From assembly GCA_043810775.1 (NCBI GenBank), contig JBDRNU010000026.1, forward strand, positions 4,639 to 68,638: a stretch of DNA of 64,000 bases, in the 5' to 3' direction. Numbering within the stretch: position 1 is the first letter of the stretch; each line of letters begins with the position of its first letter. The translations under genes were made by a program, and so were the position numbers. A model generated the notes under the pieces. The model was not told where the DNA came from and ran no database searches. It saw only the letters and a list, made by a program, of their open reading frames with translations. Positions 1-64,000 of the stretch are shown one piece after another. This stretch comes from an archaeon. Its GTDB lineage: Archaea; Nanobdellota; Nanobdellia; Pacearchaeales; GW2011-AR1.

Positions 1-607
1 TTAGCTCAATTATACACTTGCTCCAGTATTTTAGCAAGTCTCCTCCAACCATTCTTGCTTCAGGCTTCTTGCCAGCTCTAAAATCTTCATCAGATAAAAA
101 CTCAGAATAAGTCTGATTAGTAGCAATAATTGGAATTAGCTTATTTCTTGATATTTCAGCTAAAGTTCTCAGCTGTCTTGCTAGCTGAGAATTTATCTCC
201 TTAACTTTCATCTCATCTTCCTTGCAATTAGCCAGTTCCAGCCTGTATAGCATAGTCATGCCATCTACAACTATCAACCCAACACCCTTAATTTCTTTTA
301 GCATTTTCTCAAATGCTTTTTCCTGCTCATCAAAAGTCACTGGCTTTAGCAATAAGATATTTTTCAGGGCTTTTTCATACTCTTCCCCAGTTACTTGCTT
401 AAACCTGTCAAGCGAAAATCCTCCCTCACTATCGATAAAAATAACCTTCTTATCTTTTTTAGCCATGCTGCTGGCAGCTAGAACACAAAAATTAGTTTTC
501 CCAGAGCCAGCTGGCCCATAAATAGTAGTTATAATGTCCTTTTCATATCCGCCATAAAGCCACTTATTCAAGTCAAAACTTCCAGCTGAAATCCTGTCAG
601 TTCTCAT
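1..607 (-). CDS. radB: RadB-type RecA-family ATPase (3' end runs off the left window edge)
   Basis: Own translation from ATG at 607: MRTDRISAGSFDLNKWLYGGYEKDIITTIYGPAGSGKTNFCVLAA... Walker A GPAGSGKT and Walker B-like LIVVDG are present. GGGAGGA SD-like motif lies just upstream. No stop before position 1, so it is absent from the ORF track. Confidence 0.75.
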   Translation of the reverse strand, partial: MRTDRISAGSFDLNKWLYGGYEKDIITTIYGPAGSGKTNFCVLAASSMAKKDKKVIFIDSEGGFSLDRFKQVTGEEYEKALKNILLLKPVTFDEQEKAFEKMLKEIKGVGLIVVDGMTMLYRLELANCKEDEMKVKEINSQLARQLRTLAEISRNKLIPIIATNQTYSEFLSDEDFRAGKKPEARMVGGDLLKYWSKCIIEL

Positions 608-765
608 TTTTCCTCCCTAAATCCTGGAAAAATGAGGGCTCGAAAATTTTAATTTTCGTTGTTCTCATAATTAGTTAAGTATTGGCCTACTTATATTAAT
701 TTGTATACTAAAAATAAATTAATTAAATAATAACATTTAAAAACTCCTTAAAACCAGTCAAAGAT

Positions 766-1122
766 ATGGAAAAAATCTTATTAGTTGAGGATGATATAGC
801 CTTAGCTGAACAAATGAAAAGATTTTTAGAAGAAACTCGGAAATGCCGAGTTAATATAACTCTTACACTAGATGAAGCATTGAAAAATGCGCACCAAAAT
901 TATGATTTGCTGATTACAGATAAAAATCTCGGAGGCCATAGAGGAATACACCCCCTTTTAGATTATATGAAAGAAGAAAAGCCATATACCCCTGTTCTTC
1001 TTGCTTCTGGTGAAGAGGGTATTCAGGCAAGAAGAGAGCTCTACTGCCATGATTTTTGGGATAAAGATGATATAGATGAGTTTTTAGGAAAAGTCGACAA
1101 ATTGCTATCCAAAGCTGCGTGA
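766..1122 (+). CDS. Stand-alone response-regulator receiver (CheY-like) domain protein
   Basis: MEKILLVEDD... N-terminal acidic pair and LLITDKNL putative phospho-acceptor Asp. About 118 aa with no output domain and no histidine kinase nearby. Confidence 0.7.
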   Translation: MEKILLVEDDIALAEQMKRFLEETRKCRVNITLTLDEALKNAHQNYDLLITDKNLGGHRGIHPLLDYMKEEKPYTPVLLASGEEGIQARRELYCHDFWDKDDIDEFLGKVDKLLSKAA

Positions 1123-1235
1123 AAATTTTAGAATGATTTTCCCTTAAATTCTGGCTCTTCCAAGCTATAATGCTTGACTTTTTTATTTTTTCCTTATTCT
1201 CCTTACTTAAATATTTTCCCTTTCAATAACTGCGC

Positions 1236-1790
1236 CTATTTCTCACCTTCTTCTTCGCTAAAAATCTGTGCCTGAAATCTATAAAGCTTAAATTTCTCTT
1301 TCTGCCAGCTGTCTTTAGGCAAGCAGGCTTTCTGGCATAAAACTTCTAAAAACTGAATTCTATCCATATTATTTTCACTAGCTACCTGAGGCAATAGCAA
1401 GCCAGAATATCCTAAATACTCACACATTAAGCCGTCTTTTCCAACCTCAACTTCACTAGCACTGCACTTTACTGGCATTGTCAAAACAGAAACCTCAATC
1501 TTAATTTCATCTAGCTCACTCTCCTTTACACTGGAAAATCTTGGGTCAGAAAAAGCAGCTGATTTCGCAGCCTCAACTATAGCTTCACAAACAGCCTTAG
1601 TAGGATAAGGCAATCCAATGCATCCCCTCAGCTTTTCATTTTTATGCAAAGTAACAAATACCCCTCTAGCCTGTCTAAATTTAGCTCCTTTGGGAAGCTC
1701 AATTTTTTCACCTGAAAACTTGCTTTTTATAGACTCTCTAGCAAGTTTCACAAACTCCTTGCCATCTTCCCCAATATATTCCCCTAGCAT
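1236..1790 (-). CDS. AMMECR1 domain protein
   Basis: 184 aa with the family signature LRGCIGLPYP and the typical length. Confidence 0.85.
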   Translation of the reverse strand: MLGEYIGEDGKEFVKLARESIKSKFSGEKIELPKGAKFRQARGVFVTLHKNEKLRGCIGLPYPTKAVCEAIVEAAKSAAFSDPRFSSVKESELDEIKIEVSVLTMPVKCSASEVEVGKDGLMCEYLGYSGLLLPQVASENNMDRIQFLEVLCQKACLPKDSWQKEKFKLYRFQAQIFSEEEGEK

Positions 1791-1826
1791 AACAAGTATT
1801 ATATACTAAAGTTTAATAATCTTCTT

Positions 1827-2195
1827 ATGAATGAGAGGGATCCACTAGCCACCGCCTTAGAACTGTTATCAAAGCTAAATGAAAATTATGACCCATTAGT
1901 TGCTAAAGAGCTGAAAAATCTTATTGAATCGCCTGGAAAAGGACCTTTAAAAATTCTATATAGTAAGAAATTATATATAATTATGAACAAAAATGTTTCT
2001 GAACTAATTAAAAAAATGGAAGAAGCTTTAAGAACAGGTGAAGGCTATCTAACTGAAGAAGAAAAGCTAAAAATTACAAAGTCTATGTCACTAGATGCTC
2101 AGCTAAAAGAAGATTACTTAGGAAGATATGCGCATCTTATAAGAATTACTCCATCATCAGAAAAACCTACAGAAATAGCCTATGACACAATTTAA
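1827..2195 (+). CDS. Hypothetical protein
   Basis: 122-aa ORF fills the gap between neighbours. No recognisable motif. Confidence 0.4.
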   Translation: MNERDPLATALELLSKLNENYDPLVAKELKNLIESPGKGPLKILYSKKLYIIMNKNVSELIKKMEEALRTGEGYLTEEEKLKITKSMSLDAQLKEDYLGRYAHLIRITPSSEKPTEIAYDTI

Positions 2196-2207
2196 ACAAC
2201 ACGCTGA

Positions 2208-2465
2208 TTATTTTTTTAAGCCGGCTACCAGCTTATCAGTATCTTTTTCTATTTCAGAAACTGCATCCTGAATAGCTTTTTTAGGAGTCTTGTTTTTAGT
2301 CTTTATTTTTAAAATAGGGTTTTTAGTAGGGTGCTCTCTTTTCCAAGCTGCAAAACTAACACTCTCATCTTTATTTAAATACACTCTTAAAAGTTCAACT
2401 ATAGTCATATTGCTAATTTCAATTTCAGCTTCAGTCTTATCTTCTTTTAAATATTTAATTTCCAT
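2208..2465 (-). CDS. rpoL: DNA-directed RNA polymerase subunit L (Rpo11)
   Basis: MEIKYLKEDKTEAEIEISNMTIVELLRVYLNKDESVSFAAWKREHPTKNPILKIKT matches the Rpo11/RpoL pattern. I prefer the ATG at 2465 over the track start at 2513, because a TTTATAAA box lies about 25 nt upstream of 2465. Confidence 0.75.
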   Translation of the reverse strand: MEIKYLKEDKTEAEIEISNMTIVELLRVYLNKDESVSFAAWKREHPTKNPILKIKTKNKTPKKAIQDAVSEIEKDTDKLVAGLKK

Positions 2466-2486
2466 ATTAATACTCTGAAAAATTAG

Positions 2487-2494
2487 TTTATAAA
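2487..2494 (-). promoter_or_regulatory. TATA-box-like TTTATAAA, putative rpoL promoter (near-leaderless)
   Basis: Palindromic TTTATAAA centred about 25 nt upstream of the rpoL ATG at 2465. The same motif sits at similar distance upstream of other genes here (for example 55666-55673 before aIF1A). Confidence 0.4.
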
Positions 2495-2518
2495 GCTTAT
2501 TGTAGCTGAACATTAACT
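2489..2518. repeat. 30-nt perfect direct repeat, copy 1 (flanks element copy A)
   Basis: TATAAAGCTTATTGTAGCTGAACATTAACT is identical to 2600-2629. Confidence 0.9.
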
Positions 2519-2600
2519 AACTCTATGCAGGGAGTTAATTCAGTGGGCTAATATCTCTGATTTAGTCCCGCTCTTTGGCAACCTTTGGAAAAGGTTGACT
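2515..2600. mobile_element. Hairpin-rich non-coding repeat element, copy A (86 nt; MITE/SINE-like or structured RNA)
   Basis: Starts AACTAACTCTATGCAGGGAGTTAAT and ends AAAGGTTGACT, homologous to 5337-5430 and 41759-41905. Three predicted hairpins and no ORF. Confidence 0.55.
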
Positions 2601-2629
2601 ATAAAGCTTATTGTAGCTGAACATTAACT
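2600..2629. repeat. 30-nt perfect direct repeat, copy 2
   Basis: Identical to 2489-2518. Lies directly after the stop codon (2631-2633) of the upstream minus-strand gene. Confidence 0.9.
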
Positions 2630-2630
2630 T

Positions 2631-3440
2631 TTAATCATCCAAGAACTCAATCTGCCCTACCTCCTCCCCACCCTCCAGCTCAATCTCGCTACTCTCTTCA
2701 TCTTTAAATTCAGGAATTTCTTCAATTTCAGCTTTTTGCCTCTCCAGTTTCATTCTCTGCAAGTCTGCGATAGTAATTGTTTTCAGCGAGTTATTATCAA
2801 AATTTAAAACCCTCGCAGGTTTTCTAACTGCTTCAATTCTTTCCTGCTCTTTTTGAAACTCTTTTTTCCTTAAGAATATACCAAAATACTGCTCTAACTT
2901 ATTTATAATTCTGTCACCATCTCCTGGCAAGTCTCCGCTTTCAATCATTTTCACTGCCTCTTCTGACTCACCTAAAGCATCACTTACTTGTTTTAAAGTC
3001 AGGTGCTTTTTTCTTCTCGCTGCCTGAATATGCCAGTGGAAATTATCCACAAGATATAAAGGCTTATTTCTAGCTATACTCTGTTGCCTTTTAATTTCAA
3101 AACTAGGCTTATCATAATTCTTAGCCTTAGTCAGCTTGTCTAAAGTAAGTTTAACCTTATCCTCTGTCTTACTGGCCGGAAGCCCAGCCATTCTGCTAAG
3201 TCTCTGATAAACAGTATAAGGCTTATCAGTCTCCCTTAACTGATAAGAAGTAGGTTTCCTGATAATAGGAATTTCTTCAACTAGCGCACACTCTTCACAA
3301 ATCCTAACTATCTCATCGCCATCAATTGCATCAAGAAGTCTGACTTCTTCTTCATCCCTTAGGCATCTGAAACACTGTTCCATAGCTGAGCTAAAAGGAT
3401 TTAGCTTATTAATATTACTATAATGCAAAACATATGTCAA
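2631..3440 (-). CDS. Zinc-ribbon plus XRE-type HTH protein (MBF1-like), acidic C-terminal tail
   Basis: CFRC...CEEC zinc ribbon near the N-terminus and HLTLKQVSDALGESEEAVKMIESGDLP HTH. The real start may be the internal MEQCFRC at about 3383. Confidence 0.55.
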   Translation of the reverse strand: MTYVLHYSNINKLNPFSSAMEQCFRCLRDEEEVRLLDAIDGDEIVRICEECALVEEIPIIRKPTSYQLRETDKPYTVYQRLSRMAGLPASKTEDKVKLTLDKLTKAKNYDKPSFEIKRQQSIARNKPLYLVDNFHWHIQAARRKKHLTLKQVSDALGESEEAVKMIESGDLPGDGDRIINKLEQYFGIFLRKKEFQKEQERIEAVRKPARVLNFDNNSLKTITIADLQRMKLERQKAEIEEIPEFKDEESSEIELEGGEEVGQIEFLDD

Positions 3441-3446
3441 CTAGAT

Positions 3447-4106
3447 TTATTTAAGTAAATTCTCCACTTCTTCAACACTCATTAGTTCTGTAATCTGGTA
3501 TTTTTCATCTATCAATAAGCAAGGAACCTCACTAATATTATATTTAGCCATTAACAAATCCAGCGAATCAACTTGCAAGTCAGTTGCAATAGGAATCAGC
3601 AAGATTTCGTTGCCTCTCTTTTCCTTTAAATCAAGAGCAATTTTGGAAAAAACATTTTGAAAAGACTTAGTCTGAATTGGAGTATCCTCATAATCATATA
3701 AATAAACTACAGTATGAAAGCTATCATCACAGTTTTCCTTTATCTTAATGCTATTTACCCACAGCATAGTTCTAAGAATATCATATCTCTTATGGGCAAT
3801 TTTCAGTTCATCACTAATTTTACTGGAAGAATCATAATCCTCCAAAGTTCTGGCTTCCCAGTAAATCCTGTCAGCAAATTCAACATTTTTTTTCACAGCT
3901 AGTTCACAATCAAGATTAAAATCAGAAAATAAGTCACTCTGCAGCCTTAAGTCCATTAAATCTACCTGAGAATCTAAATAAAGATAATCCACTCTCTGTG
4001 TCCTAAAATTCTCAACTAAAGCCCCTATAAGCATTCCAAAGAAAAAAATCAGCATTGCTACTAGTAAAGCCTGCCAAAACACGTGCTTTTGATTTTTAAC
4101 TACCAT
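3447..4106 (-). CDS. Membrane-anchored hypothetical protein
   Basis: 219 aa with one N-terminal TM helix (ALLVAMLIFFFGMLIGALV). Overlaps the upstream GT2 stop by 7 nt. Confidence 0.5.
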   Translation of the reverse strand: MVVKNQKHVFWQALLVAMLIFFFGMLIGALVENFRTQRVDYLYLDSQVDLMDLRLQSDLFSDFNLDCELAVKKNVEFADRIYWEARTLEDYDSSSKISDELKIAHKRYDILRTMLWVNSIKIKENCDDSFHTVVYLYDYEDTPIQTKSFQNVFSKIALDLKEKRGNEILLIPIATDLQVDSLDLLMAKYNISEVPCLLIDEKYQITELMSVEEVENLLK

Positions 4107-5326
4107 TTGTATTTCTTCCTAGCTAGCCTGTAAACTGCAAAAACTAAAAGTATAGGTATTGCAGTTAAATACACTAAAGTATAAAACACAAGGTTAAAAT
4201 AATTTTCCTTTTTCAACTGGTCTTCTTTCATAACCCTTAATGAAAAAAGAGTGAAAAACAATCCAAGAATAAATAGCATTATTCCAAAATAAATTAAAAT
4301 TGAAGGTGTCAAGTTTAAATCCTGCATAGTCAAAATAGCTGTCTGGGCATAAATTGAATAAGAAGTTGAAAGATAAGCTTTTAAAATCCTCTGCAAAAAC
4401 AAGTAAGTAAATAATCCCAGCCCAAACAATCCTAAAAAAAGAGATACAACAAAAAATGGCAGAATAAAATACCCCAGCATGTTTCTCCTGAAAAATATGC
4501 CTTTATACTTATTTATTGTCTGTATTCCACCCATATTCCACCTCACCCTCTGCCTAAACCACTTCTTAAAAGTAGAAGGGGCAGTAGTATAAGTTTTAGC
4601 TGCAAGGCACATCTTTGCCTTGTATCCATTATATACTAAGTGCCAGGTAACCTCAATATCCTCAGTCATATTCTTAGGATCAAAACCTCCAATCTCTCTT
4701 AAAGCTGATGCCCTGTAAATGCTCAAAGGCCCGTTAGTCACATAAACAGAATCCACATAATCCAGCATTTTTCTGGTCCATGCAATCACAGTATACTCAA
4801 AAGCCTGCAAAGTTTCAATAAACTTATTATTCTCCCTGACTAGTATGGAATTTGTAACTGCTCCAACCTTGCTGTCATTAAAAAAACCTATCATCTTTTC
4901 CATTGAGTCTTTCAAAGGATAAGAATCAGAATCAGTAACAGCCATTAGCTCTCCCTTAACTAGCTTGAGTACCTTATTCAAGCTATTAGCCTTTCCCAGA
5001 TTTTTCCCATTATCAACTAGTATCAAATTTTTATACTCTTTTTTTAGTTTAAGTATAATTTCTTTTGTCTTGTCAATAGAGCCGTCATTTATCACAATCA
5101 CTTCATATAAAGGATAAGTTGAGTCAAATACATGCCTGATTGTAGTCTCAATTGTCTCTTCTTCATTATAAGCTGGAATAACTACACTTAGCCTGTATTT
5201 CTTTCTAGCTCTTGGATAATCAAAAAGAGTTTTTCTATTTTTAAGATAAATTAAAATAAAAAAACTCATCATATAAATTCCAATGAACATATACGCTAAA
5301 TATATAATAGTAAGTATCTCTACCAT
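4100..5326 (-). CDS. Family 2 glycosyltransferase, processive-type membrane enzyme
   Basis: VVIPAYNEEETI, INDGSIDKT, TDSD and QRVRW (QxxRW) motifs, plus N- and C-terminal TM helices. Confidence 0.85.
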   Translation of the reverse strand: MVEILTIIYLAYMFIGIYMMSFFILIYLKNRKTLFDYPRARKKYRLSVVIPAYNEEETIETTIRHVFDSTYPLYEVIVINDGSIDKTKEIILKLKKEYKNLILVDNGKNLGKANSLNKVLKLVKGELMAVTDSDSYPLKDSMEKMIGFFNDSKVGAVTNSILVRENNKFIETLQAFEYTVIAWTRKMLDYVDSVYVTNGPLSIYRASALREIGGFDPKNMTEDIEVTWHLVYNGYKAKMCLAAKTYTTAPSTFKKWFRQRVRWNMGGIQTINKYKGIFFRRNMLGYFILPFFVVSLFLGLFGLGLFTYLFLQRILKAYLSTSYSIYAQTAILTMQDLNLTPSILIYFGIMLFILGLFFTLFSLRVMKEDQLKKENYFNLVFYTLVYLTAIPILLVFAVYRLARKKYKW

Positions 5327-5336
5327 TTTGAATATT
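5321..5336. repeat. 16-nt perfect direct repeat, copy 1 (contains the GT2 start codon)
   Basis: TACCATTTTGAATATT is identical to 5431-5446. On the minus strand it reads AATATTCAAAATGGTA, with the ATG at 5326. Confidence 0.9.
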
Positions 5337-5430
5337 AACTAACTCTATGCAGGGAGTTAATGAGGTGAGGTAATATCTTACATCAGTAAGATTTAGTCTC
5401 GCTGTTTGCCAAGCTTTATAAAGCTTGACT
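5337..5430. mobile_element. Hairpin-rich non-coding repeat element, copy B (94 nt)
   Basis: The first 25 nt match copy A exactly. Internal 7-bp hairpin ATCTTAC-ATCA-GTAAGAT and terminal palindrome CAAGCTTTATAAAGCTTG followed by ACT. Confidence 0.55.
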
Positions 5431-5446
5431 TACCATTTTGAATATT
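5431..5446. repeat. 16-nt perfect direct repeat, copy 2
   Basis: Identical to 5321-5336. Confidence 0.9.
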
Positions 5447-5503
5447 GAAATATCCCCAGTCTAAATTTATTCTTTTTTCTCTTCTTCTTTCTGTCAGAAA
5501 TAC

Positions 5504-6061
5504 TTACTGATGTTCGTATTTCTGAGCATCCAAAAAACTCTCAGATTTGCCAGAGTTTTTTTGATTTCCAACAGCAAAATAATCATAAAAATTCTCGCTT
5601 AAGCTCAGCTCCTTAGTCCTTCCAGCTTTCTTAGCTCTTATTAAGCCTAGCTCTGCAAAATTCTTTACATGTTCATAAGCCTTATTGCCTCTAATCTTAA
5701 TAATTACAGACTGTTTAACTGGCTGTTTATAAGCAATAATTGCAAGTGTTTCTTGTTCTGCCCTTGTAAACTCAGCTGAACCAGTAGCCAGCCGATTAAC
5801 CATTTCCATATGCTCCTGCTTAACATCCATTTTCCAGCTATTATCCTTTCTCACAATCTCAATTCCAGAATCATCACTATACTTATCCTCTAGCTTGGAA
5901 ATAATCTCCTTTAACATAATAGGGTTAACATCAGTCAGAGCCACTAGCTCTTGCAAGCTAAGATACCTTCCAGAAATAAACAAGGCTGCCTCTATTTTCT
6001 TCAGGCTGTTAATTTCTATTGCCCTGTCCAAATCCTCATTTGTTTTTTTAGATAAATCCAT
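5504..6061 (-). CDS. scpB: Segregation and condensation protein B
   Basis: EAALFISGRYLSLQELV and ETLAIIAYKQPVKQSVIIKIRG winged-helix repeats typical of ScpB. Confidence 0.8.
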   Translation of the reverse strand: MDLSKKTNEDLDRAIEINSLKKIEAALFISGRYLSLQELVALTDVNPIMLKEIISKLEDKYSDDSGIEIVRKDNSWKMDVKQEHMEMVNRLATGSAEFTRAEQETLAIIAYKQPVKQSVIIKIRGNKAYEHVKNFAELGLIRAKKAGRTKELSLSENFYDYFAVGNQKNSGKSESFLDAQKYEHQ

Positions 6062-6247
6062 AAAGAAATAATAATTTCAGTATTTTTAAAATGTATGCTA
6101 ATCAAAAAGATTATCAGAACACTGACTTCTGCCCTAAATAAACAACAACATGAGTAAACCTATCACTTCCAGGTGATTTAATAGCTTCATCACTTTCTGC
6201 TCCATCTTCAACATGATAAACAACTTCATTTACTTTGTACATCCCGC

Positions 6248-6460
6248 TTAAAGAATTAAAGCGTCAATTATAACTAACACAACTCCCACTAAAGTCAGTA
6301 TTACTATTGCCCATCCAGCAGCTACTGATAATGTCACTAAATAAGGAACTGTCAAAGTCTTAGAAATCATACCATGGCCTACAGCCAGTGATACTAAAAC
6401 ACCAACTAGCCACGCTAAAAAGCTCCATACCTTAGATAAAGTGCCTGATTTTTTTGCCAT
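6248..6460 (-). CDS. Small two-TM membrane protein
   Basis: 70 aa, hydrophobic, with a strong SD (AAAGGAGGTAAAAA before the ATG). Confidence 0.5.
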   Translation of the reverse strand: MAKKSGTLSKVWSFLAWLVGVLVSLAVGHGMISKTLTVPYLVTLSVAAGWAIVILTLVGVVLVIIDALIL

Positions 6461-6525
6461 TTTTTACCTCCTTTTAGATAAGTTAACAAGGTTAAATTTA
6501 TATTTAAACCTTGCTTTAATAATAA

Positions 6526-7035
6526 ATGAAAAAAATGGGGAAAATATTAATTCCAATAACCATATTACTCATAATAATACTCAGTTTACTCATAATTAGG
6601 GCTTTTTCAGAAAAACAGCTTGATGATGTCTCTCCAACAGTTACTTGCTCTCCTGAACTGCTTGAAAAAGCAGATGTTCTTTATATTATCCCCAGCTATA
6701 AAAACCAAAATATTTCATCTAATCAAGAATGGTGCCGCTCTATTCTCTTGCTAAATAAAAAACTTGCTCTTCACGGAGTTTATCATACTTACAAGGAATT
6801 TTCAACTGACAGAAGCAAGGAATATCTTGAAAAAGGAATAAAAGAATTTGAAAACTGTTTTAATCTCAAGCCAGAAGAATTTAAATCACCCCAGCTAGCC
6901 ACCTCAATCACTAATAAAAAACTAATAAAAAATAATAATTTAAAGCTAAATGGGATAGCTAATCAAATTTTCCATAAAGTCTATCACTGCGATAATTCTG
7001 GAACTTTTCCTAATTGGCTTATGAACTGGATTTAG
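6526..7035 (+). CDS. Hypothetical N-terminally anchored protein
   Basis: 169 aa with an N-terminal TM/signal (ILIPITILLIIILSLLIIRA). No firm family call. Confidence 0.4.
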   Translation: MKKMGKILIPITILLIIILSLLIIRAFSEKQLDDVSPTVTCSPELLEKADVLYIIPSYKNQNISSNQEWCRSILLLNKKLALHGVYHTYKEFSTDRSKEYLEKGIKEFENCFNLKPEEFKSPQLATSITNKKLIKNNNLKLNGIANQIFHKVYHCDNSGTFPNWLMNWI

Positions 7036-7600
7036 CTGAAATTCTTTCATGCTGAGGATGCCACATACTACACCAATTATTATTTCTAATGTTCACCCCA
7101 TATTTTTCTGAATGTAATTTTGATAATACAACATTAATAATATCTATCGGCATTTCACCACCAATATTAAAAACTATCACTCCAGTTTTCTTTTTAATAA
7201 CTCTCAACATTTCTCTTAAAGCCATTTCTGTATTTATGCTCTTTGGATACCATCCAACAGCTTTAGTAGAATAAGCAAAATCAAATGATTCATCTTTAAA
7301 AGGTAATTCTTCTGCCAAAGCTCTTAAACTTTTATTAGGAAAAGCAGGTTTTATTATTCTATAAACAATTCCATCACCATTTCCCATAATTCTTCCAAGA
7401 TTAGGATCAATACCAAACAAATTCTCAGCTTCTCCAAGTTGTTCTCCATAAAAACCACAACCAACATCAAGAATCATCTTCCTACTTTCTTCTTCACTAA
7501 ACCCAATTCCTGCCAAACCGTGATCCCAGCCATCGCTAACATTAGTGCAATAATTATAAGAAGTTCTATCAAAATTTACTGATGAATTAATATTTTTCAT
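7019..7600 (-). CDS. Class I SAM-dependent methyltransferase
   Basis: Motif I ILDVGCGFYG and downstream acidic-loop pattern. Confidence 0.7.
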   Translation of the reverse strand: MKNINSSVNFDRTSYNYCTNVSDGWDHGLAGIGFSEEESRKMILDVGCGFYGEQLGEAENLFGIDPNLGRIMGNGDGIVYRIIKPAFPNKSLRALAEELPFKDESFDFAYSTKAVGWYPKSINTEMALREMLRVIKKKTGVIVFNIGGEMPIDIINVVLSKLHSEKYGVNIRNNNWCSMWHPQHERISAKSSS

Positions 7601-7650
7601 AGAAAACTATTAAAATAATAATTCTTAAACTTTTCTAATTTAAAGCTTCC

Positions 7651-7878
7651 CTAACTTATAAACAAGTAGACTAATATTATAGCAATAATAACAACAACAA
7701 TCCAAAACCACTTACTTTTAAGCAATGAAGAAAAAAAGCCTTTTGTTTGCTTAGCTTCTGACTTTGTCCTTGAACCTGTATTTTTAACTCTCTGAACAGT
7801 GTTTATTGTTTTGTCAATTGGATTCAAGACACTATTAACCTTGTCTGATGCCCTGCTTAATGAATCTAGTGCTCCCAT
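7651..7878 (-). CDS. Small C-terminally anchored hypothetical protein
   Basis: I prefer the internal start MGALDSL, because the longer track ORF (to 7986) overlaps the aRF1 3' end. C-terminal TM WFWIVVVIIAIILVYLFI. Confidence 0.35.
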   Translation of the reverse strand: MGALDSLSRASDKVNSVLNPIDKTINTVQRVKNTGSRTKSEAKQTKGFFSSLLKSKWFWIVVVIIAIILVYLFIS

Positions 7879-7940
7879 TTTAAATCTCCATAACACCTCT
7901 TTAATACAATAATTTCTAATGCTTTTTAAATTTTCCTGAA

Positions 7941-9038
7941 TTACAGCTGAAATCTCAGCAAAGCCCCAATTCCACCCAAATTCCAAAACTGCTCGCCTTC
8001 TGGAGTTTCAACAGAAACAATCTCAACTGTCGCAGAAATAGCTTCACCAGCCTGCCTTAACTCTTTTATTACATCTTTTTTTAGCTTCTTGCTTAAAATT
8101 AAAATATTCACAGCGCCGTATTTTAAAGCTCTCTTAACCTCGCTTAATCCATAAGAAACCTTCTCAGGTCTCTTGCCAAGAGTTTCAAAAAAATTCTCTA
8201 ATAGCTTTTTTTCCTTAATAATTTCCTGCTGGGCAAGAACATCCTGGCTTAGCTCTACTAAGTCCTCTAATCCAGATTCATCAGTATTTCCTAAATCCTT
8301 TACAGCAATGACCATATCCTTTAGCTTAGTTACTAACTGCCCCTGGTCTAAAAAATCCTCCTTAGTTGGAATAGGGCCTCCAATCAGTATCCCCTTTAAT
8401 CTAGGCATATCAAAAAACAACTCTTTCATTGCATCTGCAATTCTTCTGAAAAAATCCTTAGCCAGCCCTTCAGTAATCCTATGAAATCTCTGGCTTGATT
8501 GACCGCCAGCCCTGACTTTCCCAGGCACTCCTGAAGTCATTTTTCTTAGTAATTTAATCTGCTTTCCTTCTAATAATCCAATACTGGCCTCTTTCCTGTC
8601 CATAACAAGCAGTCCATAAACCTCTTCAACTTTAGTCATATCTTTTAATGGCTCTATTACAAAAGTCTGGTCGCATCTATAAAGTCTTGTCTTCATAGGC
8701 TGTGGCGGCTCAATAGTCCATAATTGTATATTTTCCTGACCCTCTTGCTCAGATACATTTCCAGCAAAAACAGCCATCCCATTTTTAGGGGTTTCCTTAT
8801 ACAACTTTAACTCGCGGGAAATTCTCTCTAAGCTATCTAAAACAGCTTTCCTGGTATTCTTGCTTTTAATATTTACAGCTGTAGATTTTTCAGCATCAAT
8901 TTGCTTAGCTACTGCATTAATATTAAATCCAGCAGGTATATACACAGTTATTAGTTCAGTATGCCTGCCCCTGATTTTTTCCAGCTCTTCAATCAGCTCT
9001 TCAAATTCATATTGTTCTGTCATGTTAAATAAACTCAA
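7941..9038 (-). CDS. prf1: Peptide chain release factor aRF1
   Basis: NIKS motif (AVNIKSKNTRKA) and GGQ motif (RAGGQSSQRF). Confidence 0.9.
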   Translation of the reverse strand: MSLFNMTEQYEFEELIEELEKIRGRHTELITVYIPAGFNINAVAKQIDAEKSTAVNIKSKNTRKAVLDSLERISRELKLYKETPKNGMAVFAGNVSEQEGQENIQLWTIEPPQPMKTRLYRCDQTFVIEPLKDMTKVEEVYGLLVMDRKEASIGLLEGKQIKLLRKMTSGVPGKVRAGGQSSQRFHRITEGLAKDFFRRIADAMKELFFDMPRLKGILIGGPIPTKEDFLDQGQLVTKLKDMVIAVKDLGNTDESGLEDLVELSQDVLAQQEIIKEKKLLENFFETLGKRPEKVSYGLSEVKRALKYGAVNILILSKKLKKDVIKELRQAGEAISATVEIVSVETPEGEQFWNLGGIGALLRFQL

Positions 9039-11346
9039 CTCCTAATTTACCTTCTTTAATTTCCCTGCAATTATGCGCCTTAATCAAGTCACTCTTAAAT
9101 TTCACTAAAGACTTGGGAATATGCAAGGATTTAATTTCAGATTTTAAGCTCAAGCCCTTGTCTTTTTTTTCTTTCCATACAAGGCTGTTAAGCTCAACGA
9201 GCTCTTTTGTTTCTTGAATTTCCTTGAACTTGTTTTTAAAGAATTTCTCGCTATTAATATCCTTACCATAAAGCTCTTCAGATATATAATCACACATAAA
9301 AGGAGTAATTGGACTTAGCAAAATTAAAACACTCCTCAAACAATAGTGTAAAGTATAAAGCGCAGACTTGTCATTACTATAAGCCCTTGACTTTACTAAT
9401 TCAAGATAATTGCTTGCAAATAAATTCCAGACAAAATTCCTGATTGCATTGCTTGGTATAAAAAAATTAAACTCACTATATCCTTTTTCACATTCTGCTG
9501 CAAGATTTTCTAATTCAGATACTATCCATTTATCTAGCTCTTCAAGTTTAGCTGGCTTTTTTTCTTCCTTGAAACTAGAAATAAATCTGGCAACATTCCA
9601 GAATTTAGATAAAAACTTGCTTGCAACCTCAATCCTAGCTTCAGAGCATCTAAAATCACTTCCTAATGCAGCTTCAGATGCTGCCCAAAATCTAAAAGCA
9701 TCTCCGCCGTATTTTTCTATTATAGGAATAGGGTCAACTACATTGCCCTTGCTTTTGCTCATTCTCTCACCTTTCTCATCTAGCCCAGAACCCATCACCC
9801 AGGCAGATTTCCAAGCCTGCTTATCAGTTAGCTGATAACATCTTAATAAAGTATAATATAGCCAAGTTCTCACAATATCCTTTCCCTGAGGCCTTATTGA
9901 ATTAGGAAATGTCTTGTTGAAAAAATTCTTGTCTTTTTGAAACTTTGAAATATACAGTGGCGAAATGCTTGAGTCCATCCAGGTATCAAAAGTCCTTTCA
10001 TCACCTTTCCAATCACTTGCACCACACTTGCATTTTTCTTTTATTTTCTGCTTCCAAGGCTGATGATAGGTTTTATAATCTGCCTTGGGAACATAAATCT
10101 TCTCGCAAGAAGTGCATCTCCAAACAGGAACCTCTGTTCCATAATATCTTCTTCTTGAAATAGGCCAGTCCATGCTCACAGAATTAATCCAGTTAACTAA
10201 CAACTGCCTGTTCATCTCTGGATAAAAAACTAGTTTTTCAGAAAATTTCTTTAAAATAGGCAGAAAATCAAGCTGTTTCAGATAAAACTCATTCATGGAA
10301 ATAATCTCAATAGGGGTATTGCTCCTCTCACAAGTGGGAGTCCTGTGATTTATTTTTTCAGTTTTTTCAATTTTCCCCTCTTTTTCCAAATCTGCAATAA
10401 TTTTTTTCCTTGCCTCCAATATTTTTAATCCTTTATAATCTCCTGCCTTTTCAGTCATCTTACCCTGCTTATCTATAGCAATTATTTCTTGTAATTTCAG
10501 CTCACGAAAAATTCTTACATCATCATAATCTCCATAAGAGCAAATCATTACAGCTCCAGAGCCAAACTCAGGCTTTGCATAGTTATGGGCAACTATTTCT
10601 ACCTCCCTCTCAAATAAAGGAATAAATGCATGCTTTCCACCCAATCCTTTATATCTCTCATCCTTAGGATTAAACATCACCACCTGGCAAGCACATAATA
10701 ATTCAGGCCTAGTAGTGGCAATTACTATATCTTTTCCTGTTTCCTTGACTCTGAATTTAATATGCACTAATTCCGTAGGAATTTCCTCATAGCTTATTTC
10801 TGCATCTGCAATAGTAGTTCCGCAATCTACACAATAATTATTCGGCCTTGTATCTTCATAAATTAATTTCTTATTCCATAGCTCAATAAAAGTAGATTGT
10901 GTCAAAGCCCTGTATTCTTTAGAGTCAGTCCTGTAATAATTTTTAAATTCACAGGACATACCCATATTTTTCATAATTTCAAGCATCTCAGCTTCTAAGT
11001 CATCTAAAGCTACAGAACAGAGCTCTACAAATTTCTCTCTGGGAGTAGAATGCATCTTTATCTTATTCTTTTTCTCAGTATATCTTTCAACCGGAAGCCC
11101 ATTTCTGTCTATCCCTATTGGAAAATGCACATTCTTACACTGCATTCTCGCTGTTCTTGCTATCATGTCTATCTGAGAATAATGTGCTGCAGCTCCAATA
11201 TGCCAAGGTCTTCCTGAAGGATATGGCGGTGGCGTATCTATGGCAAAATTATCTTTTCCTGGCTTAAAGCTAAAAGTATCATTTTTCTGCCACTTCTTAG
11301 CTATCTTCTTTTCTATTTCCCTATTCCAGGATTTTTCTTTAAGCAT
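9025..11346 (-). CDS. valS: Class I aminoacyl-tRNA synthetase, most likely valyl-tRNA synthetase
   Basis: DTPPPYPSGRPWHIGAAAHY (HIGH region) and RMSKSKGN (KMSKS). 773 aa fits archaeal ValRS better than IleRS or LeuRS. Assignment made from memory of family patterns only. Confidence 0.65.
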   Translation of the reverse strand: MLKEKSWNREIEKKIAKKWQKNDTFSFKPGKDNFAIDTPPPYPSGRPWHIGAAAHYSQIDMIARTARMQCKNVHFPIGIDRNGLPVERYTEKKNKIKMHSTPREKFVELCSVALDDLEAEMLEIMKNMGMSCEFKNYYRTDSKEYRALTQSTFIELWNKKLIYEDTRPNNYCVDCGTTIADAEISYEEIPTELVHIKFRVKETGKDIVIATTRPELLCACQVVMFNPKDERYKGLGGKHAFIPLFEREVEIVAHNYAKPEFGSGAVMICSYGDYDDVRIFRELKLQEIIAIDKQGKMTEKAGDYKGLKILEARKKIIADLEKEGKIEKTEKINHRTPTCERSNTPIEIISMNEFYLKQLDFLPILKKFSEKLVFYPEMNRQLLVNWINSVSMDWPISRRRYYGTEVPVWRCTSCEKIYVPKADYKTYHQPWKQKIKEKCKCGASDWKGDERTFDTWMDSSISPLYISKFQKDKNFFNKTFPNSIRPQGKDIVRTWLYYTLLRCYQLTDKQAWKSAWVMGSGLDEKGERMSKSKGNVVDPIPIIEKYGGDAFRFWAASEAALGSDFRCSEARIEVASKFLSKFWNVARFISSFKEEKKPAKLEELDKWIVSELENLAAECEKGYSEFNFFIPSNAIRNFVWNLFASNYLELVKSRAYSNDKSALYTLHYCLRSVLILLSPITPFMCDYISEELYGKDINSEKFFKNKFKEIQETKELVELNSLVWKEKKDKGLSLKSEIKSLHIPKSLVKFKSDLIKAHNCREIKEGKLGVEFI

Positions 11347-11396
11347 ATCTGTCCATATTAACTAAATCTTTTAAACCTTACTGCCTATTATTTAGC

Positions 11397-12014
11397 ATGA
11401 ATCAAAAAGCAAAACTAGCTGTCTCACAGCTGAAGAAAATTGAAAAGCTCACAGATAAAAATATGTTGCTTGCAGCAGACTGGCACAAGTCTTGGGAAGT
11501 CCTGATTTCAACTATGCTGTCAGCGCAGACAAAGGACGAGACTACAATAAAAATTTCCCATATTCTTTATAAAAAATACCCCACCTTAAAAAGCCTGTCA
11601 AAAGCAAGAATAAAAGATATTGAAAAAATTATTCACCCTGTTAATTACTATAAAACTAAATCTAGGAATATCAAGAAAACAGCTAAGATGCTCGCTTGCA
11701 GGAATAATTGCAAAATTCCAAGAAATATTCATAAGCTCCTAGAACTTCCAGGAGTAGGAAGAAAAACAGCTAATGTATTCCTCGCAGTTCATAATAAGCC
11801 TGCAATAGGAGTTGATACTCATGTTTTCTATCTTGCCCAAATTTTAGGCTGGACAAGGCACAAGAACAAAGTTAAAATAGAAAAAGATCTCGAGCAGTTA
11901 TTTCCTAAAAAATACTGGATATCCATAAACTATATTCTTGTAAGATTTGGCAGAACTTTTAATACAAGGAAAAAGCAGGTTGATAAATTGCGGGAAATGA
12001 AGATAATCAAGTGA
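11397..12014 (+). CDS. nth: Endonuclease III-like HhH-GPD DNA glycosylase/lyase, apparently without the 4Fe-4S cluster loop
   Basis: LPGVGRKTANV hairpin with catalytic Lys and VDTHV Asp. No C-terminal Cys cluster. Confidence 0.8.
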   Translation: MNQKAKLAVSQLKKIEKLTDKNMLLAADWHKSWEVLISTMLSAQTKDETTIKISHILYKKYPTLKSLSKARIKDIEKIIHPVNYYKTKSRNIKKTAKMLACRNNCKIPRNIHKLLELPGVGRKTANVFLAVHNKPAIGVDTHVFYLAQILGWTRHKNKVKIEKDLEQLFPKKYWISINYILVRFGRTFNTRKKQVDKLREMKIIK

Positions 12015-13002
12015 AGGCAGGATAACAGCCAGGAAACAAGTCAAGCTTGAATTCCCTAGATACAATGCAAAAATCATGATTCTTGACTATATCCGGAAAC
12101 TTCTCTTTTAAATCAAGTATAATCTCCTGAAATTTATCATAGCTTTCCAGCTCAAAATCAATCTCAATATCCCACTCACCTATAACTCTTTGAGGCCATA
12201 CAGCTCCCTGAATAGTCGATATATAATTCATAAATTTAGATAGCCTTTCATGCGGAGAGTTCGCCAGATAAATAATTAACTTGCAAAAGATTCTTTTCAT
12301 AGCTCTAGGATTTAAGTGAGCCCTATAAGCAAGAATAATCTTCTTTTTTTCAAGCTCTTTAATCCTATACTGAACAATTCTTGGAGTAGCTTTAATTTTT
12401 TGTGAAATCTCTACTAAGGGGATTCTGGCATTATTAGCAATTATCTTGATTAAGCCCAAGTCAAGCTCATCTGCTTTTTCCTGCTCATCTTTTGTTGTGT
12501 GGTAGACTATTTTAGAAATTTCTTTTTTTTTATTTTTTAAAAATTCCCTTTTTTGGTGAGATAAATAAATTGTGGTAGTTATTGACTTTTCCTGAATAAA
12601 TTTGGAAAACTTATTAAGAACCGTCTGAACTTCATCGTCAAGCTCATTTACATTCCTAACAAGAAATCCCACAATTAAATCCCATCTTCCAGTGGTAAGG
12701 GCTACCCATTCAGTTTTTTTATGGTTGCAAAAATATTTTGCAATTTCATCTGCTTTTTCCTTATCTGCATTTGTAAATCTCAAATATAGCTTGAACTTTA
12801 CAACACCTAGCTTGAAATAATTAATAATTGTATGAAACCTTAAAATAATCCCTTTCTCAATTAGTTTATCAATTCTATACTTAACCACTTCCTTGCTTAA
12901 GCCAATTTTTCTTCCAATCTGATTATTTGACTGCCTTGCATTGCTGTCTAATTCTGCCAGGATTTTAATATCCCTCTTATCAAGTCCATAAATTTCACTC
13001 AT
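12007..13002 (-). CDS. Tandem (double) Lrp/AsnC-family protein
   Basis: Two HTH_AsnC-like segments (DIKILAELDSNARQSNNQIGRKIGLSKEVVKYRIDKL and LIKIIANNARIPLVEISQKIKATPRIVQYRIKEL), each followed by a RAM-like domain. Paralog of 35017-35973. Confidence 0.75.
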   Translation of the reverse strand: MSEIYGLDKRDIKILAELDSNARQSNNQIGRKIGLSKEVVKYRIDKLIEKGIILRFHTIINYFKLGVVKFKLYLRFTNADKEKADEIAKYFCNHKKTEWVALTTGRWDLIVGFLVRNVNELDDEVQTVLNKFSKFIQEKSITTTIYLSHQKREFLKNKKKEISKIVYHTTKDEQEKADELDLGLIKIIANNARIPLVEISQKIKATPRIVQYRIKELEKKKIILAYRAHLNPRAMKRIFCKLIIYLANSPHERLSKFMNYISTIQGAVWPQRVIGEWDIEIDFELESYDKFQEIILDLKEKFPDIVKNHDFCIVSREFKLDLFPGCYPAFT

Positions 13003-13097
13003 TATTTAACATAATTACATTTAGTATTTAAATTTTGTTATTTTGATAAATATTTAGCAAATAAGTTTTATCTATTATAAATAACCACTTTTTAGTA

Positions 13098-15029
13098 ATG
13101 AAAAGCACAAAAAAATATAAGGTTGGACTTTACAGCTTGCCCCCATACCAGCCAGTATATATTCATCCAGCAACACCTTATCTAGCTGGGCATCTAAAAT
13201 CAAAAGTTCCGGATATTGAAGTGCATCAAGAAGACCTGAATACTTCATCTCTAGACTACTTCCTAGGCCAGGATTTAACCAGCTCAATGCAAGATATAAA
13301 ATTATATAAGGACTTTTCTGCATTTAAAAAAGCAAAACGTGAAATAGCTGAAAAAATTAGTGAAAAAACATCTGGAATTCTAACAATTGAAAGAAACAGC
13401 ATTAACTATCTCCCGCCAGAAGACTATAAATCACGGCAAGGCCTTTTGGATGCAGTAAAAACAAAAGAAAAAAACACTTATTATTATTTTTTCAAAGAAA
13501 GAGTTATTCCACAAATCGAGCAAGGCAACATAAATTTCACAGGGCTATCAGTTATCCATCAAAAACAAATGATTCCAGCCATAATCCTTGCTTCAATGAT
13601 TAAGGAAAAATTCGGAAATAATGTCAAAATTGCCCTGGGTGGGAATATTATAACAAGAAATTATGATGTTCTATCTAGGGATGATGAACTAAACAAGAAA
13701 TTATTTGATTATTTTGATTATCTTGTGCATCATGAAGGGGAAACTGCTCTTAGTGAACTAGTTAAAAGTTTAAAAGAAGATAAAAGTTTTAGTAAAGTTC
13801 CTAAGTTAGTATATAAAAAAGAAGGAAAAGTTGCAGAAAATCTAGAATTCGTCATTGAAGACCCAAATGCGATTTCAATGCCAGACTATGAAGGACTTAT
13901 TGCACAGGCAAATCACTGGACACCCTTGCCAGTAATTCCATACCTAATAGGAAGAGGATGTAATTGGGGGGCATGTAGCTTCTGTGATATTCCAACAGGA
14001 TATGACATTTCAAAAGCAAGAATAGAGCAAGAAACTGGGAAAAAATTTAGTGCAGAAAATCAACCCACAGCTAAAAGAAGAGTTCAAAACTTGGAAAAAG
14101 TAATAGCAGAGCTTCAGCAATTAAGTGAAAAATACAATACAAAATATTTTAGTTTTAGTGATGAGGAACTATCTGGAGATTTATTAAGAGATTTCATTGA
14201 AAAAATTGAAAAGTCAGGGTTAAATATAGAATGGGAATGCTTCGGAAGAATTGAAGACCTATATCTAGACAAGGAATTTTGTGAAAAACTGGGAAAAACT
14301 GGTTGCAGGTTTATCCAATTTGGAATAGAATCTGCAAGCCAAAAAGTCCTTGATGCAAATAAAAAAGGATACGCATTTGAAACTGCAAGAGAAGTTTTAA
14401 AAAATACTTATAAAGCAGGAATCATGAACCACGCATTTATTCTAACTGGCCTTCCTGGAGACAGTTTAATTGAATCCTCAAAGCTGATTGAATTTCTTGA
14501 AGAATCCTCACAGCACCTAACAACAATAAAACCAATCTCTTATAAAGTATCTAAATGGTCGCCAATTGCACTGCACCCAGAAGATTTTAGATTAAGTCTG
14601 GATAAAGCTAGCACGCCAGATTTAGAGCTGAAAATAAATGTTAATGAAAACTCAGGTATGATGAGCCGTCATAAATCAATTGCTTTTACAAGATTACTAG
14701 AATTATGGATTGCTAAAAACCATAAAGTTAATCCTGTAACAAGTGAATATATGTATTCTCAAAGACTATTCTTAACAAGAGATGAATTAGAATCTTTTGC
14801 AAAAAATGAGGGAATTAAACTAAAACTCTCTAAAAAAGATACTGAAATGATAGCAAAAGTATATAATGGGTTAATAGAAGAAATTAAATTATTTGCTTAT
14901 TCAAAAGATACTGAGAAAAGTGAAAGAAGTAAGTTTGAAAATTTATACAAAAAATTAAAGAAAAAAAGAAATGAACAAGTTGGTTTAGAACAAGCTTTCC
15001 AGCTCTGTAAAGAAGTAACAGGCATCTAG
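13098..15029 (+). CDS. B12-binding-domain-type radical SAM protein
   Basis: 643 aa. GRGCNWGACSFCDIP cluster motif (spacing C-x4-C-x2-C as read), an N-terminal Rossmann-like region and IQFGIESAS. Confidence 0.7.
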   Translation: MKSTKKYKVGLYSLPPYQPVYIHPATPYLAGHLKSKVPDIEVHQEDLNTSSLDYFLGQDLTSSMQDIKLYKDFSAFKKAKREIAEKISEKTSGILTIERNSINYLPPEDYKSRQGLLDAVKTKEKNTYYYFFKERVIPQIEQGNINFTGLSVIHQKQMIPAIILASMIKEKFGNNVKIALGGNIITRNYDVLSRDDELNKKLFDYFDYLVHHEGETALSELVKSLKEDKSFSKVPKLVYKKEGKVAENLEFVIEDPNAISMPDYEGLIAQANHWTPLPVIPYLIGRGCNWGACSFCDIPTGYDISKARIEQETGKKFSAENQPTAKRRVQNLEKVIAELQQLSEKYNTKYFSFSDEELSGDLLRDFIEKIEKSGLNIEWECFGRIEDLYLDKEFCEKLGKTGCRFIQFGIESASQKVLDANKKGYAFETAREVLKNTYKAGIMNHAFILTGLPGDSLIESSKLIEFLEESSQHLTTIKPISYKVSKWSPIALHPEDFRLSLDKASTPDLELKINVNENSGMMSRHKSIAFTRLLELWIAKNHKVNPVTSEYMYSQRLFLTRDELESFAKNEGIKLKLSKKDTEMIAKVYNGLIEEIKLFAYSKDTEKSERSKFENLYKKLKKKRNEQVGLEQAFQLCKEVTGI

Positions 15030-15070
15030 CAAAGCAAAAACCTTATAAATCCCCTTAGTTAACAATAATT

Positions 15071-15238
15071 ATGGCATCAGACAATAGAATACATATGCCT
15101 TCAGGATTTGGGGGCTTGCTAAGATATGATGAAGAGTATGAGTCAAAATTCAAGCTTAAGCCAGAGCATGTAATAGTCTTCATAGTCCTGGTTTTATTAT
15201 TTGTAATAATTCTCAATCTATTTTTTCCAATAGCTTAA
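15071..15238 (+). CDS. Preprotein translocase subunit Sec61-beta
   Basis: Own translation, 55 aa and below the track cutoff: MASDNRIHMPSGFGGLLRYDEEYESKFKLKPEHVIVFIVLVLLFVIILNLFFPIA. Has the GLxRY motif plus a C-terminal TM. TATA-like CTTATAAAT lies about 25 nt upstream. Confidence 0.7.
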   Translation: MASDNRIHMPSGFGGLLRYDEEYESKFKLKPEHVIVFIVLVLLFVIILNLFFPIA

Positions 15239-15239
15239 A

Positions 15240-15563
15240 ATGTTTAATATGGATCCTAAAAAAATGCAGGGCATGATGAAACAGCTGGGTATCAAGCAGG
15301 AAGAAATTCAGGCATCTCGAGTTATCATAGAGCAGGAAGATAAAAATATAATCCTAGAAAATCCTTCTGTAACTAAGATTAAAATGCAGGGTCAGGAATC
15401 CTGGCAAATTACAGGTGATGAAAGAGTTGAAGAAAAACAAGAGGATAATACTGAAGACATCAAAACAATAATGGAAAAAACCTCCTGCTCTGAACAAGAA
15501 GCCAAACAGGCTCTTGAGCAATCTGATGGAGACTTGGCAGAAGCTATTCTTTCTTTATCTTAG
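15240..15563 (+). CDS. nac: Nascent polypeptide-associated complex protein (NAC)
   Basis: NAC domain (MMKQLGIKQEEI...VTKIKMQGQESWQI) and C-terminal UBA (EQEAKQALEQSDGDLAEAIL). Confidence 0.85.
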   Translation: MFNMDPKKMQGMMKQLGIKQEEIQASRVIIEQEDKNIILENPSVTKIKMQGQESWQITGDERVEEKQEDNTEDIKTIMEKTSCSEQEAKQALEQSDGDLAEAILSLS

Positions 15564-15932
15564 TGATAAAACTTCTAAAGTAGTGTCTCTCAAAGGTTCA
15601 TTTTCAATATCTTGAATTAGCTCGCCTAAAAAAAGGTCGCACATAAGAAGGTCAAGCTGTTCCATATCAACTTTTTTCCCTTCATCTATGCACTTCTTTT
15701 CTCTTAACAAATCTAAAATTTTAAAGTACTGTTCATCTGAAACACATCCTCGCGGAGGTAATGCCTTGTTAACCATTGCATGTACATAAACTCTATCAAA
15801 AGGTACTTTATTAATGCCTCTTTTTTCTAAAGCTCTTACTTGCAAAGAATCCCACTCATGATAAACTCTCCTATTAAAATCACCATCACCTACATACTCA
15901 TAATCCTTATTATCAAAATCATTAAAAAACAT
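15555..15932 (-). CDS. Hypothetical protein
   Basis: 125-aa ORF with no recognisable motif. Confidence 0.4.
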   Translation of the reverse strand: MFFNDFDNKDYEYVGDGDFNRRVYHEWDSLQVRALEKRGINKVPFDRVYVHAMVNKALPPRGCVSDEQYFKILDLLREKKCIDEGKKVDMEQLDLLMCDLFLGELIQDIENEPLRDTTLEVLSLR

Positions 15933-15993
15933 AAATCAACTAGAAATTTATAATTTATAAATATTTATATACTAAAGAAAAACTATTCTTTCT

Positions 15994-16551
15994 TTAAGCT
16001 AATAATACATAGCTAAAAATCAAGTTCCATATTATTATCATTGATAATAAAAAAGTTTCTGAGACTCCTGACATTAATTTATATTTTTTGCCTAAGATAA
16101 AAGATCCTGCAAAAAGCACAGCAAGAAAGATTACCCCAACTATTCCTATTAATTGACTAAGAAATAAAAGCTTAATATGAAATATTAATGCTCCTATGAT
16201 TGCAGATACAAAAATAACTCTGCTTGCAATTGTATGTATTTTTTTATGATTCCCATACTGAAAAATAGATGCAACAACTAGGGCAACTCCTGCAATTACA
16301 AAAAGTGAAATTTCTAAATGAGGATTTGGAATTTCAAGCGCAAGAACTAATATAATATAGAAAATAACCTGCAATATACCTGAAATAGCCAAACACGGGT
16401 TGTAAAACTTCTTTGTTTTGCTGGAATTTCCACAATAGCAAAATGGATGCTTTTTAAAATCAAAATCTTTATTTGCCTTAACACAGATAAAATGATACAT
16501 AAATGCAAAGATAGAATTAACTATTCCCAAATATTTTAGCATCTCTAACAT
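15994..16551 (-). CDS. Polytopic membrane protein
   Basis: 185 aa with about 5-6 hydrophobic helices. Confidence 0.5.
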   Translation of the reverse strand: MLEMLKYLGIVNSIFAFMYHFICVKANKDFDFKKHPFCYCGNSSKTKKFYNPCLAISGILQVIFYIILVLALEIPNPHLEISLFVIAGVALVVASIFQYGNHKKIHTIASRVIFVSAIIGALIFHIKLLFLSQLIGIVGVIFLAVLFAGSFILGKKYKLMSGVSETFLLSMIIIWNLIFSYVLLA

Positions 16552-16660
16552 AACTTTAAGATAATTTATTGATTTTTAAACCTATCTTAAGTATAATCTT
16601 ATAACCGAAACATTTTTGAAATCTTATTTCTATAGTAGTATAGTCAGAAACTAAGGGAAA

Positions 16661-17134
16661 ATGGCAGTTGAAGAGAAATTTATTCAGTCGCTGAACCTAG
16701 CTAGTAAGCACCTTCAAACAGCGGACCACATGACTTATATTACCTATCCTCTAATAAAGGAAAAAAGGCTTCTTCTTAAGATACTTTCTGAACTGCATAT
16801 ATCAGTTATTAATATTGTAAATTCCATACTGCAGTATGAATACTACTATAAAAGAATCCAGATTTACTCAGATGCACGCTCTAATTTTGAAGAATTTAAA
16901 GACAAATGCGCCCCAAGATATAATATTACAGTAGAACAAGTAAAAAAAATACTTGAAATCATAAAAATAGCAGAGCGCCATAAAAACTCGCCCTTTGAGT
17001 TCATAAAAGATGATAAAATAGTAATCATGACAGATAATATGCAGACTGAAACCCTTACTTTAGAAAAAACCAAGGGATTTTTACTTGAAGTAAAAGACAT
17101 GCTTAGAAAAGCCAGCACTAAAATCAGGAGATAA
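16661..17134 (+). CDS. Hypothetical helical protein, paralog of 18347-18784
   Basis: Shares the N-terminal pattern xADH(M/L)xY(I/V) and overall length with the 145-aa ORF at 18347. Confidence 0.45.
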   Translation: MAVEEKFIQSLNLASKHLQTADHMTYITYPLIKEKRLLLKILSELHISVINIVNSILQYEYYYKRIQIYSDARSNFEEFKDKCAPRYNITVEQVKKILEIIKIAERHKNSPFEFIKDDKIVIMTDNMQTETLTLEKTKGFLLEVKDMLRKASTKIRR

Positions 17135-17206
17135 TTCAGCCATAAAACTAGAAAATCAGATGATTTTTTATAAAAGTTTTAGAAATAACCTTAATTTATT
17201 ACTTTC

Positions 17207-18160
17207 CTATGTAAAAATTTTCTCAAATTGAGAAGGGGTTCTAGAAATTACATTGCTATTAATCCATAATGCAACATCTTCTAATTTTTGTAAGCCTTCT
17301 CCCGAATCTCCAGGAAGATAATCAACTCCCCACCCCATTCCAGGATGTGCTGATACAACTAAATCTCCACCAAATCTCTTAATAAGAATTCCCTTAAGAT
17401 GAACTTCCTCAAGATATGTCCCTTTTTCAAATTCCTCTTTCTCTGGCTCTCCTACTATTATTGTCTTGTAAGGAAATGATATATCAAAAGCATGAGAATT
17501 TATTAGCCCTACTTGCTTTAAAGTAATTCCAATGTGGTTTAACCATAAACTTTCTTGTCTATGGGTTAATCTGCCAGTATACCTTAAATTTTCACTAGGA
17601 GAAAATTCAAAGGGGATAGAGACATTTAGAGATCTTTCTAGTTCTGGGCATACTTGTAACGGAGTAAATGCTTCTTTTAAATCTCCTCTTTGCAAAATAT
17701 AAGATATCTCTAAAAAAGAATTCCCACTATTTCTTATTAATTCAGCACGCTCGTAAAGTTGTTGTGGAACAGATGCTAAACCAGGGTAATAAGGCAGAAC
17801 AATTCTTTTAGAATCAAGTTCTTTTAAAAAGTTAAATACTCTTTTTCCTGCAGAACTTATTATTTTCTCTCTCTTAGAAGTGTCTAAAATTTCTTCACCA
17901 GGAAGGGCAATAGCTCCTCTTAGTTTCCTTGTAAAATTTCCATCATAGTGAGTCCAATTCCCAAGTCTCCCAAGCTCACTACCAGCATAACGAGAATTAT
18001 CTCGGAGGTGGAAAGAACAATCTTCAGATCCTCCTTCAGAAGGAGCAAAGTACCACAATGGAGAAAATGGATCAGCACCATATTTTTCACAATTCACAAA
18101 AAATTCTGTAAGAATGTCTGCACATTTCTCATTGCCTTTAATTTGCCATTTCCTTCCCAT
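17207..18160 (-). CDS. Hypothetical protein (317 aa, no recognised family)
   Basis: Long clean ORF whose composition is less Lys/Ile-biased than its neighbours. Confidence 0.5.
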   Translation of the reverse strand: MGRKWQIKGNEKCADILTEFFVNCEKYGADPFSPLWYFAPSEGGSEDCSFHLRDNSRYAGSELGRLGNWTHYDGNFTRKLRGAIALPGEEILDTSKREKIISSAGKRVFNFLKELDSKRIVLPYYPGLASVPQQLYERAELIRNSGNSFLEISYILQRGDLKEAFTPLQVCPELERSLNVSIPFEFSPSENLRYTGRLTHRQESLWLNHIGITLKQVGLINSHAFDISFPYKTIIVGEPEKEEFEKGTYLEEVHLKGILIKRFGGDLVVSAHPGMGWGVDYLPGDSGEGLQKLEDVALWINSNVISRTPSQFEKIFT

Positions 18161-18346
18161 AAAAATTATATATATTTGGGTTTTTTAAGTATTATTATAC
18201 TAGACAATCAGGTAATTATTAAGTCCTAAATCTAGGCAATCAAGGCATATTTCACTATAATCAAGGGGTCAAAGAAAAAGTATAAATACTAGTATTACTT
18301 TAACAAATATACCCCTCAAAAAGAAAGAGGTAATTGGGGCCCAGCC

Positions 18347-18784
18347 ATGGAAAGAATAATTCAGGAGAAAATATCAGCAGATCACCTGCTTTATGTAAGC
18401 CTAAAATACACCAAAACAGGTGATGTAATGCTAAATCTAATTACAAGATGGAAATCAATGATAGATGGATGTATAAATAGAATGCTGGAAAAAGCCAAAA
18501 AAAAGAAGGTTATAAAATCCATTCCTCTGGCACCTAAGCAAAAAATAGACAAAATACGCGAAATTTACAAGAAAAATCCAGATATAATAGAAACCATGAA
18601 CTTATATGAATTCTTCAAAAGAACAGAAAACGCAGAAAAGCTAAAAGAGCATGAATTCAGGAAAAATGTTACACTAAAAATTCTAGACAGGGGAGAGTGG
18701 ATAGATATAAATCTAGACAAACTTAAAGAATATAATCTAATTTTAGAAAGGTTTATAAGTCAAACCAAACAAATTCTTTCATAA
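18347..18784 (+). CDS. Hypothetical helical protein, paralog of 16661-17134
   Basis: SADHLLYVSLKYTKTGDVMLNLITRW resembles TADHMTYITYPLIKEKRLLLKILSEL. Confidence 0.45.
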   Translation: MERIIQEKISADHLLYVSLKYTKTGDVMLNLITRWKSMIDGCINRMLEKAKKKKVIKSIPLAPKQKIDKIREIYKKNPDIIETMNLYEFFKRTENAEKLKEHEFRKNVTLKILDRGEWIDINLDKLKEYNLILERFISQTKQILS

Positions 18785-18804
18785 TAAGAAGCTTGATTTT
18801 TAAA

Positions 18805-19575
18805 ATGGGAAAAATTTATACTATAATTTCAGGTAAAGGAGGTGTAGGAAAAACAACTTCAGCTATAAATTTAGCTGCTGCTCTTAACAGCCTGCAAGAA
18901 GAAGCAATAGTAGTTGATGGTAATCTAATCACTCCAAATGTTGGCTTGCATTTTGGAGCCCCAATAGTCCCAGTAAGCCTAAATCATGTTTTAAATGGAA
19001 AAGCAGTTATACACGAAGCTATCTATGAGCACGAATCTGGAACCAAGGTAATTCCAGCTTCACTATCTCTAAAAGACCTTAAAAAAACAAACCCGGAAAA
19101 ACTCAAGAATGCAGTTAAACTGCTGAAAAAAACATCAGACCATATAATACTAGATTCAGCTGCTGGACTAGGTGAAGAAGCTCTTGCTGCAATAGATGCA
19201 GGAGATGAAATTATAATAATCACCAACCCAGAAATGCCTGCAGTAACTGACGCTCTTAAAACAATTAAAATAGCAGAAGAAAGAAAAAAGCCAGTTACAG
19301 GAGTAATCATCACCAGGATAAAAAGAGATGGATATGATATGCCTTACCTAAATGTTAAAGGTATGTTAGAGGTTCCAATCTTAGGAATTATACCAGAAGA
19401 CAAGAACATGAGAAAAGCTCTTGTAATGAAAAACGCCGTCTATCACACTCACCCAAATTCAAAGTCATCTCGCGCCTACCGTGAAATAGCTGAAAAGCTT
19501 TCTGGAAAGAAATACGATTCAATTAACAAGCCTAGCTTATATGAACAAGTTCTTAAAAAAATAGGCTTGCGATAA
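18805..19575 (+). CDS. minD: MinD/ParA-family P-loop ATPase
   Basis: Deviant Walker A SGKGGVGKTT. ATG at 18805 is preferred over the TTG at 18793. Confidence 0.85.
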   Translation: MGKIYTIISGKGGVGKTTSAINLAAALNSLQEEAIVVDGNLITPNVGLHFGAPIVPVSLNHVLNGKAVIHEAIYEHESGTKVIPASLSLKDLKKTNPEKLKNAVKLLKKTSDHIILDSAAGLGEEALAAIDAGDEIIIITNPEMPAVTDALKTIKIAEERKKPVTGVIITRIKRDGYDMPYLNVKGMLEVPILGIIPEDKNMRKALVMKNAVYHTHPNSKSSRAYREIAEKLSGKKYDSINKPSLYEQVLKKIGLR

Positions 19576-19605
19576 GTTTATAATAAACTATTTTTTTATC
19601 GTTTT

Positions 19606-20007
19606 ATGAAGTTTTATATTTCTGCAAAGTGGCAGTTAGTCGAAGAAGTGAGAAAAATTCACAAGTTGCTAAAAGAAAAGGGTCATGAAATTACAGAAGA
19701 CTGGACTCTTCATAATTGTGTAAAGCCATATGATAAAGATGTTAAAGTATCTAATGAATTGGCAAAAAAAGACATTCAAGGCGTCTTAAATGCTGATGTT
19801 TATGTTCTTTTAAGTGACAATAAGGGAATTGGTAAATATATAGAGTTAGGTGCTGCACTTGCCTCTAATGTTCTTGCAGGAAAGCCCTTGATTTATGTTA
19901 TAGGGAGTCTTAACAACCAGTCGCAATTTTATTTTCATCCAGAAGTTAGGCTTAAAAGAAATTTTGATGAAGTTCTTGAAGAAGTTGATAAATTAGGAGT
20001 AAAGTAA
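19606..20007 (+). CDS. Nucleoside 2-deoxyribosyltransferase-like protein
   Basis: 133 aa. The Rossmann-like pattern and YIELGAA Glu motif resemble the NDT/Rcl family. Weak call. Confidence 0.4.
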   Translation: MKFYISAKWQLVEEVRKIHKLLKEKGHEITEDWTLHNCVKPYDKDVKVSNELAKKDIQGVLNADVYVLLSDNKGIGKYIELGAALASNVLAGKPLIYVIGSLNNQSQFYFHPEVRLKRNFDEVLEEVDKLGVK

Positions 20008-20030
20008 ACTTAAATCCAGTTCTGTATAAA

Positions 20031-20354
20031 ATGAACATAGAAAATTTAAATTTAGATCCATGGGAGCTAAAAAAAGCCCTTGAACCACTAGGATATATTT
20101 TTCCTGACAGATTTACCTTTAAAACAAGAACATCAGGGAAATTTGATTCAGACGGGGAAGTGTATATTACTAATGCAGATATGCAGCTTCAGTCATTCAT
20201 GATATATAGAAAAAGAGGTAATGAAAACATTGGTTTTAAAGTAATTCCCCATTCAATTTATGAAAAAAATTCCAATCCAAGACTAATAAAAACTCTAATT
20301 CCATTTCCAGATGAATTAGTAAAAGAACTGGAGTTGATTTTAGAAAAAAAATAA
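20031..20354 (+). CDS. Hypothetical protein
   Basis: 107-aa ORF. Confidence 0.4.
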   Translation: MNIENLNLDPWELKKALEPLGYIFPDRFTFKTRTSGKFDSDGEVYITNADMQLQSFMIYRKRGNENIGFKVIPHSIYEKNSNPRLIKTLIPFPDELVKELELILEKK

Positions 20355-20356
20355 AA

Positions 20357-20429
20357 TGGGCCCTAGCAGAATTGAACTGCTGATCTCTTCCGTGTGAAGG
20401 AAGCGTCATAACCACTAGACTAAAGGCCC
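20357..20429 (-). tRNA. tRNA-Val (anticodon CAC)
   Basis: Manual fold of GGGCCTTTAGTCTAGTGGTTATGACGCTTCCTTCACACGGAAGAGATCAGCAGTTCAATTCTGCTAGGGCCCA. Anticodon stem CTTCC/GGAAG with loop TTCACAC. T arm AGCAG-TTCAATT-CTGCT. Confidence 0.9.
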
Positions 20430-20460
20430 TGAGTATAACTAGAAATAAGGATATTTTAAA

Positions 20461-20721
20461 TTAACTGCGAACAGAGCTATTAACACTAAATTCTTGCTCA
20501 ACAGCAAGATAAGCCAATCTTTTCAATCTTCTCATATTCTGTGGCTCATCAACTTCAGCATAGTTTATTCCAATTCTAGGCAGTATAGTTTCGCAATAGC
20601 ACAAATCATGAAGCTTTTTATCAAATTCACTACGTTTCTCACAGCTTAATCCATCTATTTCAGAGTAAATTACAAGCATTTCTTCTGTAGTTAGAGAATT
20701 AAACCTTTCAATTAAGCCCAT
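20461..20721 (-). CDS. Hypothetical protein
   Basis: 86-aa ORF with a GGAGGAG SD upstream. Confidence 0.4.
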   Translation of the reverse strand: MGLIERFNSLTTEEMLVIYSEIDGLSCEKRSEFDKKLHDLCYCETILPRIGINYAEVDEPQNMRRLKRLAYLAVEQEFSVNSSVRS

Positions 20722-20742
20722 TTACTCCTCCAAAACACCATT

Positions 20743-20958
20743 TTAAAATACTAGAAATTCATCAGCTAAAACCATTTCAACAGGAGTCATATCACTAAAA
20801 TAATTTAACTCACTATCAGCACCGCATTCAAAGCACCTGTACAAGCCAATAAAATCCTCCCTGGCTTTAAGTCTAGACATCAGCACATCATCCTCTCCAC
20901 AATAAGGGCACTGCTCAGCAATAACAAGTTCATAAAGTTCATCCCTTACTCCTTCCAT
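20743..20958 (-). CDS. Small zinc-ribbon protein
   Basis: CPYCGEDD...CFECG Cys pairs. Confidence 0.45.
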   Translation of the reverse strand: MEGVRDELYELVIAEQCPYCGEDDVLMSRLKAREDFIGLYRCFECGADSELNYFSDMTPVEMVLADEFLVF

Positions 20959-20959
20959 T

Positions 20960-21967
20960 TTAATCCTTTATTTTTGTAAACAAAATCTGTGCCTTTTTAA
21001 TTTTTTGTATGCTAATTGGCTTGTTAATTTCCTCAATCCCTATCTTAAATCCAAAATGCTTGGCTATCTTCTCACTAGTCTCAGGAATAAAAGGATAAAG
21101 CAAAATAGAAATTGCCTTAATGCTGTCAACTAATTCATATAGCTTCTTTGAATCTCCGCTTTCCCATAGCTTATTTTTCTGAACATACTCATTGCAAATG
21201 TCAATAAACGCAAAAATCTCATTTAACGCCTTGTCAAACTGATAGCTGTCAACTAATTTGATTATTTTTTTTAATTTTAATTTTCCAAGCAGCTTGTTTT
21301 GAGTTTTCTCGACGCCAAATTTCTCCCCCAAAGCACTGACTCTTGAAATCAAATTTCCCAGCTTGTTCGCAAGCTCATTATTATGCCTGTCAACTAAAGA
21401 TTGCTCTGAAAAATCTCCATCATCTCCAAAAGGAGTTCCCCTAAACAAGAAATATCTTGCAGAATCAACACCAGCAATTCCAATTAGCTCATCAACATTA
21501 ATTACCTTGCCCCTAGATTTTGAGATTTTTTCCTTATCAAAAGTCCACCAACCATGAGCAAAAACATTTTTAGGAAGTTCTATTCCTGCTGACATTAACA
21601 TAGCAGGCCAGTATACAGTATGAAACCATATAATATCTTTCCCAATCAAGTGAACATCTGCAGGCCAGAATTTTTCTTTTCCTTTTTGCCTAGATGCAGA
21701 ATAATAATTAAGCAATGCGTCAAACCAGACATAAGCCACATGCTTCTTATCAAATGGAAGAGAAACTCCCCAGTCAAAACCTATCCTAGAAATGCTAAAA
21801 TCTTGTAATCCCTCCTTAACTCTGTTAATAATTTCATTTTCTCTTGACTTAGGCAAAATAAATCCGGTTTTATATAAATCAAGAAGCTTTTTCTGATACT
21901 TGCTTAACTTAAAAAAATAGCTGTCTTCCTTTAGTTTATCAACTTTCTCTTGTGTATTGGACAGCAC
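20960..21967 (-). CDS. metG: Methionyl-tRNA synthetase, C-terminal portion (KMSKS and anticodon-binding domain)
   Basis: EDSYFFKLSKY, KISKSRG and WWTFDKEKISKS. Frame differs by one nt from the N-terminal portion, with a 37-nt overlap. Confidence 0.85.
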   Translation of the reverse strand: MLSNTQEKVDKLKEDSYFFKLSKYQKKLLDLYKTGFILPKSRENEIINRVKEGLQDFSISRIGFDWGVSLPFDKKHVAYVWFDALLNYYSASRQKGKEKFWPADVHLIGKDIIWFHTVYWPAMLMSAGIELPKNVFAHGWWTFDKEKISKSRGKVINVDELIGIAGVDSARYFLFRGTPFGDDGDFSEQSLVDRHNNELANKLGNLISRVSALGEKFGVEKTQNKLLGKLKLKKIIKLVDSYQFDKALNEIFAFIDICNEYVQKNKLWESGDSKKLYELVDSIKAISILLYPFIPETSEKIAKHFGFKIGIEEINKPISIQKIKKAQILFTKIKD

Positions 21968-22392
21968 TCATTAACCAAATCTTTTTCAGTAAAATAAGCC
22001 TCACAATCTACACAATAATAGCCCTCATACTGCCCAAAATAAATCTCACCCCTGTCATAAATTTTCTGAATTATTTCCTGCACAACTTTTTCATGGTCAG
22101 GGTCAGTAGTCCTAATAAATCGGTCATATTGTATGTTTAATTTCTTCCACGCATCTTTGAATTTTGGTATTAGCTCGTCGACAAATTGCTTTTCTGGCTT
22201 GCCTGCTTTTTGGGCTGCATTTTGAATTTTTTTTCCATGGTCATCAGTTCCAGTAAGGAAAAATACTTCATTTCCCTTAATATGATTCCATCTAGCCAAA
22301 ACATCAGCTGCTAATGTAGTATAACCATGCCCAATATGAGGTATATCACTGGGATAATAGATGGGAGTAGTTACATAAAATTTCTTTGCCAT
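21931..22392 (-). CDS. metG: Methionyl-tRNA synthetase, N-terminal portion (HIGH and zinc knuckle)
   Basis: TTPIYYPSDIPHIGHGYT and CVDCEAYF...CCPIHKRK. Terminates five codons after the point where the other frame continues the MetRS sequence. Confidence 0.85.
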   Translation of the reverse strand: MAKKFYVTTPIYYPSDIPHIGHGYTTLAADVLARWNHIKGNEVFFLTGTDDHGKKIQNAAQKAGKPEKQFVDELIPKFKDAWKKLNIQYDRFIRTTDPDHEKVVQEIIQKIYDRGEIYFGQYEGYYCVDCEAYFTEKDLVNECCPIHKRKLIN

Positions 22393-22426
22393 GAAAAATA
22401 GAGAAACGCTATTTATTTAAAGCTTA

Positions 22427-24043
22427 TCACACATTGCAAGCCCTGACAAAAGCATCAAATAAAGGTGCCGGCTTCATTAAGCTTGACTTAAACTCAGGGT
22501 GCGCCTGAGTAGCAATAAAAAATTTATTTTCAGGAATTTCAATAAACTCAACTAAATTCCCATCAGGGCTCATGCCAGAAAACACTAATCCTTTTTCCTG
22601 AAGAATATCATGATAGTAAGGATTTACCTCATACCTGTGCCTGTGCCTTTCATAAGCTTCTCCACTTCTATAAATTTCCCTTACTCTTCCTTTTAGTAAA
22701 GCGCGATAAGCTCCTAGCCTCATACTAGCTCCTTTCTTATCAACGTGCAATTGTTCAGGTAAAATATCAATAACCTTGTGTTTAGTTTCAGGATTAATTT
22801 CAGAAGTGTGGGCATTTTCAAGTCCACAAACATTCCTAGCATACTCAACTACTGCAAGCTGCAATCCAAAACACAATCCAAGATAAGGAATATTATTTTC
22901 CCTTGCATGCTTTATCGCACAAATCTTACCCTCAACTCCACTCCCTCCAAACCCCCCAGGAACAATAATCCCATCTAACCTGTCTAATTTGCTCTCTAAA
23001 TTTCCACCATTCAGCCCATTTGCATCAATCCACTGAATATCAACTCCCACAGAATTATTTGCACCTGCATGCTTCAAAGCCTCATTTACAGAAACATACG
23101 CATCTTCAAGTGTAAATCCTCCGCTTGCAATATACTTACAAATCATTCCTACCCGGATAGTCTTTTCAGGATTAACAATTTTATCAACAAGCTCGCCCCA
23201 TCTTTCCCAGTCAGGCTCTTTCCTCTTCTCAAGTTCTAATCTATGGAGAAGTTTCTCTCCAAATTTTTCACCCTCCAATTGAAGAGGAATCTGGTAGATA
23301 GTTCCATTTCTTTCTGATGTAGTCACATCCGGCATAGAAATAACTCCATCCTCACTAATATTAGCATATGTTTTTATTTTTCTTTTTCTCACACTATCCA
23401 ATGCCTCTGCTCCCCTGCACAAAACAAAATCTGGCTGTATGCCGCTATGTCTTAAAAGTTTAATTGCTATTTGAGTTGGCTTTGTTTTCATTTCTTTTAT
23501 ATGGCTCGGAGTAGGCAGATAGCTAACAAGTGCATTGACAAGATTATCTCTTCCAACCTCTAATCCTAATGAATTCATCGCAAAAAGAAAAGGAAAATGC
23601 TCATCATCTCCAATCGTGCCCCCAACTTCAACAACACTAATATCATAATCTTTGCTTGCCTCTACAACTCTTTTCTTAATTTCATCAGAAACATGCGGGA
23701 CAAGCTGGACAGTCCTGCCAAGAAAATCCCCTCGCCTCTCCTTCTCCAGCAAATCCTGAAAAACCGCTCCCTGAACAATATTATTTTTCTTTAAAATAGT
23801 ACTGCCAAGAAATCTCTCATAAGTTCCTAAATCCTGGTCAGTTTCTGCGCCATCTTCTGTAACAAAAACCTCTCCATGCTCAGTAGGCCTCATAGTTCCT
23901 GGATCAACATTCAAATAAGCATCAAGCTTTACTACAGTTGTATTAAATCCATATTCCTGCATAATCTTTCCAATAGAAGCGCTTGCCACCCCCTTTCCCA
24001 CCCCAGAAATTACACCTCCTGTAACTACAATATACTTAGTCAT
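22427..24043 (-). CDS. pyrG: CTP synthase
   Basis: MTKYIVVTGGVISGVGKG N-terminus and the GATase domain GLCFGLQ with HRHRYEVN. Confidence 0.95.
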   Translation of the reverse strand: MTKYIVVTGGVISGVGKGVASASIGKIMQEYGFNTTVVKLDAYLNVDPGTMRPTEHGEVFVTEDGAETDQDLGTYERFLGSTILKKNNIVQGAVFQDLLEKERRGDFLGRTVQLVPHVSDEIKKRVVEASKDYDISVVEVGGTIGDDEHFPFLFAMNSLGLEVGRDNLVNALVSYLPTPSHIKEMKTKPTQIAIKLLRHSGIQPDFVLCRGAEALDSVRKRKIKTYANISEDGVISMPDVTTSERNGTIYQIPLQLEGEKFGEKLLHRLELEKRKEPDWERWGELVDKIVNPEKTIRVGMICKYIASGGFTLEDAYVSVNEALKHAGANNSVGVDIQWIDANGLNGGNLESKLDRLDGIIVPGGFGGSGVEGKICAIKHARENNIPYLGLCFGLQLAVVEYARNVCGLENAHTSEINPETKHKVIDILPEQLHVDKKGASMRLGAYRALLKGRVREIYRSGEAYERHRHRYEVNPYYHDILQEKGLVFSGMSPDGNLVEFIEIPENKFFIATQAHPEFKSSLMKPAPLFDAFVRACNV

Positions 24044-24435
24044 ATAAAAAAGAGTTAATTAGAGTATTATAAAGATTATTATAGTGTATTGATAACTAAT
24101 CTATTAAAAGGAAAGTTTAAATTTCATATAAATAATCTTCCTGCATGGCAATAAAACTTCCTAAATATACCAATTCAAGGCAAGAGTTAGAAAAAGCGAA
24201 GGTTTTTTATAGTTCAGAATAATATTAATATTAATATGTTCCCCAGTATGGTCTTAGGGCAATACTGGGCTCTTATTTTAATCCTATTAATTTAACTATC
24301 TTTTTATTTATGCAGAAAGAAGTATTGCAGGTTTTCAAGCTACAAGAAGCCAGAATAATTAAATAAAAGTGCCCAAATAAATTCTAGAACTTATTTCAAC
24401 TAATTATTAAAAACTCCCAGAAAAAGCCGATTTTC

Positions 24436-26979
24436 TTAAACAGCCAATACAATAATAATCAAAATAATTATTATAAGTATTAATACTAGAAAGATTAGAA
24501 CTGCTGGAGTCAGCAAATCCATTAAGCTTCTGCTCCTAGATTGCTTTCCTAAAGGTACACTTCCTGTAGCTGAGTAATTAGTATTTCCTAAATAAACAGT
24601 AGTCCCAGCATTGCTAGGCTCTTGTGTATCTTCAATTGGAATATTAGGTTTAGTAGTTCCTCCTCCCCCGCCTGAATCATCATCATCGTCATCATCATCA
24701 TCTCCAGGAGGGCCAATGCACTTGGCATTTTCACATCCATAAGTGCACTCTTCAACAATTTCAGTGGTATTTGCAATCTGACAAGTATAATTCTCACAAT
24801 CAGGAACTAAATGGTCCCTGACTACATCATCAGCAAAACAATAATTTCCAGAGTAACTCTCATTCCCGCAGTCAGAATCTTGATTGCATTCTGGCTCTTT
24901 GCACTGCCCATCCTCGCATCCATACTCACACTCTTCAACTAATACAGGTTTAGTTTCACTTGAACAAAAGCTGTCTGCTTCTTCCGGATTATTGCAGCTA
25001 AACTCAGTATAATTCTGATAAACATTAGTATGGCATATGCAATATTTCTCACCTATAAAACCATCTTCCCCGCAGTCTGAATCTTGATTGCATTCAACTG
25101 GAGGTTCTATGCATTGAGCATCCTCGCATCCATACAAGCAATACTCCTGAACTTCTGTAACATTGCTAACAAGCCCGCACTCTCCACCTTCACAACCATA
25201 AGATAAATAATCCACAGCCACATTTCCTTCAGAACAATAAGGCAGAGTAACAGCTTCAGCCCCGCAATCTTCTACTATCCAAGGAGTTATACTCTCATCA
25301 CAATAACTTTCAAATGTACCTGGATTTTTGCAAGTATAATCTATAAAATCTTGAGTTGAATTTTGTCCTGAACAGTACTTATCCCCAAAAGGTCCGTCAA
25401 TTCCGCACTCCCAATTTTCAAAGCAAGTAATCTCATCAGTGCACTCCCCATCTACACACTCTTCATTGCACTCCTGGACTAATTCAGTTAGCTTCTCAAT
25501 TCCGCACTCATTGCCTTCACATCTGGGAACATAATGGTCAACTACAACACGGCTATTATCACAATAATTCTCACCATAATAATCATCTCCGCACTCTTCA
25601 TCAATTTCACACTCTGGCTCCAAGCACTGCCCATCCTTGCATCCATACTCACACTCTTCAACAAAATCAGGTTGAACACTAAGATGGCACTCACCATCAT
25701 TGCAATAAGGATTAAAATAATCTCTGTAAACATCTCCTGCAAAACAATAATTATCTTCATAATATGATTCACCACAGTCTTTATCAATATAGCATGAAGG
25801 CTCAGGATAAACAAAAATTTCTTGGATTATTGTTTCATTCAGGTTTTCTTCATAAGGGCAGTTATCTGCAACACCTTGCACTGTTAGAGTATAAAGCCCC
25901 TGCTCTTCAGGTGTCCACGGAAAACTAAATGTATAAGGATTAAATTCATCACCATTAGCTTCCACAACAAAACTAACCTCATTAGTTTCTGTATCATTAA
26001 CTTTTTTGATTTCAACATCAATAACAGTTGGAAGAGGGGTTAAGTCTTCTCCATAAACAGCATTGCTTATTTTATCAGCATAAACACTAACTTCCTGTCC
26101 TGCCTTAGGCATATTATCTGAAAAAACTAAATTATTCAGTAAAGTATAGCACATTTCCTCAAGCTCATCAATAACACTAAACTCTTTTTCAACAGACATA
26201 TCAAGAACTTCCAGGCATTTTTCATCTGTAATATGGCTAGTAACAATTGCCTTATACTCTCCTGCTACTTCAGGAGTCCAGACAAAACTAACACTTTCTT
26301 TTCCGCTGTATTCAATCATTAAATCTTCATAATCTTCAAAAACAACATCATCAGTACTATTAATAATTTGCACTATAACTCTTGTAGCTATCTGATAATG
26401 CTCTAAAATCTCAGAAGGAACATAATCTAAAGGCCCATTATGCTCAAGAGCAGAAGTCACATCTGAATCCAGCTCAGCTTCAACATCTATTTGCAATGGT
26501 TGATGAGGATTTACACCATTAATCAAGCTAAAATTATCAACAACAGCACTGCACTGCTCAACTTTCAGTAAATATTTAGAATAAGGCCCTTGAGGGTCTG
26601 CAGGATTAGTTCCCCACCAAGTTGCTTTTATCTCCCAGGGAACATAACCCTCTTTAAAAAAATAAACGCCATATCCAGAAGATTGTAAATTTGTAGGATA
26701 TGTAAGTTGAATATGATTATCGCTTCCTGAATTTAATATTTCACCACCCCATAGCTCACCGCTAACAGAACTGCAAGCAGAATTAGCGCAGACAAAGCCA
26801 ATTACACTAAAATTATTCACAGGGTTTGTTGTAGTTGTATATGAGCCATCCAAATGAAGTGTTGCTTCATAAGTATTATAATCAATATATCTTGTAGCAC
26901 TAACAAGGAAACAAGCGCTTAAAACTAAAATTATTACTAATGAAATCTTCCAAGGAATTGTATTTGCTATTTTGTTCAT
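24436..26979 (-). CDS. Large Cys-rich secreted protein with C-terminal TM anchor
   Basis: 847 aa with an N-terminal signal/TM. Two W-T-P-E...G-x-Y beta-sandwich-like segments. About six roughly 60-aa Cys modules (C..D.DCG....YC...P.C...C....ECEYGC.DGQC). D9-S-G5 linker followed by a TM helix. Confidence 0.7.
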   Translation of the reverse strand: MNKIANTIPWKISLVIILVLSACFLVSATRYIDYNTYEATLHLDGSYTTTTNPVNNFSVIGFVCANSACSSVSGELWGGEILNSGSDNHIQLTYPTNLQSSGYGVYFFKEGYVPWEIKATWWGTNPADPQGPYSKYLLKVEQCSAVVDNFSLINGVNPHQPLQIDVEAELDSDVTSALEHNGPLDYVPSEILEHYQIATRVIVQIINSTDDVVFEDYEDLMIEYSGKESVSFVWTPEVAGEYKAIVTSHITDEKCLEVLDMSVEKEFSVIDELEEMCYTLLNNLVFSDNMPKAGQEVSVYADKISNAVYGEDLTPLPTVIDVEIKKVNDTETNEVSFVVEANGDEFNPYTFSFPWTPEEQGLYTLTVQGVADNCPYEENLNETIIQEIFVYPEPSCYIDKDCGESYYEDNYCFAGDVYRDYFNPYCNDGECHLSVQPDFVEECEYGCKDGQCLEPECEIDEECGDDYYGENYCDNSRVVVDHYVPRCEGNECGIEKLTELVQECNEECVDGECTDEITCFENWECGIDGPFGDKYCSGQNSTQDFIDYTCKNPGTFESYCDESITPWIVEDCGAEAVTLPYCSEGNVAVDYLSYGCEGGECGLVSNVTEVQEYCLYGCEDAQCIEPPVECNQDSDCGEDGFIGEKYCICHTNVYQNYTEFSCNNPEEADSFCSSETKPVLVEECEYGCEDGQCKEPECNQDSDCGNESYSGNYCFADDVVRDHLVPDCENYTCQIANTTEIVEECTYGCENAKCIGPPGDDDDDDDDDSGGGGGTTKPNIPIEDTQEPSNAGTTVYLGNTNYSATGSVPLGKQSRSRSLMDLLTPAVLIFLVLILIIIILIIIVLAV

Positions 26980-27011
26980 TTTTATAATTTTTTATTTAAT
27001 GAAGTCAGTAT

Positions 27012-29726
27012 TTATGCGCCAGGTCCATCTACTTCACCACCGCCAAATTTCGGTTTATGCCCTTTTCCCTTAAATAATTTGCTTGCTCCACAAGTTTCAC
27101 CAATTATTACAACAGGAGTAAGCAGGGTTTCTACACACTGCCTTGTCTCATCTAACCCATCAACACTGTCATTTGGCGCGTTTCTTCCATTAAAAACATC
27201 TTCAGGGCAAACTAATTCACCTTCCTTAAAAGGCACCTGCCCGTCAATATTATCAGTATTATAGTAAACAACTGGCAAGCCAGATAAACGATAACTTAGT
27301 GGTAATCTAGAGTCAATTAATTCTCCCAAATCCATATCAGAACCTAAAACCCTGCTTGCAGCATCTCCGCCAATCCCATTTGATTGAACAACTCTTAATG
27401 GAAATTCAACCACAGCTCCAACACCCTGGGAAAAATTATATCTTCTACTATTTTCATCTGCACCTATTCTAATTGCCAGCTCAGGAATATCCCATACCCC
27501 TTGCACTACACTATTTCCTGCATTTGTTATAGCTCCAAAACCATACCAAACATTGCCTAATGTTCCACCTATTAAATCTCTGATAAATGCTTCATAACCT
27601 ATATTGTAAATGCCTCTTCCAGTGCTAGTAAAAACATGCCCTACTCTCTCAATTCCTCTTGGCTTGTCAGCTCCTATAGGTGGAACTATTCCAAATGTAA
27701 CACCGCTTAAAATATTCACTGCTCCCTTGCCAGTATCTAAAAGAGTATTTTTAGGAACAACTATTAGTTCATTTACACCAGCTTCTATTAATCCTGTTCT
27801 TCCATAAGGCTTTACCATTAAACCTTCTTCTGTTATAATAGACTGATTTGCGCCTGGCCCAATATCTAAAAGTGCATTTCCAAAATTGCCTAAAGGAGAA
27901 TCAGGAAGTGCTGTTCTCTCTTCATTAAAATATTTTTTTAATCCCACACTATCAACACAAGCACATAATCCTTCTGCTTGAGCTATTACTGGAGGTTCTG
28001 GAACAACTATCATAGGGGGCTCTGAAAATACATCCTCATTTCCACCAGCTCCACCTTTTTCACATCCATTAATAATATCAGTTAATTCTGCACTAGTTGC
28101 TTTTCTTAAAGAAGGTAATAGATTAATATTAAACTCTCCTGTGCAAGGATGCAGTGCAATATAATTTTCTCTGTCTGGCACAACACCAAAATACTCAGCT
28201 AAGCAGGCTCTTGATACAACATTTGACTCTACTTCCTTTCTCTTTAGCTCATCAACTACACTATTGAGGTCACTAGGTAAATTGCCCCCATTACTAGAAA
28301 GCTTGCAATTATCAAATTCTGCCTTAGCTAGTGAAGCTGGCTGTTGAGAATAAATATCTTGAGCTTCCTGGCTTGATTTTGCAACTTGCTCAACTGCTGC
28401 CTGCTCAACTACTGATTCAATTCCGCCTGCTGGTGGAATGCTACTATCTTTAGGTTCAGGAAAATATCCACTAAAATTTTCAGAAAAATCATTGCCAACT
28501 ATATTAGAAACTTCAGAAGAATAAACATCTTGAGCAGCTTGAATTTGAGATGCTGTATTTTCAATTATCATCTCTTCAGCTCTGCTTTCAGAAACAAGAG
28601 GAGTCATTGGATTTCTAGCATCATCCCAAGAAATTTCACCAGCTTCCATTTTTCTATTCCACTCATGCACTACATCCATATACTCCCTCTGATTAAAACT
28701 ATTAGCTACATCTTCTAGCTTTTCACTTACATAATTTGCTGCAGCTTCTGCTACATTTCCAATATCACCTGCCCAAGCTTTTGCACCAATATAATCACCT
28801 AAACTAGCTCCTAGTTTTTTTATCCTATTCATTACTCCCCCCAAACCACCCATTCCAGCTTTAGCAATTCTAGTTTCTTCTGTTTTAGGCTTGCTGTCCC
28901 CTATTCTAATTTCTTCATGATTGCTAAGATTTCCAGAAGCATACAATCCCAAGCTTAGCGCACCTCCAACAAATAATCCAGCAGCAATCTGCCCAGCTCT
29001 TGTATCTAAAGCTTTGCTAATAATTCCTCTTCTTCTATTAGATGTTTTGCCACCCTCAATAATTTCTAACCTTTGAGAAGGATTTTTTCTTAATTCAGCC
29101 TCTAAACTAACATGATTCATAGAATTATAAGTATCCATTTCATCAGGACTTAAATCACTTTTTTCACAAATAGCATATGAACATATCTCATTGCTTGCAG
29201 GATGAGGAATTCTGTAAACTAATCCTTCTTCTAGCTTTGCAAAAGGCTCTGCTGTCAATCCAAGACATTCACCTATTGAAAATTGAGCTGTTGATTCACT
29301 ATTAGAATCAGGTACACTTTGAGCATACTCAATCTCACCTTTAGCTTCTTTTAGCTGTCTATAAATAGTAGAAGTTGATGCATTAGTCATCCTGGCAATA
29401 TCTCTAACAGAAATATTCTCTTCTCTTAATTTATGAATATTCATAATATCATCATACCAGAATCTATCAGAAGTATTTACCTGCATCCCTTGATCTTTTG
29501 CATCCTTAACAATTCTCTTTACAGCATAAGAAGTTAAGCCAGTTCCCCAAGAAACAGCATCATACAAACTATCTAATTTTCCATGATACTTTCTCTGCTC
29601 ATTGCAGTAGCTGACAACATCATCTTTTATCTTTTCAGAAATAGCTCTTGAGCTTCTTCTAGAATCAAGTTCTTTAAATCCGTCATAAGACACTAAACTA
29701 GTCTTACTATCCTTTCCCTTAGTCAT
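27012..29726 (-). CDS. Membrane-tethered protein: N-terminal HTH region, one TM helix, about 640-aa C-terminal domain of unknown family
   Basis: ISVRDIARMTNASTSTIYRQLKEAKG (resolvase/Psq-like HTH) near aa 108. TM helix AGQIAAGLFVGGALSLGLYASG near aa 247. The rest is Gly/Ala/Val-rich and unlike neighbouring genes. Confidence 0.6.
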   Translation of the reverse strand: MTKGKDSKTSLVSYDGFKELDSRRSSRAISEKIKDDVVSYCNEQRKYHGKLDSLYDAVSWGTGLTSYAVKRIVKDAKDQGMQVNTSDRFWYDDIMNIHKLREENISVRDIARMTNASTSTIYRQLKEAKGEIEYAQSVPDSNSESTAQFSIGECLGLTAEPFAKLEEGLVYRIPHPASNEICSYAICEKSDLSPDEMDTYNSMNHVSLEAELRKNPSQRLEIIEGGKTSNRRRGIISKALDTRAGQIAAGLFVGGALSLGLYASGNLSNHEEIRIGDSKPKTEETRIAKAGMGGLGGVMNRIKKLGASLGDYIGAKAWAGDIGNVAEAAANYVSEKLEDVANSFNQREYMDVVHEWNRKMEAGEISWDDARNPMTPLVSESRAEEMIIENTASQIQAAQDVYSSEVSNIVGNDFSENFSGYFPEPKDSSIPPAGGIESVVEQAAVEQVAKSSQEAQDIYSQQPASLAKAEFDNCKLSSNGGNLPSDLNSVVDELKRKEVESNVVSRACLAEYFGVVPDRENYIALHPCTGEFNINLLPSLRKATSAELTDIINGCEKGGAGGNEDVFSEPPMIVVPEPPVIAQAEGLCACVDSVGLKKYFNEERTALPDSPLGNFGNALLDIGPGANQSIITEEGLMVKPYGRTGLIEAGVNELIVVPKNTLLDTGKGAVNILSGVTFGIVPPIGADKPRGIERVGHVFTSTGRGIYNIGYEAFIRDLIGGTLGNVWYGFGAITNAGNSVVQGVWDIPELAIRIGADENSRRYNFSQGVGAVVEFPLRVVQSNGIGGDAASRVLGSDMDLGELIDSRLPLSYRLSGLPVVYYNTDNIDGQVPFKEGELVCPEDVFNGRNAPNDSVDGLDETRQCVETLLTPVVIIGETCGASKLFKGKGHKPKFGGGEVDGPGA

Positions 29727-29810
29727 TGTTTTAACTATTTAATGACACTATTTAAATATTTATATACTTAAATGTAAATATATTTATAATTTAAATCAAG
29801 AAATATTTGC

Positions 29811-29881
29811 GCAGCCTTAGTTTAATGGTAGAATCTGAGCTTCCCAAGCTTATGGTGCGGGTTCAATTCCCGCAGGCTGCA
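29811..29881 (+). tRNA. tRNA-Gly (anticodon CCC)
   Basis: Manual fold: acceptor GCAGCCT/AGGCTGC, anticodon stem TGAGC/GCTTA with loop TTCCCAA, T arm GCGGG-TTCAATT-CCCGC, discriminator A. Confidence 0.9.
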
Positions 29882-29886
29882 TTCAA

Positions 29887-31308
29887 TCAAACTTCCTTCT
29901 CTCGATTAAGAGCAGCAAGAATCAACAATAATACAACTAGTATCAAAACTAAAGTAATCTCAATAACTATAAATAAAAGACCGGCATCCTCAATTAATCC
30001 TCCAGCATCTTCTGAAATACTTTCTAATTCATCTTCATCTATTTCACTAATCTCCTCTTCTTGCTCACCAGATTCTTCTTCAGAAACTTTTCCTGTAACT
30101 AACATCAAAGAAACACTCTCTCCAGCATCACTTGTATCAGTATCATTATTCTTATCTATACAAGCCCAGTAAGTCTTGTTTGAAGATTCAGATTTGAAAT
30201 TGCATTCACACCCACTCCCATTAACTTCACAAGAACATAACGTAACTCCAGCCAGTCCAGAACATGAAGCTGACCTCAAGTTTAAAGTCTTACCATTACA
30301 ACCACTTAGATTATCCATCCTGGCTTTAACATTTCCTCCTTCTTCAACACTAGCAGGGTCAAAACTTAAAGTTAACAAGCCTGTGCAAGATTTTGCACCT
30401 AAAATATTCTTCAAGCTTGAATTTAAAGGAGTTCCGCTAAATGCTATTTTCTCGCCAGAGGTTTCCCCTTCACCATTCAAGGAAACTAAGCTAAAAATAA
30501 GATTCACATCTGCTTCTGGCATCATTACATAAACTATAATAAAATTCTTGGAAACATTACTGCCTAATAAATAAGCTAAATTAACTTTAGCTTCACTTCC
30601 TTCAAGAGCAGAATCTCCAATCATCTTCTCACCACTGTCTTTTCTGCCATTATTATTATCATCAGCATACACCTCAATTTTTGTAATTTGCTTTGATAAA
30701 TCCGCATCTCCAATATCTTTTAAATTAAGGTCACTAAGCATAATATTCTCGCCTTCTGCACTAAGTTTAAACTGCATCATCACATTATTTAACTCTGGAT
30801 TTTCAGTATCATACTGCCAAGAATGGTCAGCAGGATTATGGCTTCCTAGCTCAATCTTTCCAGTGCCAGCTTTTCCAACAACACTAAATCCAATACTAGA
30901 TAAACTGTCTATTGGCTCTAAAATAGGATCAGCATCAAACTTGCCATTATTATTGCAATCAACTATTATATCATAATCACCAGCTAAAGGAACTTCCCAT
31001 ATCTTAGTTACAGCTAAATTAGCATCACCATCAGTTGTAACTTTTTGAGCAGCACCCCTCACATCAACTAAATCCTCTCCGCCAGCCCAATTAGATTTGT
31101 CCTGAACAATATAAAGGTCAAGTTGCTTGTTTATAGTGCAGACACCAGTGCCCTTAACATAAACCATCTCACTTGTTTCAAAGCTGTTTTTTATCACACC
31201 AGCTGAATTAGTGCTTCCAGGAGAAAGTAATGCCAAAGAAAATGCTGAACATAAAATTATAAGGCATAACACAGCTGATAAAATAATTCCTCTTTTCATT
31301 ATCATCAA
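29887..31308 (-). CDS. Secreted protein with acidic linker and C-terminal TM anchor
   Basis: 473 aa. Signal-like N-terminus, an EEESGEQEEEISEIDEDELE tract, then a TM helix and a short basic tail. Confidence 0.6.
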   Translation of the reverse strand: MMIMKRGIILSAVLCLIILCSAFSLALLSPGSTNSAGVIKNSFETSEMVYVKGTGVCTINKQLDLYIVQDKSNWAGGEDLVDVRGAAQKVTTDGDANLAVTKIWEVPLAGDYDIIVDCNNNGKFDADPILEPIDSLSSIGFSVVGKAGTGKIELGSHNPADHSWQYDTENPELNNVMMQFKLSAEGENIMLSDLNLKDIGDADLSKQITKIEVYADDNNNGRKDSGEKMIGDSALEGSEAKVNLAYLLGSNVSKNFIIVYVMMPEADVNLIFSLVSLNGEGETSGEKIAFSGTPLNSSLKNILGAKSCTGLLTLSFDPASVEEGGNVKARMDNLSGCNGKTLNLRSASCSGLAGVTLCSCEVNGSGCECNFKSESSNKTYWACIDKNNDTDTSDAGESVSLMLVTGKVSEEESGEQEEEISEIDEDELESISEDAGGLIEDAGLLFIVIEITLVLILVVLLLILAALNREKEV

Positions 31309-31402
31309 AACTCGAGAAACAAATATATAAGCTTTTATATTGTGTAAAATATAAGCTTTTTCATCAGTAAAAAGTAATGAAAATTATTGAATTAATTTAA
31401 TA

Positions 31403-32497
31403 TCAAATAATTCCTAACTCGCGAGCTTCCATTAAAGACATAACTGCATGCTGGTTTCTGTCAACTCTCTGGGTAGTAGAGTCATTGCTCCCTAAAAACC
31501 CACCTATAGCCTCTATCTCATATTTTTCTCTGTCAGTTACTTGCAAATCCAAAGTTGCATCTAACCCTTCTATTACAAAATTCTTGTAGCATCTTGCTCT
31601 TTCATTGTCTCCCACATCACTTGCAAGCTCGTAAGCTCGGTTTACTCCTTCAACATAAACTGAAGTAACTATTCCTCCAGAAAAATCAAAATCAGAGCAG
31701 TTTCCTTTTGGAGAGTGCTGCTCCAGCATCCAGTCATTCATTTCAAAAACAAAATCCCTGACTTCATCATCAGGATTAGCATTATAAAGTTTCTGATAAG
31801 CCCTGCTCTGCCACGGAACAAAAGCAGTGTTTCTATTTTTCCTCCAATAGCTAGAATAATAAGGAAATGCATTTTCAACAGCTTCAAGATATCTCTGCTC
31901 GCCATTTGTCTCATAAAGAGTCATTAGGGCAAATAACGCCTCTCCAGGATAATAATCCTGGCTTCCTAGCTCGCCAGAATAAAATTCAGCATTCAGGCTT
32001 CCATCATCATTCTGGCTGTAAAGAATGCCATTTGCAAATTTTTCAAGATAATACTCTTTTTCCTCATGCTCCATTTCAGTTAAAGTTAAAATCAAAAACG
32101 CAGAATAACCTAGCTTTATATTATCAGGAGTTATATTGAGAAAAATAAAATCATTTTCAGCATCAGCTTCAAAATAATTCTCAAAAAACTCAAATCCTCT
32201 TTTGGCAAGAAGCCCATAACTTTTATCATCAAGATAATTAGCAAGCTTTGCAACACTCCACAGGCTTGCAGATGACCTTAAATAATGATACTCTTCAGGA
32301 TGAACCTCTTGCTCAACATCATAAATATAATACAAGAAGTAAGGGTCTTGATTATTCAAGAACCACTTGCCACCAAGTTCAATTGCCCTATCATACTTGC
32401 TTTGTTTAGGAATTGAATTAATAAGCAAACAAATCAAAACTAACATGACAACTATTAGCACAACAATAGCCACCAACTTTTTTGCTTTTCTTTTCAT
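31403..32497 (-). CDS. N-terminally anchored alpha/alpha-toroid-like protein (prenyltransferase/terpene-cyclase-repeat-like)
   Basis: YSQNDDGSLNAEF resembles the Q-x-x-DG-x repeat of that fold. Periodic aromatic-rich helices. Weak call. Confidence 0.45.
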   Translation of the reverse strand: MKRKAKKLVAIVVLIVVMLVLICLLINSIPKQSKYDRAIELGGKWFLNNQDPYFLYYIYDVEQEVHPEEYHYLRSSASLWSVAKLANYLDDKSYGLLAKRGFEFFENYFEADAENDFIFLNITPDNIKLGYSAFLILTLTEMEHEEKEYYLEKFANGILYSQNDDGSLNAEFYSGELGSQDYYPGEALFALMTLYETNGEQRYLEAVENAFPYYSSYWRKNRNTAFVPWQSRAYQKLYNANPDDEVRDFVFEMNDWMLEQHSPKGNCSDFDFSGGIVTSVYVEGVNRAYELASDVGDNERARCYKNFVIEGLDATLDLQVTDREKYEIEAIGGFLGSNDSTTQRVDRNQHAVMSLMEARELGII

Positions 32498-32672
32498 GCA
32501 TAATAAAGAAAAAATAATTATTTAAACCTTGTTAATATAATTATTTCATCCTCTCTACTAATGCCTAAATTCTTTCACAATATTTGCCTGTCATAATCTT
32601 TTTTAAATTTTTCCTTTCTCATTCGGAGAGCTTTTCAGCAAGGTTTTTAAGGCAGTCTTAATAAGATAGATT

Positions 32673-33530
32673 ATGGAATGGTTTATATTGTCGGTATTTG
32701 CAACTATCATGTTCGGAATTCAGAGCTTTCTTTACAAATCTTCTATGGAAAAAGGGTGCAACAAATTCCTGGTAACTCTTAGTTTTATGGTTACTGTTGA
32801 AATTCTAGCTGTAATTTTATTTTTATTTAAGGGAATTAATTTTTCCAGTTTATTGATAACTCTTGTATTAGGTTTTGTCTTTGCAATAGTGTTTTATATT
32901 AAAACAATAAGCCAGATGAAAGCCCTGCAGTTTCTCCCCACAAATAAGGTTTTCCCCATCACTGCAAGCGAAGTCATTCTTGTAATTATATTTGCCCTCA
33001 TATTTTTTCATGAAACTCTAGAATTATACCAAATTATAGGAATTACTATGATTATTTTATCTATTACCCTAATACATTCACGCTCAAAAAAACAGAAAGA
33101 CTATTCTGAAAAAAAGATAGGATTTTTTTATGCTTTTTTAGCAATACCTTTCGGCGCTGCTGTTGTAATTACAAATAAATTCGCGACAATGAATTCAGAA
33201 ATTGGTTTTTTTATTGTAATCGCTTATTTATTTTCAATCCTCATATCTTTTATATCTTATAAAGTGGCTGAAGAAAATTCCAATAAGAAAGTCTCAAAAA
33301 AAGACTCGTTAAAAATAGGAATTTTCATAGGGATAGTTAATTTCCTGGGTTTTTTTGCTTTCTTAACTGCACTGAAAACAGGCCCTCTTGCACTTGTATC
33401 TGCAATTCACCCAAATTATATAATAGTCACAGTAATTTTAGCCAGAATAGTGCATAAAGAAGAGTTGACTTGGAAGCAGTTTGGACTTGTAGTACTATCT
33501 GTAATAGGAATTATTTTACTTAAAATTTAA
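32673..33530 (+). CDS. EamA/DMT-family transporter
   Basis: 285 aa with about 10 TM helices in two similar halves. Confidence 0.7.
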   Translation: MEWFILSVFATIMFGIQSFLYKSSMEKGCNKFLVTLSFMVTVEILAVILFLFKGINFSSLLITLVLGFVFAIVFYIKTISQMKALQFLPTNKVFPITASEVILVIIFALIFFHETLELYQIIGITMIILSITLIHSRSKKQKDYSEKKIGFFYAFLAIPFGAAVVITNKFATMNSEIGFFIVIAYLFSILISFISYKVAEENSNKKVSKKDSLKIGIFIGIVNFLGFFAFLTALKTGPLALVSAIHPNYIIVTVILARIVHKEELTWKQFGLVVLSVIGIILLKI

Positions 33531-33541
33531 AATCAAAAAAT

Positions 33542-33982
33542 ATGATAAACCTAGCTAAGATAATTAAGCAAAAATTCCACAATGACTGCGGGCCTGCAGC
33601 TCTTGCTACAGTTTTCTGCTATTACAATAAATGCCAGGACTATCCAGAACTGCTAAAAAAATCTGAGCTGTCAAAAGGTACAGATAATCCAAAAATGAAG
33701 GAAATGGCTGAAGAAATCGGCTTCAAGACATTTACTAAAGAAAATTCCTCTCTCGAAGACATTAAAAATTATCTTGCAAGAAATATTCCAGTAATTATAA
33801 ACTATATTGAACCAGAGCTAAACTGGGGGCACTATGCAATAATAACTAATATTAATGACAAGATAACTCTTGCCAATCCAGATACAGGCAAGCAGGAAAA
33901 AATGGAAATCAGCGAATTTGAAAAAAGATGGATTTCAGGTTCAGGCAAGTACAAGCGCTGGATGCTGGCTGTCTTTAATTAA
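33542..33982 (+). CDS. Stand-alone peptidase C39-like cysteine protease domain
   Basis: QKFHNDCGPAALATVFCYY (catalytic Cys context) and WGHYAIITNI (His). Confidence 0.7.
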   Translation: MINLAKIIKQKFHNDCGPAALATVFCYYNKCQDYPELLKKSELSKGTDNPKMKEMAEEIGFKTFTKENSSLEDIKNYLARNIPVIINYIEPELNWGHYAIITNINDKITLANPDTGKQEKMEISEFEKRWISGSGKYKRWMLAVFN

Positions 33983-33998
33983 ATCAATCAAAATAGAA

Positions 33999-34379
33999 TT
34001 ATCCTGTCTTAGCAATAAAAAGCTCCACTAACGAGCCCCTGTCTACAAGCTCTTCAGCATACTTCCTGACTTCCTCTATTCCCGCTTCATCACCTTCATT
34101 AACCATATCCATAACAGTCATAGCGCATTTCTTTGTATCATGAAACATAGCTAACTTGCCTGTTTCGTTTAGTAAGTGTTCTTCAAGCTTAAAAATAGTA
34201 CCATTTGTTGAATCAAAAAGTGCAAACTCCCCTTGCCCCTTAAAAACAGGAGCAACACTCAAATATGTCTGCAAAATAGTGCCTAATAAAGGAGAATAAT
34301 CAACACCAGAAATACTTATATTCCTTTTAATGTCATCTTCTATATGAGATTTAACATAATCAACATTTGCATTTGGCAT
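33999..34379 (-). CDS. Hypothetical protein
   Basis: 126-aa ORF. Confidence 0.4.
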   Translation of the reverse strand: MPNANVDYVKSHIEDDIKRNISISGVDYSPLLGTILQTYLSVAPVFKGQGEFALFDSTNGTIFKLEEHLLNETGKLAMFHDTKKCAMTVMDMVNEGDEAGIEEVRKYAEELVDRGSLVELFIAKTG

Positions 34380-34418
34380 TTTAAAGCTATAATCATTATA
34401 TTCTTAAATGTTTCTATT

Positions 34419-34940
34419 TTATTTAATAAAAAACCACAGATAAAATACATTCATAATAGTATACCCTAAAGTAATCACCAATGTTAATATAAAAATCTTT
34501 GAAGATTCTGGGATAATAAAACCTAACAAGATTAGAATAATTGCATAGATGATAAAATAAACTTTAATGTATTTTTTCAATTTATTGAGATTCTCATTTT
34601 TAAGACAAAAAATTCTTGGCATCATAAAAACAGCTGCCCAAAAGCTAAACATTCCTATCTGATTCGCATCAAGATTCAACCAAGGAGCGTTTCCAAGTAA
34701 AAACCATTCAAACATCAATCCAAAAGTGCTTGCAATAATGTAATAAAGAATTTCTGAGTAAGGTTTCCTAATTTTATTTATGATTTTGCCTAAGAAATAA
34801 GCAAAAGTTAAAAGAGTAAAATATATTATAAATGTAAAAAGATATGAATTAATATTTTTTAAAATAAGTATATTTAAAACAAATTCTGCAACTGTGGCGA
34901 ATAGTATTCCTATAATAATAAACTTAAAAAATTTGTTCAT
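34419..34940 (-). CDS. Polytopic membrane protein
   Basis: 173 aa with about 5 hydrophobic helices. Confidence 0.5.
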   Translation of the reverse strand: MNKFFKFIIIGILFATVAEFVLNILILKNINSYLFTFIIYFTLLTFAYFLGKIINKIRKPYSEILYYIIASTFGLMFEWFLLGNAPWLNLDANQIGMFSFWAAVFMMPRIFCLKNENLNKLKKYIKVYFIIYAIILILLGFIIPESSKIFILTLVITLGYTIMNVFYLWFFIK

Positions 34941-35016
34941 TTTGAAATCCTCACCATATCTAAATCATCAACTAACTGACTTTTCTTAAACTTTTCGGTT
35001 AATTTTTTGTCTTTAA

Positions 35017-35973
35017 TTAAACTAAAAAATTCTCCTTATTAGTGACTATTCTTTTTCCAAAGCTCAAAATAGCTATCTTCCTAAGAGTATTGGGAAATTT
35101 CTGCTTCATTAGTTCAAGCTCTTCCTGCAGTTGCGAAATGCTGGGATAAACAAAATCTACTTCATAATCCCACAAGCCCAGCATCTTAGTAATATATCTC
35201 ACATTTTTATTAGACATAATATAATTCTCAAATTCACTGGTTTTTTTTAAGTTCTGCACCTGAAATAATAACTTAAAAGTATTATACTTAAATTTTCTCA
35301 AGTCCAAAGTTAAAAAATATCCAGTTATCACTCCATCCTTTTCCAGCTCCCTCATTCTGGCAGAAACAGTCTTTGGTGAAAGATGGGTTTCCTTTGCAAT
35401 ATCTACAACATTCATTCTAGGATTATATCTAAGAACAAGAAGAATTTTTTTATCAGTATCATTCAAGGAAATTTTCTTGCCTTTTTTGAAAATCTCATAC
35501 ATATTATGAATGGGCTTTTCATGAATAAAACTATGCCTAAAATAAACCTGTTTAAAAATTATCTGCATATCCTTCTGATTTATCTTGCCTGCAAACTTCC
35601 TATTAAACTCACTTTCCTGAAAAATTAAATCATCAAAATTATTTACTAGAAAGCAAACACATAAGTCATAAATCCCATAAAATCTTGCAGCCCATAAAAT
35701 ATTCTTATACTTTTTAACCTCCCTAATCACTTCATTCTCTGTCTGCTCGTCATAAAAATCAAAAGTATAATACACCTTCACCATAGTATATCCTAAAATC
35801 TCATTATTCAGGCCAGTGGCATTGTGAAGCATGTACTCTTTTAGTTTTTCAAATCTTAATGCAACAGAATTTTTAGAAAGCCTAACCTTTTTCCCAATTT
35901 TAGAAAAACTTTGTCTAAAATTAATATCAATCTCCTTTAGTATGGCATAATCCTTTGCATCTAACTTCTCCAT
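35017..35973 (-). CDS. Tandem (double) Lrp/AsnC-family protein, paralog of 12007-13002
   Basis: DYAILKEIDINFRQSFSKIGKKVRLSKNSVALRFEKL and DKKILLVLRYNPRMNVVDIAKETHLSPKTVSARMRELEKDG, each followed by a RAM-like domain. Confidence 0.75.
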   Translation of the reverse strand: MEKLDAKDYAILKEIDINFRQSFSKIGKKVRLSKNSVALRFEKLKEYMLHNATGLNNEILGYTMVKVYYTFDFYDEQTENEVIREVKKYKNILWAARFYGIYDLCVCFLVNNFDDLIFQESEFNRKFAGKINQKDMQIIFKQVYFRHSFIHEKPIHNMYEIFKKGKKISLNDTDKKILLVLRYNPRMNVVDIAKETHLSPKTVSARMRELEKDGVITGYFLTLDLRKFKYNTFKLLFQVQNLKKTSEFENYIMSNKNVRYITKMLGLWDYEVDFVYPSISQLQEELELMKQKFPNTLRKIAILSFGKRIVTNKENFLV

Positions 35974-36054
35974 AAAAACAAATGCACTCTTAAATATAAA
36001 AATCTTTGTCTTTTATAATAAGACACAAAATACTATCACCCACTAAAAAATACT

Positions 36055-36069
36055 TATCTGTCACAGATA
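36055..36069. promoter_or_regulatory. 15-nt perfect palindrome in a divergent intergenic region (candidate operator)
   Basis: TATCTGT-C-ACAGATA lies between the tandem-Lrp gene (start 35973) and the GalT-like gene (start 36175). Confidence 0.35.
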
Positions 36070-36174
36070 TATAAGATATGATCATACTTTAACCCATTAA
36101 TTAACTGCGAAACTTCCAGTATGTCATAAAATTCAACCATGCTAGTTTAAGTAAGATTATTCAGTAAAAAGTAT

Positions 36175-37320
36175 ATGCACAATTCAACTTCTTCACTGTC
36201 TGTAAAAGAACTTGAAAACCTGTTAACAGAAGGTAGATTTCCAATTACTCCAAAATCTGAGCAAAAAAAATTTATAAGAGACCCAATAAGTAGAGACATT
36301 GTAGTATTTTGCCCAGAAAGAGACCAAATTCCAGCTAATATAACAGAGCTTCAAACAACTCTGGCTCAAACTAAAGATAAATCTCAAAGCTGCAGAATCT
36401 GCGAAGGAAAAACAACAAAGATTGAAGGTGTAAAAAGAACTGGTCAAGATACTTTTACATTTTATAATAAAAACCCATTCCCAGCACTAAGTCGAACTGG
36501 AATTGAAAATATCCTTCCAGATTCTTCAGAACCAACAAAAAAACTCGTGGGTGAAAACTATTTATTATGGGTATCTAATGAGCATAAAGATATCCACCAA
36601 CTATCTCATAAAGAGCATCAGGCCTGTTTTGAACTGCTTGCAGAACTTGAAGGAGAACTCCACGGAACCGGATTTGTTTATATTTTTAAAAACACTGGAG
36701 CAGAAGCAGGAGCCTCTCAAGAACACGGGCACTATCAAATAGAATTTCTGAATACTCTTCCAAGAATAATTGAAGAAAACAAAAAATTTGCAATGACATT
36801 TAATAAATCAAGAGTAGCTCACTGGCTAGACTCAACACCCAAAGAACTCGAAGTTAAAGATTATGAAAATGCAAGAATAATAATCCCTCCATTTATGAAA
36901 ACACCTTGGAGAGCTATAATTCTTGCAAAAACAAATCATCCTGATAAAATGCTTAATCTAAGAGGTTGTATGGAGGATGGAGGCATACAAGACCTTGCCG
37001 CAGCTACTTCTGATATGGCTTATGCCCTAAGTCTGCTAATGCCTGCTCGGGGTTTTCCACTTTCTTATAAGCTCATTTTCCACACACAGCACACCCACCT
37101 GGGAAGAACAGGCCAGATGTATATAGAAGTTATACCTCTTCTGCAAAAAATGGGAGGGTCAGAAGAAGGAGGAGTTTATTTTCCCAAAGATTCCCCTCAA
37201 AAAGCATCAGAAAGATACCGAAGATGTTTTGATAATTATATCTTTGGAAGAGAAGAAGATTCCAGCCAGCCCTCTTCCAATGAAGTATTTAAAAATTGTA
37301 TAGCCCCACTATTAAACTAA
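36175..37320 (+). CDS. GalT-like HIT-superfamily nucleotidyltransferase
   Basis: CRICEGK (zinc-site-like) and QEHGHYQIEF (H-x-H-x-Q, as in galactose-1-phosphate uridylyltransferase). Substrate unknown. Confidence 0.5.
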   Translation: MHNSTSSLSVKELENLLTEGRFPITPKSEQKKFIRDPISRDIVVFCPERDQIPANITELQTTLAQTKDKSQSCRICEGKTTKIEGVKRTGQDTFTFYNKNPFPALSRTGIENILPDSSEPTKKLVGENYLLWVSNEHKDIHQLSHKEHQACFELLAELEGELHGTGFVYIFKNTGAEAGASQEHGHYQIEFLNTLPRIIEENKKFAMTFNKSRVAHWLDSTPKELEVKDYENARIIIPPFMKTPWRAIILAKTNHPDKMLNLRGCMEDGGIQDLAAATSDMAYALSLLMPARGFPLSYKLIFHTQHTHLGRTGQMYIEVIPLLQKMGGSEEGGVYFPKDSPQKASERYRRCFDNYIFGREEDSSQPSSNEVFKNCIAPLLN

Positions 37321-37330
37321 AAGAAGTAAA

Positions 37331-37996
37331 TTACTTATTGAAAATTTCTTCCCTGACTTTCTTTCCGTATTTATGGGCAAGAACAATTGGTTCAGGAAGC
37401 TTATGTGGCTTGACTATATATTTCTTAGTGAATTCAATCGCACTCTTTAAGCTTACTAAATTTCCAGGGCTGACATAAATAGGCTTGCTTCCTTCCTTAC
37501 TGACTAAAACCTTTCCAACTTCCTTGCCATCTAATAAAACACTTTCACCTTTTTCCTCACCTATGACCAAATTATCAGCAACACCAATTGCAGGAGATCC
37601 AGTAGCAATCGAAAAATGACTTGCTAATCCTAATCTCACATGAGCAGTACCATGCCCATGAATAAACATAATTTCTGGCTTCACTTCAAGCTTATCATAA
37701 CAAGATACCATTGAAGGTAGCTCTCTATAAGCCCTAAATCCTGAGATATAAGGGAATTTAAGTTTGTCTGAAAAATACTCCTGAGCAACAATCTCTCCAT
37801 CCCTATCTACCACAACAATAGCAGAAATTATCTTATTCTCAAAAAAAATATTATCGCATCCACCTACTAATTCTACTTCAGAAAAATCTCGAGAATCCTT
37901 AATACTCAAAGTCTTCGCTAGCTTAATCTGCTCATCCTCCAGTTTTTTCAAATTAATATTATACTTTTCAGCTACATCTTCAGGTTTCATGTTCAC
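37331..37996 (-). CDS. nfi: Endonuclease V
   Basis: VGGCDNIF..., FRAYRELP and IHGHGTAHVRLGLASHFSIATGSPAIGVAD match the Nfi family. Confidence 0.85.
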   Translation of the reverse strand: MNMKPEDVAEKYNINLKKLEDEQIKLAKTLSIKDSRDFSEVELVGGCDNIFFENKIISAIVVVDRDGEIVAQEYFSDKLKFPYISGFRAYRELPSMVSCYDKLEVKPEIMFIHGHGTAHVRLGLASHFSIATGSPAIGVADNLVIGEEKGESVLLDGKEVGKVLVSKEGSKPIYVSPGNLVSLKSAIEFTKKYIVKPHKLPEPIVLAHKYGKKVREEIFNK

Positions 37997-38109
37997 GCTC
38001 TTTACAAAATATATACAAAGGTATTTAAACTTAAATATATAATAAAATATTAATTAAAAATCTTTCTCTAATCCAAGGGAAGGAACGTGAGTGTCTTAAT
38101 TAAGATAAA

Positions 38110-38808
38110 ATGTCAATATTTAGTAAAAAATGCGGAAGATGCAATAAAGAATTAGCCAAGAATTTTGAGTTCTGCCCATTTTGCGGAGCTAATCTTAGAA
38201 AACAAAAAGAAGAACAAAACTTCGGACTGCTCGGAAGAGAAGATAACTTCTTCGATATGAATATGGTCAGAATGCCTTTTGGATTTAACAAGCTATTTAA
38301 CTCACTAGTCAAAGAGCTGGATAAACAGTTTAAAGAACTAGACAAAGAAATGACCCACGAAATAAAGGAAAAGAAAGTGAAAAAACCTCAGCAGTTTCCT
38401 AATAATTCTGGGATTAGCATAAAAATATCAACTTCAACTGGCAAGCAGCCAGAAATAAATATTTCTGGATTTGGTCCAGAGTTTGAAAAAATTAAAGATG
38501 ATATTGAGGAAAAGCCGGTCATAAGAGCACATATTACAGATGAACAAGCCAAAAAATACTCTAAACTTCCAAAAAAAGAAGCCATGACTAAGGTTCGCAG
38601 GCTTAGCAACAAAATAGTTTATGAAATTACCTTGCCCGGAGTAAAATCCCTAAAAGAAGTAATAATTAATAAACTTGAAAATAGTATTGAAATAAAAGCA
38701 TTTAGCAAAGACTCTGCGTATTTCAAACTCCTTCCTGTAAATCTTCCTCTTGTTGATTATAAATTACAAGATGAAAAACTAATTTTAGAATTGCAAACTA
38801 ATCAATAA
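38110..38808 (+). CDS. Zinc-ribbon protein with C-terminal HSP20/alpha-crystallin-like domain
   Basis: CGRCNKEL...CPFCG at the N-terminus. The C-terminal VYEITLPGVKSLKEVIINKLENSIEIKAF...KLILEL resembles an ACD/CS beta-sandwich. Confidence 0.55.
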   Translation: MSIFSKKCGRCNKELAKNFEFCPFCGANLRKQKEEQNFGLLGREDNFFDMNMVRMPFGFNKLFNSLVKELDKQFKELDKEMTHEIKEKKVKKPQQFPNNSGISIKISTSTGKQPEINISGFGPEFEKIKDDIEEKPVIRAHITDEQAKKYSKLPKKEAMTKVRRLSNKIVYEITLPGVKSLKEVIINKLENSIEIKAFSKDSAYFKLLPVNLPLVDYKLQDEKLILELQTNQ

Positions 38809-38811
38809 AAA

Positions 38812-39318
38812 TCAATTATTAATTCTAGAACCTGATAATATCTTCTCTGTTTTATCTAGTTCGCCTCTAAATTGTTCAGGAGTATAAATCTGCCTTTCAT
38901 CATCAAAAATATAGCTTATTTCTCCATCTAGCTTCAATGAATCATATAATCCTTTTGTTGCACTAAGCACCTCTCTTGCCAGTTTACTATCACAAAAACT
39001 CGCATGGCTTCCACTGCTCACTTCAGCAACTAAAAAAAGATCTTTGCCTTTTAAATAATCTGGAAGAGTTTCTAAATCTAAATTTCCCCATTGCCATAAA
39101 CCAACTAATTCATCAGGCACATCAATAAAAGGCTGTTCTCTGCAAAGTAGTCTCCCATCACCTTTTGAAAACTTAGTCCACCCCTCTCTCTTGTCATAAA
39201 AGCAATTAAAAGCTGGATAAATACTTCTTAATAGTTCAGAAACACTGCTTCTTACATTAGCAAAATCTATTTCAGTTTCACCAACAGCTAAAATCTTTCC
39301 TTGCAATGAATGGCTCAT
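38812..39318 (-). CDS. Hypothetical protein
   Basis: 168-aa ORF. Confidence 0.4.
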   Translation of the reverse strand: MSHSLQGKILAVGETEIDFANVRSSVSELLRSIYPAFNCFYDKREGWTKFSKGDGRLLCREQPFIDVPDELVGLWQWGNLDLETLPDYLKGKDLFLVAEVSSGSHASFCDSKLAREVLSATKGLYDSLKLDGEISYIFDDERQIYTPEQFRGELDKTEKILSGSRINN

Positions 39319-39365
39319 CCTGGTTTAAACAAGTAAACAGTTTATAAGAATTATTATACTTGAAC

Positions 39366-40130
39366 TCAATAAAAATATTTCAAAGCTTCTTCAATACTTC
39401 CAACCTCTATGACTTGGACTCCAGTTTCTTCAGTAAGATTGACTTTTCTTGGCTTAGTTTCAGTAGTGCACAGCTCACTAGTGCCAAAAGTCTCGCAAGA
39501 ATCTTCAGATTCATACACTATATCTCTGCTTTGTAATAAAGGAACTAAAAAAGTCTTAGCACCAGCATCTCCTGCAGCTTTTGCCTTTGCAAGTATCTCT
39601 GAAACAGGACCTATGCTTCCATCCCTATTTATAGTTCCAGTAATCATTACATCCTCCCTTACACTCTTGCCTTCGATAGCAGCAATAGTTGCAATTGCCA
39701 GTGCCGCTCCTGCACTCGGCCCACCAATAATACTCGCATTTGCCTTTATAGAATAAATTAAATCATAATTATTTACATCTTCTTCAGAAAGTTCTCCTGC
39801 AACTAACCTGGCTATTCTTATGCTATGCTGAGTATCTGCCCAAAAAAGAAGATTATCTATATCAGTAAGAGTTCTCCCGCTTCCAGGCATTGCCTCAACA
39901 AAAAGAACAGTGCTAACACCATTACCATCAGAATCAACAGCAGGAAGCATCATACTCAGTAAAGTTAAATCCCCTTCCTGAATAAAAACAGGCTCAAACT
40001 TGCCTTCATTTTCAATATTTAATTCACTAGGGCTATAAATCACTAAAAGAAGCTCCAAGACAATTAAAATAAAAACTATAGCTAGCAAATACCTCCAAAA
40101 ATAATTCTTAGTGACGCTCTTTTTAACCAT
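39366..40130 (-). CDS. Membrane-anchored S16 (Lon C-terminal proteolytic domain) serine protease
   Basis: N-terminal TM helix. IGGPSAGAALAIATIAAIEG (catalytic Ser context) and GPVSEILAKAKAAGDAGAKTFLVP (Lys). Confidence 0.75.
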   Translation of the reverse strand: MVKKSVTKNYFWRYLLAIVFILIVLELLLVIYSPSELNIENEGKFEPVFIQEGDLTLLSMMLPAVDSDGNGVSTVLFVEAMPGSGRTLTDIDNLLFWADTQHSIRIARLVAGELSEEDVNNYDLIYSIKANASIIGGPSAGAALAIATIAAIEGKSVREDVMITGTINRDGSIGPVSEILAKAKAAGDAGAKTFLVPLLQSRDIVYESEDSCETFGTSELCTTETKPRKVNLTEETGVQVIEVGSIEEALKYFY

Positions 40131-40138
40131 TTCTGATA

Positions 40139-41209
40139 TTATTGAAAAACCTCAATCTTATCAGACAAAAAACCTTTAATAAGTTTTGCCTTTTTATCGT
40201 CAATTCCATCAAGTCTCACAAGCTCGCTAGTGTCAGAATAAAGAATTCGTTTTAATTCCTTAAAATTACTAATTAATAAATCAATCTCATTTTTATTAAG
40301 GGGAGATTTAGAAAGCAGCCTATAACCTAAAGGGCCAAAATTAATCTTACCTTCATCTTGCCCATTATTTCTGGAGTAATTGTCTATTATTTTTTTAGAC
40401 TGCTCAAATGTGGGAGTCTTTAAAGATTTAATTTTCCTAATTACATCATCTGTACGAAAGTAGCGGTCATAATCTTTCTTTAGATTATTAATTTCCTCCT
40501 TTAAACCACTAGTCACAATATTATACCTCGCTTTAAGAGTCTCTCCATACTTGCCAAGCTCCCCAATATAAATTGAACTCATTTCACAATCTCTAAAAAA
40601 TAAAATTAATCTATTAATAATTTGAGCTAAATCACTAACACTGACTAAAGAAGAAACTTCAAGCAAATCAAACTTCTTTAAGTACATATTTAACTCCACC
40701 CTCTGCCCTTCCAAGTTTTCTACAACTTCTCTAGCCTTATATAAAAGTTCACTTAAATCACTAAGTACATGCCTCTGATTTCCATAATATACTGAAATCA
40801 AAGAAGATTTTTCTGAAACAGAAATAACAATAGTGCCAAGTTGTTTGGCAGCTCTCTCAGCAGCCTTGTGCCTAGTGCCTGTCTCCTCACTTTTAATCTT
40901 AGAGTCAGGAATAAGCAAAGCATTGGCATATAAAATCTTCTTAAGTTTTGAGTCAACAATTATTGCACCATCCATCTTAGCTAGCTCAGCAAGCTTGTTT
41001 GAAGTAAATCTAGAATTAATTGCAAAACCTCCATCAGCAATATCTTTTGCAGACTCAGATAAGACAATTAAAGCCCCCCTATTAGATTTGGAAATTCTCT
41101 CTAAAGCTTCCCTAAGCTCACTACCATAAGAAAAAAGCTTCAGGACATCAGCCAGATGATAGTCTTCCATAATCTTATTTTCAACCAGTTTTTTTTGAGC
41201 AGTTTCCAT
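40139..41209 (-). CDS. disA: DisA-type diadenylate cyclase (DAC domain, helical linker, C-terminal HhH)
   Basis: GALIVL, MDGAIIVDS and ETGTRHKAAERAAKQLGTIVISVSEKSSLISVY (DGA and RHR-type DAC motifs). About 356 aa, with C-terminal LVRLDGIDDKKAKLIKGFL. Confidence 0.8.
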   Translation of the reverse strand: METAQKKLVENKIMEDYHLADVLKLFSYGSELREALERISKSNRGALIVLSESAKDIADGGFAINSRFTSNKLAELAKMDGAIIVDSKLKKILYANALLIPDSKIKSEETGTRHKAAERAAKQLGTIVISVSEKSSLISVYYGNQRHVLSDLSELLYKAREVVENLEGQRVELNMYLKKFDLLEVSSLVSVSDLAQIINRLILFFRDCEMSSIYIGELGKYGETLKARYNIVTSGLKEEINNLKKDYDRYFRTDDVIRKIKSLKTPTFEQSKKIIDNYSRNNGQDEGKINFGPLGYRLLSKSPLNKNEIDLLISNFKELKRILYSDTSELVRLDGIDDKKAKLIKGFLSDKIEVFQ

Positions 41210-41367
41210 CTTAACCTCTTTTGTTCACAAAAGATAAACCTTGCCAATATTTATAATTTTCTCTTATGACAAGTTCAAATTAATTGAAATAGATTTTTTA
41301 CTTTTAAACCTTTGTTACCACTTAAAGAATTAGAAATGTTAGATGTTAGGGCGTTGATGAAAATCAA

Positions 41368-41667
41368 TTACTTATTTCTCTTTTTATACATATCAGTCCA
41401 TTCTTCACTCAAAGGCCATCCTTCAAATTTTTCACAAGGAAAAAGCTCACAATCTTTTGAACAAACTTCAAGCTTTTTCTTAACACAACATTCTAAAACA
41501 GGGCAACCAACTCCTTCTTTATTTAATTTATCTACTGCCTCTTGTGTTTTTGTGCAACCTTTACAAATACCTTTTACATGAAGACCACAAGTTGTGCAAC
41601 AAATCCCACAACACCCCACTAAAAGAGCCTTATCTTGTTTAGGATTTTGCTGTTCCATATTACTCAA
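41368..41667 (-). CDS. Small Cys-rich protein (DUF3795-like)
   Basis: GCCGICCTTCG...CKGC...CPVLECC...C pattern. Confidence 0.55.
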   Translation of the reverse strand: MSNMEQQNPKQDKALLVGCCGICCTTCGLHVKGICKGCTKTQEAVDKLNKEGVGCPVLECCVKKKLEVCSKDCELFPCEKFEGWPLSEEWTDMYKKRNK

Positions 41668-41758
41668 TTAAAATTAAAGTTTATAGACTTTCCGTTCAAA
41701 CTTCCCGCTTCACCTCCAAAAATAAAAATTCTCGTTCAAATCCAAAAGGCGAACCATT

Positions 41759-41905
41759 AACTAACTCTATGCAGGAAGTTAATGTGGTGAGGTAATATCT
41801 TACATCAGTAAGATTTAGTCTCGCCTCTTCAGAATTCCTTTGAATTCTGAGAGTCGTCAAGAATCTTTGATTCTTGAGATTTGCCAAGCTTTTTAAAGCT
41901 TGACT
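41759..41905. mobile_element. Hairpin-rich non-coding repeat element, copy C (147 nt, extended), abutting tRNA-Ile
   Basis: Same termini as copies A and B (AACTAACTCTATGCAGGAAGTTAAT ... AAAGCTTGACT). A 56-nt internal block adds two extra hairpins. It ends 1 nt from the tRNA-Ile 3' end. Confidence 0.55.
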
Positions 41906-41906
41906 A

Positions 41907-41994
41907 TGAGCCTGCACGGATTTGAACCGTGGACCCCTGCCTGTCTGAGTTTACATATCAGAGCAGTGCTCTAACCTGGCTGAGCTACAGGCTC
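41907..41994 (-). tRNA. tRNA-Ile (anticodon GAU) with a 13-nt intron at the canonical 37/38 position
   Basis: Manual fold: acceptor GAGCCTG/CAGGCTC, D arm GCTC-AGCCAGGTTA-GAGC, anticodon stem CTGCT/GGCAG enclosing 20 nt (7-nt loop CTGATAA plus intron TGTAAACTCAGAC), T arm CACGG-TTCAAAT-CCGTG. Confidence 0.8.
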
Positions 41995-42107
41995 ATAAGT
42001 CTGTAGAAAGCATAAACTCTCAAACTACTACAGGCTCATAAAGAAACAACTTTTCTACCATTTAAAATACTTACGATTATAGAAAAGTAAAAAAATAAAA
42101 GAAAAAG

Positions 42108-42446
42108 TTAGCTAGATTGAATAACTAACTTGATTCCAGTCACTAAAGCCCAAACCCAAGCTACAGCTATAATCAAAGCTCCAAGATAAAAAACTACTAT
42201 TAAAACAAAAGCTCCAATAATAGTAAGCACGAGTTGCCAAATTCCTGCCTTAACTTTTCCCCCCACCAAGCTTCCAACTCCTGGAATTAAAATATTCAGT
42301 ATCAAAGCAACCACTGCTAAAAGCAAGTCACCCCCTCCCTTCTTTAAAACAACTGGCTGAGGTAATTTCCTTGGCGCAGCTTTTTTTGCAGCCCGAGATT
42401 TCTTCGCTCTAGTCGCTGATTTTTTAGATTTTTTCTTTGCAGGCAT
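42108..42446 (-). CDS. Small membrane protein with Lys/Ala-rich N-terminal tail
   Basis: MPAKKKSKKSATRAKKSRAAKKAAPRK followed by two or three TM helices. I prefer the ATG at 42446 (AAGGAGGT 10 nt upstream) over the track start at 42491. Confidence 0.45.
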   Translation of the reverse strand: MPAKKKSKKSATRAKKSRAAKKAAPRKLPQPVVLKKGGGDLLLAVVALILNILIPGVGSLVGGKVKAGIWQLVLTIIGAFVLIVVFYLGALIIAVAWVWALVTGIKLVIQSS

Positions 42447-42509
42447 CCTACCATTTACCTCCTTTTTATATCTTATAATACCATCAAACATTTATAAAGC
42501 TTCGTAAGG

Positions 42510-42518
42510 TTTAAAAAA
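42510..42518 (+). promoter_or_regulatory. TATA-box-like TTTAAAAAA upstream of the eL15 gene
   Basis: Centred about 32 nt upstream of the ATG at 42546. Confidence 0.35.
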
Positions 42519-42545
42519 CACCTTTTACATCAATCTTAAAGAAAA

Positions 42546-43106
42546 ATGGCAAAAAAAGCGTATGATTTTATAAAAGAAAACTTAAGGGTAGGTTTAAGGG
42601 AAAAAATGATAGCCTGGCGAGCTGGAGATTCTATAACAAGAATAGACAAGCCAACTGATATAGGTAGGGCTAGAAATCTTGGATATAAAGCTAAAAAAGG
42701 ATTTGCAATAGTGCGGATAAAACTAAGAAGAGGTGGCCATAAAAGGTCTCGTCCTAATAAAGGAAGAAGGTCAAAAAGGCTCTCAATTAGAAAAAATCTA
42801 AAAATGAATTATCAATGGATTGCTGAACAAAGAGCAGCTAAAAAATTTAGCAACCTGGAAGTTTTAAATTCATACAAAATCGGAAAAGATGGAATGCACT
42901 ACTTTTTTGAAATTATAATGATAGATCCGTCTAGACCAGAAATAAAAGCAGACAAAAACCTTTCATGGATATCCAAGCCTGCTAACACAAAACGTGTATT
43001 TCGTGGACTTACTTCAGCTGGCAAAAAATCCAGGGGTTTGAGAAGCAAGTCTCGCAATCTAAAAGTCAGGCCAAGCCTAACCGCCTGGGGCCATAAAGGC
43101 AAGTAA
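42546..43106 (+). CDS. rpl15e: Ribosomal protein eL15 (L15e)
   Basis: RIDKPTDIGRARNLGYKAKKGFAIVRIKLRRGGHKRSRPNKGRRSKR is typical of L15e. Confidence 0.9.
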   Translation: MAKKAYDFIKENLRVGLREKMIAWRAGDSITRIDKPTDIGRARNLGYKAKKGFAIVRIKLRRGGHKRSRPNKGRRSKRLSIRKNLKMNYQWIAEQRAAKKFSNLEVLNSYKIGKDGMHYFFEIIMIDPSRPEIKADKNLSWISKPANTKRVFRGLTSAGKKSRGLRSKSRNLKVRPSLTAWGHKGK

Positions 43107-43154
43107 ATTCTAGAATATACAAATTATTTTAAATATAAGTTTCTAAAAAATAAA

Positions 43155-43616
43155 ATGACAGATTTTACTCAACTAAAAAGATATTCTTCCTGGAGAGGCA
43201 TAAAAAGTTTTCAAGACATAAAAAACCTGTATTATTCAAAACAAGCCAGAAGACATGCATATAGTTTTAATTTTGATGAAGCTGTAAAATATGTTTCAAA
43301 AACTTCACCCCCAGAATTTCAAGAACAACTAACTCTCGCCATTTTACTTGGAGTTTCAGTAAGGACAATTATGATACAAAGAGGAAAACCAGGAGATAAT
43401 GCACTTTTATTTAAAATTATGAGGAATAAAGAAGATTATGACAGAGATACAGAACTAGCAGGAAATTCTAGCCCTGAAAGAATTACACTGCATGTAGATA
43501 AGGATTTTGCAGAAATTCAGGGAATTGAAAAAATAGTAAGCAAAGTTATCCCCCTAGATAATCCTTTGCTTCAGCACTATCAAAGATTAAAAGAGAAAAG
43601 TGGGCAAGTAAAATAA
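43155..43616 (+). CDS. Hypothetical protein
   Basis: 153-aa ORF. Confidence 0.4.
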   Translation: MTDFTQLKRYSSWRGIKSFQDIKNLYYSKQARRHAYSFNFDEAVKYVSKTSPPEFQEQLTLAILLGVSVRTIMIQRGKPGDNALLFKIMRNKEDYDRDTELAGNSSPERITLHVDKDFAEIQGIEKIVSKVIPLDNPLLQHYQRLKEKSGQVK

Positions 43617-43664
43617 ATTCTACAATACACAAATTATTATAAAGCAGAAAAAAGTAAAATAAAA

Positions 43665-44087
43665 ATGACAGCATTGAAGCCAGGAAAATTATATAATATA
43701 ACAGGCAAACGAAGAATTATACATTATAGGGAAGAAGATTGTTACAATTACATAATCAATGGTTGCTTGTATGTAAGAGAAGAAGAATTAAACTGTGAAG
43801 TCACAGAAAATACTGGAAAATGGAATGTATTCTTTCATCCAAATCCTATTCAAAGGCTAAGATTTCAGCCTCACTCACTAATTTCACAAGATTCCAATAT
43901 TCTAACAGTTCGCGAATTCGTGGAAAGAGATTTAATGACAGACAACACCACTGGAAAATACAACTTTGAAAATCCTGAAATAATCTCCTTCCTTAAAGAA
44001 TCAAGAAAACTCGCTGAAAATTTGCAAGAACCAAGAGAAAAATCTAGATTCCTAAGAGCACTAGACACACTTTTAGGTAAGCCTTAA
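43665..44087 (+). CDS. Hypothetical protein
   Basis: 140-aa ORF. Confidence 0.4.
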   Translation: MTALKPGKLYNITGKRRIIHYREEDCYNYIINGCLYVREEELNCEVTENTGKWNVFFHPNPIQRLRFQPHSLISQDSNILTVREFVERDLMTDNTTGKYNFENPEIISFLKESRKLAENLQEPREKSRFLRALDTLLGKP

Positions 44088-44126
44088 AAACTTCTTTTTC
44101 TTATTATCTAAAAGGAAAAAACTAAC

Positions 44127-45809
44127 ATGCTCTATTCAGAACTCTGCAAGGTATATCAAGAACTTGAAGCCACATCAAAGCGGTTGGAAAAGACAGAAGT
44201 TCTAGTTAATTTTCTAGGCAAGCTCAAGAATGAAACACCTGAAATAATCTATCTTCTAAAAGGAAGAATATTTCCAGACTATGAAGAAAAAGAAACAGGA
44301 ATCTCTGAACAGCTAGTAATCAAAGCCCTGTCAAAATCCTCTGGAATTTCAGCTCTGGAAATAACAAAAGAATGGAAAAAACTAGGAGATTTAGGCTTAG
44401 TAGCAGAATCAGTAATTAATAAAAAAAAGCAAAGAAGTCTTGACTCAAAATTACTAACAGTTGACAAAGTTCTTTATAATTTAAAAAAACTCCCTGAACT
44501 TGTGGGAAAAGGAACAGTTGAAAAAAAGTTGTCCTTAATTTCTGAATTATTAACTTCTGCTTCAACCATAGAAGCCCGCTATATTATCAGAACTCTTCTT
44601 GGAGATTTAAGAGTAGGTGTAGGTGATGGAGTTCTAAGAGATTCAATTACTCTTACGTTTCTTGAAAAAACAAAAGAAAATCTTGACCTTGTGCAATCAG
44701 CATATGATAAAACAACTGATTTCGCACTAGTATTTGAAAAAGCTCGCAAAGGAAAAAAAGAGCTTGAAAAAGTTGAGCTAACTCCAGGAGTGCCAGTAAA
44801 AGTTATGCTTTTCCTTAAAGCAAAAGATATAGAAGATGCATTTAAAATAGTGGGAAAACCCGCCGCCTTTGAGTATAAGTATGATGGATTTAGGATGATG
44901 ATTAATAAAAATAAAGATGATATAAAAATATTTACAAGAAGGCTAGATGAAGTTACAAAACAATTCCCTGAAGTAGTAAGCTATGTCCAAAAATATGTAA
45001 AAGGAGATTCATTTATTCTTGATGCAGAAGCAGTAGGCTTCTCACCCACACAAAAAAAATATCGCCCTTTCCAAGAGATAAGTCAAAGAATAAAAAGAAA
45101 ATATGATATAGAATTGATATCTAATAAGCTGCCTATTGAAATTAATATTTTTGATATAATTTACTATAGTAATAAATCCCTGATTCTAACACCATTTAAA
45201 GATAGACGGAAGATACTTGAAAAAATAGTAAAAGGAAAAAAATGGCAGCTAGTTCTCGCCAAGCAAATAATAACTGAAAAATCAGAAGAAGCAGAAAAGT
45301 TTTATCAGCAAGCCTTAAATGAAGGTGAAGAAGGAATAATGGTTAAAAACCTGCAAGCCCCTTACAAACCAGGAGCCAGAGTAGGTTATGCTGTAAAAAT
45401 CAAGCCAGAAGATAATGAACTTGATTTAGTTATTGTAAAAGCAGAATATGGAACAGGAAAAAGGGCAGGATGGCTCACATCATATACTGTAGCATGCCAA
45501 GATTCAGACAATAATTTACTTGAAATAGGAAAAGTTTCAACAGGGTTAAAAGAAAAAGAATCCCAGGGTTTAAGTTTCATGGAGATTACTAAAAAACTTA
45601 AGCCCCTGATTGAAAAAGAATCAGGAAGAGAAGTGATTATCAAGCCAAAGCTAGTAGTTACAGTTACCTACCAAAATATACAAAAATCCCCAAAATACGC
45701 TTCAGGATATGCTCTAAGATTTCCAAGATTCACAAGAATTAGGCTTGACCGGGGAATTCATGATATAGCTTTTCTTAATGAGATAAAAAGAGAGCACACT
45801 CAAAGATAA
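44127..45809 (+). CDS. lig: ATP-dependent DNA ligase
   Basis: Adenylation motif I FEYKYDGFRMMI, motifs EGIMVK and LDLVIVKAEYGTGKRAGW, 560 aa. Confidence 0.9.
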   Translation: MLYSELCKVYQELEATSKRLEKTEVLVNFLGKLKNETPEIIYLLKGRIFPDYEEKETGISEQLVIKALSKSSGISALEITKEWKKLGDLGLVAESVINKKKQRSLDSKLLTVDKVLYNLKKLPELVGKGTVEKKLSLISELLTSASTIEARYIIRTLLGDLRVGVGDGVLRDSITLTFLEKTKENLDLVQSAYDKTTDFALVFEKARKGKKELEKVELTPGVPVKVMLFLKAKDIEDAFKIVGKPAAFEYKYDGFRMMINKNKDDIKIFTRRLDEVTKQFPEVVSYVQKYVKGDSFILDAEAVGFSPTQKKYRPFQEISQRIKRKYDIELISNKLPIEINIFDIIYYSNKSLILTPFKDRRKILEKIVKGKKWQLVLAKQIITEKSEEAEKFYQQALNEGEEGIMVKNLQAPYKPGARVGYAVKIKPEDNELDLVIVKAEYGTGKRAGWLTSYTVACQDSDNNLLEIGKVSTGLKEKESQGLSFMEITKKLKPLIEKESGREVIIKPKLVVTVTYQNIQKSPKYASGYALRFPRFTRIRLDRGIHDIAFLNEIKREHTQR

Positions 45810-45863
45810 ACATTTAAAAATTAATAATACCTCTAACTTTTAACAAAAGTTTAATTTGTTAAC

Positions 45864-47639
45864 ATGGAAACAAAAAGGGTGAGTTTATTGCTGGTTGCTG
45901 TCATATTATTACTTGCACTAACACTAGTTGCATTTCTCTCAATTAAAAAAGATAAAAATATTCTGCTTTCACCAGAAGAAGATATGAACATTTCTGGGAG
46001 TACTGAAGAAAATAATATTGAGAATATTACAGAAACTGGAAATGAAAGCTCAGAATATAATACTTCTAGTGATGAAGAAATTATAGGATTTTCACCCGGA
46101 AGCAACTGCACAGACTCTGATTTGGGCAAAAACTATTATTTAAGAGGGCAGATAATATTCTCTCCACAAACAGGAAATAATATTTCTTATAATGATTCTT
46201 GTGAAGATTACAACCTCCTAAAAGAATACTATTGTAATGAAACTAATGATATTGAGAATGAACAGTACAACTGTAATATAAGTTGCTTAAATGGGGCCTG
46301 TGAAAGCCTAAACATCTGCATAGATACAGACTTCGGAGCAAACTACAATGAAAAAGGAACAACTTTTGGCAGAAATATAAGTTCTCCCTTGAATAATATA
46401 ACTGCAGAAGACTACTGTTCTGGAGATGACCTTATAGAATATTTCTGTCGTGGAAGCTATATAGATAGCGAGATATATGAATGCTCAAACTCCTGTATCA
46501 ATGGAGCATGCAACTCTTCTAATTGCGCCCCCTCGTGGACTCAAACAAATACCACTTGCAAGTCAAACAATCGCTTAGAAATTTACTTCACAGATTCAAA
46601 CTCTTGCAGCCAAACTCCTCCAGCAAATCAAACAGCACACTGTGATTATGATGGAAACGGATTAATTGGAAACCTTTCTTCATTTTCATCTTCCAATATA
46701 TACCTAAGTGTATATATTAATGGTTCTCAAAACTCAACACAGCAATACACAGGAACCTTCAAAGTAGAATTTAAAGACGGAAATGATGCAATTATTGAAT
46801 TTGACTGGAATTTTGCCAGCCCACTTGACTTTGAAGATATTTATATTGAAAAACAAGGCTCTTCATCAAGCCAGGGATATTTGCTAATTAAAAAAATTAG
46901 TGCAAATAAAAAAGTATCAGTTGATAAAAAAAGTAGCTCAAGTAACTCAGTTTGCGTAAAAAAAGCTGAAGTTAACTCAACATCAGATATTACTTCAAAC
47001 TGCAACGGAACTAATGAAGTCCTAGTTGCCTGTCCTGGAGCAAATTCAGGAATATCTTGTTCACCAAGCAGTACCGACTTTCTTGTTGAGGGAGTAACTA
47101 ACTCACTAATAATAGAATATCTTGGCAACGCAACTCCAGCAGGAGGATGCTCTCCTAGTTGGGATTGTGAAGACTGGTCAGCTTGTGCCAACTCCTTGCA
47201 AACAAGAGTTTGTAACGACCTAAATTATTGCAACACTACCTCTCAAAAACCAGAAGAAAGCCAGATATGTGCCTCTGAATGCGAAGAAAACTGGGATTGT
47301 GAAGACTGGCCGTCAGACTGCCCAAAAAATAAAACTCTGACAAGAGCATGTAATGATTTAAACAGTTGCGGAACTTCAAATGAAAAACCTCTAACATCAA
47401 AAAGCTGCGAACAAGGCTCTAATTTAGGATATATAGTATTAATAATTATTATTGCGTTGCTTGCAATTATAATTGCCCTTGCAATTATCTACTTGCTAAA
47501 AAAACAAAAAGAAGATTCTTCAGGAAATACTCTTTCTAAGTCCAGTCCTCCATTTGGACCTTTTTCTCCGCAAAACCGCCCAGTAAACCCTCCAATGCAA
47601 AGAACATTTCAGCCAAAACCCGGCATTTACAGAGTCTGA
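45864..47639 (+). CDS. Cys-rich secreted protein with C-terminal TM anchor and Pro-rich cytoplasmic tail
   Basis: Signal/TM at the N-terminus. Two C.D(S/T)D.G.NY...C.NGAC modules. Two or three C.P.W.C.DW..C....R.CNDLN.C modules. TM helix YIVLIIIIALLAIIIALAIIYLL. Confidence 0.65.
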   Translation: METKRVSLLLVAVILLLALTLVAFLSIKKDKNILLSPEEDMNISGSTEENNIENITETGNESSEYNTSSDEEIIGFSPGSNCTDSDLGKNYYLRGQIIFSPQTGNNISYNDSCEDYNLLKEYYCNETNDIENEQYNCNISCLNGACESLNICIDTDFGANYNEKGTTFGRNISSPLNNITAEDYCSGDDLIEYFCRGSYIDSEIYECSNSCINGACNSSNCAPSWTQTNTTCKSNNRLEIYFTDSNSCSQTPPANQTAHCDYDGNGLIGNLSSFSSSNIYLSVYINGSQNSTQQYTGTFKVEFKDGNDAIIEFDWNFASPLDFEDIYIEKQGSSSSQGYLLIKKISANKKVSVDKKSSSSNSVCVKKAEVNSTSDITSNCNGTNEVLVACPGANSGISCSPSSTDFLVEGVTNSLIIEYLGNATPAGGCSPSWDCEDWSACANSLQTRVCNDLNYCNTTSQKPEESQICASECEENWDCEDWPSDCPKNKTLTRACNDLNSCGTSNEKPLTSKSCEQGSNLGYIVLIIIIALLAIIIALAIIYLLKKQKEDSSGNTLSKSSPPFGPFSPQNRPVNPPMQRTFQPKPGIYRV

Positions 47640-47680
47640 TAAACACAATATTTTTAAACTGAAACACTAGAATAAATACA

Positions 47681-48037
47681 ATGACAATAGAAGATACAAC
47701 AGAAGAAACTAGCGGCGAAAAAGTAAACTCTCACTGTAGAAATTGTGAAAAACCATTTCAGAATGGAGATATGATTTCTTATAATTTTATAACTGGAGAA
47801 GCTTTTCATTATTTTCCACTAGAATTAATGAATCTCCCAGAATTTCATCATTTAATCAGAGCAGGACACAGGCCTTGTTCAGAACAATTTGAAAATGAAA
47901 TGCCCCAAGTAGTCAAAGAAGGAGTCTTTCATAAAAGAAGAGTATTTGACCCCTCTCAAATTCGTTGTGCTAATATAACTTATAAGAAGGAAATGCTTGG
48001 AGTAGAATTTCCAGCTTATAAAAAAGATTTAAAATAA
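47681..48037 (+). CDS. Hypothetical protein
   Basis: 118-aa ORF. Confidence 0.4.
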   Translation: MTIEDTTEETSGEKVNSHCRNCEKPFQNGDMISYNFITGEAFHYFPLELMNLPEFHHLIRAGHRPCSEQFENEMPQVVKEGVFHKRRVFDPSQIRCANITYKKEMLGVEFPAYKKDLK

Positions 48038-48062
48038 ATTAATTAATTTCTAATTGCATCAA

Positions 48063-48098
48063 CCGAAAGCTTTAAAAACACCGAAAGATTTAAAAAGA
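48063..48098 (+). promoter_or_regulatory. Tandem 18-nt duplication of a BRE/TATA-like motif upstream of tbp
   Basis: CCGAAAGCTTTAAAAACA followed directly by CCGAAGATTTAAAAAGA-type copy CCGAAAGATTTAAAAAGA (16 of 18 identical). The second TATA lies about 30 nt upstream of the ATG at 48125. Confidence 0.45.
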
Positions 48099-48124
48099 AA
48101 CGAAATAACTTCTAAAAAACAAAA

Positions 48125-48676
48125 ATGGCTAAGGTTTCTTTAAAAGTGCAAAATATCGTCGCAACAACCTCTTTAGGCAAACCAGTGTCACTTACAAAAC
48201 TAGCAAGAACTGAGTCTAATACAGAATATAACCCTGAACAGTTTCCAGGACTAGTTTTAAGGGTAAAAAAGCCAAAATCAGCAGTTCTAGTGTTCTCATC
48301 TGGAAATCTAGTATGTACAGGCACAAAAAGCATAGCTCAAGTAAAGCAAGTTATTGATTCTGTAATAAAACAACTTAGGAAAATTAATGTAAAAATAACA
48401 GATAAGCCTAAAATAAATGTGCAGAATATAGTTGCTTCTGGTAGCATTGATATGATGCTAAACCTTAATGTCCTCGCTTTAGAGCTTGAAAATACAGAAT
48501 ACGAGCCAGAGCAGTTTCCAGGTCTGGTCTATAAGCTAGTAGACCCTACAGCAACCTTCTTGTTATTTAGCAATGGAAAGCTTGTATGCACTGGGACAAA
48601 GAACAGAAAACAGCTTGAGGAAAGCATAAAACAGCTTATTAAGAACGTAAAAGCAGTCTTAAAAAGGTTAAAGTAA
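48125..48676 (+). CDS. tbp: TATA-box binding protein
   Basis: Two direct repeats: QNIVATTSLG...PEQFPGLVLRV...SGNLVCTG and QNIVASGSI...PEQFPGLVYKL...NGKLVCTG. Confidence 0.92.
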   Translation: MAKVSLKVQNIVATTSLGKPVSLTKLARTESNTEYNPEQFPGLVLRVKKPKSAVLVFSSGNLVCTGTKSIAQVKQVIDSVIKQLRKINVKITDKPKINVQNIVASGSIDMMLNLNVLALELENTEYEPEQFPGLVYKLVDPTATFLLFSNGKLVCTGTKNRKQLEESIKQLIKNVKAVLKRLK

Positions 48677-48842
48677 TTTTTATTTTTCTTGTGTTTTCCA
48701 CTTAAACATAGTAAGATAACTTAATAAATAACATGAAGTTAACATTCCCATAGACTTAAGGGAAAAGTATATTTTAACTTATAGAAATGAATAAAAACTC
48801 ATCCATATACTGAGTTTTGTCAGGGGTGTAAAAAGGGTAAAA

Positions 48843-50858
48843 ATGGCCGATAAACCAAAAACTGAAGATATGATACTAGAAGCTAAAAATTTCTTTGACT
48901 TTTACAAAAAAGAAATAGGCAAGTCAATTAGGTCTGGTAAAAATGTAATATATGTAAATTTCAATGAAATAGCAGAGTTTTCGCACTTATTGGCAGAACT
49001 CCTTCTTTCAAATCCAGAAGAAATCATAGGAGTATTAGAAACCTCACTAGAAGAATCAGGGCTTGTAGTGTCACCCAGAATAAGGCTGCTAGACCTTCCA
49101 GACTCACATTCAGAAAGAGTAAGGAATCTAAGAGCAAAGCACCTCAATAAGATAGTGCAAGTTGAAGGTATAGTGCGTCAAGCTTCTGAAGTTCGTCCAC
49201 AAGTTGTAAATGCCAAATTTGAGTGCCCTTCTTGTGGAACAGTGCTTTCTATACTTCAAATTGAATCAAAATTCCGCGAGCCTACTCGCTGTTCTTGTGG
49301 AAGAAAGGGAAATTTTAAGTTAATGAGCAAAGATATGGTAGACGCACAAAGAATAGTAATAGAAGAAAACCCAGAAAGCCTTTTTGGAGGCGAACAGCCA
49401 AGAAGAATCTCTATTTTCCTAAAAGAAGATTTAGTTGAGCCAAAAATGGAAGAAAAAACAACTCCTGGAAGCAGAATAAGAGTCATCGGAGTCTTAAAAG
49501 AAATTTCACGCCCAAGCCCAGCAGGAGGGACTCTAACAAGATATGATATAGCTATAGAAGCAAACAATCTAATCCCTTTAGAAGAAACTTTTGAAGAGCT
49601 GGATATCACTGAAGAAGATGAAAGACAAATTCAAGAACTAGCAGCAGACCCTAAAGTTTTTGTTAAGCTAGCTGAAAGCATAGCACCCTCAATTTATGGT
49701 TATGAAGAAATAAAACAAGCTCTGGTTCTTCAGCTTTTTGCAGGAGTAGGAAAACAGAGATCCGATTATACACACAGCAGAGGAGATATTCATGTCCTGC
49801 TAGTTGGAGACCCAGGAGTGGCAAAATCAGTCACTCTTAAATTCATATCTAGCATCGCACCAAAAGGAAGGTATGTAGTGGGAAAATCTGCTACTGGTGC
49901 TGGACTCACTGCAACAGTAGTAAGAGACGAGTTCTTAAGAGGCTGGAGTTTAGAAGCAGGAGCAATGGTTCTAAGCAATAAAGGAATAGTCTGCATAGAT
50001 GAAATTGAAAAAATGGACCCTCAAGATAGAAGCGCAATGCATGAAGCAATGGAACAGCAAACCGTTACTATATCAAAAGCTAATGTTCAAGCCACTTTAA
50101 GGGCAGAAACATCTGTACTAGCTGCAGGCAACCCAAAATTCGGAAGGTTTGACCCTTACCAAACAGTTTCAAGCCAAATTGATATTCCCCCAACCCTTAT
50201 TAACAGATTTGATGTTATATTTATTGTTAAAGACCTGCCAGACAGGGCAAAAGATGAGGCAATAGCCTCACATGTTTTAATGGAGCACACACAAGAAGCT
50301 GTAAAAACCCTAATTGATAGGGAACTTTTCAAGAAATATGTTGCTTATGCAAAACAAAGATATAAACCTAAATTATCTCAAGAAGCGGTAGATGAAATAA
50401 AAAAATTTTACGTTGACCTAAGATCAACCAGAGTCTCAGGCGACCAGCCAACAAAGCCTCTTCCAATTTCAGCTCGACAATTAGAAGCTCTAATTAGAAT
50501 GTCAGAAGCTTCAGCAAAATCACGCCTTTCAAACAAAGTTACAAAAGAGGACTCTAAGCGTGCAATAAACTTAATGAAATATTATTTAATGCAAGTAGGT
50601 TACGATTATGAAACAAAAACTTTTGATATTGATAGAATAGCAACAGGCATCTCTACTTCACAAAGAGGAAGAATTATTCTAGTAAGAGAAACACTTTCAA
50701 GACTTGAAAATAGGCTTGGAAAGCTAATTCCTATAGAAGAAATCAAAAAAGAATTAGAAGGAAAAGTAGATGATAAAGAAATAGAAGATGCCCTAGATAA
50801 ACTGACAATATCAGGGGATATATTTCATCCAAGGAGGGGATTTGTCCAAAGAACATGA
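48843..50858 (+). CDS. mcm: MCM replicative helicase
   Basis: Zinc motif CPSCG...CSCG, Walker A LLVGDPGVAKS, Walker B CIDEIEKM, arginine finger NRFDVIF, C-terminal wH. Confidence 0.95.
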   Translation: MADKPKTEDMILEAKNFFDFYKKEIGKSIRSGKNVIYVNFNEIAEFSHLLAELLLSNPEEIIGVLETSLEESGLVVSPRIRLLDLPDSHSERVRNLRAKHLNKIVQVEGIVRQASEVRPQVVNAKFECPSCGTVLSILQIESKFREPTRCSCGRKGNFKLMSKDMVDAQRIVIEENPESLFGGEQPRRISIFLKEDLVEPKMEEKTTPGSRIRVIGVLKEISRPSPAGGTLTRYDIAIEANNLIPLEETFEELDITEEDERQIQELAADPKVFVKLAESIAPSIYGYEEIKQALVLQLFAGVGKQRSDYTHSRGDIHVLLVGDPGVAKSVTLKFISSIAPKGRYVVGKSATGAGLTATVVRDEFLRGWSLEAGAMVLSNKGIVCIDEIEKMDPQDRSAMHEAMEQQTVTISKANVQATLRAETSVLAAGNPKFGRFDPYQTVSSQIDIPPTLINRFDVIFIVKDLPDRAKDEAIASHVLMEHTQEAVKTLIDRELFKKYVAYAKQRYKPKLSQEAVDEIKKFYVDLRSTRVSGDQPTKPLPISARQLEALIRMSEASAKSRLSNKVTKEDSKRAINLMKYYLMQVGYDYETKTFDIDRIATGISTSQRGRIILVRETLSRLENRLGKLIPIEEIKKELEGKVDDKEIEDALDKLTISGDIFHPRRGFVQRT

Positions 50859-51328
50859 AACCTAAAAGAGAATTTATATCCACTATTTATATTATAAAAG
50901 AAGAAAAAGTTCTCCTAATTTGGAACAAAAAAGTAGGCTCATTTATACCCCTTGGAGGTCATCTAGAAGAAGACGAACTCCCTTGTGAAGCAGCAATCAG
51001 AGAAGCAAAAGAGGAATCTGGGTTTGAAATTGAATTAATAAACACAGAAAAAAAAGAAATAACATCTCCAACTGGTGCAAAAAGAGTCTTCCTACCACAA
51101 AACTTTATAATAGGGCTAGATGTAATAAAACCAGACCATCATCACATAAATATGGGTTATGTTGGTAAAATAATAAACGGCCAGCAACTGGAAAAATCAG
51201 ATGAAAACACAGAACTAAGGTGGTTTTCTAAAGAAGAAATCACTAATAATTCAAAAATTTTTGATAATGTTAAATTAGAAGCAGAAAAAGCAATTAAACT
51301 AATGGAGGATTATAAAAATGACTGCTGA
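50855..51328 (+). CDS. NUDIX hydrolase
   Basis: Nudix box GGHLEEDELPCEAAIREAKEESG. ATGA overlap with the mcm stop. Confidence 0.8.
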   Translation: MKPKREFISTIYIIKEEKVLLIWNKKVGSFIPLGGHLEEDELPCEAAIREAKEESGFEIELINTEKKEITSPTGAKRVFLPQNFIIGLDVIKPDHHHINMGYVGKIINGQQLEKSDENTELRWFSKEEITNNSKIFDNVKLEAEKAIKLMEDYKNDC

Positions 51329-51932
51329 AACAATAAAAAGACAGACAGCTTACAAAGTAAAAATAGGTGATATAATTAATGGGAAGCAAATTATGGACGG
51401 AGAAAGATTTTCATATTTAGAACAAGAAAATAAAAGACTTGTAAGAATTAACTTAGTAGCTAATGTAGTTGATAAATATGAGGCTCAAGGAGACAAAAAA
51501 TATATTTCATTTACACTTGATGATGCTTCCGGACAAATTAGACTTAAGATTTTCGGAGATGATGTCGATAGATTCAGAGACATAACCCAAGGTCATACAG
51601 TAATGGTGATTGGTTTAATAAGATTCTATAATGATGAGTTATACATAAATCCAGAAATAATAAAAATCCAGGATCCGCGTTATCTTTTAGTAAGAAAACT
51701 TGAATTAGAATCAAGCAAGCCCAAAGAGGTAAATAAAGAAGAGGTAAAAGAGATAAAAGATAAGATTATAGAAATGGTAAAAAGCTCAGATTCAACAGGA
51801 GGTTTGGAAACTGAAAAGCTTATTCTAGAATTAAAAGCCTCGCCTGATTTAATAAATTCAGAAATTCGAAAAATGCTTGAATCAGGAATGATATACGAGC
51901 CTCGCCCGGGAAAAATTAGATACCTAGGATAA
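51318..51932 (+). CDS. OB-fold plus C-terminal winged-helix protein (RPA32/Stn1-like architecture)
   Basis: VRINLVANVVDKYE...ISFTLDDASGQIRLKIFGDD...VMVIGLIRFYNDELYINPE (OB). C-terminal LINSEIRKMLESGMIYEPRPGKIRYL (wH-like). 11-nt overlap with the NUDIX gene. Confidence 0.45.
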   Translation: MTAETIKRQTAYKVKIGDIINGKQIMDGERFSYLEQENKRLVRINLVANVVDKYEAQGDKKYISFTLDDASGQIRLKIFGDDVDRFRDITQGHTVMVIGLIRFYNDELYINPEIIKIQDPRYLLVRKLELESSKPKEVNKEEVKEIKDKIIEMVKSSDSTGGLETEKLILELKASPDLINSEIRKMLESGMIYEPRPGKIRYLG

Positions 51933-53570
51933 TTATTTCTTCCTTTTCTTCATAACTTTTCTTTGAACCTTTACTTTAGGTTTTTCTCCAGGTTTCTTTT
52001 TCCCTTTTCTTTTAGTCAGAAATAAATAAACTACTAAAATTACTATCAAAGCAATAATAAATTTAATTAAATTTTTAGATAGATTCCTATTAGTTGCTCC
52101 ATCTTCTTCTGGTTCAATTCCAGTCTGAAATTCAATTCCAAAACTAGAAGAAGGATTTGTACTCACGATTAGTAGTGTTGTATGTCTTCCAACATCACTA
52201 AAAGTCCATTTAAACTGCACACCATTCCATCCGCTAGCAGTATGATTATACTTATTTCCAAAACTACCTTTATCAAAAACCCATGTAAAATTCACAGCCC
52301 TATACTCATCTCCAACTGGCGCTGCAGGAGTTATAGGAACGCCCCCTTGAATTTGTGAAGGGCAATACTTTCCAGCTATACAATATATTCCAGGATTCGT
52401 GGTAATATTTATTTCAAGTGCATAAGTTCCAGATGCATTAAATTTGACTTCCTGTTGGTCAAAAATCTGGCCAAATGCGGGATAATCAATCCAGGCAAAC
52501 ACCTCTTTGCTATCTACTGAAGGATTAACTACCAAAATACTGACTAAAGTTCTGGCACTAGCTCCTCTTTCATCTGTAACAGTAAGCCAAATTGTCTTCT
52601 GTCCAGTACTTGAATAAGCATGAGTAAAACTATCAGAAGTTTCATTAGTTCCATCACCCAAATCCCACTTCACGCTGACAATACTATCATCTATATCATA
52701 ACTGGCATGTGAAAAACTAATTGAGGAAGAAATACTATAAACACTTCTATTCAAGGGACTAGTGATAATAGCTACTGGAGGAGTATTGTGCTCTTGTTGA
52801 GTCATCAGCAAATTATAAGACTCATTACAAATTGCTAAATTCACATTGCATGCATCAAAATAATACTGCCTATTTTCATTTATACTATCTGAACTTCCAT
52901 CAAAATCTTCATCTCCTAAAACCCAACTAGTAGACTCATAACCGTCTATAGTTCCTATTTTAGAATCCCATAAACCTAAAAATCCTCCATTTTTTTCATA
53001 TATAGTAAAACTGATATTTTGCCCAATAAACCCACTGCCCTTAGTTACAAGTTTCACCCTATCACTCTGATTAGCTACAAATATTTTCTGATCATGCATA
53101 TTATTCCACTCAGAGCCTTCACCAAATTCAAAACCAACCTTACAGCATATCTTAAGATTATAAGCAGCGCACCCTCCAGCATGAGCATTGGTACTTCCAG
53201 ACATAGAACCAACACACTCAAAACTCGGGCTGCAACTCCCAGCTTCATACTGGCATCCTAAATTATCAAAACAAACATCAGTAGCATAATTTGTTAAAGG
53301 ATATTCTTCAGCATGAGCATTAGTGACTGCTGACAATCCAACTATCCCATTACTTCCATCACAAGCTACACTAGAAATTCCAGATTGTGTTTGAAAACAA
53401 GCTATATAATTATAGGTACTTGCCGGCATTGTTCCGGCATGAGCATTTGCAATGTCAGATAATTTAAATAAAGAAGTTCCTGAACAATTAGCACTTCCAG
53501 TAACATCCGCATATACAAAACTAGAAAACAAAATAGCCAAAACTACTAATAACAAAAGCCTCTTTTTCAT
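51933..53570 (-). CDS. Secreted PKD-domain protein with C-terminal TM anchor and Lys-rich tail
   Basis: MKKRLLLLVVLAILF signal is the preferred start at 53570. Three (A/T)NAHA-containing Cys repeats. PKD signature VKWDLGDGTNETSDSFTHAYSSTGQKTIWLTVTDERG. Confidence 0.65.
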   Translation of the reverse strand: MKKRLLLLVVLAILFSSFVYADVTGSANCSGTSLFKLSDIANAHAGTMPASTYNYIACFQTQSGISSVACDGSNGIVGLSAVTNAHAEEYPLTNYATDVCFDNLGCQYEAGSCSPSFECVGSMSGSTNAHAGGCAAYNLKICCKVGFEFGEGSEWNNMHDQKIFVANQSDRVKLVTKGSGFIGQNISFTIYEKNGGFLGLWDSKIGTIDGYESTSWVLGDEDFDGSSDSINENRQYYFDACNVNLAICNESYNLLMTQQEHNTPPVAIITSPLNRSVYSISSSISFSHASYDIDDSIVSVKWDLGDGTNETSDSFTHAYSSTGQKTIWLTVTDERGASARTLVSILVVNPSVDSKEVFAWIDYPAFGQIFDQQEVKFNASGTYALEINITTNPGIYCIAGKYCPSQIQGGVPITPAAPVGDEYRAVNFTWVFDKGSFGNKYNHTASGWNGVQFKWTFSDVGRHTTLLIVSTNPSSSFGIEFQTGIEPEEDGATNRNLSKNLIKFIIALIVILVVYLFLTKRKGKKKPGEKPKVKVQRKVMKKRKK

Positions 53571-53650
53571 ATTATATCCTATAAATCCTATACGTTTATA
53601 AAGTTTACTAATTTCCAAATATTTATAAATCAAATTTGATAATTGAAAGT

Positions 53651-54067
53651 ATGGCAGATTATAACAGTTTATTAGAAGAAGCTTATAAAAAAATAAAACC
53701 TATTACTAGCAAGGGTGCTGAAAGATTTGAAATTCAAAAAGTGGAGGGTCACATTGAAGGAAATAAAACTATAATTACAAACTTTGTTCAAATGTCAAAT
53801 CATTTAAGAAGAAATCCAGACCACTTTTCTAAATACCTTTTAAGAGAGCTTGCAACTTCTGGTGTAATAGAAGGTGAAAGATTAGTTTTGCAAAGAAAAA
53901 TTTCTTCATCAAGAATAAATGAAAAGATTGACTCATATGTAAAAGAATTTGTAATATGTAAAGAGTGTAAAAAACCTGATACTGAGCTAATAAAGCAAGA
54001 TAGATTAATGTTCATTCATTGTTTAGCTTGTGGAGCTAAACATTCAGTGAGAGCTAAAATAACTTAA
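53651..54067 (+). CDS. Translation initiation factor aIF2 beta subunit
   Basis: NFVQMSNHLRRNPDHFSKYLLRELATSG and the C-terminal zinc ribbon CKECKKPDT...CLACGA. ATG at 53651 is preferred over the TTG at 53636. Confidence 0.9.
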   Translation: MADYNSLLEEAYKKIKPITSKGAERFEIQKVEGHIEGNKTIITNFVQMSNHLRRNPDHFSKYLLRELATSGVIEGERLVLQRKISSSRINEKIDSYVKEFVICKECKKPDTELIKQDRLMFIHCLACGAKHSVRAKIT

Positions 54068-54076
54068 GGAGGTAAA

Positions 54077-54244
54077 ATGGTTGAAGGTAGATGTATGAGA
54101 TGTAAAGAGCAAAAAGAGATGAAAGATTTGAAGATTGAGAGAACATCCAGAGGCGGTTATATCGCCAAAGGTAAATGCAAGGACTGCAACACAAAGATGG
54201 CAAAAATCCTCTCAAAAGATCAAGCAGAAAAACTAAAAGGATAA
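54077..54244 (+). CDS. Small zinc-ribbon protein (DUF5679-like)
   Basis: Own translation, 55 aa and below the track cutoff: MVEGRCMRCKEQKEMKDLKIERTSRGGYIAKGKCKDCNTKMAKILSKDQAEKLKG. Strong SD AAGGAGGT sits 3-4 nt upstream. Confidence 0.55.
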   Translation: MVEGRCMRCKEQKEMKDLKIERTSRGGYIAKGKCKDCNTKMAKILSKDQAEKLKG

Positions 54245-54254
54245 TTAAAGGAAA

Positions 54255-54551
54255 ATGTACTATAAAGTACACAAATCATATAGGGAAGTAATTGCTATTT
54301 GTGATTCTGAATTACTTGGGAAGAAATTTGAAGAGGAAGATAAACTCCTTGAAGTTAGGGAAACTTTTTATAATGGAGAAGAAGTAAGTGAAGCCAAAAT
54401 TCACAAAATAATGGAAGATTTTGCAAAAGAAGACGCGACTTTTAATATAGTTGGAGAAAAATCTGTTAATATTGCTCTAAAACTAGGCATAGTAAGTAAA
54501 GAAGGAATTAAAAAAGTGCAAGGCGTTCCTTTTGCATTAGTTCTTCTCTAA
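54255..54551 (+). CDS. DUF424-like archaeal protein
   Basis: YREVIAICDSELLGKKFEE...FNIVGEKSVNIALKLG pattern. Its position after aIF2-beta is usual. Confidence 0.55.
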   Translation: MYYKVHKSYREVIAICDSELLGKKFEEEDKLLEVRETFYNGEEVSEAKIHKIMEDFAKEDATFNIVGEKSVNIALKLGIVSKEGIKKVQGVPFALVLL

Positions 54552-55085
54552 TAAAACAAAAAATTCAACATTTTTTCCTTTCTCTCCCTTTATAGGAGAC
54601 TTTGCAATTCCCAAAACAGTTGCTTCTCCATCCAAATCTTTTTTAACCTTATCAATTACATTTCCAAGATTTTCTTCTTTAAGAGTCCCTTTATCTAACC
54701 ATTCTGGATAAGCCTCATACTGCGGCTTGACAAGAGAAATTATCTTTCCATCATTTTTTAAATTTTTAATTGCATTAGGAATTATTTTTTTCTGAGGAGT
54801 CCATCCAACATCTATAGTAATAATATCTACTTTTTCAGGCAAAGTAACATACATTGCATTTACCTCATCTATTACTTCAACTCTTTTATCATCTTTGAGC
54901 ATAAAATGAAGCCTATTTCTACCATTATCAACTGAATACACTTTCAAAGCTCCTTTTTCAAGCAAAACTTGTACAAATCCTCCAGTTGAACTGCCAAGAT
55001 CAGCGCATACCTTTTCTTTTATATCTATTCCAAACTTTTCAACAGCAAATTTTAACTTATCATACCCCCTTGATACTGGTTTCAT
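54537..55085 (-). CDS. TlyA/FtsJ-like rRNA 2'-O-methyltransferase (no S4 domain)
   Basis: RGYDKLKFAVEKFGIDIKEKVCADLGSSTGGFVQVLLEKGALKVYSVD. Confidence 0.75.
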   Translation of the reverse strand: MKPVSRGYDKLKFAVEKFGIDIKEKVCADLGSSTGGFVQVLLEKGALKVYSVDNGRNRLHFMLKDDKRVEVIDEVNAMYVTLPEKVDIITIDVGWTPQKKIIPNAIKNLKNDGKIISLVKPQYEAYPEWLDKGTLKEENLGNVIDKVKKDLDGEATVLGIAKSPIKGEKGKNVEFFVLLEKN

Positions 55086-55115
55086 ATTAATAGTAAGAAC
55101 TAATAATTAATAAAA

Positions 55116-55592
55116 TTAACTGACAAAATACCTTAAATTTTTCTTATGCCTTTTTTCTTTTATTTTAGTTAAACTAGCTGAATAAGTCTTTTCTTTTTCC
55201 CCCTTTAACAACTCACCCATTTTATCCCTTTTCTCAACTAATCTTTTACTCCCCATTCTCCAAAAATACCATATATCAACTTGAGTCATTAATACAGCCT
55301 CATCAACCATATCATCAAATAAAGAAAGGTCTTCTTGAAGAACTATTTCACAAACTCTCTCCATAAAATTATTTTCCACTTTTTTCCTAGCATCCACTAA
55401 GCTAAGGTTGCTTCTCCCATCTATTCTATTTTCATAACCCCTTGCAACTATTTTATAGTTTGAAGAAACAGGTTTTTCAAGCCATTTTTCAAAATCTCCC
55501 CTACTCTTAAAAAATTCAAAAAATTTCTCTCCACTAAGCTGTCCTCCCTTAATCTCTAAAACAACATTATAATTTCCCAGTTCATCATTCAT
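55116..55592 (-). CDS. Hypothetical protein
   Basis: 158-aa ORF. Confidence 0.4.
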   Translation of the reverse strand: MNDELGNYNVVLEIKGGQLSGEKFFEFFKSRGDFEKWLEKPVSSNYKIVARGYENRIDGRSNLSLVDARKKVENNFMERVCEIVLQEDLSLFDDMVDEAVLMTQVDIWYFWRMGSKRLVEKRDKMGELLKGEKEKTYSASLTKIKEKRHKKNLRYFVS

Positions 55593-55704
55593 TAAATCAT
55601 CAGAATTACCTATATTTTTAAAATATTATATCACTTAAGTATATACTTTCAATACCTTTATAAAGCAATTCAAATTTGAGAATATAAGGAAAATTTAAGC
55701 TAAA

Positions 55705-56025
55705 ATGGCAAAAGAATATAGAAACAAAGAAGAACACGAAATAACTAGAGTTAGAACTCCAAGAGGGCGCGAAATTCTTGGTATAGTTGAACAAAGATTT
55801 GGAGGGATGAAAATGCTAGTTAAATGCCTTGATGGAATAGCTCGAAATTGTAGAATTCCAGGCAGATACAAGAGAAAACTCTGGATTAGAGAAGGTAATA
55901 TTGTACTTGTAGAGCCATGGGAATTTGATAATAATAAGGGGGATATAATTTTTAAATATCACCCAGCAGCAGTAGATTGGTTAAAGAAAAAAGGTTATCT
56001 AAAAGAAGTATCAGACGAATTTTAA
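55705..56025 (+). CDS. eif1A: Translation initiation factor aIF1A
   Basis: S1-like OB: MLVKCLDGIARNCRIPGRYKRKLWIREGNIVLVEPWEF. TTTATAAA box lies about 35 nt upstream. Confidence 0.9.
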   Translation: MAKEYRNKEEHEITRVRTPRGREILGIVEQRFGGMKMLVKCLDGIARNCRIPGRYKRKLWIREGNIVLVEPWEFDNNKGDIIFKYHPAAVDWLKKKGYLKEVSDEF

Positions 56026-56026
56026 A

Positions 56027-56533
56027 ATGCATAGCTTACCATTTGAAAACATAAGAAAAGTTATAGCTCATAAGAAACTTCTTGAAAAAAAGCTAAAAGT
56101 TAAAATTTTAATTAAAAAAAAGTTTATAACTATTTCTGGAACTGAAGAAAATGAATATTTTGCAGTTAAGGTATTTGAAGCTATAGATGCAGACTTTCCA
56201 ATAGATATATCCTTGCTTATTGCTGACTCTCCAGAAGAATATATGATTGAACATCTCTCTATTAAAGAATTCACAAGAAGACCAAATTTAGCAGAAGTCC
56301 GAGCAAGAATTATTGGAAGAAAAGGAAAAACAAAACAAATAATAGAAGATCTTTCCAATTGCTATATTTCATTGCATGAAAATACAGTAAGTATAATAGG
56401 AAATACAGAAGATATAGGAAGAGCAACTCAAGCTATTACAAAACTAATACAGGGCAGCAAACAGTCATCAGTTTATGGATTTTTAGAAAAATCAGGGAGA
56501 AGATTTTACTCTAATTTGGGACTAAAAAAATAA
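56027..56533 (+). CDS. KH-domain RNA-binding protein (Dim2/Pno1-like)
   Basis: ARIIGRKGKTKQIIEDLSNCYISL and GRATQAITKLIQG. Adjacent to aIF1A, as in many archaea. Confidence 0.7.
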   Translation: MHSLPFENIRKVIAHKKLLEKKLKVKILIKKKFITISGTEENEYFAVKVFEAIDADFPIDISLLIADSPEEYMIEHLSIKEFTRRPNLAEVRARIIGRKGKTKQIIEDLSNCYISLHENTVSIIGNTEDIGRATQAITKLIQGSKQSSVYGFLEKSGRRFYSNLGLKK

Positions 56534-56644
56534 ACTAATAGTTCCTGTATTTCCAAGACATTTAAAGTTATAAAAAAAGCAACTTATAAGGTTTTATATG
56601 ATAAACAATAAGGTTTAAAAGCAATTTTTAGCTAATTAAACTAA

Positions 56645-56717
56645 GTCCCGGTAGCTCAGCAGGTAGAGCAACTGACTGTTAATCAGTGGGTCAGAGGTTC
56701 GAGTCCTCTCCGGGACG
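56645..56717 (+). tRNA. tRNA-Asn (anticodon GUU)
   Basis: Manual fold: acceptor GTCCCGG/CCGGGAC, anticodon stem ACTGA/TCAGT with loop CTGTTAA, T arm AGAGG-TTCGAGT-CCTCT. Confidence 0.9.
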
Positions 56718-56727
56718 TTTATTTCAA

Positions 56728-57135
56728 ATGAAAAAAGGGTTGAGAATTTTAACTATTTTAATTATAGTTTTTTTAGTAATATCAATTGCAGTTTATATTG
56801 TTTATTTAATAAAAATAAACCAAGATATTAAGAAATATAATATAAGCACCTTGAAGATTGTGAAATGTTTCTCAAATTGTCCTTTTGAATATAACCAAAC
56901 ACTGAATAAAACCTGGATGACTTCTGAGTGTGTAAATTTCTGTATAGAAAAATATCAGATAGAATATCCAAGAATATCTGCCCAAAAGTATTTTGAAAAA
57001 ATGGTTATTACTGAATTTGCCCAGTGTTTTAACAAAGAATATAATGAAGAAGAATTCAAATCGTGCCTTAATCAGGGTCTAGACGCATACACCTATATTA
57101 TTGACCTATCAGAAGAAAATACAACTCCTAGTTAA
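56728..57135 (+). CDS. Small secreted or anchored Cys-containing protein
   Basis: Start at MKKGLRILTILIIVFLV. The track start at 56686 lies inside tRNA-Asn. Confidence 0.45.
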   Translation: MKKGLRILTILIIVFLVISIAVYIVYLIKINQDIKKYNISTLKIVKCFSNCPFEYNQTLNKTWMTSECVNFCIEKYQIEYPRISAQKYFEKMVITEFAQCFNKEYNEEEFKSCLNQGLDAYTYIIDLSEENTTPS

Positions 57136-57165
57136 ATTTTTATACCCTTTAAGCCTTATTTAAAA

Positions 57166-57726
57166 ATGGACCTAGATAAAGTAACAAAAGAGCGACATTC
57201 ATGCAGAAGATTCACAAGAAAAAAACCAGACTGGAGAGATATAGTGCTGGCAATTAACTCTGCAAGAACAGCTCCAACTGCAGGAAACATCCCAACTATA
57301 AAATATATTTTAGTAGATGACTCAGAAAAAATAGCACAGCTCGCAGAAGCAGCAACTCAAGACTTTGTTGCAGAAGCTCAGTATGTAGTTGTTGTCTGCA
57401 CCAAACCAGATCAGTGTGTAAGAAGTTATGGTGAACGAGGAAAAAGATATTTCAGGCAGCAAACAGGCGCAGCAATTCAAAACTTCTTGCTTAAAATAAC
57501 TGAATTAGGCTTGGCGACTTGCTGGGTAGGAGCATTTGTTGACGATATGGTAAAGTATGCTCTACAAATACCTGAAGATATAGAAGTTGAAGCTATGTTC
57601 CCCATAGGATATGAAAGGCCTCCAAAATCTACTCAAAGGAAAAAACCAGATTTAGATATGTGTTTATACTTTAATGTATGGAAAAATAAGCACATGGTGC
57701 GCGTAAAAAGACCAGAAGCAGTATAA
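57166..57726 (+). CDS. Nitroreductase-family protein
   Basis: RHSCRRFTRKKPD, APTAGNIPT and ATCWVGAF motifs. Confidence 0.8.
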   Translation: MDLDKVTKERHSCRRFTRKKPDWRDIVLAINSARTAPTAGNIPTIKYILVDDSEKIAQLAEAATQDFVAEAQYVVVVCTKPDQCVRSYGERGKRYFRQQTGAAIQNFLLKITELGLATCWVGAFVDDMVKYALQIPEDIEVEAMFPIGYERPPKSTQRKKPDLDMCLYFNVWKNKHMVRVKRPEAV

Positions 57727-57747
57727 ATTTACTTCTCTTTTAATTAA

Positions 57748-58050
57748 TTAAAAATCATCATCGCCACTCCCACCACCCATCCAAAATCCAACCCTTTCAT
57801 TAACATAAGATTCAAGTCCAAAAGTTAGTTGCTTATCTTTAACATAATGGATTATCCTATAACTCTCAGCTTCCTGCCCATCCGTTCTTCTAAGAGCAAC
57901 ACAGCCATTATTTCCCCTAGCAACAATCTGAAATATTCCACAAGGCTCATATCCTAATTCTTCTGCTTCTCTCAAAACTTTTACTAAACTCTCACTCTCA
58001 AAAATAACTCTGCAATCTTTTCCATCCTGAATCCCATTAATCATAGGCAT
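57748..58050 (-). CDS. Hypothetical protein
   Basis: I prefer the internal start MPMINGIQ, because the longer track ORF would run through the ftsZ terminator hairpin. Confidence 0.35.
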   Translation of the reverse strand: MPMINGIQDGKDCRVIFESESLVKVLREAEELGYEPCGIFQIVARGNNGCVALRRTDGQEAESYRIIHYVKDKQLTFGLESYVNERVGFWMGGGSGDDDF

Positions 58051-58110
58051 AACAAATCTTGGATTTATTAGTTTAAAAAGAAATCTATACTCTAAAATAA
58101 TCAATAAAAA

Positions 58111-58139
58111 TAAAAAAAGCGGGCAGGCGTGAACCCGCC
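58111..58139 (-). terminator. GC-rich stem-loop followed by a T7 tract downstream of ftsZ
   Basis: The minus strand reads GGGCGGG-TTCACG-CCTGCCC-GC-TTTTTTT, about 30 nt after the ftsZ stop. A 7-bp stem with one G:U pair, standing out against the AT-rich background. Confidence 0.5.
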
Positions 58140-58168
58140 CACAGAAGTAAAAGACTAAGGGAAAATTA

Positions 58169-59251
58169 TTATCTAAAAACTTCAATTCCTAGATCTGAGA
58201 TTTCAGGCATTCCGTGACTTCTCGTATCCTCGAATCTTGGCTTGCCAAGAATATAAGGACTCTTTACTCCAGTCATAATAGTAATAACTCTAACTCTTCC
58301 TTCAAAATCCTTATTAATTCTAGCTCCAATAATAACTTGGGCTTCCGGACTTAGATTCTCTGTAACCATCATACCCACATTACTAAACTCTTCCAGTTTC
58401 ATATCAGGTCCACAAGTTATATGTATAAGAGCTCCTGTAGCCCCTCTGTAATCAACATCTAGCAATGGGTGAGTCAAAGCCTGTCTAACTGCTTCATCTA
58501 CTCTTGCAGCAGTATCGCTCTCGCCTATCCCAATGACAGCAACGTCTCCATTTTTCATAATACTAGAGACATCCGCATAGTCCAGATTAATCAATGATGG
58601 CAAGGTAATTGTTTCCACAATTCCTTTAATCATTGTACTAACCAACTCATTAGCAACAGCAAAAGCCTGCTCAATAGGTAAATTTCCAGCAATATCAACA
58701 AGCCTATTATTATCTATTACTATCACTGTATCAGTCACTTCTCTTAATTCCTGTAAACCAAACTCTGCCTTATCAATTCTAGCTTTCTCACAGTCAAAAG
58801 GCATAGTAGTAACTCCAATCACAACTGATCCAGTCTCTTTAGCTAACTGAGAAACAACTGGTGCTGCTCCAGTACCTGTTCCACCACCCATTCCAGCAAT
58901 TACAAAAACCATATCTGCTCCAGAAACCGCTTTCTTTATTTCAGAAATAGCTTCTTTTGCAGCTTCTCTTCCTTTAGCAGGATATCCACCGCATCCTAAT
59001 CCTCTAGTTAACTCTTTTCCAATTAAAATCTTTTCATCAGCCTTTGTAATACTTAAATGCAATGCATCAGTATTCATTCCATAGACAGTTGCTCCATTAA
59101 TACCCTTGTTAAATAACCAAGTAATAGCATTACTTCCAGCTCCGCCTACGCCAAAAACCTTAATGTTAGCTTTCCCGGCCTTAAGTTCGTCAAAGTTAAT
59201 ACTGTGAGTTGAAGCGTTACTTATTGCCTCTTTTGCAAAATCCAATACCAT
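58169..59251 (-). CDS. ftsZ: Cell division GTPase FtsZ
   Basis: GVGGAGSNA and the tubulin signature GMGGGTGTGAAPV. SD GGAGGT upstream. Confidence 0.95.
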   Translation of the reverse strand: MVLDFAKEAISNASTHSINFDELKAGKANIKVFGVGGAGSNAITWLFNKGINGATVYGMNTDALHLSITKADEKILIGKELTRGLGCGGYPAKGREAAKEAISEIKKAVSGADMVFVIAGMGGGTGTGAAPVVSQLAKETGSVVIGVTTMPFDCEKARIDKAEFGLQELREVTDTVIVIDNNRLVDIAGNLPIEQAFAVANELVSTMIKGIVETITLPSLINLDYADVSSIMKNGDVAVIGIGESDTAARVDEAVRQALTHPLLDVDYRGATGALIHITCGPDMKLEEFSNVGMMVTENLSPEAQVIIGARINKDFEGRVRVITIMTGVKSPYILGKPRFEDTRSHGMPEISDLGIEVFR

Positions 59252-59494
59252 GTTTTAAACCTCCTTTCAATTATCCTTGAGTATAAGAAGTATTATTAAA
59301 TATTAAAGCAAACATTTAAATACTTCTTACACTTCTATTTAACATTAGAAAAAATATACTGACAAATAATATAACGGAAATTTCACCTCATTTCCCCTTA
59401 GGACATTAATTCATTTCCCCCGAATTGAATTAATATTAAAATATACAATATCTATTTCTTTATAAATCTTTTTATTATACAGAATATAATTAAA

Positions 59495-60049
59495 TTATAA
59501 CAAATTTTCGAATTTTTTTATCTTTTCTCTTGTTTTCCATAGTTTTTTGTTAGCTTCTTTTACTAAAAGTTTTAAGTAAGCGTCGTCAACAAGAATTTTT
59601 CTTTTATTCATTATTGGTAAGATTATCTTTTCAGTTGAGAACATCTCACACACAATCCTTTTGCCAGAAGACATTATCCCGCTTATTTTAAATCCAGAAA
59701 GTTTTGCATTTTCTAGTAATTTTTTAGCACTATTCATATTTTCGCAGCAAGCAACTACTAAACAAGGTTCTTGCTTAAAATAAATCAAACCTTTATAATC
59801 AATCTTATTAAGTTCTTTTTTCAATTTGTTAAAACTAATTTTATCATGAGTCCTGAATAAAAATAAACCTTTTTGTTTTTTGTCAGACTCCTTCAACAAT
59901 AAAATCCTCCCAGAACACGAAGAAGTAGTATAATAATCTTTTTTATTATTAATTTTATTGCATAAGTTCAAAATAGAGGTATCCCAACTATTAATATTAC
60001 TTCTATCTTTTTTGCCTAATTTTACTCTCTTAACTTGGTCAAATTTCAT
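59495..60049 (-). CDS. taw3: tRNA wyosine-derivative methyltransferase Taw3/TYW3
   Basis: DYYTTSSCSGRILLL signature, 184 aa. Confidence 0.8.
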   Translation of the reverse strand: MKFDQVKRVKLGKKDRSNINSWDTSILNLCNKINNKKDYYTTSSCSGRILLLKESDKKQKGLFLFRTHDKISFNKLKKELNKIDYKGLIYFKQEPCLVVACCENMNSAKKLLENAKLSGFKISGIMSSGKRIVCEMFSTEKIILPIMNKRKILVDDAYLKLLVKEANKKLWKTREKIKKFENLL

Positions 60050-60134
60050 AACTTAAAATATAAATCCTTATTTTTAATGTTTTGCATAACTTTTTAAACT
60101 AAAACCTTTAATTAAAACTAAGCTTAAATGGAAA

Positions 60135-61154
60135 ATGGAAACGCCCCACTTTATTTTTTATCCTGAAATTTTAAGATCAAACTATAGGGAATTCTATGAA
60201 TCCTGTCAAAATAACCTAAAAAACTACAAAATTGTATATTCAGTAAAAACAAATCCTTATCAAAAAGTGGTTAAAACACTAAGTATGGAAAATATAGGCC
60301 TTGAACTTGCTTCTTTAGAAGAAATAAAAGCCACTTCTAAATACAAAAAATTTAAAATTCTAAATGGTCCGGCAAAAAGTGAAAAAGAGCTTAAAATAGC
60401 TATTAAAAGCAAGTTTCTTATTAATGCAGATTCAAAATCAGAAATTGATAAAATTTCAAATATACTCAAAGGAAAAAATTTAGAAATAGGGCTGAGAGTT
60501 TCGCTAAATGAGTCAAAATTTGGTTTTGAAATAGAAAAAATAAAGGAAATTGAAAATTACACAAAAACAAAGAATTTGCAAGTAGTCTCACTTCATTTTC
60601 ACCAAGGAACTCAACTTAGTCTAAAGAAATATAAAGAAAATCTTGAAAAGTTTTCCAAAATATTAAGCAAATTAAATCTTAACTTAAAATATATTAATCT
60701 GGGTGGGGGATTTCCTGACAAGTTCCAGATGACTAATCTAAACGCTAAACTAAATGATTATATTTTCACAATAAAAGAAAATCTTGAAAAGTTTAATTCA
60801 ACTATAATTCTCGAACCAGGAAGATTTCTTGTAGCAAACTCCTTTATCTTGCTCACCAAAGTAAGAGTAATAAAAGAAAATTTTGGCAGAAATTATGCAA
60901 TTCTCGACGCTGGTATAAATTTGCTTCCTAAAATATCTCTGGCAGTTTATAAGTTTACAAAAGCAGACGGAAGCAGCGGAGAAAAGAAAGAATATATTTT
61001 AGCTGGCCCATTATTATTTTCAAATGACCTTCTAGGAAAATTTTATGGTAATTTACAAGAAGGAGATATAATAAAAATAGAAAATGTTGGAGCTTACTGT
61101 TATTCTCTTGCCTGGGAAATTTCTTATAAAAAACCTAAAATTATATTAAATTAA
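60135..61154 (+). CDS. PLP-dependent fold-type III decarboxylase (Orn/DAP/Arg decarboxylase family), short form
   Basis: YSVKTNP (PLP Lys), GGGFP, EPGRFLV and GAYCYSL motifs. 339 aa. Confidence 0.75.
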   Translation: METPHFIFYPEILRSNYREFYESCQNNLKNYKIVYSVKTNPYQKVVKTLSMENIGLELASLEEIKATSKYKKFKILNGPAKSEKELKIAIKSKFLINADSKSEIDKISNILKGKNLEIGLRVSLNESKFGFEIEKIKEIENYTKTKNLQVVSLHFHQGTQLSLKKYKENLEKFSKILSKLNLNLKYINLGGGFPDKFQMTNLNAKLNDYIFTIKENLEKFNSTIILEPGRFLVANSFILLTKVRVIKENFGRNYAILDAGINLLPKISLAVYKFTKADGSSGEKKEYILAGPLLFSNDLLGKFYGNLQEGDIIKIENVGAYCYSLAWEISYKKPKIILN

Positions 61155-61155
61155 A

Positions 61156-61884
61156 ATGGAATTCACACAAGCATATAGAGCAATAGTAAAAGCAAGTAAG
61201 GAAAAAAATACAAAAGAAATCCCGACTATCCTAAGCTGTTTTGATTTTGAAAATTTGAACTGTTTGGAAATAGGTCCAGGTCCTGACGCTAGGCTTGCAA
61301 TAAAAATATCCGGCTTCCCAAATCATATCACTCTTCTTACAGACCAAGAAACCTCTCTTCTAGAAATTGAGAAAATAATAATCCACAAGAAACTAGATAA
61401 AAAAATAAAGGTTGAGCAATATAATAGTAAATCAAAAAAATTACCTTTTGAATCAGGCAGTTTTGATTTAATATATGGTGGCTGGCTTCCACATAAACTA
61501 GTAACAGATAAAATATTTTTAGATGAAGTATCAAGAATTTCAAAAAAATATCTCTTATTTATACTGCCCGGAATTAAAGGAAACGAACCAGAACTTATTT
61601 CTATTCAAAATAAAAATGAAAAAGAAAGAAGAATAAATTATAGGAAGATTATATCAGATTATTTATTATCTAAAGGATTTAAAATCACTTATAAAGAAAA
61701 TATTCTCAGGCTTGATTTCAAAGATGCTCAGGAAATTAAAGAAGTCTTTTACTGCCTTGCCTTTAAAAACAAGGTTAGTGAATTTCCAGAAGAAGTAAAA
61801 GGAAAAATTGATGAATTTCTAGAAAAAAAAGTTCACAACTTCCAAGATGGATTTTACTGTATTATAGCTGAAAAAACTAAATAA
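61156..61884 (+). CDS. Putative SAM-dependent methyltransferase-like protein
   Basis: CLEIGPGPDARLA (motif I-like) and FDLIYGGW. Starts 1 nt after the decarboxylase stop. Confidence 0.45.
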   Translation: MEFTQAYRAIVKASKEKNTKEIPTILSCFDFENLNCLEIGPGPDARLAIKISGFPNHITLLTDQETSLLEIEKIIIHKKLDKKIKVEQYNSKSKKLPFESGSFDLIYGGWLPHKLVTDKIFLDEVSRISKKYLLFILPGIKGNEPELISIQNKNEKERRINYRKIISDYLLSKGFKITYKENILRLDFKDAQEIKEVFYCLAFKNKVSEFPEEVKGKIDEFLEKKVHNFQDGFYCIIAEKTK

Positions 61885-62728
61885 TCCCCATATCAAAAGT
61901 AAAATGCTCCACTCCTGGAGAATACCCTTTTACTTTCACTGCTCTTAAAAGCTTAACTTTTAGACTTTCTTTTTCAGCAATCTTCTTAATCTCATTAAAT
62001 TGTTTTTTAATATCTTCTGCTTTATCATTAATATTAACTAAAGTTTCATAATGGATTACTCCTTTCTTATTTATAATCTTAAAAGCATATTTCAGATAAT
62101 TTTTAGGAGGAGGTAAATAACCCATCATAACTCTATCAGCTTTAATTCCATTTTCAACAAGTTTCCCTATTTCCTTGATACAATCTCCTTTAATTACTTC
62201 AACATTTTTCAGTTTATTCAGCAGAATATTTTCCTTAAGATACTTATAAGCTACAGGATTTAATTCAATTGAATAAACTTTCCAGGCATTTTTAGCCATT
62301 CCAAGTGTAAAATATCCAATACCTGCAAACATATCAACAATTACTTCATTTTTTTTAACCTGGAAGGCAATTCTCTTTTTTTCATTAATATTTCCTTTAG
62401 CAAACATTATCTTACTAATATCTAATTTATAATAAATGCCATTTTCTAAATGAATGGTTTCAGTATTTTTTTCTCCTGCAATTACTTCAAGTTGAGGTTT
62501 TCTATATTTTCCTTTTATTCCTCCTTTTCTTACACATACAGTTCTTATTCTCGGAAAGATTTTCAGAATAGCTTTTCCAATTTCATCTTTATTTTTAAGT
62601 ATCTTTGGATCTAAATTTAAGATAATAATATCACCTATATTCTGAAAACCATTAGGAAGCAACTCAGAATTCTCTATCGCAATTTTTTCCTTTAAGATAT
62701 CCTTAAAAGCCATTTTAACTTTTCTCAA
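61877..62728 (-). CDS. Met-10+ family tRNA modification enzyme (Trm5 or Taw2/TYW2 type)
   Basis: VVDMFAGIGYFTL SAM motif and RVMMGYLPPP. The Trm5 versus Taw2 distinction cannot be made by eye. Confidence 0.75.
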   Translation of the reverse strand: MRKVKMAFKDILKEKIAIENSELLPNGFQNIGDIIILNLDPKILKNKDEIGKAILKIFPRIRTVCVRKGGIKGKYRKPQLEVIAGEKNTETIHLENGIYYKLDISKIMFAKGNINEKKRIAFQVKKNEVIVDMFAGIGYFTLGMAKNAWKVYSIELNPVAYKYLKENILLNKLKNVEVIKGDCIKEIGKLVENGIKADRVMMGYLPPPKNYLKYAFKIINKKGVIHYETLVNINDKAEDIKKQFNEIKKIAEKESLKVKLLRAVKVKGYSPGVEHFTFDMGII

Positions 62729-63377
62729 GAATCATAGCATTAATACCCTCTTCCTGGCATAATTCAATAAACTTACTAGCATCTTCTTCAGTCCCAACAA
62801 CCCCACCTCCAAAATGCATAGGTATCGCTAAAGAAGGCTTTATTATCTTAGCTGCCTCAGCAGCCTCCTCATAATTCATAGTATAAGTTCCCCCAACTGG
62901 AAGTAAAGCTACAAACTCTCCTGATTTGCTCTTATATCCAGTCAGCTTCTCCATTTCAGGAACAAGGTCAGTATCCCCTGCATGATATATAACTACTTGC
63001 CCCTGCTTTACAAGATAACCATTCCAGTTTTCAGACTTTTTATGAAAATCCTTGTTTTTATTATAAGCTGCGACTGCAACAATCTTAACACTGCCAATCG
63101 AAATCTCATCTCCAGGTTCCATTATTTGAATCTCAACACCTTGAAATTTATTTATTTTGCTTTGAACATCAGGTGAAATAACAACTACAGTTCCTTTTTT
63201 TATTATCTTCTCAATATCTGCAAGACTACAATGGTCAAAATGACTGTGCGTAATAAGAATTATGTCTGCTTTTTCTTGGCTAGAAATATTATAAGGGTCA
63301 ATATAAATTCTCTTGGTATTAGTAATTAAAAAACCAGCATGACCTAACCATTTAATGTCCAAATCTCCAACTTTCAT
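62715..63377 (-). CDS. Metallo-beta-lactamase-fold hydrolase (UPF0173-like)
   Basis: ILITHSHFDHCS metal-binding motif, 220 aa. Confidence 0.8.
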   Translation of the reverse strand: MKVGDLDIKWLGHAGFLITNTKRIYIDPYNISSQEKADIILITHSHFDHCSLADIEKIIKKGTVVVISPDVQSKINKFQGVEIQIMEPGDEISIGSVKIVAVAAYNKNKDFHKKSENWNGYLVKQGQVVIYHAGDTDLVPEMEKLTGYKSKSGEFVALLPVGGTYTMNYEEAAEAAKIIKPSLAIPMHFGGGVVGTEEDASKFIELCQEEGINAMILEKS

Positions 63378-63383
63378 AAATTA

Positions 63384-63959
63384 TCATATATTTAACTCTT
63401 TAAAAACTTTCTTAACAGTCTCTAAAGGCCAGTTCCTATCTAACAGTTTAGCCATTACCTGCTCTTTAGTGTAACCTTTACTCAAAAGATTCTTAATATT
63501 TGGCCCCAAAGACTTGGAATATTCTTTAATTGTATCAATTTGTTTAAAAGCAACATTAATAATATTTTCAGGCCACTTCTTACTAACTAAATGCTCTTTT
63601 ATTTTTTCCTGGGAATATCCTTGCTTTAATCTATTTTCAATTTCAGGCCTGATAAATTCCACATAATCTACTGGTTTTTTAACAGGTTCTGTAGGAGGTA
63701 ATACCTTCTTCGGAGGAATAAACCCTAGCTTTCTAACTGGAGGAAGAGTAACTGGCCTTCCAGGCAAAGCAGGAGATGGTTTAATCGGAGGAGTAGTTTT
63801 CATAATAGGATTAAATGGCCTTCCTATTTGCTGAAATTGCTGTCTTGGTGGAGCAAATTTAAATTTTCTATCAGTATACACCCTCTTACTAATTCCAGGA
63901 CTAAACTTACTAATAGTCATTGAAGAAGGTTTTTTCTTAAATTTAATAATATAAACCAA
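63384..63959 (-). CDS. Hypothetical protein with Pro-rich centre and two similar C-terminal helical repeats
   Basis: Repeats KEHLVSKKWPENIINVAFKQI and KEQVMAKLLDRNWPLETVKKVFKEL. The start is uncertain: TTG at 63959 or ATG at 63920. An in-frame TAG at 63963-63965 bounds the ORF. Confidence 0.4.
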   Translation of the reverse strand: MVYIIKFKKKPSSMTISKFSPGISKRVYTDRKFKFAPPRQQFQQIGRPFNPIMKTTPPIKPSPALPGRPVTLPPVRKLGFIPPKKVLPPTEPVKKPVDYVEFIRPEIENRLKQGYSQEKIKEHLVSKKWPENIINVAFKQIDTIKEYSKSLGPNIKNLLSKGYTKEQVMAKLLDRNWPLETVKKVFKELNI

Positions 63960-64000
63960 AACTATTGCTATAATTATAAATATAATTAGAATAATAAGCA

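Follow-up and report, generated by a model that had tools for sequence, protein, structure and literature searches.

The genomes of DPANN archaea are tiny and densely packed, and their mobile DNA is poorly known. Most of the enzymes that make staggered cuts in a target, of the DDE or the Cas1 type, need inverted terminal repeats at the ends of the element. Among the described systems, the IS1202 group of bacteria comprises elements of 1.5 kb with inverted repeats of 24-26 bp (TGT...ACA) and a TnsB-like DDE transposase, and its target duplications measure 16-28 bp (PMC10132070). The archaeal casposons have duplications of 1-27 nt (median 15), which arise by fill-in of widely staggered nicks, and they are frequently inserted at tRNA 3' ends (PMC4046053). 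Replitron-1, a eukaryotic HUH transposon, combines a fixed target motif with duplications of variable length (PMC10288648).

We analysed a 64-kb stretch of DNA (hereafter the window) from an uncultivated archaeon that its genes identify as DPANN-type; these include MCM, TBP, L15e, DisA and eRF1 and find their best protein matches in MAGs of Pacearchaeota/Nanoarchaeota. The window carries, upstream of rpoL and at two other sites, a hairpin element that resembles several known systems in part. Like prokaryotic MITEs, the element is small (84-147 nt), non-coding, intergenic, multi-copy and structured, is flanked by target duplications, and differs in presence between related genomes, where empty sites are found. 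Unlike MITEs, it has no terminal inverted repeats, its duplications measure 16-30 nt instead of the usual 2-10, and neither the 64-kb window nor the roughly 105 kb of loci from relatives yielded a parent IS with the same ends. The original prediction had called the duplication far longer than the 2-10 bp of IS and MITE insertions; the lengths seen here agree with this, but the comparison overlooked the IS1202 group (16-28) and the casposons (1-27) (PMC10132070, PMC4046053).

With the IS200/IS605-derived PATE and with REP/BIME, the element shares asymmetric ends without inverted repeats, subterminal hairpins, a strand and orientation bias, a left end at a short 5' target motif, and one copy (copy C, below) that is free of duplication. 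Target duplications are absent from those families; here, four of the five clean copies have long ones, and there is no TnpA or RAYT gene among the 37 window proteins scanned against Pfam. Only the range of duplication lengths recalls the IS1202 group: the ends here are AACT... and ...GACT, they form no inverted repeats, and no DDE domain occurs in the window proteins in the same scan. Casposons are large and have Cas1, PolB, inverted repeats and near-constant duplications of about 14-15 nt, unlike this non-coding element of 84-147 nt, which has none of these and whose duplications range from 0 to 30 nt. As in Replitron-1 and in SINEs, one junction lies at a short motif in fixed orientation while the other varies, and inverted repeats are lacking. 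Replitrons and SINEs are, however, eukaryotic, the former with terminal direct repeats and 'fuzzy' ends, the latter with tails and a LINE reverse transcriptase. Here, the duplications vary and the 3' junction motif is constant; the element has no tail and no match to a tRNA or to Rfam, and neither the window nor the loci of relatives yielded a reverse transcriptase. The combination of absent inverted repeats, three conserved hairpins and duplications of 16-30 nt is the signature of no characterised transposase, and the mobilising enzyme may therefore be new.

The direct repeat and the promoter of rpoL

The 30-mer TATAAAGCTTATTGTAGCTGAACATTAACT is present at both 2489-2518 and 2600-2629, as an exact direct repeat around the hairpin element, just as had been predicted. 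These are its only matches in the 64-kb window, even with up to three mismatches, and a two-match result was obtained in 0 of 100 shuffles. The expected number of exact 30-nt repeats at most 400 nt apart is about 6e-10 in 64 kb of window composition. Other direct repeats of at least 13 nt, spaced by 40-400 nt in the window, all lie inside coding repeats except for the 5' duplication of tRNA-Ile. The 81 nt between the 30-mers (2519-2599) have 43% GC, against 33.5% window-wide. The element at this site, copy A, folds into three hairpins (z = -3.3 as RNA and -4.9 as DNA, relative to shuffled controls). The features of the locus are the following:

2208-2465, minus strand: rpoL (RNA polymerase subunit L), 85 aa, starting with MEIKY (PF13656, RNA_pol_L_2, E = 1.9e-14)
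2487-2494, minus strand: rpoL TATA box TTTATAAA, beginning 29 nt before the ATG
2489-2518: promoter-proximal copy of the 30-nt repeat (duplication proper probably 2490-2514)
2515-2600, plus strand: element copy A, 86 nt by the termini of copies B and C; covariance model score 76.7 bits
2518-2537, 2542-2572 and 2579-2597, plus strand: hairpins H1, H2 and H3 of copy A
2600-2629: distal copy of the 30-nt repeat, starting 1 nt past the stop codon of the aMBF1-like gene
2631-3383, minus strand: upstream aMBF1-like HTH gene (HTH_3 match; some homologues are named aMBF1), stop codon at 2631-2633

The duplication had been given as 30 nt. The repeat is exact over this length, but the duplication proper is more likely 25-26 nt, judging by the termini of copies B and C and of a related copy in locus L023 of a relative. 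The extra T and AACT at the flanks of copy A would then be identities between element ends and flanks (1 nt and 4 nt), and the same bases make the exact junction ambiguous, as the original prediction had recognised. If the whole 30-nt repeat were counted as target, copy A would be 81 nt long (2519-2599). The distal 30-nt copy closes with TTTATA joined to the element (TTTATAgtcaacc).

Along the minus strand, a single base separates the stop codon of the aMBF1-like gene from the distal repeat; the element, the proximal repeat, AACTAATTTTTCAGAGTATTAAT and the ATG of rpoL then follow in turn. This ATG lies at 2465, and the orthologues in relatives begin at the same ATGGAA. An in-frame ATG at 2513 lets gene callers stretch rpoL to 101 aa. 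The insertion point of copy A is between the sixth and the seventh base of the rpoL TATA box; of the eight TATA bases, the proximal repeat provides the first six, together with the BRE. The motif upstream of rpoL, AATAAGSTTTAWAAAC, is conserved in five relatives. Across the window, 21 of 72 genes have a TTTAWA that starts at -27 to -30 relative to the ATG, against about one gene for any other position. This positional peak, with the rpoL box at -29, points to a leaderless layout, and the reading of the site as a leaderless rpoL promoter is well supported on these sequence grounds. It agrees with the claim that part of a core promoter was duplicated. The distal repeat keeps the BRE and TTTATAgt, and it may still bind TBP and act as a second promoter into the element. 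Both rpoL and the upstream aMBF1-like gene are still intact after the insertion. A decoy ORF of 20 codons, which had been noted at the distal repeat, does exist; its case is weak, since it begins upstream of the distal TATA box and has no conserved counterpart in the closest relative. Expected only in read-through transcripts of the upstream gene, and unconserved, it is unlikely to matter.

Copies of the element and their empty sites

The window was compared with loci of related genomes. Loci L016, L022 and L023 belong to the NCBI MAG GCA_043815245.1, the closest relative compared (61-75% protein identity to the window), and loci L017-L021 to more distant relatives. The gene order ValRS-eRF1-ScpB-GT-220aa-aMBF1-rpoL is conserved among the relatives. 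In L016, which has the same gene order and 61% protein identity, the spacer between the aMBF1-like gene and rpoL measures 45 nt (CTTTTCCAGCATAAGCTTTATAAACTAATTCTTCGCACTATTATT), lacks the element and has one copy of ATAAGCTTTATAAACTAATT. A single-copy empty site in a related genome was what the original prediction had proposed to look for, and its one promoter copy in L016 corresponds to the sequence that the window has beside rpoL. The spacer is also short in L017 (47 nt). In the window it measures 165 nt, of which the element plus one repeat account for 111, leaving 54. The comparison shows that copy A is an insertion which duplicated its target, in agreement with the original prediction.

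The element family has six copies at six different sites, three in the window and three in the MAG GCA_043815245.1. They are the only matches with E < 1e-4 to a covariance model searched over 168.7 kb (the 64-kb window and about 105 kb of relatives' loci). In the window, local BLAST, nhmmer and the covariance model agree on exactly three copies, each on the plus strand. Besides copy A, the relevant features of the window are:

4095-4115, minus strand: unoccupied, single-copy counterpart of the site filled by copy L016e of the relative; ATGGTAG, where the glycosyltransferase stop overlaps the start of the next gene
5321-5336: gene-proximal copy of the copy B duplication, 16-nt TACCATTTTGAATATT, including the real start codon of the glycosyltransferase gene
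5337-5430, plus strand: element copy B, 94 nt; covariance model score 66.3 bits
5431-5446: distal copy of the copy B duplication, 16-nt TACCATTTTGAATATT
41759-41905, plus strand: element copy C, 147 nt, 1 nt from the 3' end of tRNA-Ile
41826-41878, plus strand: two-hairpin module nested in copy C, homologous to a stand-alone module at 2688-2735 of L016

Copy C is 95% identical to copy B outside its internal insert, and copy A is 74-77% identical to both. The nested module of copy C and the stand-alone module of L016 differ by compensatory stem changes. The spacer between ScpB and the glycosyltransferase gene (GT), where copy B lies, measures 177 nt in the window and 12 nt in L016, and the two genes overlap by 1 nt in L017. 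The site of copy C is empty in L022, where tRNA-Ile is directly followed by CTCATGCTCGCCTTTTCGGATTTG; in the window, tRNA-Ile is followed by a T, the element and then AATGGTTCGCCTTTTGGATTTG. A flanking duplication was looked for around copy C, tRNA sequence included, and none was found. Given the simple empty site of L022, copy C is therefore an insertion without duplication.

The copies of the relative have counterparts of the same kind. L016e, of 88 nt, is bracketed by a 21-nt repeat (AGAGGAAAACTTGAATGGTAG) across the stop of GT and the start of the next gene. L023e, of 84 nt and 69% identical to copy A, is bracketed by a 25-nt repeat (GTTTTCTACCACAACAATATTTATA) upstream of the CTP synthase gene, whose promoter in the window holds the single-copy counterpart. 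The third copy is a composite of about 260 nt before eRF1, whose repeat, roughly 18 nt long, is degenerate. In the L016 contig, such an insertion has created a false small ORF, which was called as a 'gene' of 48 aa. When the window and GCA_043815245.1 are compared, each site occupied in one is matched in the other by a counterpart that is single-copy or compact. The four cleanly measurable duplications (16, 21, 25 and 25-30 nt) are all perfect, so that perfect duplications of 16-30 nt flank four of the five clean copies and copy C has none. The prediction that the duplication length differs between copies, made from the 16 nt at copy B, is thereby extended. Because perfect duplications surround diverged copies, and because presence and absence are reciprocal, we conclude that the family has been active in both lineages.

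No further copies were found by nhmmer or the covariance model in the window or in four more distant relatives. Searches of conserved 19-mers of the element against GTDB species genomes, JGI metagenomes and IMG/VR returned only chance matches or matches to unrelated coding sequence.

Hairpins, ends and insertion sites

Copies A, B and C share the termini 5'-AACTAACTC...TTGACT-3'. All simple copies have three hairpins: H1 of 6-7 bp, H2 of about 10 bp with a bulge, and H3 of 8-9 bp. Their length is 84-94 nt, excluding the composite and copy C, which reaches 147 nt with its insert. H2 has a conserved core, GTGRGSTAAT...TTAGYCYCGC, and one pair of this central stem is changed from A-T to G-C in copy A. 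The arms of H3 vary by paired changes (AAGCTT/AAGCTT, AACCTT/AAGGTT, CAAGTTC/GAACTTG and TAATCTTTT/AAAAGATTA), and so do those of H1 (TAACTC/GAGTTA, CATCAAC/GTTGATG and TTAAC/GTTAA). Because the MAFFT alignment placed the arms of H1 and H3 out of register between subfamilies, these comparisons use the arm sequences and the folds of each copy. The plus strand of the element is more stable than its complement in four of four copies, owing to G-T/G-U wobbles. The orientation is constant, all six copies being antisense to the downstream gene.

The ends show no terminal inverted repeats: when the left end AACTAACTCTATGCAGG is compared with the reverse-complemented right end AGTCAAGCTTTATAAAG, about 9 of 17 positions agree, with a gap, and the ends of the L016 and L023 copies likewise show no inverted-repeat match. 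The element has no coding capacity. In the Rfam scan of the window at gathering thresholds only four tRNAs pass and the element has no match; permissive scans of copies A and C gave only weak matches, all with E >= 0.1. A known RNA or a tRNA fragment, considered as the identity of the element, was ruled out by the Rfam scans together with ARAGORN.

In each of the copies A, B and C, the motif A(A/C)YATT directly precedes the left junction of the element; the copies of the relative do not share it. In gene orientation, GAGTTAGTT forms the 3' end of the element, and the next bases are AATGTTC in copy A, AATATTC in copy B and AATGGTTC in copy C. The other junction follows TTTATA in A and L023e, inside the TATA box in both, ATGGTA in B and ATGGTAG in L016e. 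Copies A and L023e, in different genomes, each interrupt TTTATA|A and carry a duplication of about 25 nt. The core genes hit by the family are those of rpoL, CTP synthase, a glycosyltransferase and eRF1. The insertions fall on promoters and start codons and the duplication covers the signal, so the neighbouring genes remain intact.

How the element may be mobilised

In our assessment, copy A is very probably a recent insertion of a small non-autonomous mobile element, made through staggered cuts by an enzyme supplied in trans. Such an enzyme, encoded elsewhere in the genome, would cut the two target strands 25-30 nt apart; the element would be joined in, and gap repair would copy the intervening target on both sides. 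At this site, the cut beside the H3 end would have fallen inside the rpoL TATA box, after TTTATA, and the gene-proximal copy would reconstitute the complete BRE/TATA promoter with its usual spacing to the leaderless start. In a genome with spacers of only 0-50 nt, the insertion was probably tolerated because the long duplication restored the promoter, and selection would have retained the events with this outcome. The Pfam scan of the 37 window proteins detected no transposase, reverse transcriptase, Cas1, HUH enzyme or integrase, and the precomputed Pfam marks of the relatives' loci gave no autonomous partner or candidate enzyme. The original prediction had likened the event to target-primed or casposase-like integration; no Cas1, PolB or reverse transcriptase was found in the window, and the element lacks terminal inverted repeats. 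A 904-aa protein with HTH_38 was considered as a transposase and rejected: only its 35-residue HTH matches, and it has nothing in the PDB.

That the repeat is an assembly artefact, such as a k-mer-sized false duplication around a collapsed repeat, is extremely improbable. A length of 30 nt is near common k-mer sizes, but the interior of copy A is unique (74-77% identity to B and C) and cannot be borrowed from their reads, copy B has a repeat of 16 nt, and an independent NCBI assembly has the same architecture, with repeats of 21 and 25 nt around related elements; moreover, dropping the element and one repeat restores a spacer of orthologous length and sequence. We also give very little credence to a templated patch without any transposition, in which template switching or break repair copied a hairpin sequence and re-copied 25-30 nt locally. 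Duplications of variable length, zero included, and the 1 nt and 4 nt shared between the ends of copy A and its flanks would suit it. The same precise termini recur, however, in A, B and C, copy B has no junction microhomology, the architecture is found again in a second genome, and the hairpins are conserved through compensatory changes. The element could instead derive from a staggered-cut DDE or Cas1 element that makes long duplications (IS1202 group, IS1634/IS1549 type or casposon). Its duplications of 16-30 nt match those of the IS1202 group (16-28 bp; PMC10132070) and overlap the casposon range (1-27 nt, median 15; PMC4046053), and the 3' end of a tRNA, where copy C lies, is frequently targeted by casposons. 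Against this origin, which we consider unlikely, stand the absence of inverted terminal repeats (about 9/17 with a gap in the best end-to-end comparison), ends that are not TGT...ACA, a duplication length that is not fixed within the window subfamily (0, 16, 25-30), and the failure to find a DDE, Cas1 or PolB protein in the window.

Two further explanations were considered. The element may move as ssDNA by means of an HUH-type enzyme (IS200/IS605, IS91 or Replitron-like) that recognises subterminal hairpins and joins the left end 3' of a motif, the duplications being secondary products of imprecise second-strand processing. We regard this as possible but doubtful. It would account for an element with a different hairpin at each end and no inverted terminal repeats, for the wobble-dependent stability of the plus strand in 4/4 copies, for the left junction after A(A/C)YATT in 3/3 window copies and for the antisense orientation of 6/6 copies. 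The duplication-free copy C is canonical for HUH elements, and Replitron-1 is likewise orientation-specific at a short motif with duplications of variable length (PMC10288648). Yet IS200/IS605 and IS91 make no duplications, whereas 4/5 clean copies here have 16-30 nt, the left-junction motif is not common to the copies of the relative, and no Y1 or Y2 HUH protein was found in the window. A retroposon, the archaeal counterpart of a SINE, appears decidedly unlikely: it would be transcribed in gene orientation and copied into a nicked target by target-primed reverse transcription, with a variable second-strand nick giving duplications of 0-30 nt. A transcript shared with tRNA-Ile, from which RNase Z would free the element, is one way in which copy C could be expressed. 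Duplications that vary in length and are sometimes zero fit this scheme, as does a gene-orientation 3' end, GAGTTAGTT, that always abuts AATRTTC in A and B while the 5' junction is the variable one; AATGGTTC of copy C could be the downstream flank of the source copy itself. A, B and L023e lie directly behind a promoter or transcription start, a placement that would ensure the transcription of new copies. Nonetheless, no reverse transcriptase was found in the window or the relatives' loci, there are no 3' tails or 5'-truncated copies, and the wobble pairs favour the folding of the opposite strand. SINE-like retroposons are not known in archaea.

For the insertion by a trans-acting enzyme that we prefer, copy C, being without duplication, indicates that widely staggered cleavage is not obligatory. 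A classical DDE or Cas1 enzyme fits poorly with an element that has asymmetric hairpin ends and no inverted repeats, with its strand asymmetry and fixed orientation, and with a copy C free of duplication; these features favour a sequential process based on single strands or hairpins, HUH-like or target-primed. As a tentative proposal, this could be an undescribed archaeal system in which a hairpin-recognising enzyme, of the ssDNA type or a reverse transcriptase, attaches one end of the element beside a short motif and cleaves the opposite strand at a distance of 16-30 nt. Insertions in TATA boxes and start codons would regenerate these signals, and the element would capture promoters in the ultra-compact genomes of DPANN archaea, each new copy being placed behind a duplicated promoter.

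In practice, such insertions give rise to false small ORFs, as in the 48-aa gene of L016 and the rpoL extended to 101 aa. The family also illustrates a route to tandem promoters and structured 5' leaders. The long duplications rebuild the promoters and start codons of core genes, which suggests that the element can in this way persist in genomes with almost no neutral DNA.

Promoters around the inserted elements

The insertion of copy B of the three-hairpin element (window 5326-5503) has widened by 110 nt the distance between the glycosyltransferase gene's own TATA box, AATAAATTTAGA, and the real ATG. A TATA is no longer present at -29 of this start codon; the distal repeat copy at the same insertion offers a six-codon ORF, ATGGTAAGTCAAGCTTTATAA. 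Copies B and C each have a third hairpin (H3; CAAGCTTTATAAAGCTTG and CAAGCTTTTTAAAGCTTG) that forms a palindromic version of the genome's consensus BRE/TATA promoter, TAAGSTTTAWA, and that could act as a bidirectional promoter. The H3 of copy A, and that of the relative's copy upstream of CTP synthase, are non-TATA.

Promoter-like third hairpins in the window
5408-5425, H3 of copy B
41883-41900, H3 of copy C

Three more distant relatives have 85-130 nt between the ATG of rpoL and its conserved promoter motif. The gap between motif and ATG is filled by unrelated hairpins in all three, which also carry a second A/T-rich box close to the ATG, and CTCTATGCAG is present on the gene strand of the L021 upstream region. 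These stretches may be structured leaders, or they may stem from earlier insertions at this position.

Far-upstream rpoL promoter motifs in distant relatives
L018 10823-11015
L019 10865-11016
L021 3393-3510

The two-hairpin module and the eRF1 region

Copy C contains a nested module of two hairpins (TCAGAAnnC...GnnTTCTGA, then TCAAnAATC...GATTnTTGA), which stands alone between convergent genes in L016, a locus of the nearest relative (GCA_043815245.1). Because the differences between the L016 and window stems are compensatory changes, the module appears to be a second small unit, either mobile or terminator-like.

Occurrences of the two-hairpin module
L016 2688-2735, stand-alone, between convergent genes
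Window 41826-41878, nested in copy C

In the same relative, a called 48-aa "gene" before eRF1 (L016 1306-1452, the same region as L023 12627-12773) very probably arose through mistaken annotation: it consists of an upstream duplicate of the eRF1 start, now decayed (ATGGCAGAAGA, compared with ATGGTAGAAGA), that continues into a hairpin-element composite. The eRF1 gene of the distant relative L018 (4152-6524) harbours an intein with a LAGLIDADG endonuclease, as judged from precomputed Pfam marks; with the intein the protein reaches 790 aa, compared with ~360 aa elsewhere.

Two further genes of the window

The methionyl-tRNA synthetase gene lies in two frames that overlap at ~21931-21967: either it carries a frameshift or is a pseudogene, or the sequence is in error here. 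Much of the 904-aa protein encoded next to tRNA-Gly consists of Gly-, Ala- and Ser-rich stretches of low complexity; the protein's sole match is to a short HTH_38 domain (IS30-type helix-turn-helix), and a comparison with the PDB gave no match.

Coding features
20960-22392, minus strand, split methionyl-tRNA synthetase (N-terminal part 153 aa, C-terminal ORF 335 aa)
27012-29726, minus strand, 904-aa protein

The tRNA-Ile locus

The window tRNA-Ile(GAU) (41906-41995, minus strand), whose anticodon was miscalled by ARAGORN, carries a 13-nt insert, TGTAAACTCAGAC, directly 3' of the anticodon. Its orthologue in L022, a locus of the nearest relative, is 76 nt long and devoid of this insert. A short canonical intron, acquired in one genome or lost from the other, is the probable explanation. 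In both genomes, the first 10 bases of the tRNA and 2-4 bases upstream of them have a second copy just upstream of the gene.

Leader repeats of tRNA-Ile
Window 41985-41998 and 42028-42041, 14 nt, copies 29 nt apart
L022 8783-8794 and 8855-8866, 12 nt, with 60 nt of hairpins in between

The two leader inserts show homology in their 3' parts, and the arrangement resembles a small insertion of older date that duplicated its target in the tRNA leader.

Follow-up and report, generated by a model that had tools for sequence, protein, structure and literature searches.

Copy B of a family of short hairpin elements dispersed through the genome of a DPANN archaeon is likely to be a recent insertion of a non-coding, non-autonomous element made of hairpin modules, which has probably spread by a copy-and-insert process. 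The insertion lies across the first two codons of a GT2 gene, and 16 nt of the target (13 nt unique and 3 nt shared with the element) now flank the element on both sides. About 15 copies have arisen in the same way across the genome, and their target duplications measure 0-36 nt. The host assembly is metagenome-derived (995 kb, about 1 Mb, in 26 contigs; 80% complete), and the window, that is, the whole 64-kb stretch of DNA analysed, corresponds to positions 4639-68638 of contig C26.

The duplicated start of the GT2 gene

The perfect 16-nt duplication around a 94-nt element described in the earlier note was recovered: TACCATTTTGAATATT occurs exactly twice in the window, at positions 5321-5336 and 5431-5446, with 94 nt between the two copies, and the exact 16-mer is confined to these two sites across the whole 995-kb genome. 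Shuffled sequences gave a mean of 0.32 matches with up to two mismatches allowed. Read on the minus strand, each copy is AATATTCAAAATGGTA. The proximal copy (5321-5336), assigned from the exact repeat, the ORF and the N-termini of homologs, contains the GT2 ATG, with its A at 5326, and codon 2, and this ATG-GTA opens the intact GT2 ORF of 408 aa (4100-5326, minus strand; Pfam PF00535, E = 4e-34, and PF13641). A search with this protein found 1390 homologs, the nearest of them 76% identical, and the aligned ones are 406-415 aa long. The N-terminus of the window protein, MVEILT, lines up from residue 1 with the first residues of these aligned homologs, which indicates that the proximal copy carries the real start of GT2.

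The distal copy (5431-5446, minus strand) is a decapitated start. Its ATG, with the A at 5436, reads ATG GTA AGT CAA GCT TTA TAA, that is, MVSQAL followed by a stop, from 5436 down to 5416, and the TAA (5418-5416) falls within the terminal hairpin of the element. The proposal that the GT2 start had been duplicated and that its upstream copy is now a 6-codon dead end is thus borne out. On the other side, the last 3 nt of the duplication (ATT) double as the first 3 nt of the left module M1 (ATTAAC...), so an alternative description of the event is a 13-nt target duplication with 3 nt of microhomology at the junction. The gene upstream of GT2 encodes ScpB (5504-6061, minus strand), as identified by Pfam PF04079 and synteny. 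Neither exact-protein look-ups with GT2 and ScpB nor the GT2 homolog search returned strain variants of the locus, and with the nearest GT2 at 76% identity they yielded no empty site for copy B at the population level.

The hairpin element and its family

Copy B (5334-5430, plus strand) is made of three hairpin modules, as defined by the family alignment, the genome census and the predicted fold, and its length is 97 nt if the shared ATT is counted and 94 nt (5337-5430) if it is not. Module M1 (ATTAACTAACTCTATGCAGGGAGTTAAT, 5334-5361, plus strand), with a 7-bp stem and a 14-nt loop, is the most conserved part of the family, and its stem is invariant across the family alignment. Module M2 (5364-5403, plus strand) is a long bipartite hairpin with the conserved internal loops TAATA and TTTAG, and the terminal hairpin CAAGCTTTATAAAGCTTG (5410-5427) is a palindromic BRE/TATA match that contains the stop codon of the stump ORF.

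Paired cells make up 98% in an alignment of 8 copies, and compensatory double changes occur at 7 base pairs, compared with a mean of 1.0 in shuffled alignments, none of 500 shuffles reaching 7, and with 0-1 in slid controls. The folding energy is better for the module strand in all 11 copies tested, and helix 2 (M2) keeps an invariant U.G wobble on that strand. This last pair is an exception, since G.U counts are nearly equal overall between the strands (27 vs 26), so that the strand evidence for a functional structure is treated as weak. Rfam at gathering scores finds only tRNAs in the window, and permissive scans of copies B and C gave nothing better than E = 0.3. A C/D-box reading was also considered and discarded, the RUGAUGA/CUGA pair being absent by eye from both strands.

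A census of the whole genome with BLAST and nhmmer detected about 15 copies of the family, 24-150 nt in length and dispersed over 7 contigs. M1 (28 nt, ATTAACTAACTCTATGCAGGrAGTTAAT) is present in 14 copies, and is diverged yet recognisable in copy O. After M1 come a long hairpin (M2), which exists in two types, optional extra hairpins, and a terminal hairpin of the form AAsCTTT-loop-AAAGsTT. Three copies map to the window. Copy A (2489-2629, plus strand; element at 2512-2599) is flanked by a 30-nt duplication (2489-2518 and 2600-2629) that includes most of the rpoL promoter. Copy C (41756-41905, plus strand) is 150 nt long, carries two extra hairpins and shows no duplication, and its hairpin end is fused directly to the discriminator base of a tRNA-Ile (41906-41995, minus strand). 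Copies B, C and D, the last of them outside the window, are 96-99% identical over M1-M2, which indicates that their insertions are recent. Copy L consists of M1 alone, and a partial copy without M1 lies beside copy G, so the polarity of the family is not absolute; the G locus itself holds two tandem insertions.

Neither a DNA search of 40 relatives nor pattern scans of public genome and metagenome contigs returned any copy of M1 outside this genome. With the family found in a single genome, no presence/absence polymorphisms are available. Related hairpin modules are present in intergenic regions of the relatives.

Target duplications, empty sites and junctions

About 11 insertions are flanked by direct duplications of 7-36 nt unique to their loci, within a family-wide range of 0-36 nt. 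Local alignment of the flanks places above shuffle controls the duplications of copies A (30 nt), B (16 nt), D (15 nt), G (15 nt) and H (32-36 nt), together with the imperfect ones of copies I (24 nt, 2 mismatches) and O (25 nt, 1 mismatch). The 13-nt duplication of copy N is barely above controls (26, with a null 95th percentile of 20 and a null maximum of 28), and the repeats of about 10 nt adjoining the element in copies M and L are below significance in the shuffle test. At the second insertion of the G locus (G2), a 24-nt duplication was read from the sequence. Every duplicated sequence is restricted to its own locus in the genome. As a separate observation, a flank of copy J matches the copy B 16-mer at 15 of 16 positions, so part of the 'target' may be a weakly conserved extension of the element, or the mechanism may need homology.

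The comparison with empty sites in relatives, which the earlier note had proposed, is provided by G001, the only genome of the same genus, where the sites of copies A, C and K are empty and can be aligned, and that of copy B is syntenic and lacks the element. At the copy A site, the intergenic promoter ATAAGCTTTATAAACTAATT and the rpoL start align, and the element and one copy of the repeat are absent. At the sites of copies C and K, the alignment extends to the last base of tRNA-Ile and tRNA-Lys, and picks up again beyond insertions of about 155 and 192 bases, respectively. The site of copy B preserves the ScpB-GT2 synteny; it is element-free, its spacer measures 12 nt and GT2 has only one start (MVEVLT). 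These empty sites, together with the roughly 11 locus-unique flanking duplications, bear out that the 94 nt belong to a dispersed element and that the 16-mer is the target duplication made when it inserted.

The two ends of the element behave differently. The hairpin end is precise: copies B, C, E and O, read in the direction of the neighbouring gene, all open with AGTCAAGCTT after four unrelated flanks, and the distal copy of the repeat adjoins this end in every case. The M1 end is ragged, with junction offsets from -7 to +31, and +44 in copy K. Copies A, H and B have a proximal repeat that runs 7, 5 and 3 nt into M1, respectively; in copy M the two adjoin directly, and in copies I, G, D, N and O 7-31 extra nt lie between them. 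Copy K, which has no duplication, carries about 44 extra nt at this end. The extra bases of copy D are GATC-AGTCAAGT, which is the start of another unit, and they form a tail-to-head junction (GTTAAT-GATC-AGTCAAG). No terminal inverted repeats were reported, the ends ATTAACTAACTC... and ...AAGCTTGACT being without inverted similarity, and the left flanks have in common only a loose yTrAwC motif.

Insertion sites and promoters

Five insertions (A, G, H, the second one at the G locus, and N) break host promoters at the TATA-box step after TTTAWA. Within the host promoter 14-mer, the duplication boundary follows position 11 in copies A, G and H and position 12 in copy N, while the second insertion at the G locus shares the TTTAAA step of the former three. 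The intact promoter stays on the gene side, with scores of 15.2 bits for copy A (where the predicted start is the rpoL ATG), 14.8 for copy H and 13.0 for copy N. These TATA-box breakpoints could derive in part from homology between the promoter-like ends of the element and host promoters, rather than from targeting. The junctions of copies C and K fall directly behind the tRNA discriminator, and copy D lies 7 nt past a tRNA-Thr. Copies B and I, in turn, are located in the first 6 and 24 nt of genes. In 12 of the 15 copies, the hairpin end faces the 3′ end of a gene or tRNA transcribed towards it.

The claim of the earlier note that insertions favour sites within about 30 nt of start codons did not survive this census. 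The next start lies anywhere between 8 and about 390 nt from the element, and since ORFs here are separated by a median of 32 nt, closeness to starts is forced and reveals no preference. The true regularities are the breakpoints in host TATA boxes, the breakpoints at tRNA 3′ ends and the strand bias.

Promoters were scored with a matrix of 14-mers (AAAGCTTTAAAAAC) built from 19 tRNA promoters of the same genome. When checked on protein genes, 82 of 216 strong hits had their first base at -34 to -32, and 18 more at -37 to -35, with a sharp peak at -34 from the ATGs of protein genes; this accumulation of strong hits near -34 indicates that mRNAs are mostly leaderless. The proposed identity of TTTATAAA, in the terminal hairpin of copy B, with the TATA consensus of the organism agrees with the matrix, as CAAGCTTTATAAAG scores 11.8 bits on both strands, within the top 0.01-0.03% or so of genome positions. 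The terminal hairpins of copies C and D score 11.9 and 9.7 bits and those of the remaining copies less. The promoter match, strong only in B, C and D (which share with E an AAGCTT/AACCTT-type hairpin), is therefore not family-wide. From the copy B hairpin, transcription is predicted to begin near 5392 when read towards the gene and near 5445 when read the other way; the former would give a leader of about 66 nt, consisting of M2 and M1 in reverse-strand form, which would be atypical for a mostly leaderless organism.

The 'probable original promoter' of GT2, AATAAATTTA, could not be sustained as proposed. Its distance is right, with the first base of the 14-mer at -34, but this native upstream 14-mer (ATAAATTTAGACTG) scores only -0.3 bits, an uninformative value that corresponds to the 46th percentile of genes and the 78th of control positions. 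Only 12 nt separate ScpB and GT2 in G001, a spacer that suggests an operon, so co-transcription of GT2 with scpB and a promoter of its own are equally likely. Judging from these sequence features, GT2 may now depend on read-through from scpB, in which case the stump would be a uORF, or on the palindromic BRE/TATA of the element. In any case, given that the insertion is recent, the intact GT2 ORF is no proof of unharmed expression.

A proposed copy-and-insert mechanism and its alternatives

The polarity of the family, its long and variable duplications, the lack of inverted ends and the failure to find a transposase are the basis for proposing a copy-and-insert process. A single-stranded or nascent copy of the element would be synthesised from a variable entry point near M1 to a fixed terminus, and would then be joined at two staggered breaks, whose fill-in would make the duplication. 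These breaks would favour promoter DNA and the ends of tRNA genes, and the template could be either DNA, through template switching at short homologies, or RNA. A cut-and-paste transposase would not be expected to leave such polarity, duplications spanning 0-36 nt and overlaps at the junctions, whereas polar copying, by template switching or target-primed synthesis, would. The element behaves as a small non-autonomous insertion element whose mechanism is probably not that of a transposase. A more specific version, in which no dedicated transposase exists and an RNA- or single-strand-templated polar copying is aimed at the TBP-bent TATA box, the start regions of leaderless genes and exact tRNA 3′ ends, is put forward tentatively and has a rather low probability.

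The search for a mobilising enzyme returned no RVT_1 match above the cut-off in the 80%-complete genome, and the single weak hit (15 bits) corresponds to an aCPSF1-like beta-CASP RNase and not to a reverse transcriptase. TnpB (PF07282), the Y1 transposase (TnpA; Y1_Tnp) and Cas1 (PF01867) likewise gave no match in this assembly, and an all-against-all comparison of its ORFs revealed no multicopy ORFs. The family-by-family scan comprised these four enzyme groups. No extrachromosomal form of the element was seen either. As 20% of the genome is missing, these results do not prove absence, and a transposase, an integrase or a reverse transcriptase could sit in the missing part, in a virus or in a plasmid.

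Among the alternatives, an RNA-mediated, TPRT-like retroposition would have a transcript of the element copied at a nicked target, so that the precise end would be the RNA terminus and the ragged one the result of variable priming or truncation, as in LINEs and SINEs. Such a pathway would account for target duplications of varying length, for one precise and one variable end, for the 3-7 nt of junction microhomology in copies A, H and B, for the severe truncation of copy L, for the transduction-like extra flanking bases in copies D, G, I, N, O and K, and for the RNA-like conserved structure with its wobble pairs. Two copies fused exactly at tRNA processing sites also fit it, although both C and K are lineage-specific insertions, missing at alignable G001 sites, and the idea that they are ancient tRNA-trailer 'master' genes had to be abandoned. 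Given that an A- or T-tail is absent, and that the best RVT_1 match in the 80%-complete genome is the RNase mentioned above, retroposition is not very likely. In another reading, the modules would be small structured RNA genes or cis-regulatory RNAs kept for their function, such as promoter or leader modules, stabilisers of mRNA 3′ ends or antisense RNAs, with the duplications as incidental products of copying. Two helices are maintained by compensatory changes, the module strand folds better in every copy tested, 12 of 15 copies share their orientation relative to the upstream gene, the hairpin is promoter-like, and relatives carry related modules between their genes. However, conservation of structure is equally expected from a mobile element that needs hairpins for its copying, the overall G.U counts do not differ between strands, Rfam gives no match even at permissive thresholds, and the same-genus relative lacks the family and does without it at the orthologous sites; a purely functional origin is thus judged unlikely.

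A classical MITE, that is, a deletion derivative of an IS that depends on a DDE or other transposase supplied in trans from the unassembled 20%, a virus or a plasmid, would explain a small, non-coding, multicopy and intergenic element with direct repeats at its flanks, and the 80% completeness of the genome leaves room for such an enzyme. The absence of terminal inverted repeats, duplications that extend from 0 to 36 nt instead of having a single fixed short length, a ragged end with microhomology or extra bases, and the lack of multicopy ORFs and of TnpB, Y1 or Cas1 matches make it quite improbable. The odds are lower still for a Cas1/casposase-like integrase, to which the three copies at tRNA 3′ ends, the 13-16 nt duplications of copies B, D, G and N and the tandem arrangement at the G locus could be ascribed. 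Cas1 was not found in the 80%-complete genome, there are no terminal inverted repeats, duplications of 0-36 nt do not fit a molecular ruler, and copies C and K, placed exactly at tRNA ends, are free of duplication. Finally, an AT-rich genome and a metagenome assembly in 26 contigs would be the grounds for invoking a chance repeat or an assembly artefact, which is hardly conceivable for an exact and locus-unique 16-mer, with the same architecture at about 11 loci on 7 contigs and an intact reading frame that runs on from the proximal copy.

Implications

DPANN archaea have tiny and tightly packed genomes with few recognised mobile elements. In such genomes, almost any insertion should ruin a promoter or a gene start. 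In this family, the long target duplications restore an intact promoter or start codon next to the gene, so that insertions at otherwise lethal positions survive, with spare promoters and stump ORFs as by-products. The anatomy of the junctions matches no described archaeal transposition mechanism, and points to either an enzyme not yet described or a template-switch or retroposition-like copying. If polar copying aimed at promoters and tRNA ends is true, the family would be an archaeal counterpart of retroposon-like insertion targeted to promoters, and would supply a minimal genome with duplicated promoters and gene starts. Moreover, if transcripts begin at the palindromic BRE/TATA of the element, the family would also be a mobile promoter.

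Comparison with known systems

In their choice of targets, and in this respect alone, the insertions at promoter DNA bound by transcription factors and at tRNA genes resemble those of the yeast Ty3 and Ty1 elements, LTR retrotransposons that target Pol III promoters and tRNA genes through an integrase and generate 5-bp duplications. The IS200/IS605-derived palindromic elements and the REP/RAYT systems need a Y1 (HUH) transposase, and insert beside a fixed target of 4-5 nt with no target duplication. They share with this family the hairpins near both ends, the lack of inverted terminal repeats, a strand or orientation bias and, plausibly, single-stranded intermediates, and differ from it in that here duplications are present, the flanks show only the loose yTrAwC motif and no Y1_Tnp was found in the genome scan.

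Casposases accept short substrates, target tRNA 3′ ends, produce duplications fixed at about 14-15 bp and can form tandem arrays, and casposons need both Cas1 and inverted ends (PMC9939771). The insertions at tRNA 3′ ends, the duplications of about 15 bp in some copies and the tandem insertions split by a duplicated target are reminiscent of them, whereas the present element is gene-free, 75-150 nt in length, devoid of inverted ends and variable in its duplications, and lives in a genome where the scan did not find Cas1.

Prokaryotic MITEs include the Correia elements of Neisseria and SM1-4 of Sulfolobus. As with these, the family described here is small, non-coding, multicopy, dispersed and intergenic, it is flanked by direct repeats, brings promoter-like sequence near genes and belongs to one lineage. 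In contrast, it shows no terminal inverted repeats, its duplications are of 0-36 nt and not short and fixed, and one of its ends is ragged; a related autonomous IS or transposase was not found in the 80%-complete genome by the scans for TnpB, Y1, Cas1 and multicopy ORFs. A MITE-like sRNA element of Pyrobaculum calidifontis has conserved inverted flanks and C/D boxes (PMC6009581), and both are missing from this family.

There are also parallels with the insertion of eukaryotic SINEs and LINEs by TPRT, which leaves duplications of variable length, a precise end opposite a variable one, microhomology at the junctions, truncated copies and transduced flanks, and with the non-autonomous, structured, RNA-like units of SINEs and their association with tRNA genes. 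The differences are that no reverse transcriptase was detected in the genome scan, that the elements have neither an A-tail nor an internal tRNA-type promoter, and that the host is an archaeon, a domain in which SINE/LINE-like retroposons are not known. The defining features of MITEs, casposons and IS200/IS605 elements are thus missing from the family; its junctions carry the signature of retroposons, but no reverse transcriptase was detected in the 80%-complete genome.

Promoters and start codons

Across the whole host genome (G000), 216 genes have a strong match to the promoter 14-mer, a BRE/TATA matrix built from the genome's tRNA promoters; 82 of them carry it between positions -34 and -32 relative to the ATG, and this peak is a very sharp leaderless-mRNA signature in this DPANN archaeon. 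The rpoL promoter, TAAGCTTTATAAAC (window 2466-2520), scores 15.2 bits, and transcription from it is predicted to begin directly on the ATG (2465); a second, truncated copy of it (8.0 bits), left by the insertion of copy A of the non-coding hairpin element, is aimed into the element.

In copies B, I and J of the same element family, an ATG lies exactly 7 nt past the end of the conserved module M1 (GTTAAT-N7-ATG; window 5324-5333, and C3:25733-25742 and C3:42560-42569 in contig 3 of the host genome). The flank of copy J also matches the 16-nt target duplication of copy B at 15 of 16 positions, J and B being members of different subfamilies. Together, the spacing and the flank match could mean that the element has a weakly conserved extension, that insertion needs homology, or that the starts have a context in common.

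Other repeats and tRNA loci

A second modular hairpin repeat family, with units CTTCAGGAATnnnATTCCTGA and TCAAnAATCTTTGATTnTTGA, occurs within copy C (window 41826-41880), whose two extra hairpins are common to both families. Further sites in the host genome map to C8:72-109, C8:3090-3127, C5:4799-4836, C10:25098-25153, C9:5265-5320 and both ends of C22; the repeat is found at contig ends, where the assembly breaks. In G001, the relative from the same genus, the family also precedes genes (locus L020), and single hairpins were found in two further genomes, one of the same family and one of the same order.

The tRNA-Thr to tRNA-Leu distance is ~560 nt in the host (C2:48929-49491) versus 47 nt in G001. 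Within the extra DNA lie copy D, together with a 15-nt stretch repeated from the tRNA 3' end, and a 116-aa ORF that matches no Pfam family; a larger integrated element may have left this DNA behind as a remnant.

A conserved ~55-nt block (..CACCCCTGAGGCATACTCAAGGGAnATACAAAAGAACCGTTAGGTGCTTTTGA) replaces the usual BRE/TATA immediately 5' of several host tRNA genes: tRNA-Glu (C4:18854), tRNA-Gly (C6:33033 and C7:54323), tRNA-Asp (C7:69350), tRNA-Leu (C6:29944) and C11:40010. It may serve these genes as a common leader or promoter module, or it may form a further repeat family. The gene at C11:40010 was called by ARAGORN as an intron-containing tRNA with anticodon TTA, which would read UAA; the intron may have been placed wrongly in this call, or the tRNA may be suppressor-like.

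The tRNA-Ile gene (window 41906-41995, minus strand) contains an intron of 13-14 nt (TGTAAACTCAGAC) adjoining the anticodon loop, whereas its G001 ortholog, near-identical over the rest of the gene, lacks it, which indicates that the intron was gained or lost recently, within the genus.

Follow-up and report, generated by a model that had tools for sequence, protein, structure and literature searches.

Three intergenic copies (A, B and C) of one short, hairpin-rich repeat lie on the plus strand of the window, that is, of the whole 64-kb stretch of DNA that was analysed, and they very probably represent a non-autonomous mobile element. This reading, which was drawn from sequence comparison, is based on identical ends at unrelated sites, perfect flanking duplications, an empty site in a relative, a target motif and the non-coding nature of the copies. 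What is new here is an unclassified miniature mobile family that combines a lack of inverted ends with duplications that are long and unequal in length, with a specific target motif and with a promoter carried along. The mode of movement of the element is probably one not described so far in archaea. With slightly less than even confidence, we propose that it constitutes a previously undescribed family of non-coding, non-autonomous elements of about 82-150 nt in a DPANN archaeon (Pacearchaeota/Nanoarchaeota-like), which would insert by an annealing-primed mechanism. The family is known here from three copies on one MAG contig.

A preliminary description of this DNA had named three loci with common ends in the same orientation and lacking an ORF. 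All three loci exist as described and lie on the plus strand, sharing their ends and the hairpins H1-H3 (Table 1), whereas the left limit had to be shifted, since the conserved block begins 3 nt further left, at ATTAAC. The 22-mer of the left end, TAACTCTATGCAGGGAGTTAAT, occurred three times at one mismatch or fewer and in none of 100 dinucleotide shuffles. The junctions of copy B are unambiguous and define an inserted segment at 5337-5430, AACTAACTC...TTGACT. A covariance model was built from copies A, B and C and run against the window with all filters off. Only A, B and C were retrieved; no further copy was found in the 64-kb window, where the other matches had E values of at least 0.17 and the best of them overlapped the known copies. 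None of the three copies contained a plausible protein-coding ORF, and the sole crossing ORF was a spurious one of 73 aa over C.

The left ends of A and B were identical at 28 of 28 nt, and the 60 aligned nt beyond them contained 14 mismatches (23%) and 10 gap columns. The chance of 28 unchanged positions at this divergence is below 0.001, so the H1 end is under strong constraint. Only this left end is strongly conserved in sequence; at the right end, the hairpin shape is retained and the sequence is not. The two ends are not mutually inverted, as the left end AACTAACTCTAT and the reverse complement of the right end, AGTCAAGCTTTA, were identical at only about 4-5 of 12 positions. In the folds, each end pairs within itself and not with the opposite end, with H1 located 3-6 nt from the left end of the element and H3 located 3 nt from its right end.

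Table 1. Positions of the element copies, their hairpins, the flanking repeats and adjoining features in the window
Feature	Position	Strand	Sequence	Remarks
Copy A	2512..2600	+		89 nt; shortest H2, one H3 module; covariance model 92.2 bits
Copy A hairpins	H1 2518-2524/2531-2537; H2 2543-2571; H3 2579-2597			by folding
A flanking repeat, left	2489..2518		TATAAAGCTTATTGTAGCTGAACATTAACT	30 bp; holds rpoL BRE/TATA; last 7 nt overlap the conserved left end
A flanking repeat, right	2600..2629			30/30 identical to the left copy
Copy B	5334..5430	+		97 nt; covariance model 120.4 bits
Copy B hairpins	H1 5340-5346/5353-5359; H2 5365-5402; H3 5410-5427			by folding
B target duplication, left	5321..5336		TACCATTTTGAATATT	16 bp; includes the GT2 start codon (5326-5324, minus strand)
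B target duplication, right	5431..5446			16 bp; just downstream of the displaced original GT2 promoter
H3 of B	5410..5427	both	CAAGCTTTATAAAGCTTG	palindromic match to AAG[G/C]TTTAWAW
Copy C	41756..41905	+		150 nt; without flanking duplication; covariance model 86 bits
Copy C hairpins	H1 41762-41768/41775-41781 (alternative register 41756-41762/41777-41783); H2 41787-41825; H3 41885-41902			
C-specific block	41825..41883	+		two extra perfect 9-bp hairpins, 41829-41850 and 41857-41877
H3 of C	41885..41902	both	CAAGCTTTTTAAAGCTTG	both strands match the promoter consensus; minus strand reads AAGCTTTAAAAA
Target motif at A	2508-2514		GAACATT	
Target motif at B	5330-5336		GAATATT	
Target motif at C	41750..41758	+	GAACCATT	directly left of AACTAACTC
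tRNA-Ile(GAT)	41907..41994	-		short intron; discriminator base 41907
Ancestral tRNA-Ile trailer	41734..41755	-	GGTTCGCCTTTTGGATTTGAAC	separated from the tRNA by C

Copies A and B are recent insertions, because both are flanked by perfect direct repeats, of 30 bp and 16 bp, respectively. These duplications, and their absence at C, agreed with the preliminary description. When exact direct repeats of at least 12 nt with a spacing of 25-450 nt were collected over the 64 kb, the intergenic ones were only those of A, those of B and a tRNA-Ile 5'-end piece. If boundaries of the B type are applied to A, its repeat resolves into a 25-bp duplication with junction homology of 4 nt (AACT) on one side and 1 nt (T) on the other; the probability of AACT is about 0.008 from base composition. 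Junction homology was seen at A only, and the junctions of B are blunt. Across the family, in its three cases, the duplication lengths are 16 bp (B), 25-30 bp (A) and 0 (C).

The motif GAAY(C)ATT abuts the left side of all three copies. It occurs 43 times in 128 kb (both strands), that is, about 3e-4 per position. At A and B the motif belonged to the native target, because the second copy of the duplication also shows it. The duplication of A is intact at 30 of 30 positions, yet A has diverged from B by 23%, which shows that the A and B/C lineages had separated long before A was inserted. This combination implies that at least two diverged source lineages were active and that C was not the sole master.

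Between the right end of copy C (41905) and the discriminator base of tRNA-Ile (41907) there is 1 nt, as had been described. The gene order around it, EndoV - LonC - DisA - tRNA-Ile - L15e - DNA ligase - TBP - MCM, is conserved in relatives. The L15e protein is identical to MFH1308355.1, and its next best matches, at about 70% identity, are named Pacearchaeota or Nanoarchaeota. The tRNA-Ile exons of L002/L004 (GCA_043815245.1), the closest relative available, do not differ from those of the window, and TCGCCTTTTCGGATTTGC follows the tRNA after 7 nt. The window counterpart of this trailer, TCGCCTTTTGGATTTGAAC, comes after C. A MAFFT alignment with L004 showed one clean gap of about 146 nt, which corresponds to C, with the identical 3' end of tRNA-Ile on one side and the trailer TCGCCTTTTGGATTTG, which is conserved, on the other. 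The trailer holds a clade-wide box, GGATTTGAAC, complementary to the T-arm of tRNA-Ile itself. Because the relative has tRNA-Ile joined to the same trailer, C is, on this comparison, an insertion or a lineage-specific gain in the first nucleotides of the tRNA trailer, acquired without a long duplication. The earlier proposal that C is the source copy is not supported by this comparison: the tRNA-Ile/trailer junction is empty in L002/L004, and C also looks inserted. The empty junction and the young duplication of A likewise led us to reject C as an ancestral tRNA-linked master gene.

T-runs stand directly after most of the other tRNAs in the window (tRNA-Val, tRNA-Asn) and there is none on the C side, so C would be co-transcribed with tRNA-Ile. 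More generally, A, B and C each lie downstream from a gene, promoter or tRNA of the minus strand, and no T-run intervenes. Short inserts are also present after the same tRNA in the relatives L008, L021, L023, L055 and L060, where a duplicate of the tRNA 3' end bounds them. These inserts are single-locus and dissimilar to the element.

Searches for homologues gave no further member of the family. Rfam at the gathering threshold returned only four tRNAs, and in E-value mode (E up to 10) the best non-tRNA match scored 19.8 bits against a cut-off of 65.7; a known RNA family was thereby ruled out, in line with the description of the family as unclassified. There was no match in species-representative genomes by an exact 21-mer scan, in IMG/VR viral contigs, or in phage and plasmid records by blastn in distant mode. 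The one match in JGI metagenomes was a chance similarity inside a transporter gene and no family member. The covariance model, applied to 80 syntenic loci of relatives (817 kb) and to L002/L003, gave nothing below E = 0.27. As for mobilising enzymes, no transposase, integrase, reverse transcriptase, nuclease, Cas1 or HUH domain and no TnpA/TnpB was found in the 55 ORFs of the window. ARAGORN and Rfam detected only the neighbouring genuine tRNA-Ile and no tRNA-derived head. Guide RNAs were rejected because C/D and H/ACA boxes were absent from both strands, and a diversity-generating retroelement template was rejected because A and B do not differ specifically at adenines. Casposons have terminal inverted repeats and a 14-15-bp duplication; inverted ends are lacking here, the duplications of B and A measure 16 and 25-30 bp, and copy C next to the tRNA has none, which excluded a casposon derivative.

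H1, H2 and H3 fold as the preliminary description had drawn them by eye. The fold energies of the plus strand were -26.4, -29.1 and -53.2 kcal/mol for A, B and C (z-scores -3.1, -3.4 and -7.0), and the minus strand of the copies folds about equally well. Standard pairs occupied 97.6% of the pair cells, compared with 29-53% when the partners were slid by 1-3 columns. In the three-sequence alignment there are two compensatory pairs, A:U to G:C in H2 and G:C to C:G in H3. Both had been noted before and were taken to indicate selection on the structure; the pairs are real, but the argument for selection is weakened, since the observed covariation score was reached by 54 of 500 column shuffles and is not significant with only three sequences. 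From covariation, structural conservation of H1-H3 is suggestive, not proven. Conserved G-U pairs at 13-20 in H1 and 33-68 in H2, plus 37-64 in B and C, favour the plus strand. The two additional hairpins reported for C are indeed perfect. They resemble H3 modules (YCAAG...CTTGA frame), which indicates that copies differ in how many hairpin modules they contain: A and B have one H3-like module each and C has three. MAFFT put the three hairpin modules of C in differing registers, and no covariation was counted from them.

Pfam assigned the neighbours to RpoL, a GT2 glycosyltransferase and, weakly, DUF3795, which agrees with the neighbours named earlier; ScpB and DisA were also found. Every copy lies upstream of a gene, in a single orientation. 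GC skew in the window tracks the coding strand and is uninformative on the placement of the copies relative to replication. From upstream regions in the window we derived a promoter consensus, AAG[G/C]TTTA[A/T]A[A/T], followed after about 22 nt by ATG, a spacing which suggests that the mRNAs of the window are leaderless. Judged by sequence match, H3 of B and C is a palindromic copy of this host promoter consensus. The 12-mer AAGCTTTAAAAA was also found upstream of the TBP gene. The pattern AAGSTTTWWAWA occurred 12 times against 2.2 expected, a count reached in 0 of 100 shuffles, and 4 of the 12 occurrences are both strands of H3 in B and C. H3 of A, AACCTTTGGAAAAGGTT, keeps the hairpin and has lost the promoter match. 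The earlier idea of a portable promoter or 5'-UTR module is partly supported: H3 of B and C matches the BRE/TATA consensus both ways, but H3 of A does not. The relevance of H3 may lie at the DNA level, as a palindrome or promoter, and not in an RNA. Copy B sits between the GT2 start codon and the original promoter of GT2, and the duplicated ATG opens a 6-codon ORF; by its position, B appears to disrupt GT2 expression. Copy A is located just upstream of the rpoL TATA box, which is partly duplicated.

Among the three readings offered in the preliminary description, a SINE/MITE-like mobile element best fits these ORF-less, hairpin-rich repeats with their features of mobility. The main rival reading, unlikely though worth serious consideration, is that the family is a MITE-like deletion derivative of an IS with a DDE transposase, moved as double-stranded DNA and inserted by attack on strands 1-3 helical turns apart, as in IS1202- or IS1634-like elements. 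Duplications in the IS1202 family fall into classes of 5-6, 15-17 and 27-29 bp, two of which coincide with the observed 16 bp and about 27-30 bp, and the missing duplication at C parallels IS1202 copies without duplications, which were attributed to recombination (bioRxiv 10.1101/2022.12.17.520857). A precedent for variable duplications is IS1634/IS1549, with lengths of 8-514 bp in a family that is diverse in archaea (PMC2266710). A strongly conserved end would suit a transposase binding site, but only one end of the element is so conserved, the other keeping the hairpin shape only, and the two ends are not inverted repeats. Two duplication lengths in one family are also unlike IS1202, where the length is fixed per IS, and no transposase was found in the window. 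We regard as improbable the reading that the copies are structured ncRNA genes or a promoter-plus-leader module kept by the host, with their dispersal incidental. It would account for the conserved hairpins with two compensatory pairs, folding significantly more stable than that of shuffles, the uniform position upstream of genes in one orientation, the equivalence of H3 in B and C to the promoter consensus and the co-transcription of C with tRNA-Ile. A relative without the element at the tRNA-Ile site, however, argues against a conserved gene, as do the lack of an Rfam match even at E up to 10 and of any homologue in the 80 syntenic loci or the scanned collections. Moreover, the covariation is not significant (54/500), H3 of A has no promoter match, and B parts GT2 from its own promoter and makes a 6-codon upstream ORF, which resembles damage.

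The IS200/IS605 family is known to insert without target duplication, and the hairpins of its characterised members lie farther from the ends than 3-6 nt. Perfect 16-bp and 30-bp duplications at two of the three copies, together with hairpins 3-6 nt from the ends and the lack of TnpA or TnpB in the window, make it very unlikely that the element is a PATE of the IS200/IS605 type, moved as ssDNA by a Y1 HUH TnpA and inserted 3' of a short motif. The preliminary description had already limited this likeness on account of the target duplications, and it is there that the comparison fails. Several features do recall such elements: subterminal hairpins at both ends without inverted ends, YATT, extended to GAAY(C)ATT, on the left of all copies, G-T-tolerant pairs that favour the plus strand and one orientation of all copies. 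IS200/IS605 is also the commonest IS family in archaea (PMC13343696). Hardly credible, finally, is a remnant or mini-derivative of an integrase-driven element that attaches at the tRNA-Ile 3' end, A and B being integrations at secondary sites. Copy C abuts the tRNA-Ile 3' end, and the inserts of relatives after this tRNA are bounded by a second tRNA 3'-end copy, but C itself is not bounded by a tRNA-end repeat and the inserts are dissimilar to the element. The flanking repeat of A is unlike that of B, and neither matches the tRNA, so the two represent target duplications, not a shared attachment core; an attachment core of a tyrosine integrase was rejected for the same difference between the flanking repeats of the copies.

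For movement of the mobile element we favour, as a tentative model with rather less than an even chance of being right, the insertion of a single-stranded copy for which the nicked target acts as primer. An annealing-primed route was preferred to a transposase because of the lack of inverted ends, the duplications of 16, 25-30 and 0 bp and the AACT plus T homology at A. In this model, an enzyme encoded elsewhere in the genome would mobilise the element via a single-stranded copy, either ssDNA or an RNA made when transcription of the gene/tRNA strand reads through. Recognition and priming would both take place at the invariant H1 end. AT-rich DNA close to promoters would be nicked 3' of GAAY(C)ATT, which would free a 3'-OH, and the nicked end would anneal to the H1 end (by the AACT overlap at A) and prime copying of the element. 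A second, loosely placed break on the other strand, 0-30 nt away, would then yield duplications of variable length. The missing duplication at C could equally stem from recombination between copies. As a side effect, the element could, through H3 in B and C, supply the downstream gene with a promoter and a structured leader. The conserved G-U pairs speak against this mechanism, as they favour the plus strand, whereas read-through transcripts would be minus. A more specific version is that the element is the first SINE-like retroposon in Archaea, in which a read-through RNA, such as the tRNA-Ile 3' trailer that RNase Z would release 1 nt from the element end, would be recognised at its 3' hairpin, the invariant H1, and copied by target-primed reverse transcription into nicked, promoter-proximal DNA next to GAAY(C)ATT. 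It would explain the long, variable duplications and the absent inverted ends, but we consider it rather improbable, and to our knowledge no prokaryotic precedent exists for target-primed retroposition of RNAs other than introns.

DPANN archaea have tiny genomes that are thought to be poor in transposable elements. A recently active miniature element in this group, with no inverted ends, a sequence-specific target and 16-30-bp duplications, is therefore of note, and this combination is not cleanly explained by DDE cut-and-paste, HUH single-strand transposition, integrases or casposases. If target-primed copying proved true, a mechanism held to be specific to eukaryotes and group II introns would extend to archaeal non-intron RNAs. 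Even if the family is a transposase derivative, it would be a mobile carrier of the host promoter consensus that re-wires genes such as GT2, and it would point to a hotspot of insertion in the tRNA-Ile trailer of this clade.

Among known systems, MITEs such as the MITE-like sRNA elements of Pyrobaculum calidifontis resemble the family in being small, non-coding, multi-copy and intergenic with a stable structure, as well as in their target duplications, confinement to one lineage and mobilisation in trans (PMC6009581). Unlike MITEs, the element has no terminal inverted repeats, its duplications are long and unequal (16, 25-30 bp) rather than short and fixed, and it has one sequence-conserved end and no known parent IS. 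PATEs share the lack of inverted ends, the subterminal hairpins at both ends, the short motif on the left and a hint of strand asymmetry, but they leave no duplication, whereas the element does, and its hairpins lie just 3-6 nt from the ends. IS1634/IS1549 and IS1202 also make duplications far above the usual 2-10 bp, which vary from copy to copy in the IS1634 type. They are, however, 1.5-2 kb long, with terminal inverted repeats and a transposase gene; only bacteria are known as hosts of IS1202, and miniature derivatives without inverted ends have not been described for either.

Stringent SINEs have a 3' stem-loop in common with their partner LINE and are inserted by target-primed reverse transcription. 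On the gene/tRNA strand, the invariant hairpin of the element is likewise 3'-terminal, and all three copies lie in read-through transcription units. The lack of inverted ends and one copy in a tRNA unit add to a close likeness, to which the duplication lengths of the three cases and the junction homology at A may contribute. In contrast to these SINEs, the element has no tRNA-derived head, A-rich or simple-repeat tail, or known partner reverse transcriptase, and we know of no SINE-like retroposons in archaea. BOX elements of pneumococci are modular, and their ends are complementary to each other. The element differs from them in this last respect and is unrelated in sequence and host, but it is similarly modular, with a variable number of internal hairpins, is intergenic and, like BOX, may affect the expression of its neighbours.

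In this clade, the flank of tRNA-Ile is a hotspot of small duplicative insertions. Several relatives carry, 3' of tRNA-Ile, an insert of 60-100 nt and, beyond it, the tRNA 3' end once more (14-29 nt). These inserts are single-locus and have no relation to the hairpin-rich repeat of the window.

The 3' trailer of tRNA-Ile contains a box, GGATTTGAAC, which is complementary to the T-loop and T-stem of the same tRNA and is located 8-25 nt past the gene. In two relatives, L008 and L055, the box co-varies with the species-specific T-stem sequence. In the window, the box is displaced 150 nt from tRNA-Ile by element C, the copy of the hairpin-rich repeat that lies between the tRNA and its trailer.

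In the window and in the relatives L004 and L022, the 5' end of tRNA-Ile, TTATGAGCCTGTAG, recurs as a 12-14-nt copy that precedes the tRNA by 43-84 nt, and the piece between the tRNA and this copy terminates in CTACAGAC(T) in all three. Because the repeat is retained across such distant genomes, this result suggests that it either is functional or marks the scar of a very old insertion. With regard to the gene itself, tRNA-Ile(GAT) of the window has a short intron 3' of the anticodon; the gene of L004, the closest available relative, lacks the intron and is otherwise identical, and that of L013 carries a longer and different intron.

Coordinates of the features described, in the window and in syntenic loci (L-numbers) of relatives
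Feature	Locus	Position	Remark
tRNA-Ile(GAT)	window	41907-41994	minus strand
Trailer box	window	41734-41743	+ strand reads GTTCAAATCC
Trailer box	L004, L008, L021, L023, L055, L060		in tRNA-Ile trailers
tRNA-Ile 5'-end copy	window	42028-42041	versus 41985-41998
tRNA-Ile 5'-end copy	L004	about 4451-4524	
tRNA-Ile 5'-end copy	L022	about 5778-5861	
tRNA-Ile 3' insert	L008	4896-5106	two tandem 114-nt units
tRNA-Ile 3' insert	L055	about 5540-5830	several 89-nt units
tRNA-Ile 3' insert	L021	5701-5775	
tRNA-Ile 3' insert	L023	5842-5913	
tRNA-Ile 3' insert	L060	5750-5833	
Methionyl-tRNA synthetase	window	20960-22392	minus strand; two overlapping ORFs
Two small ORFs	window	43155-44087	between L15e and DNA ligase
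Large cysteine-rich proteins	window	24436-26979, 45864-47639, 51933-53633	secreted or membrane-anchored
Promoter consensus, examples	window	22414-22425, 32519-32530, 42506-42517, 48067-48078	

Throughout the window, the promoter of this genome is very regular (AAG[G/C]TTTAWAW, with the ATG about 22 nt further on) and is often palindromic where genes diverge. So short a distance to the ATG implies that the mRNAs are mostly leaderless.

Most other repeat families in the window originate from the large cysteine-rich proteins, which harbor internal repeats. The two ORFs of methionyl-tRNA synthetase match positions 1-142 and 173-390, respectively, of Pfam tRNA-synt_1g; the gene could be genuinely split, or a frameshift or an assembly error could account for the two ORFs. 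The two small ORFs had no Pfam match, and their upstream promoter regions are nearly identical. In the relative L002, L15e directly adjoins DNA ligase, whereas the two ORFs intervene in the window; this pair may be a lineage-specific inserted cassette.
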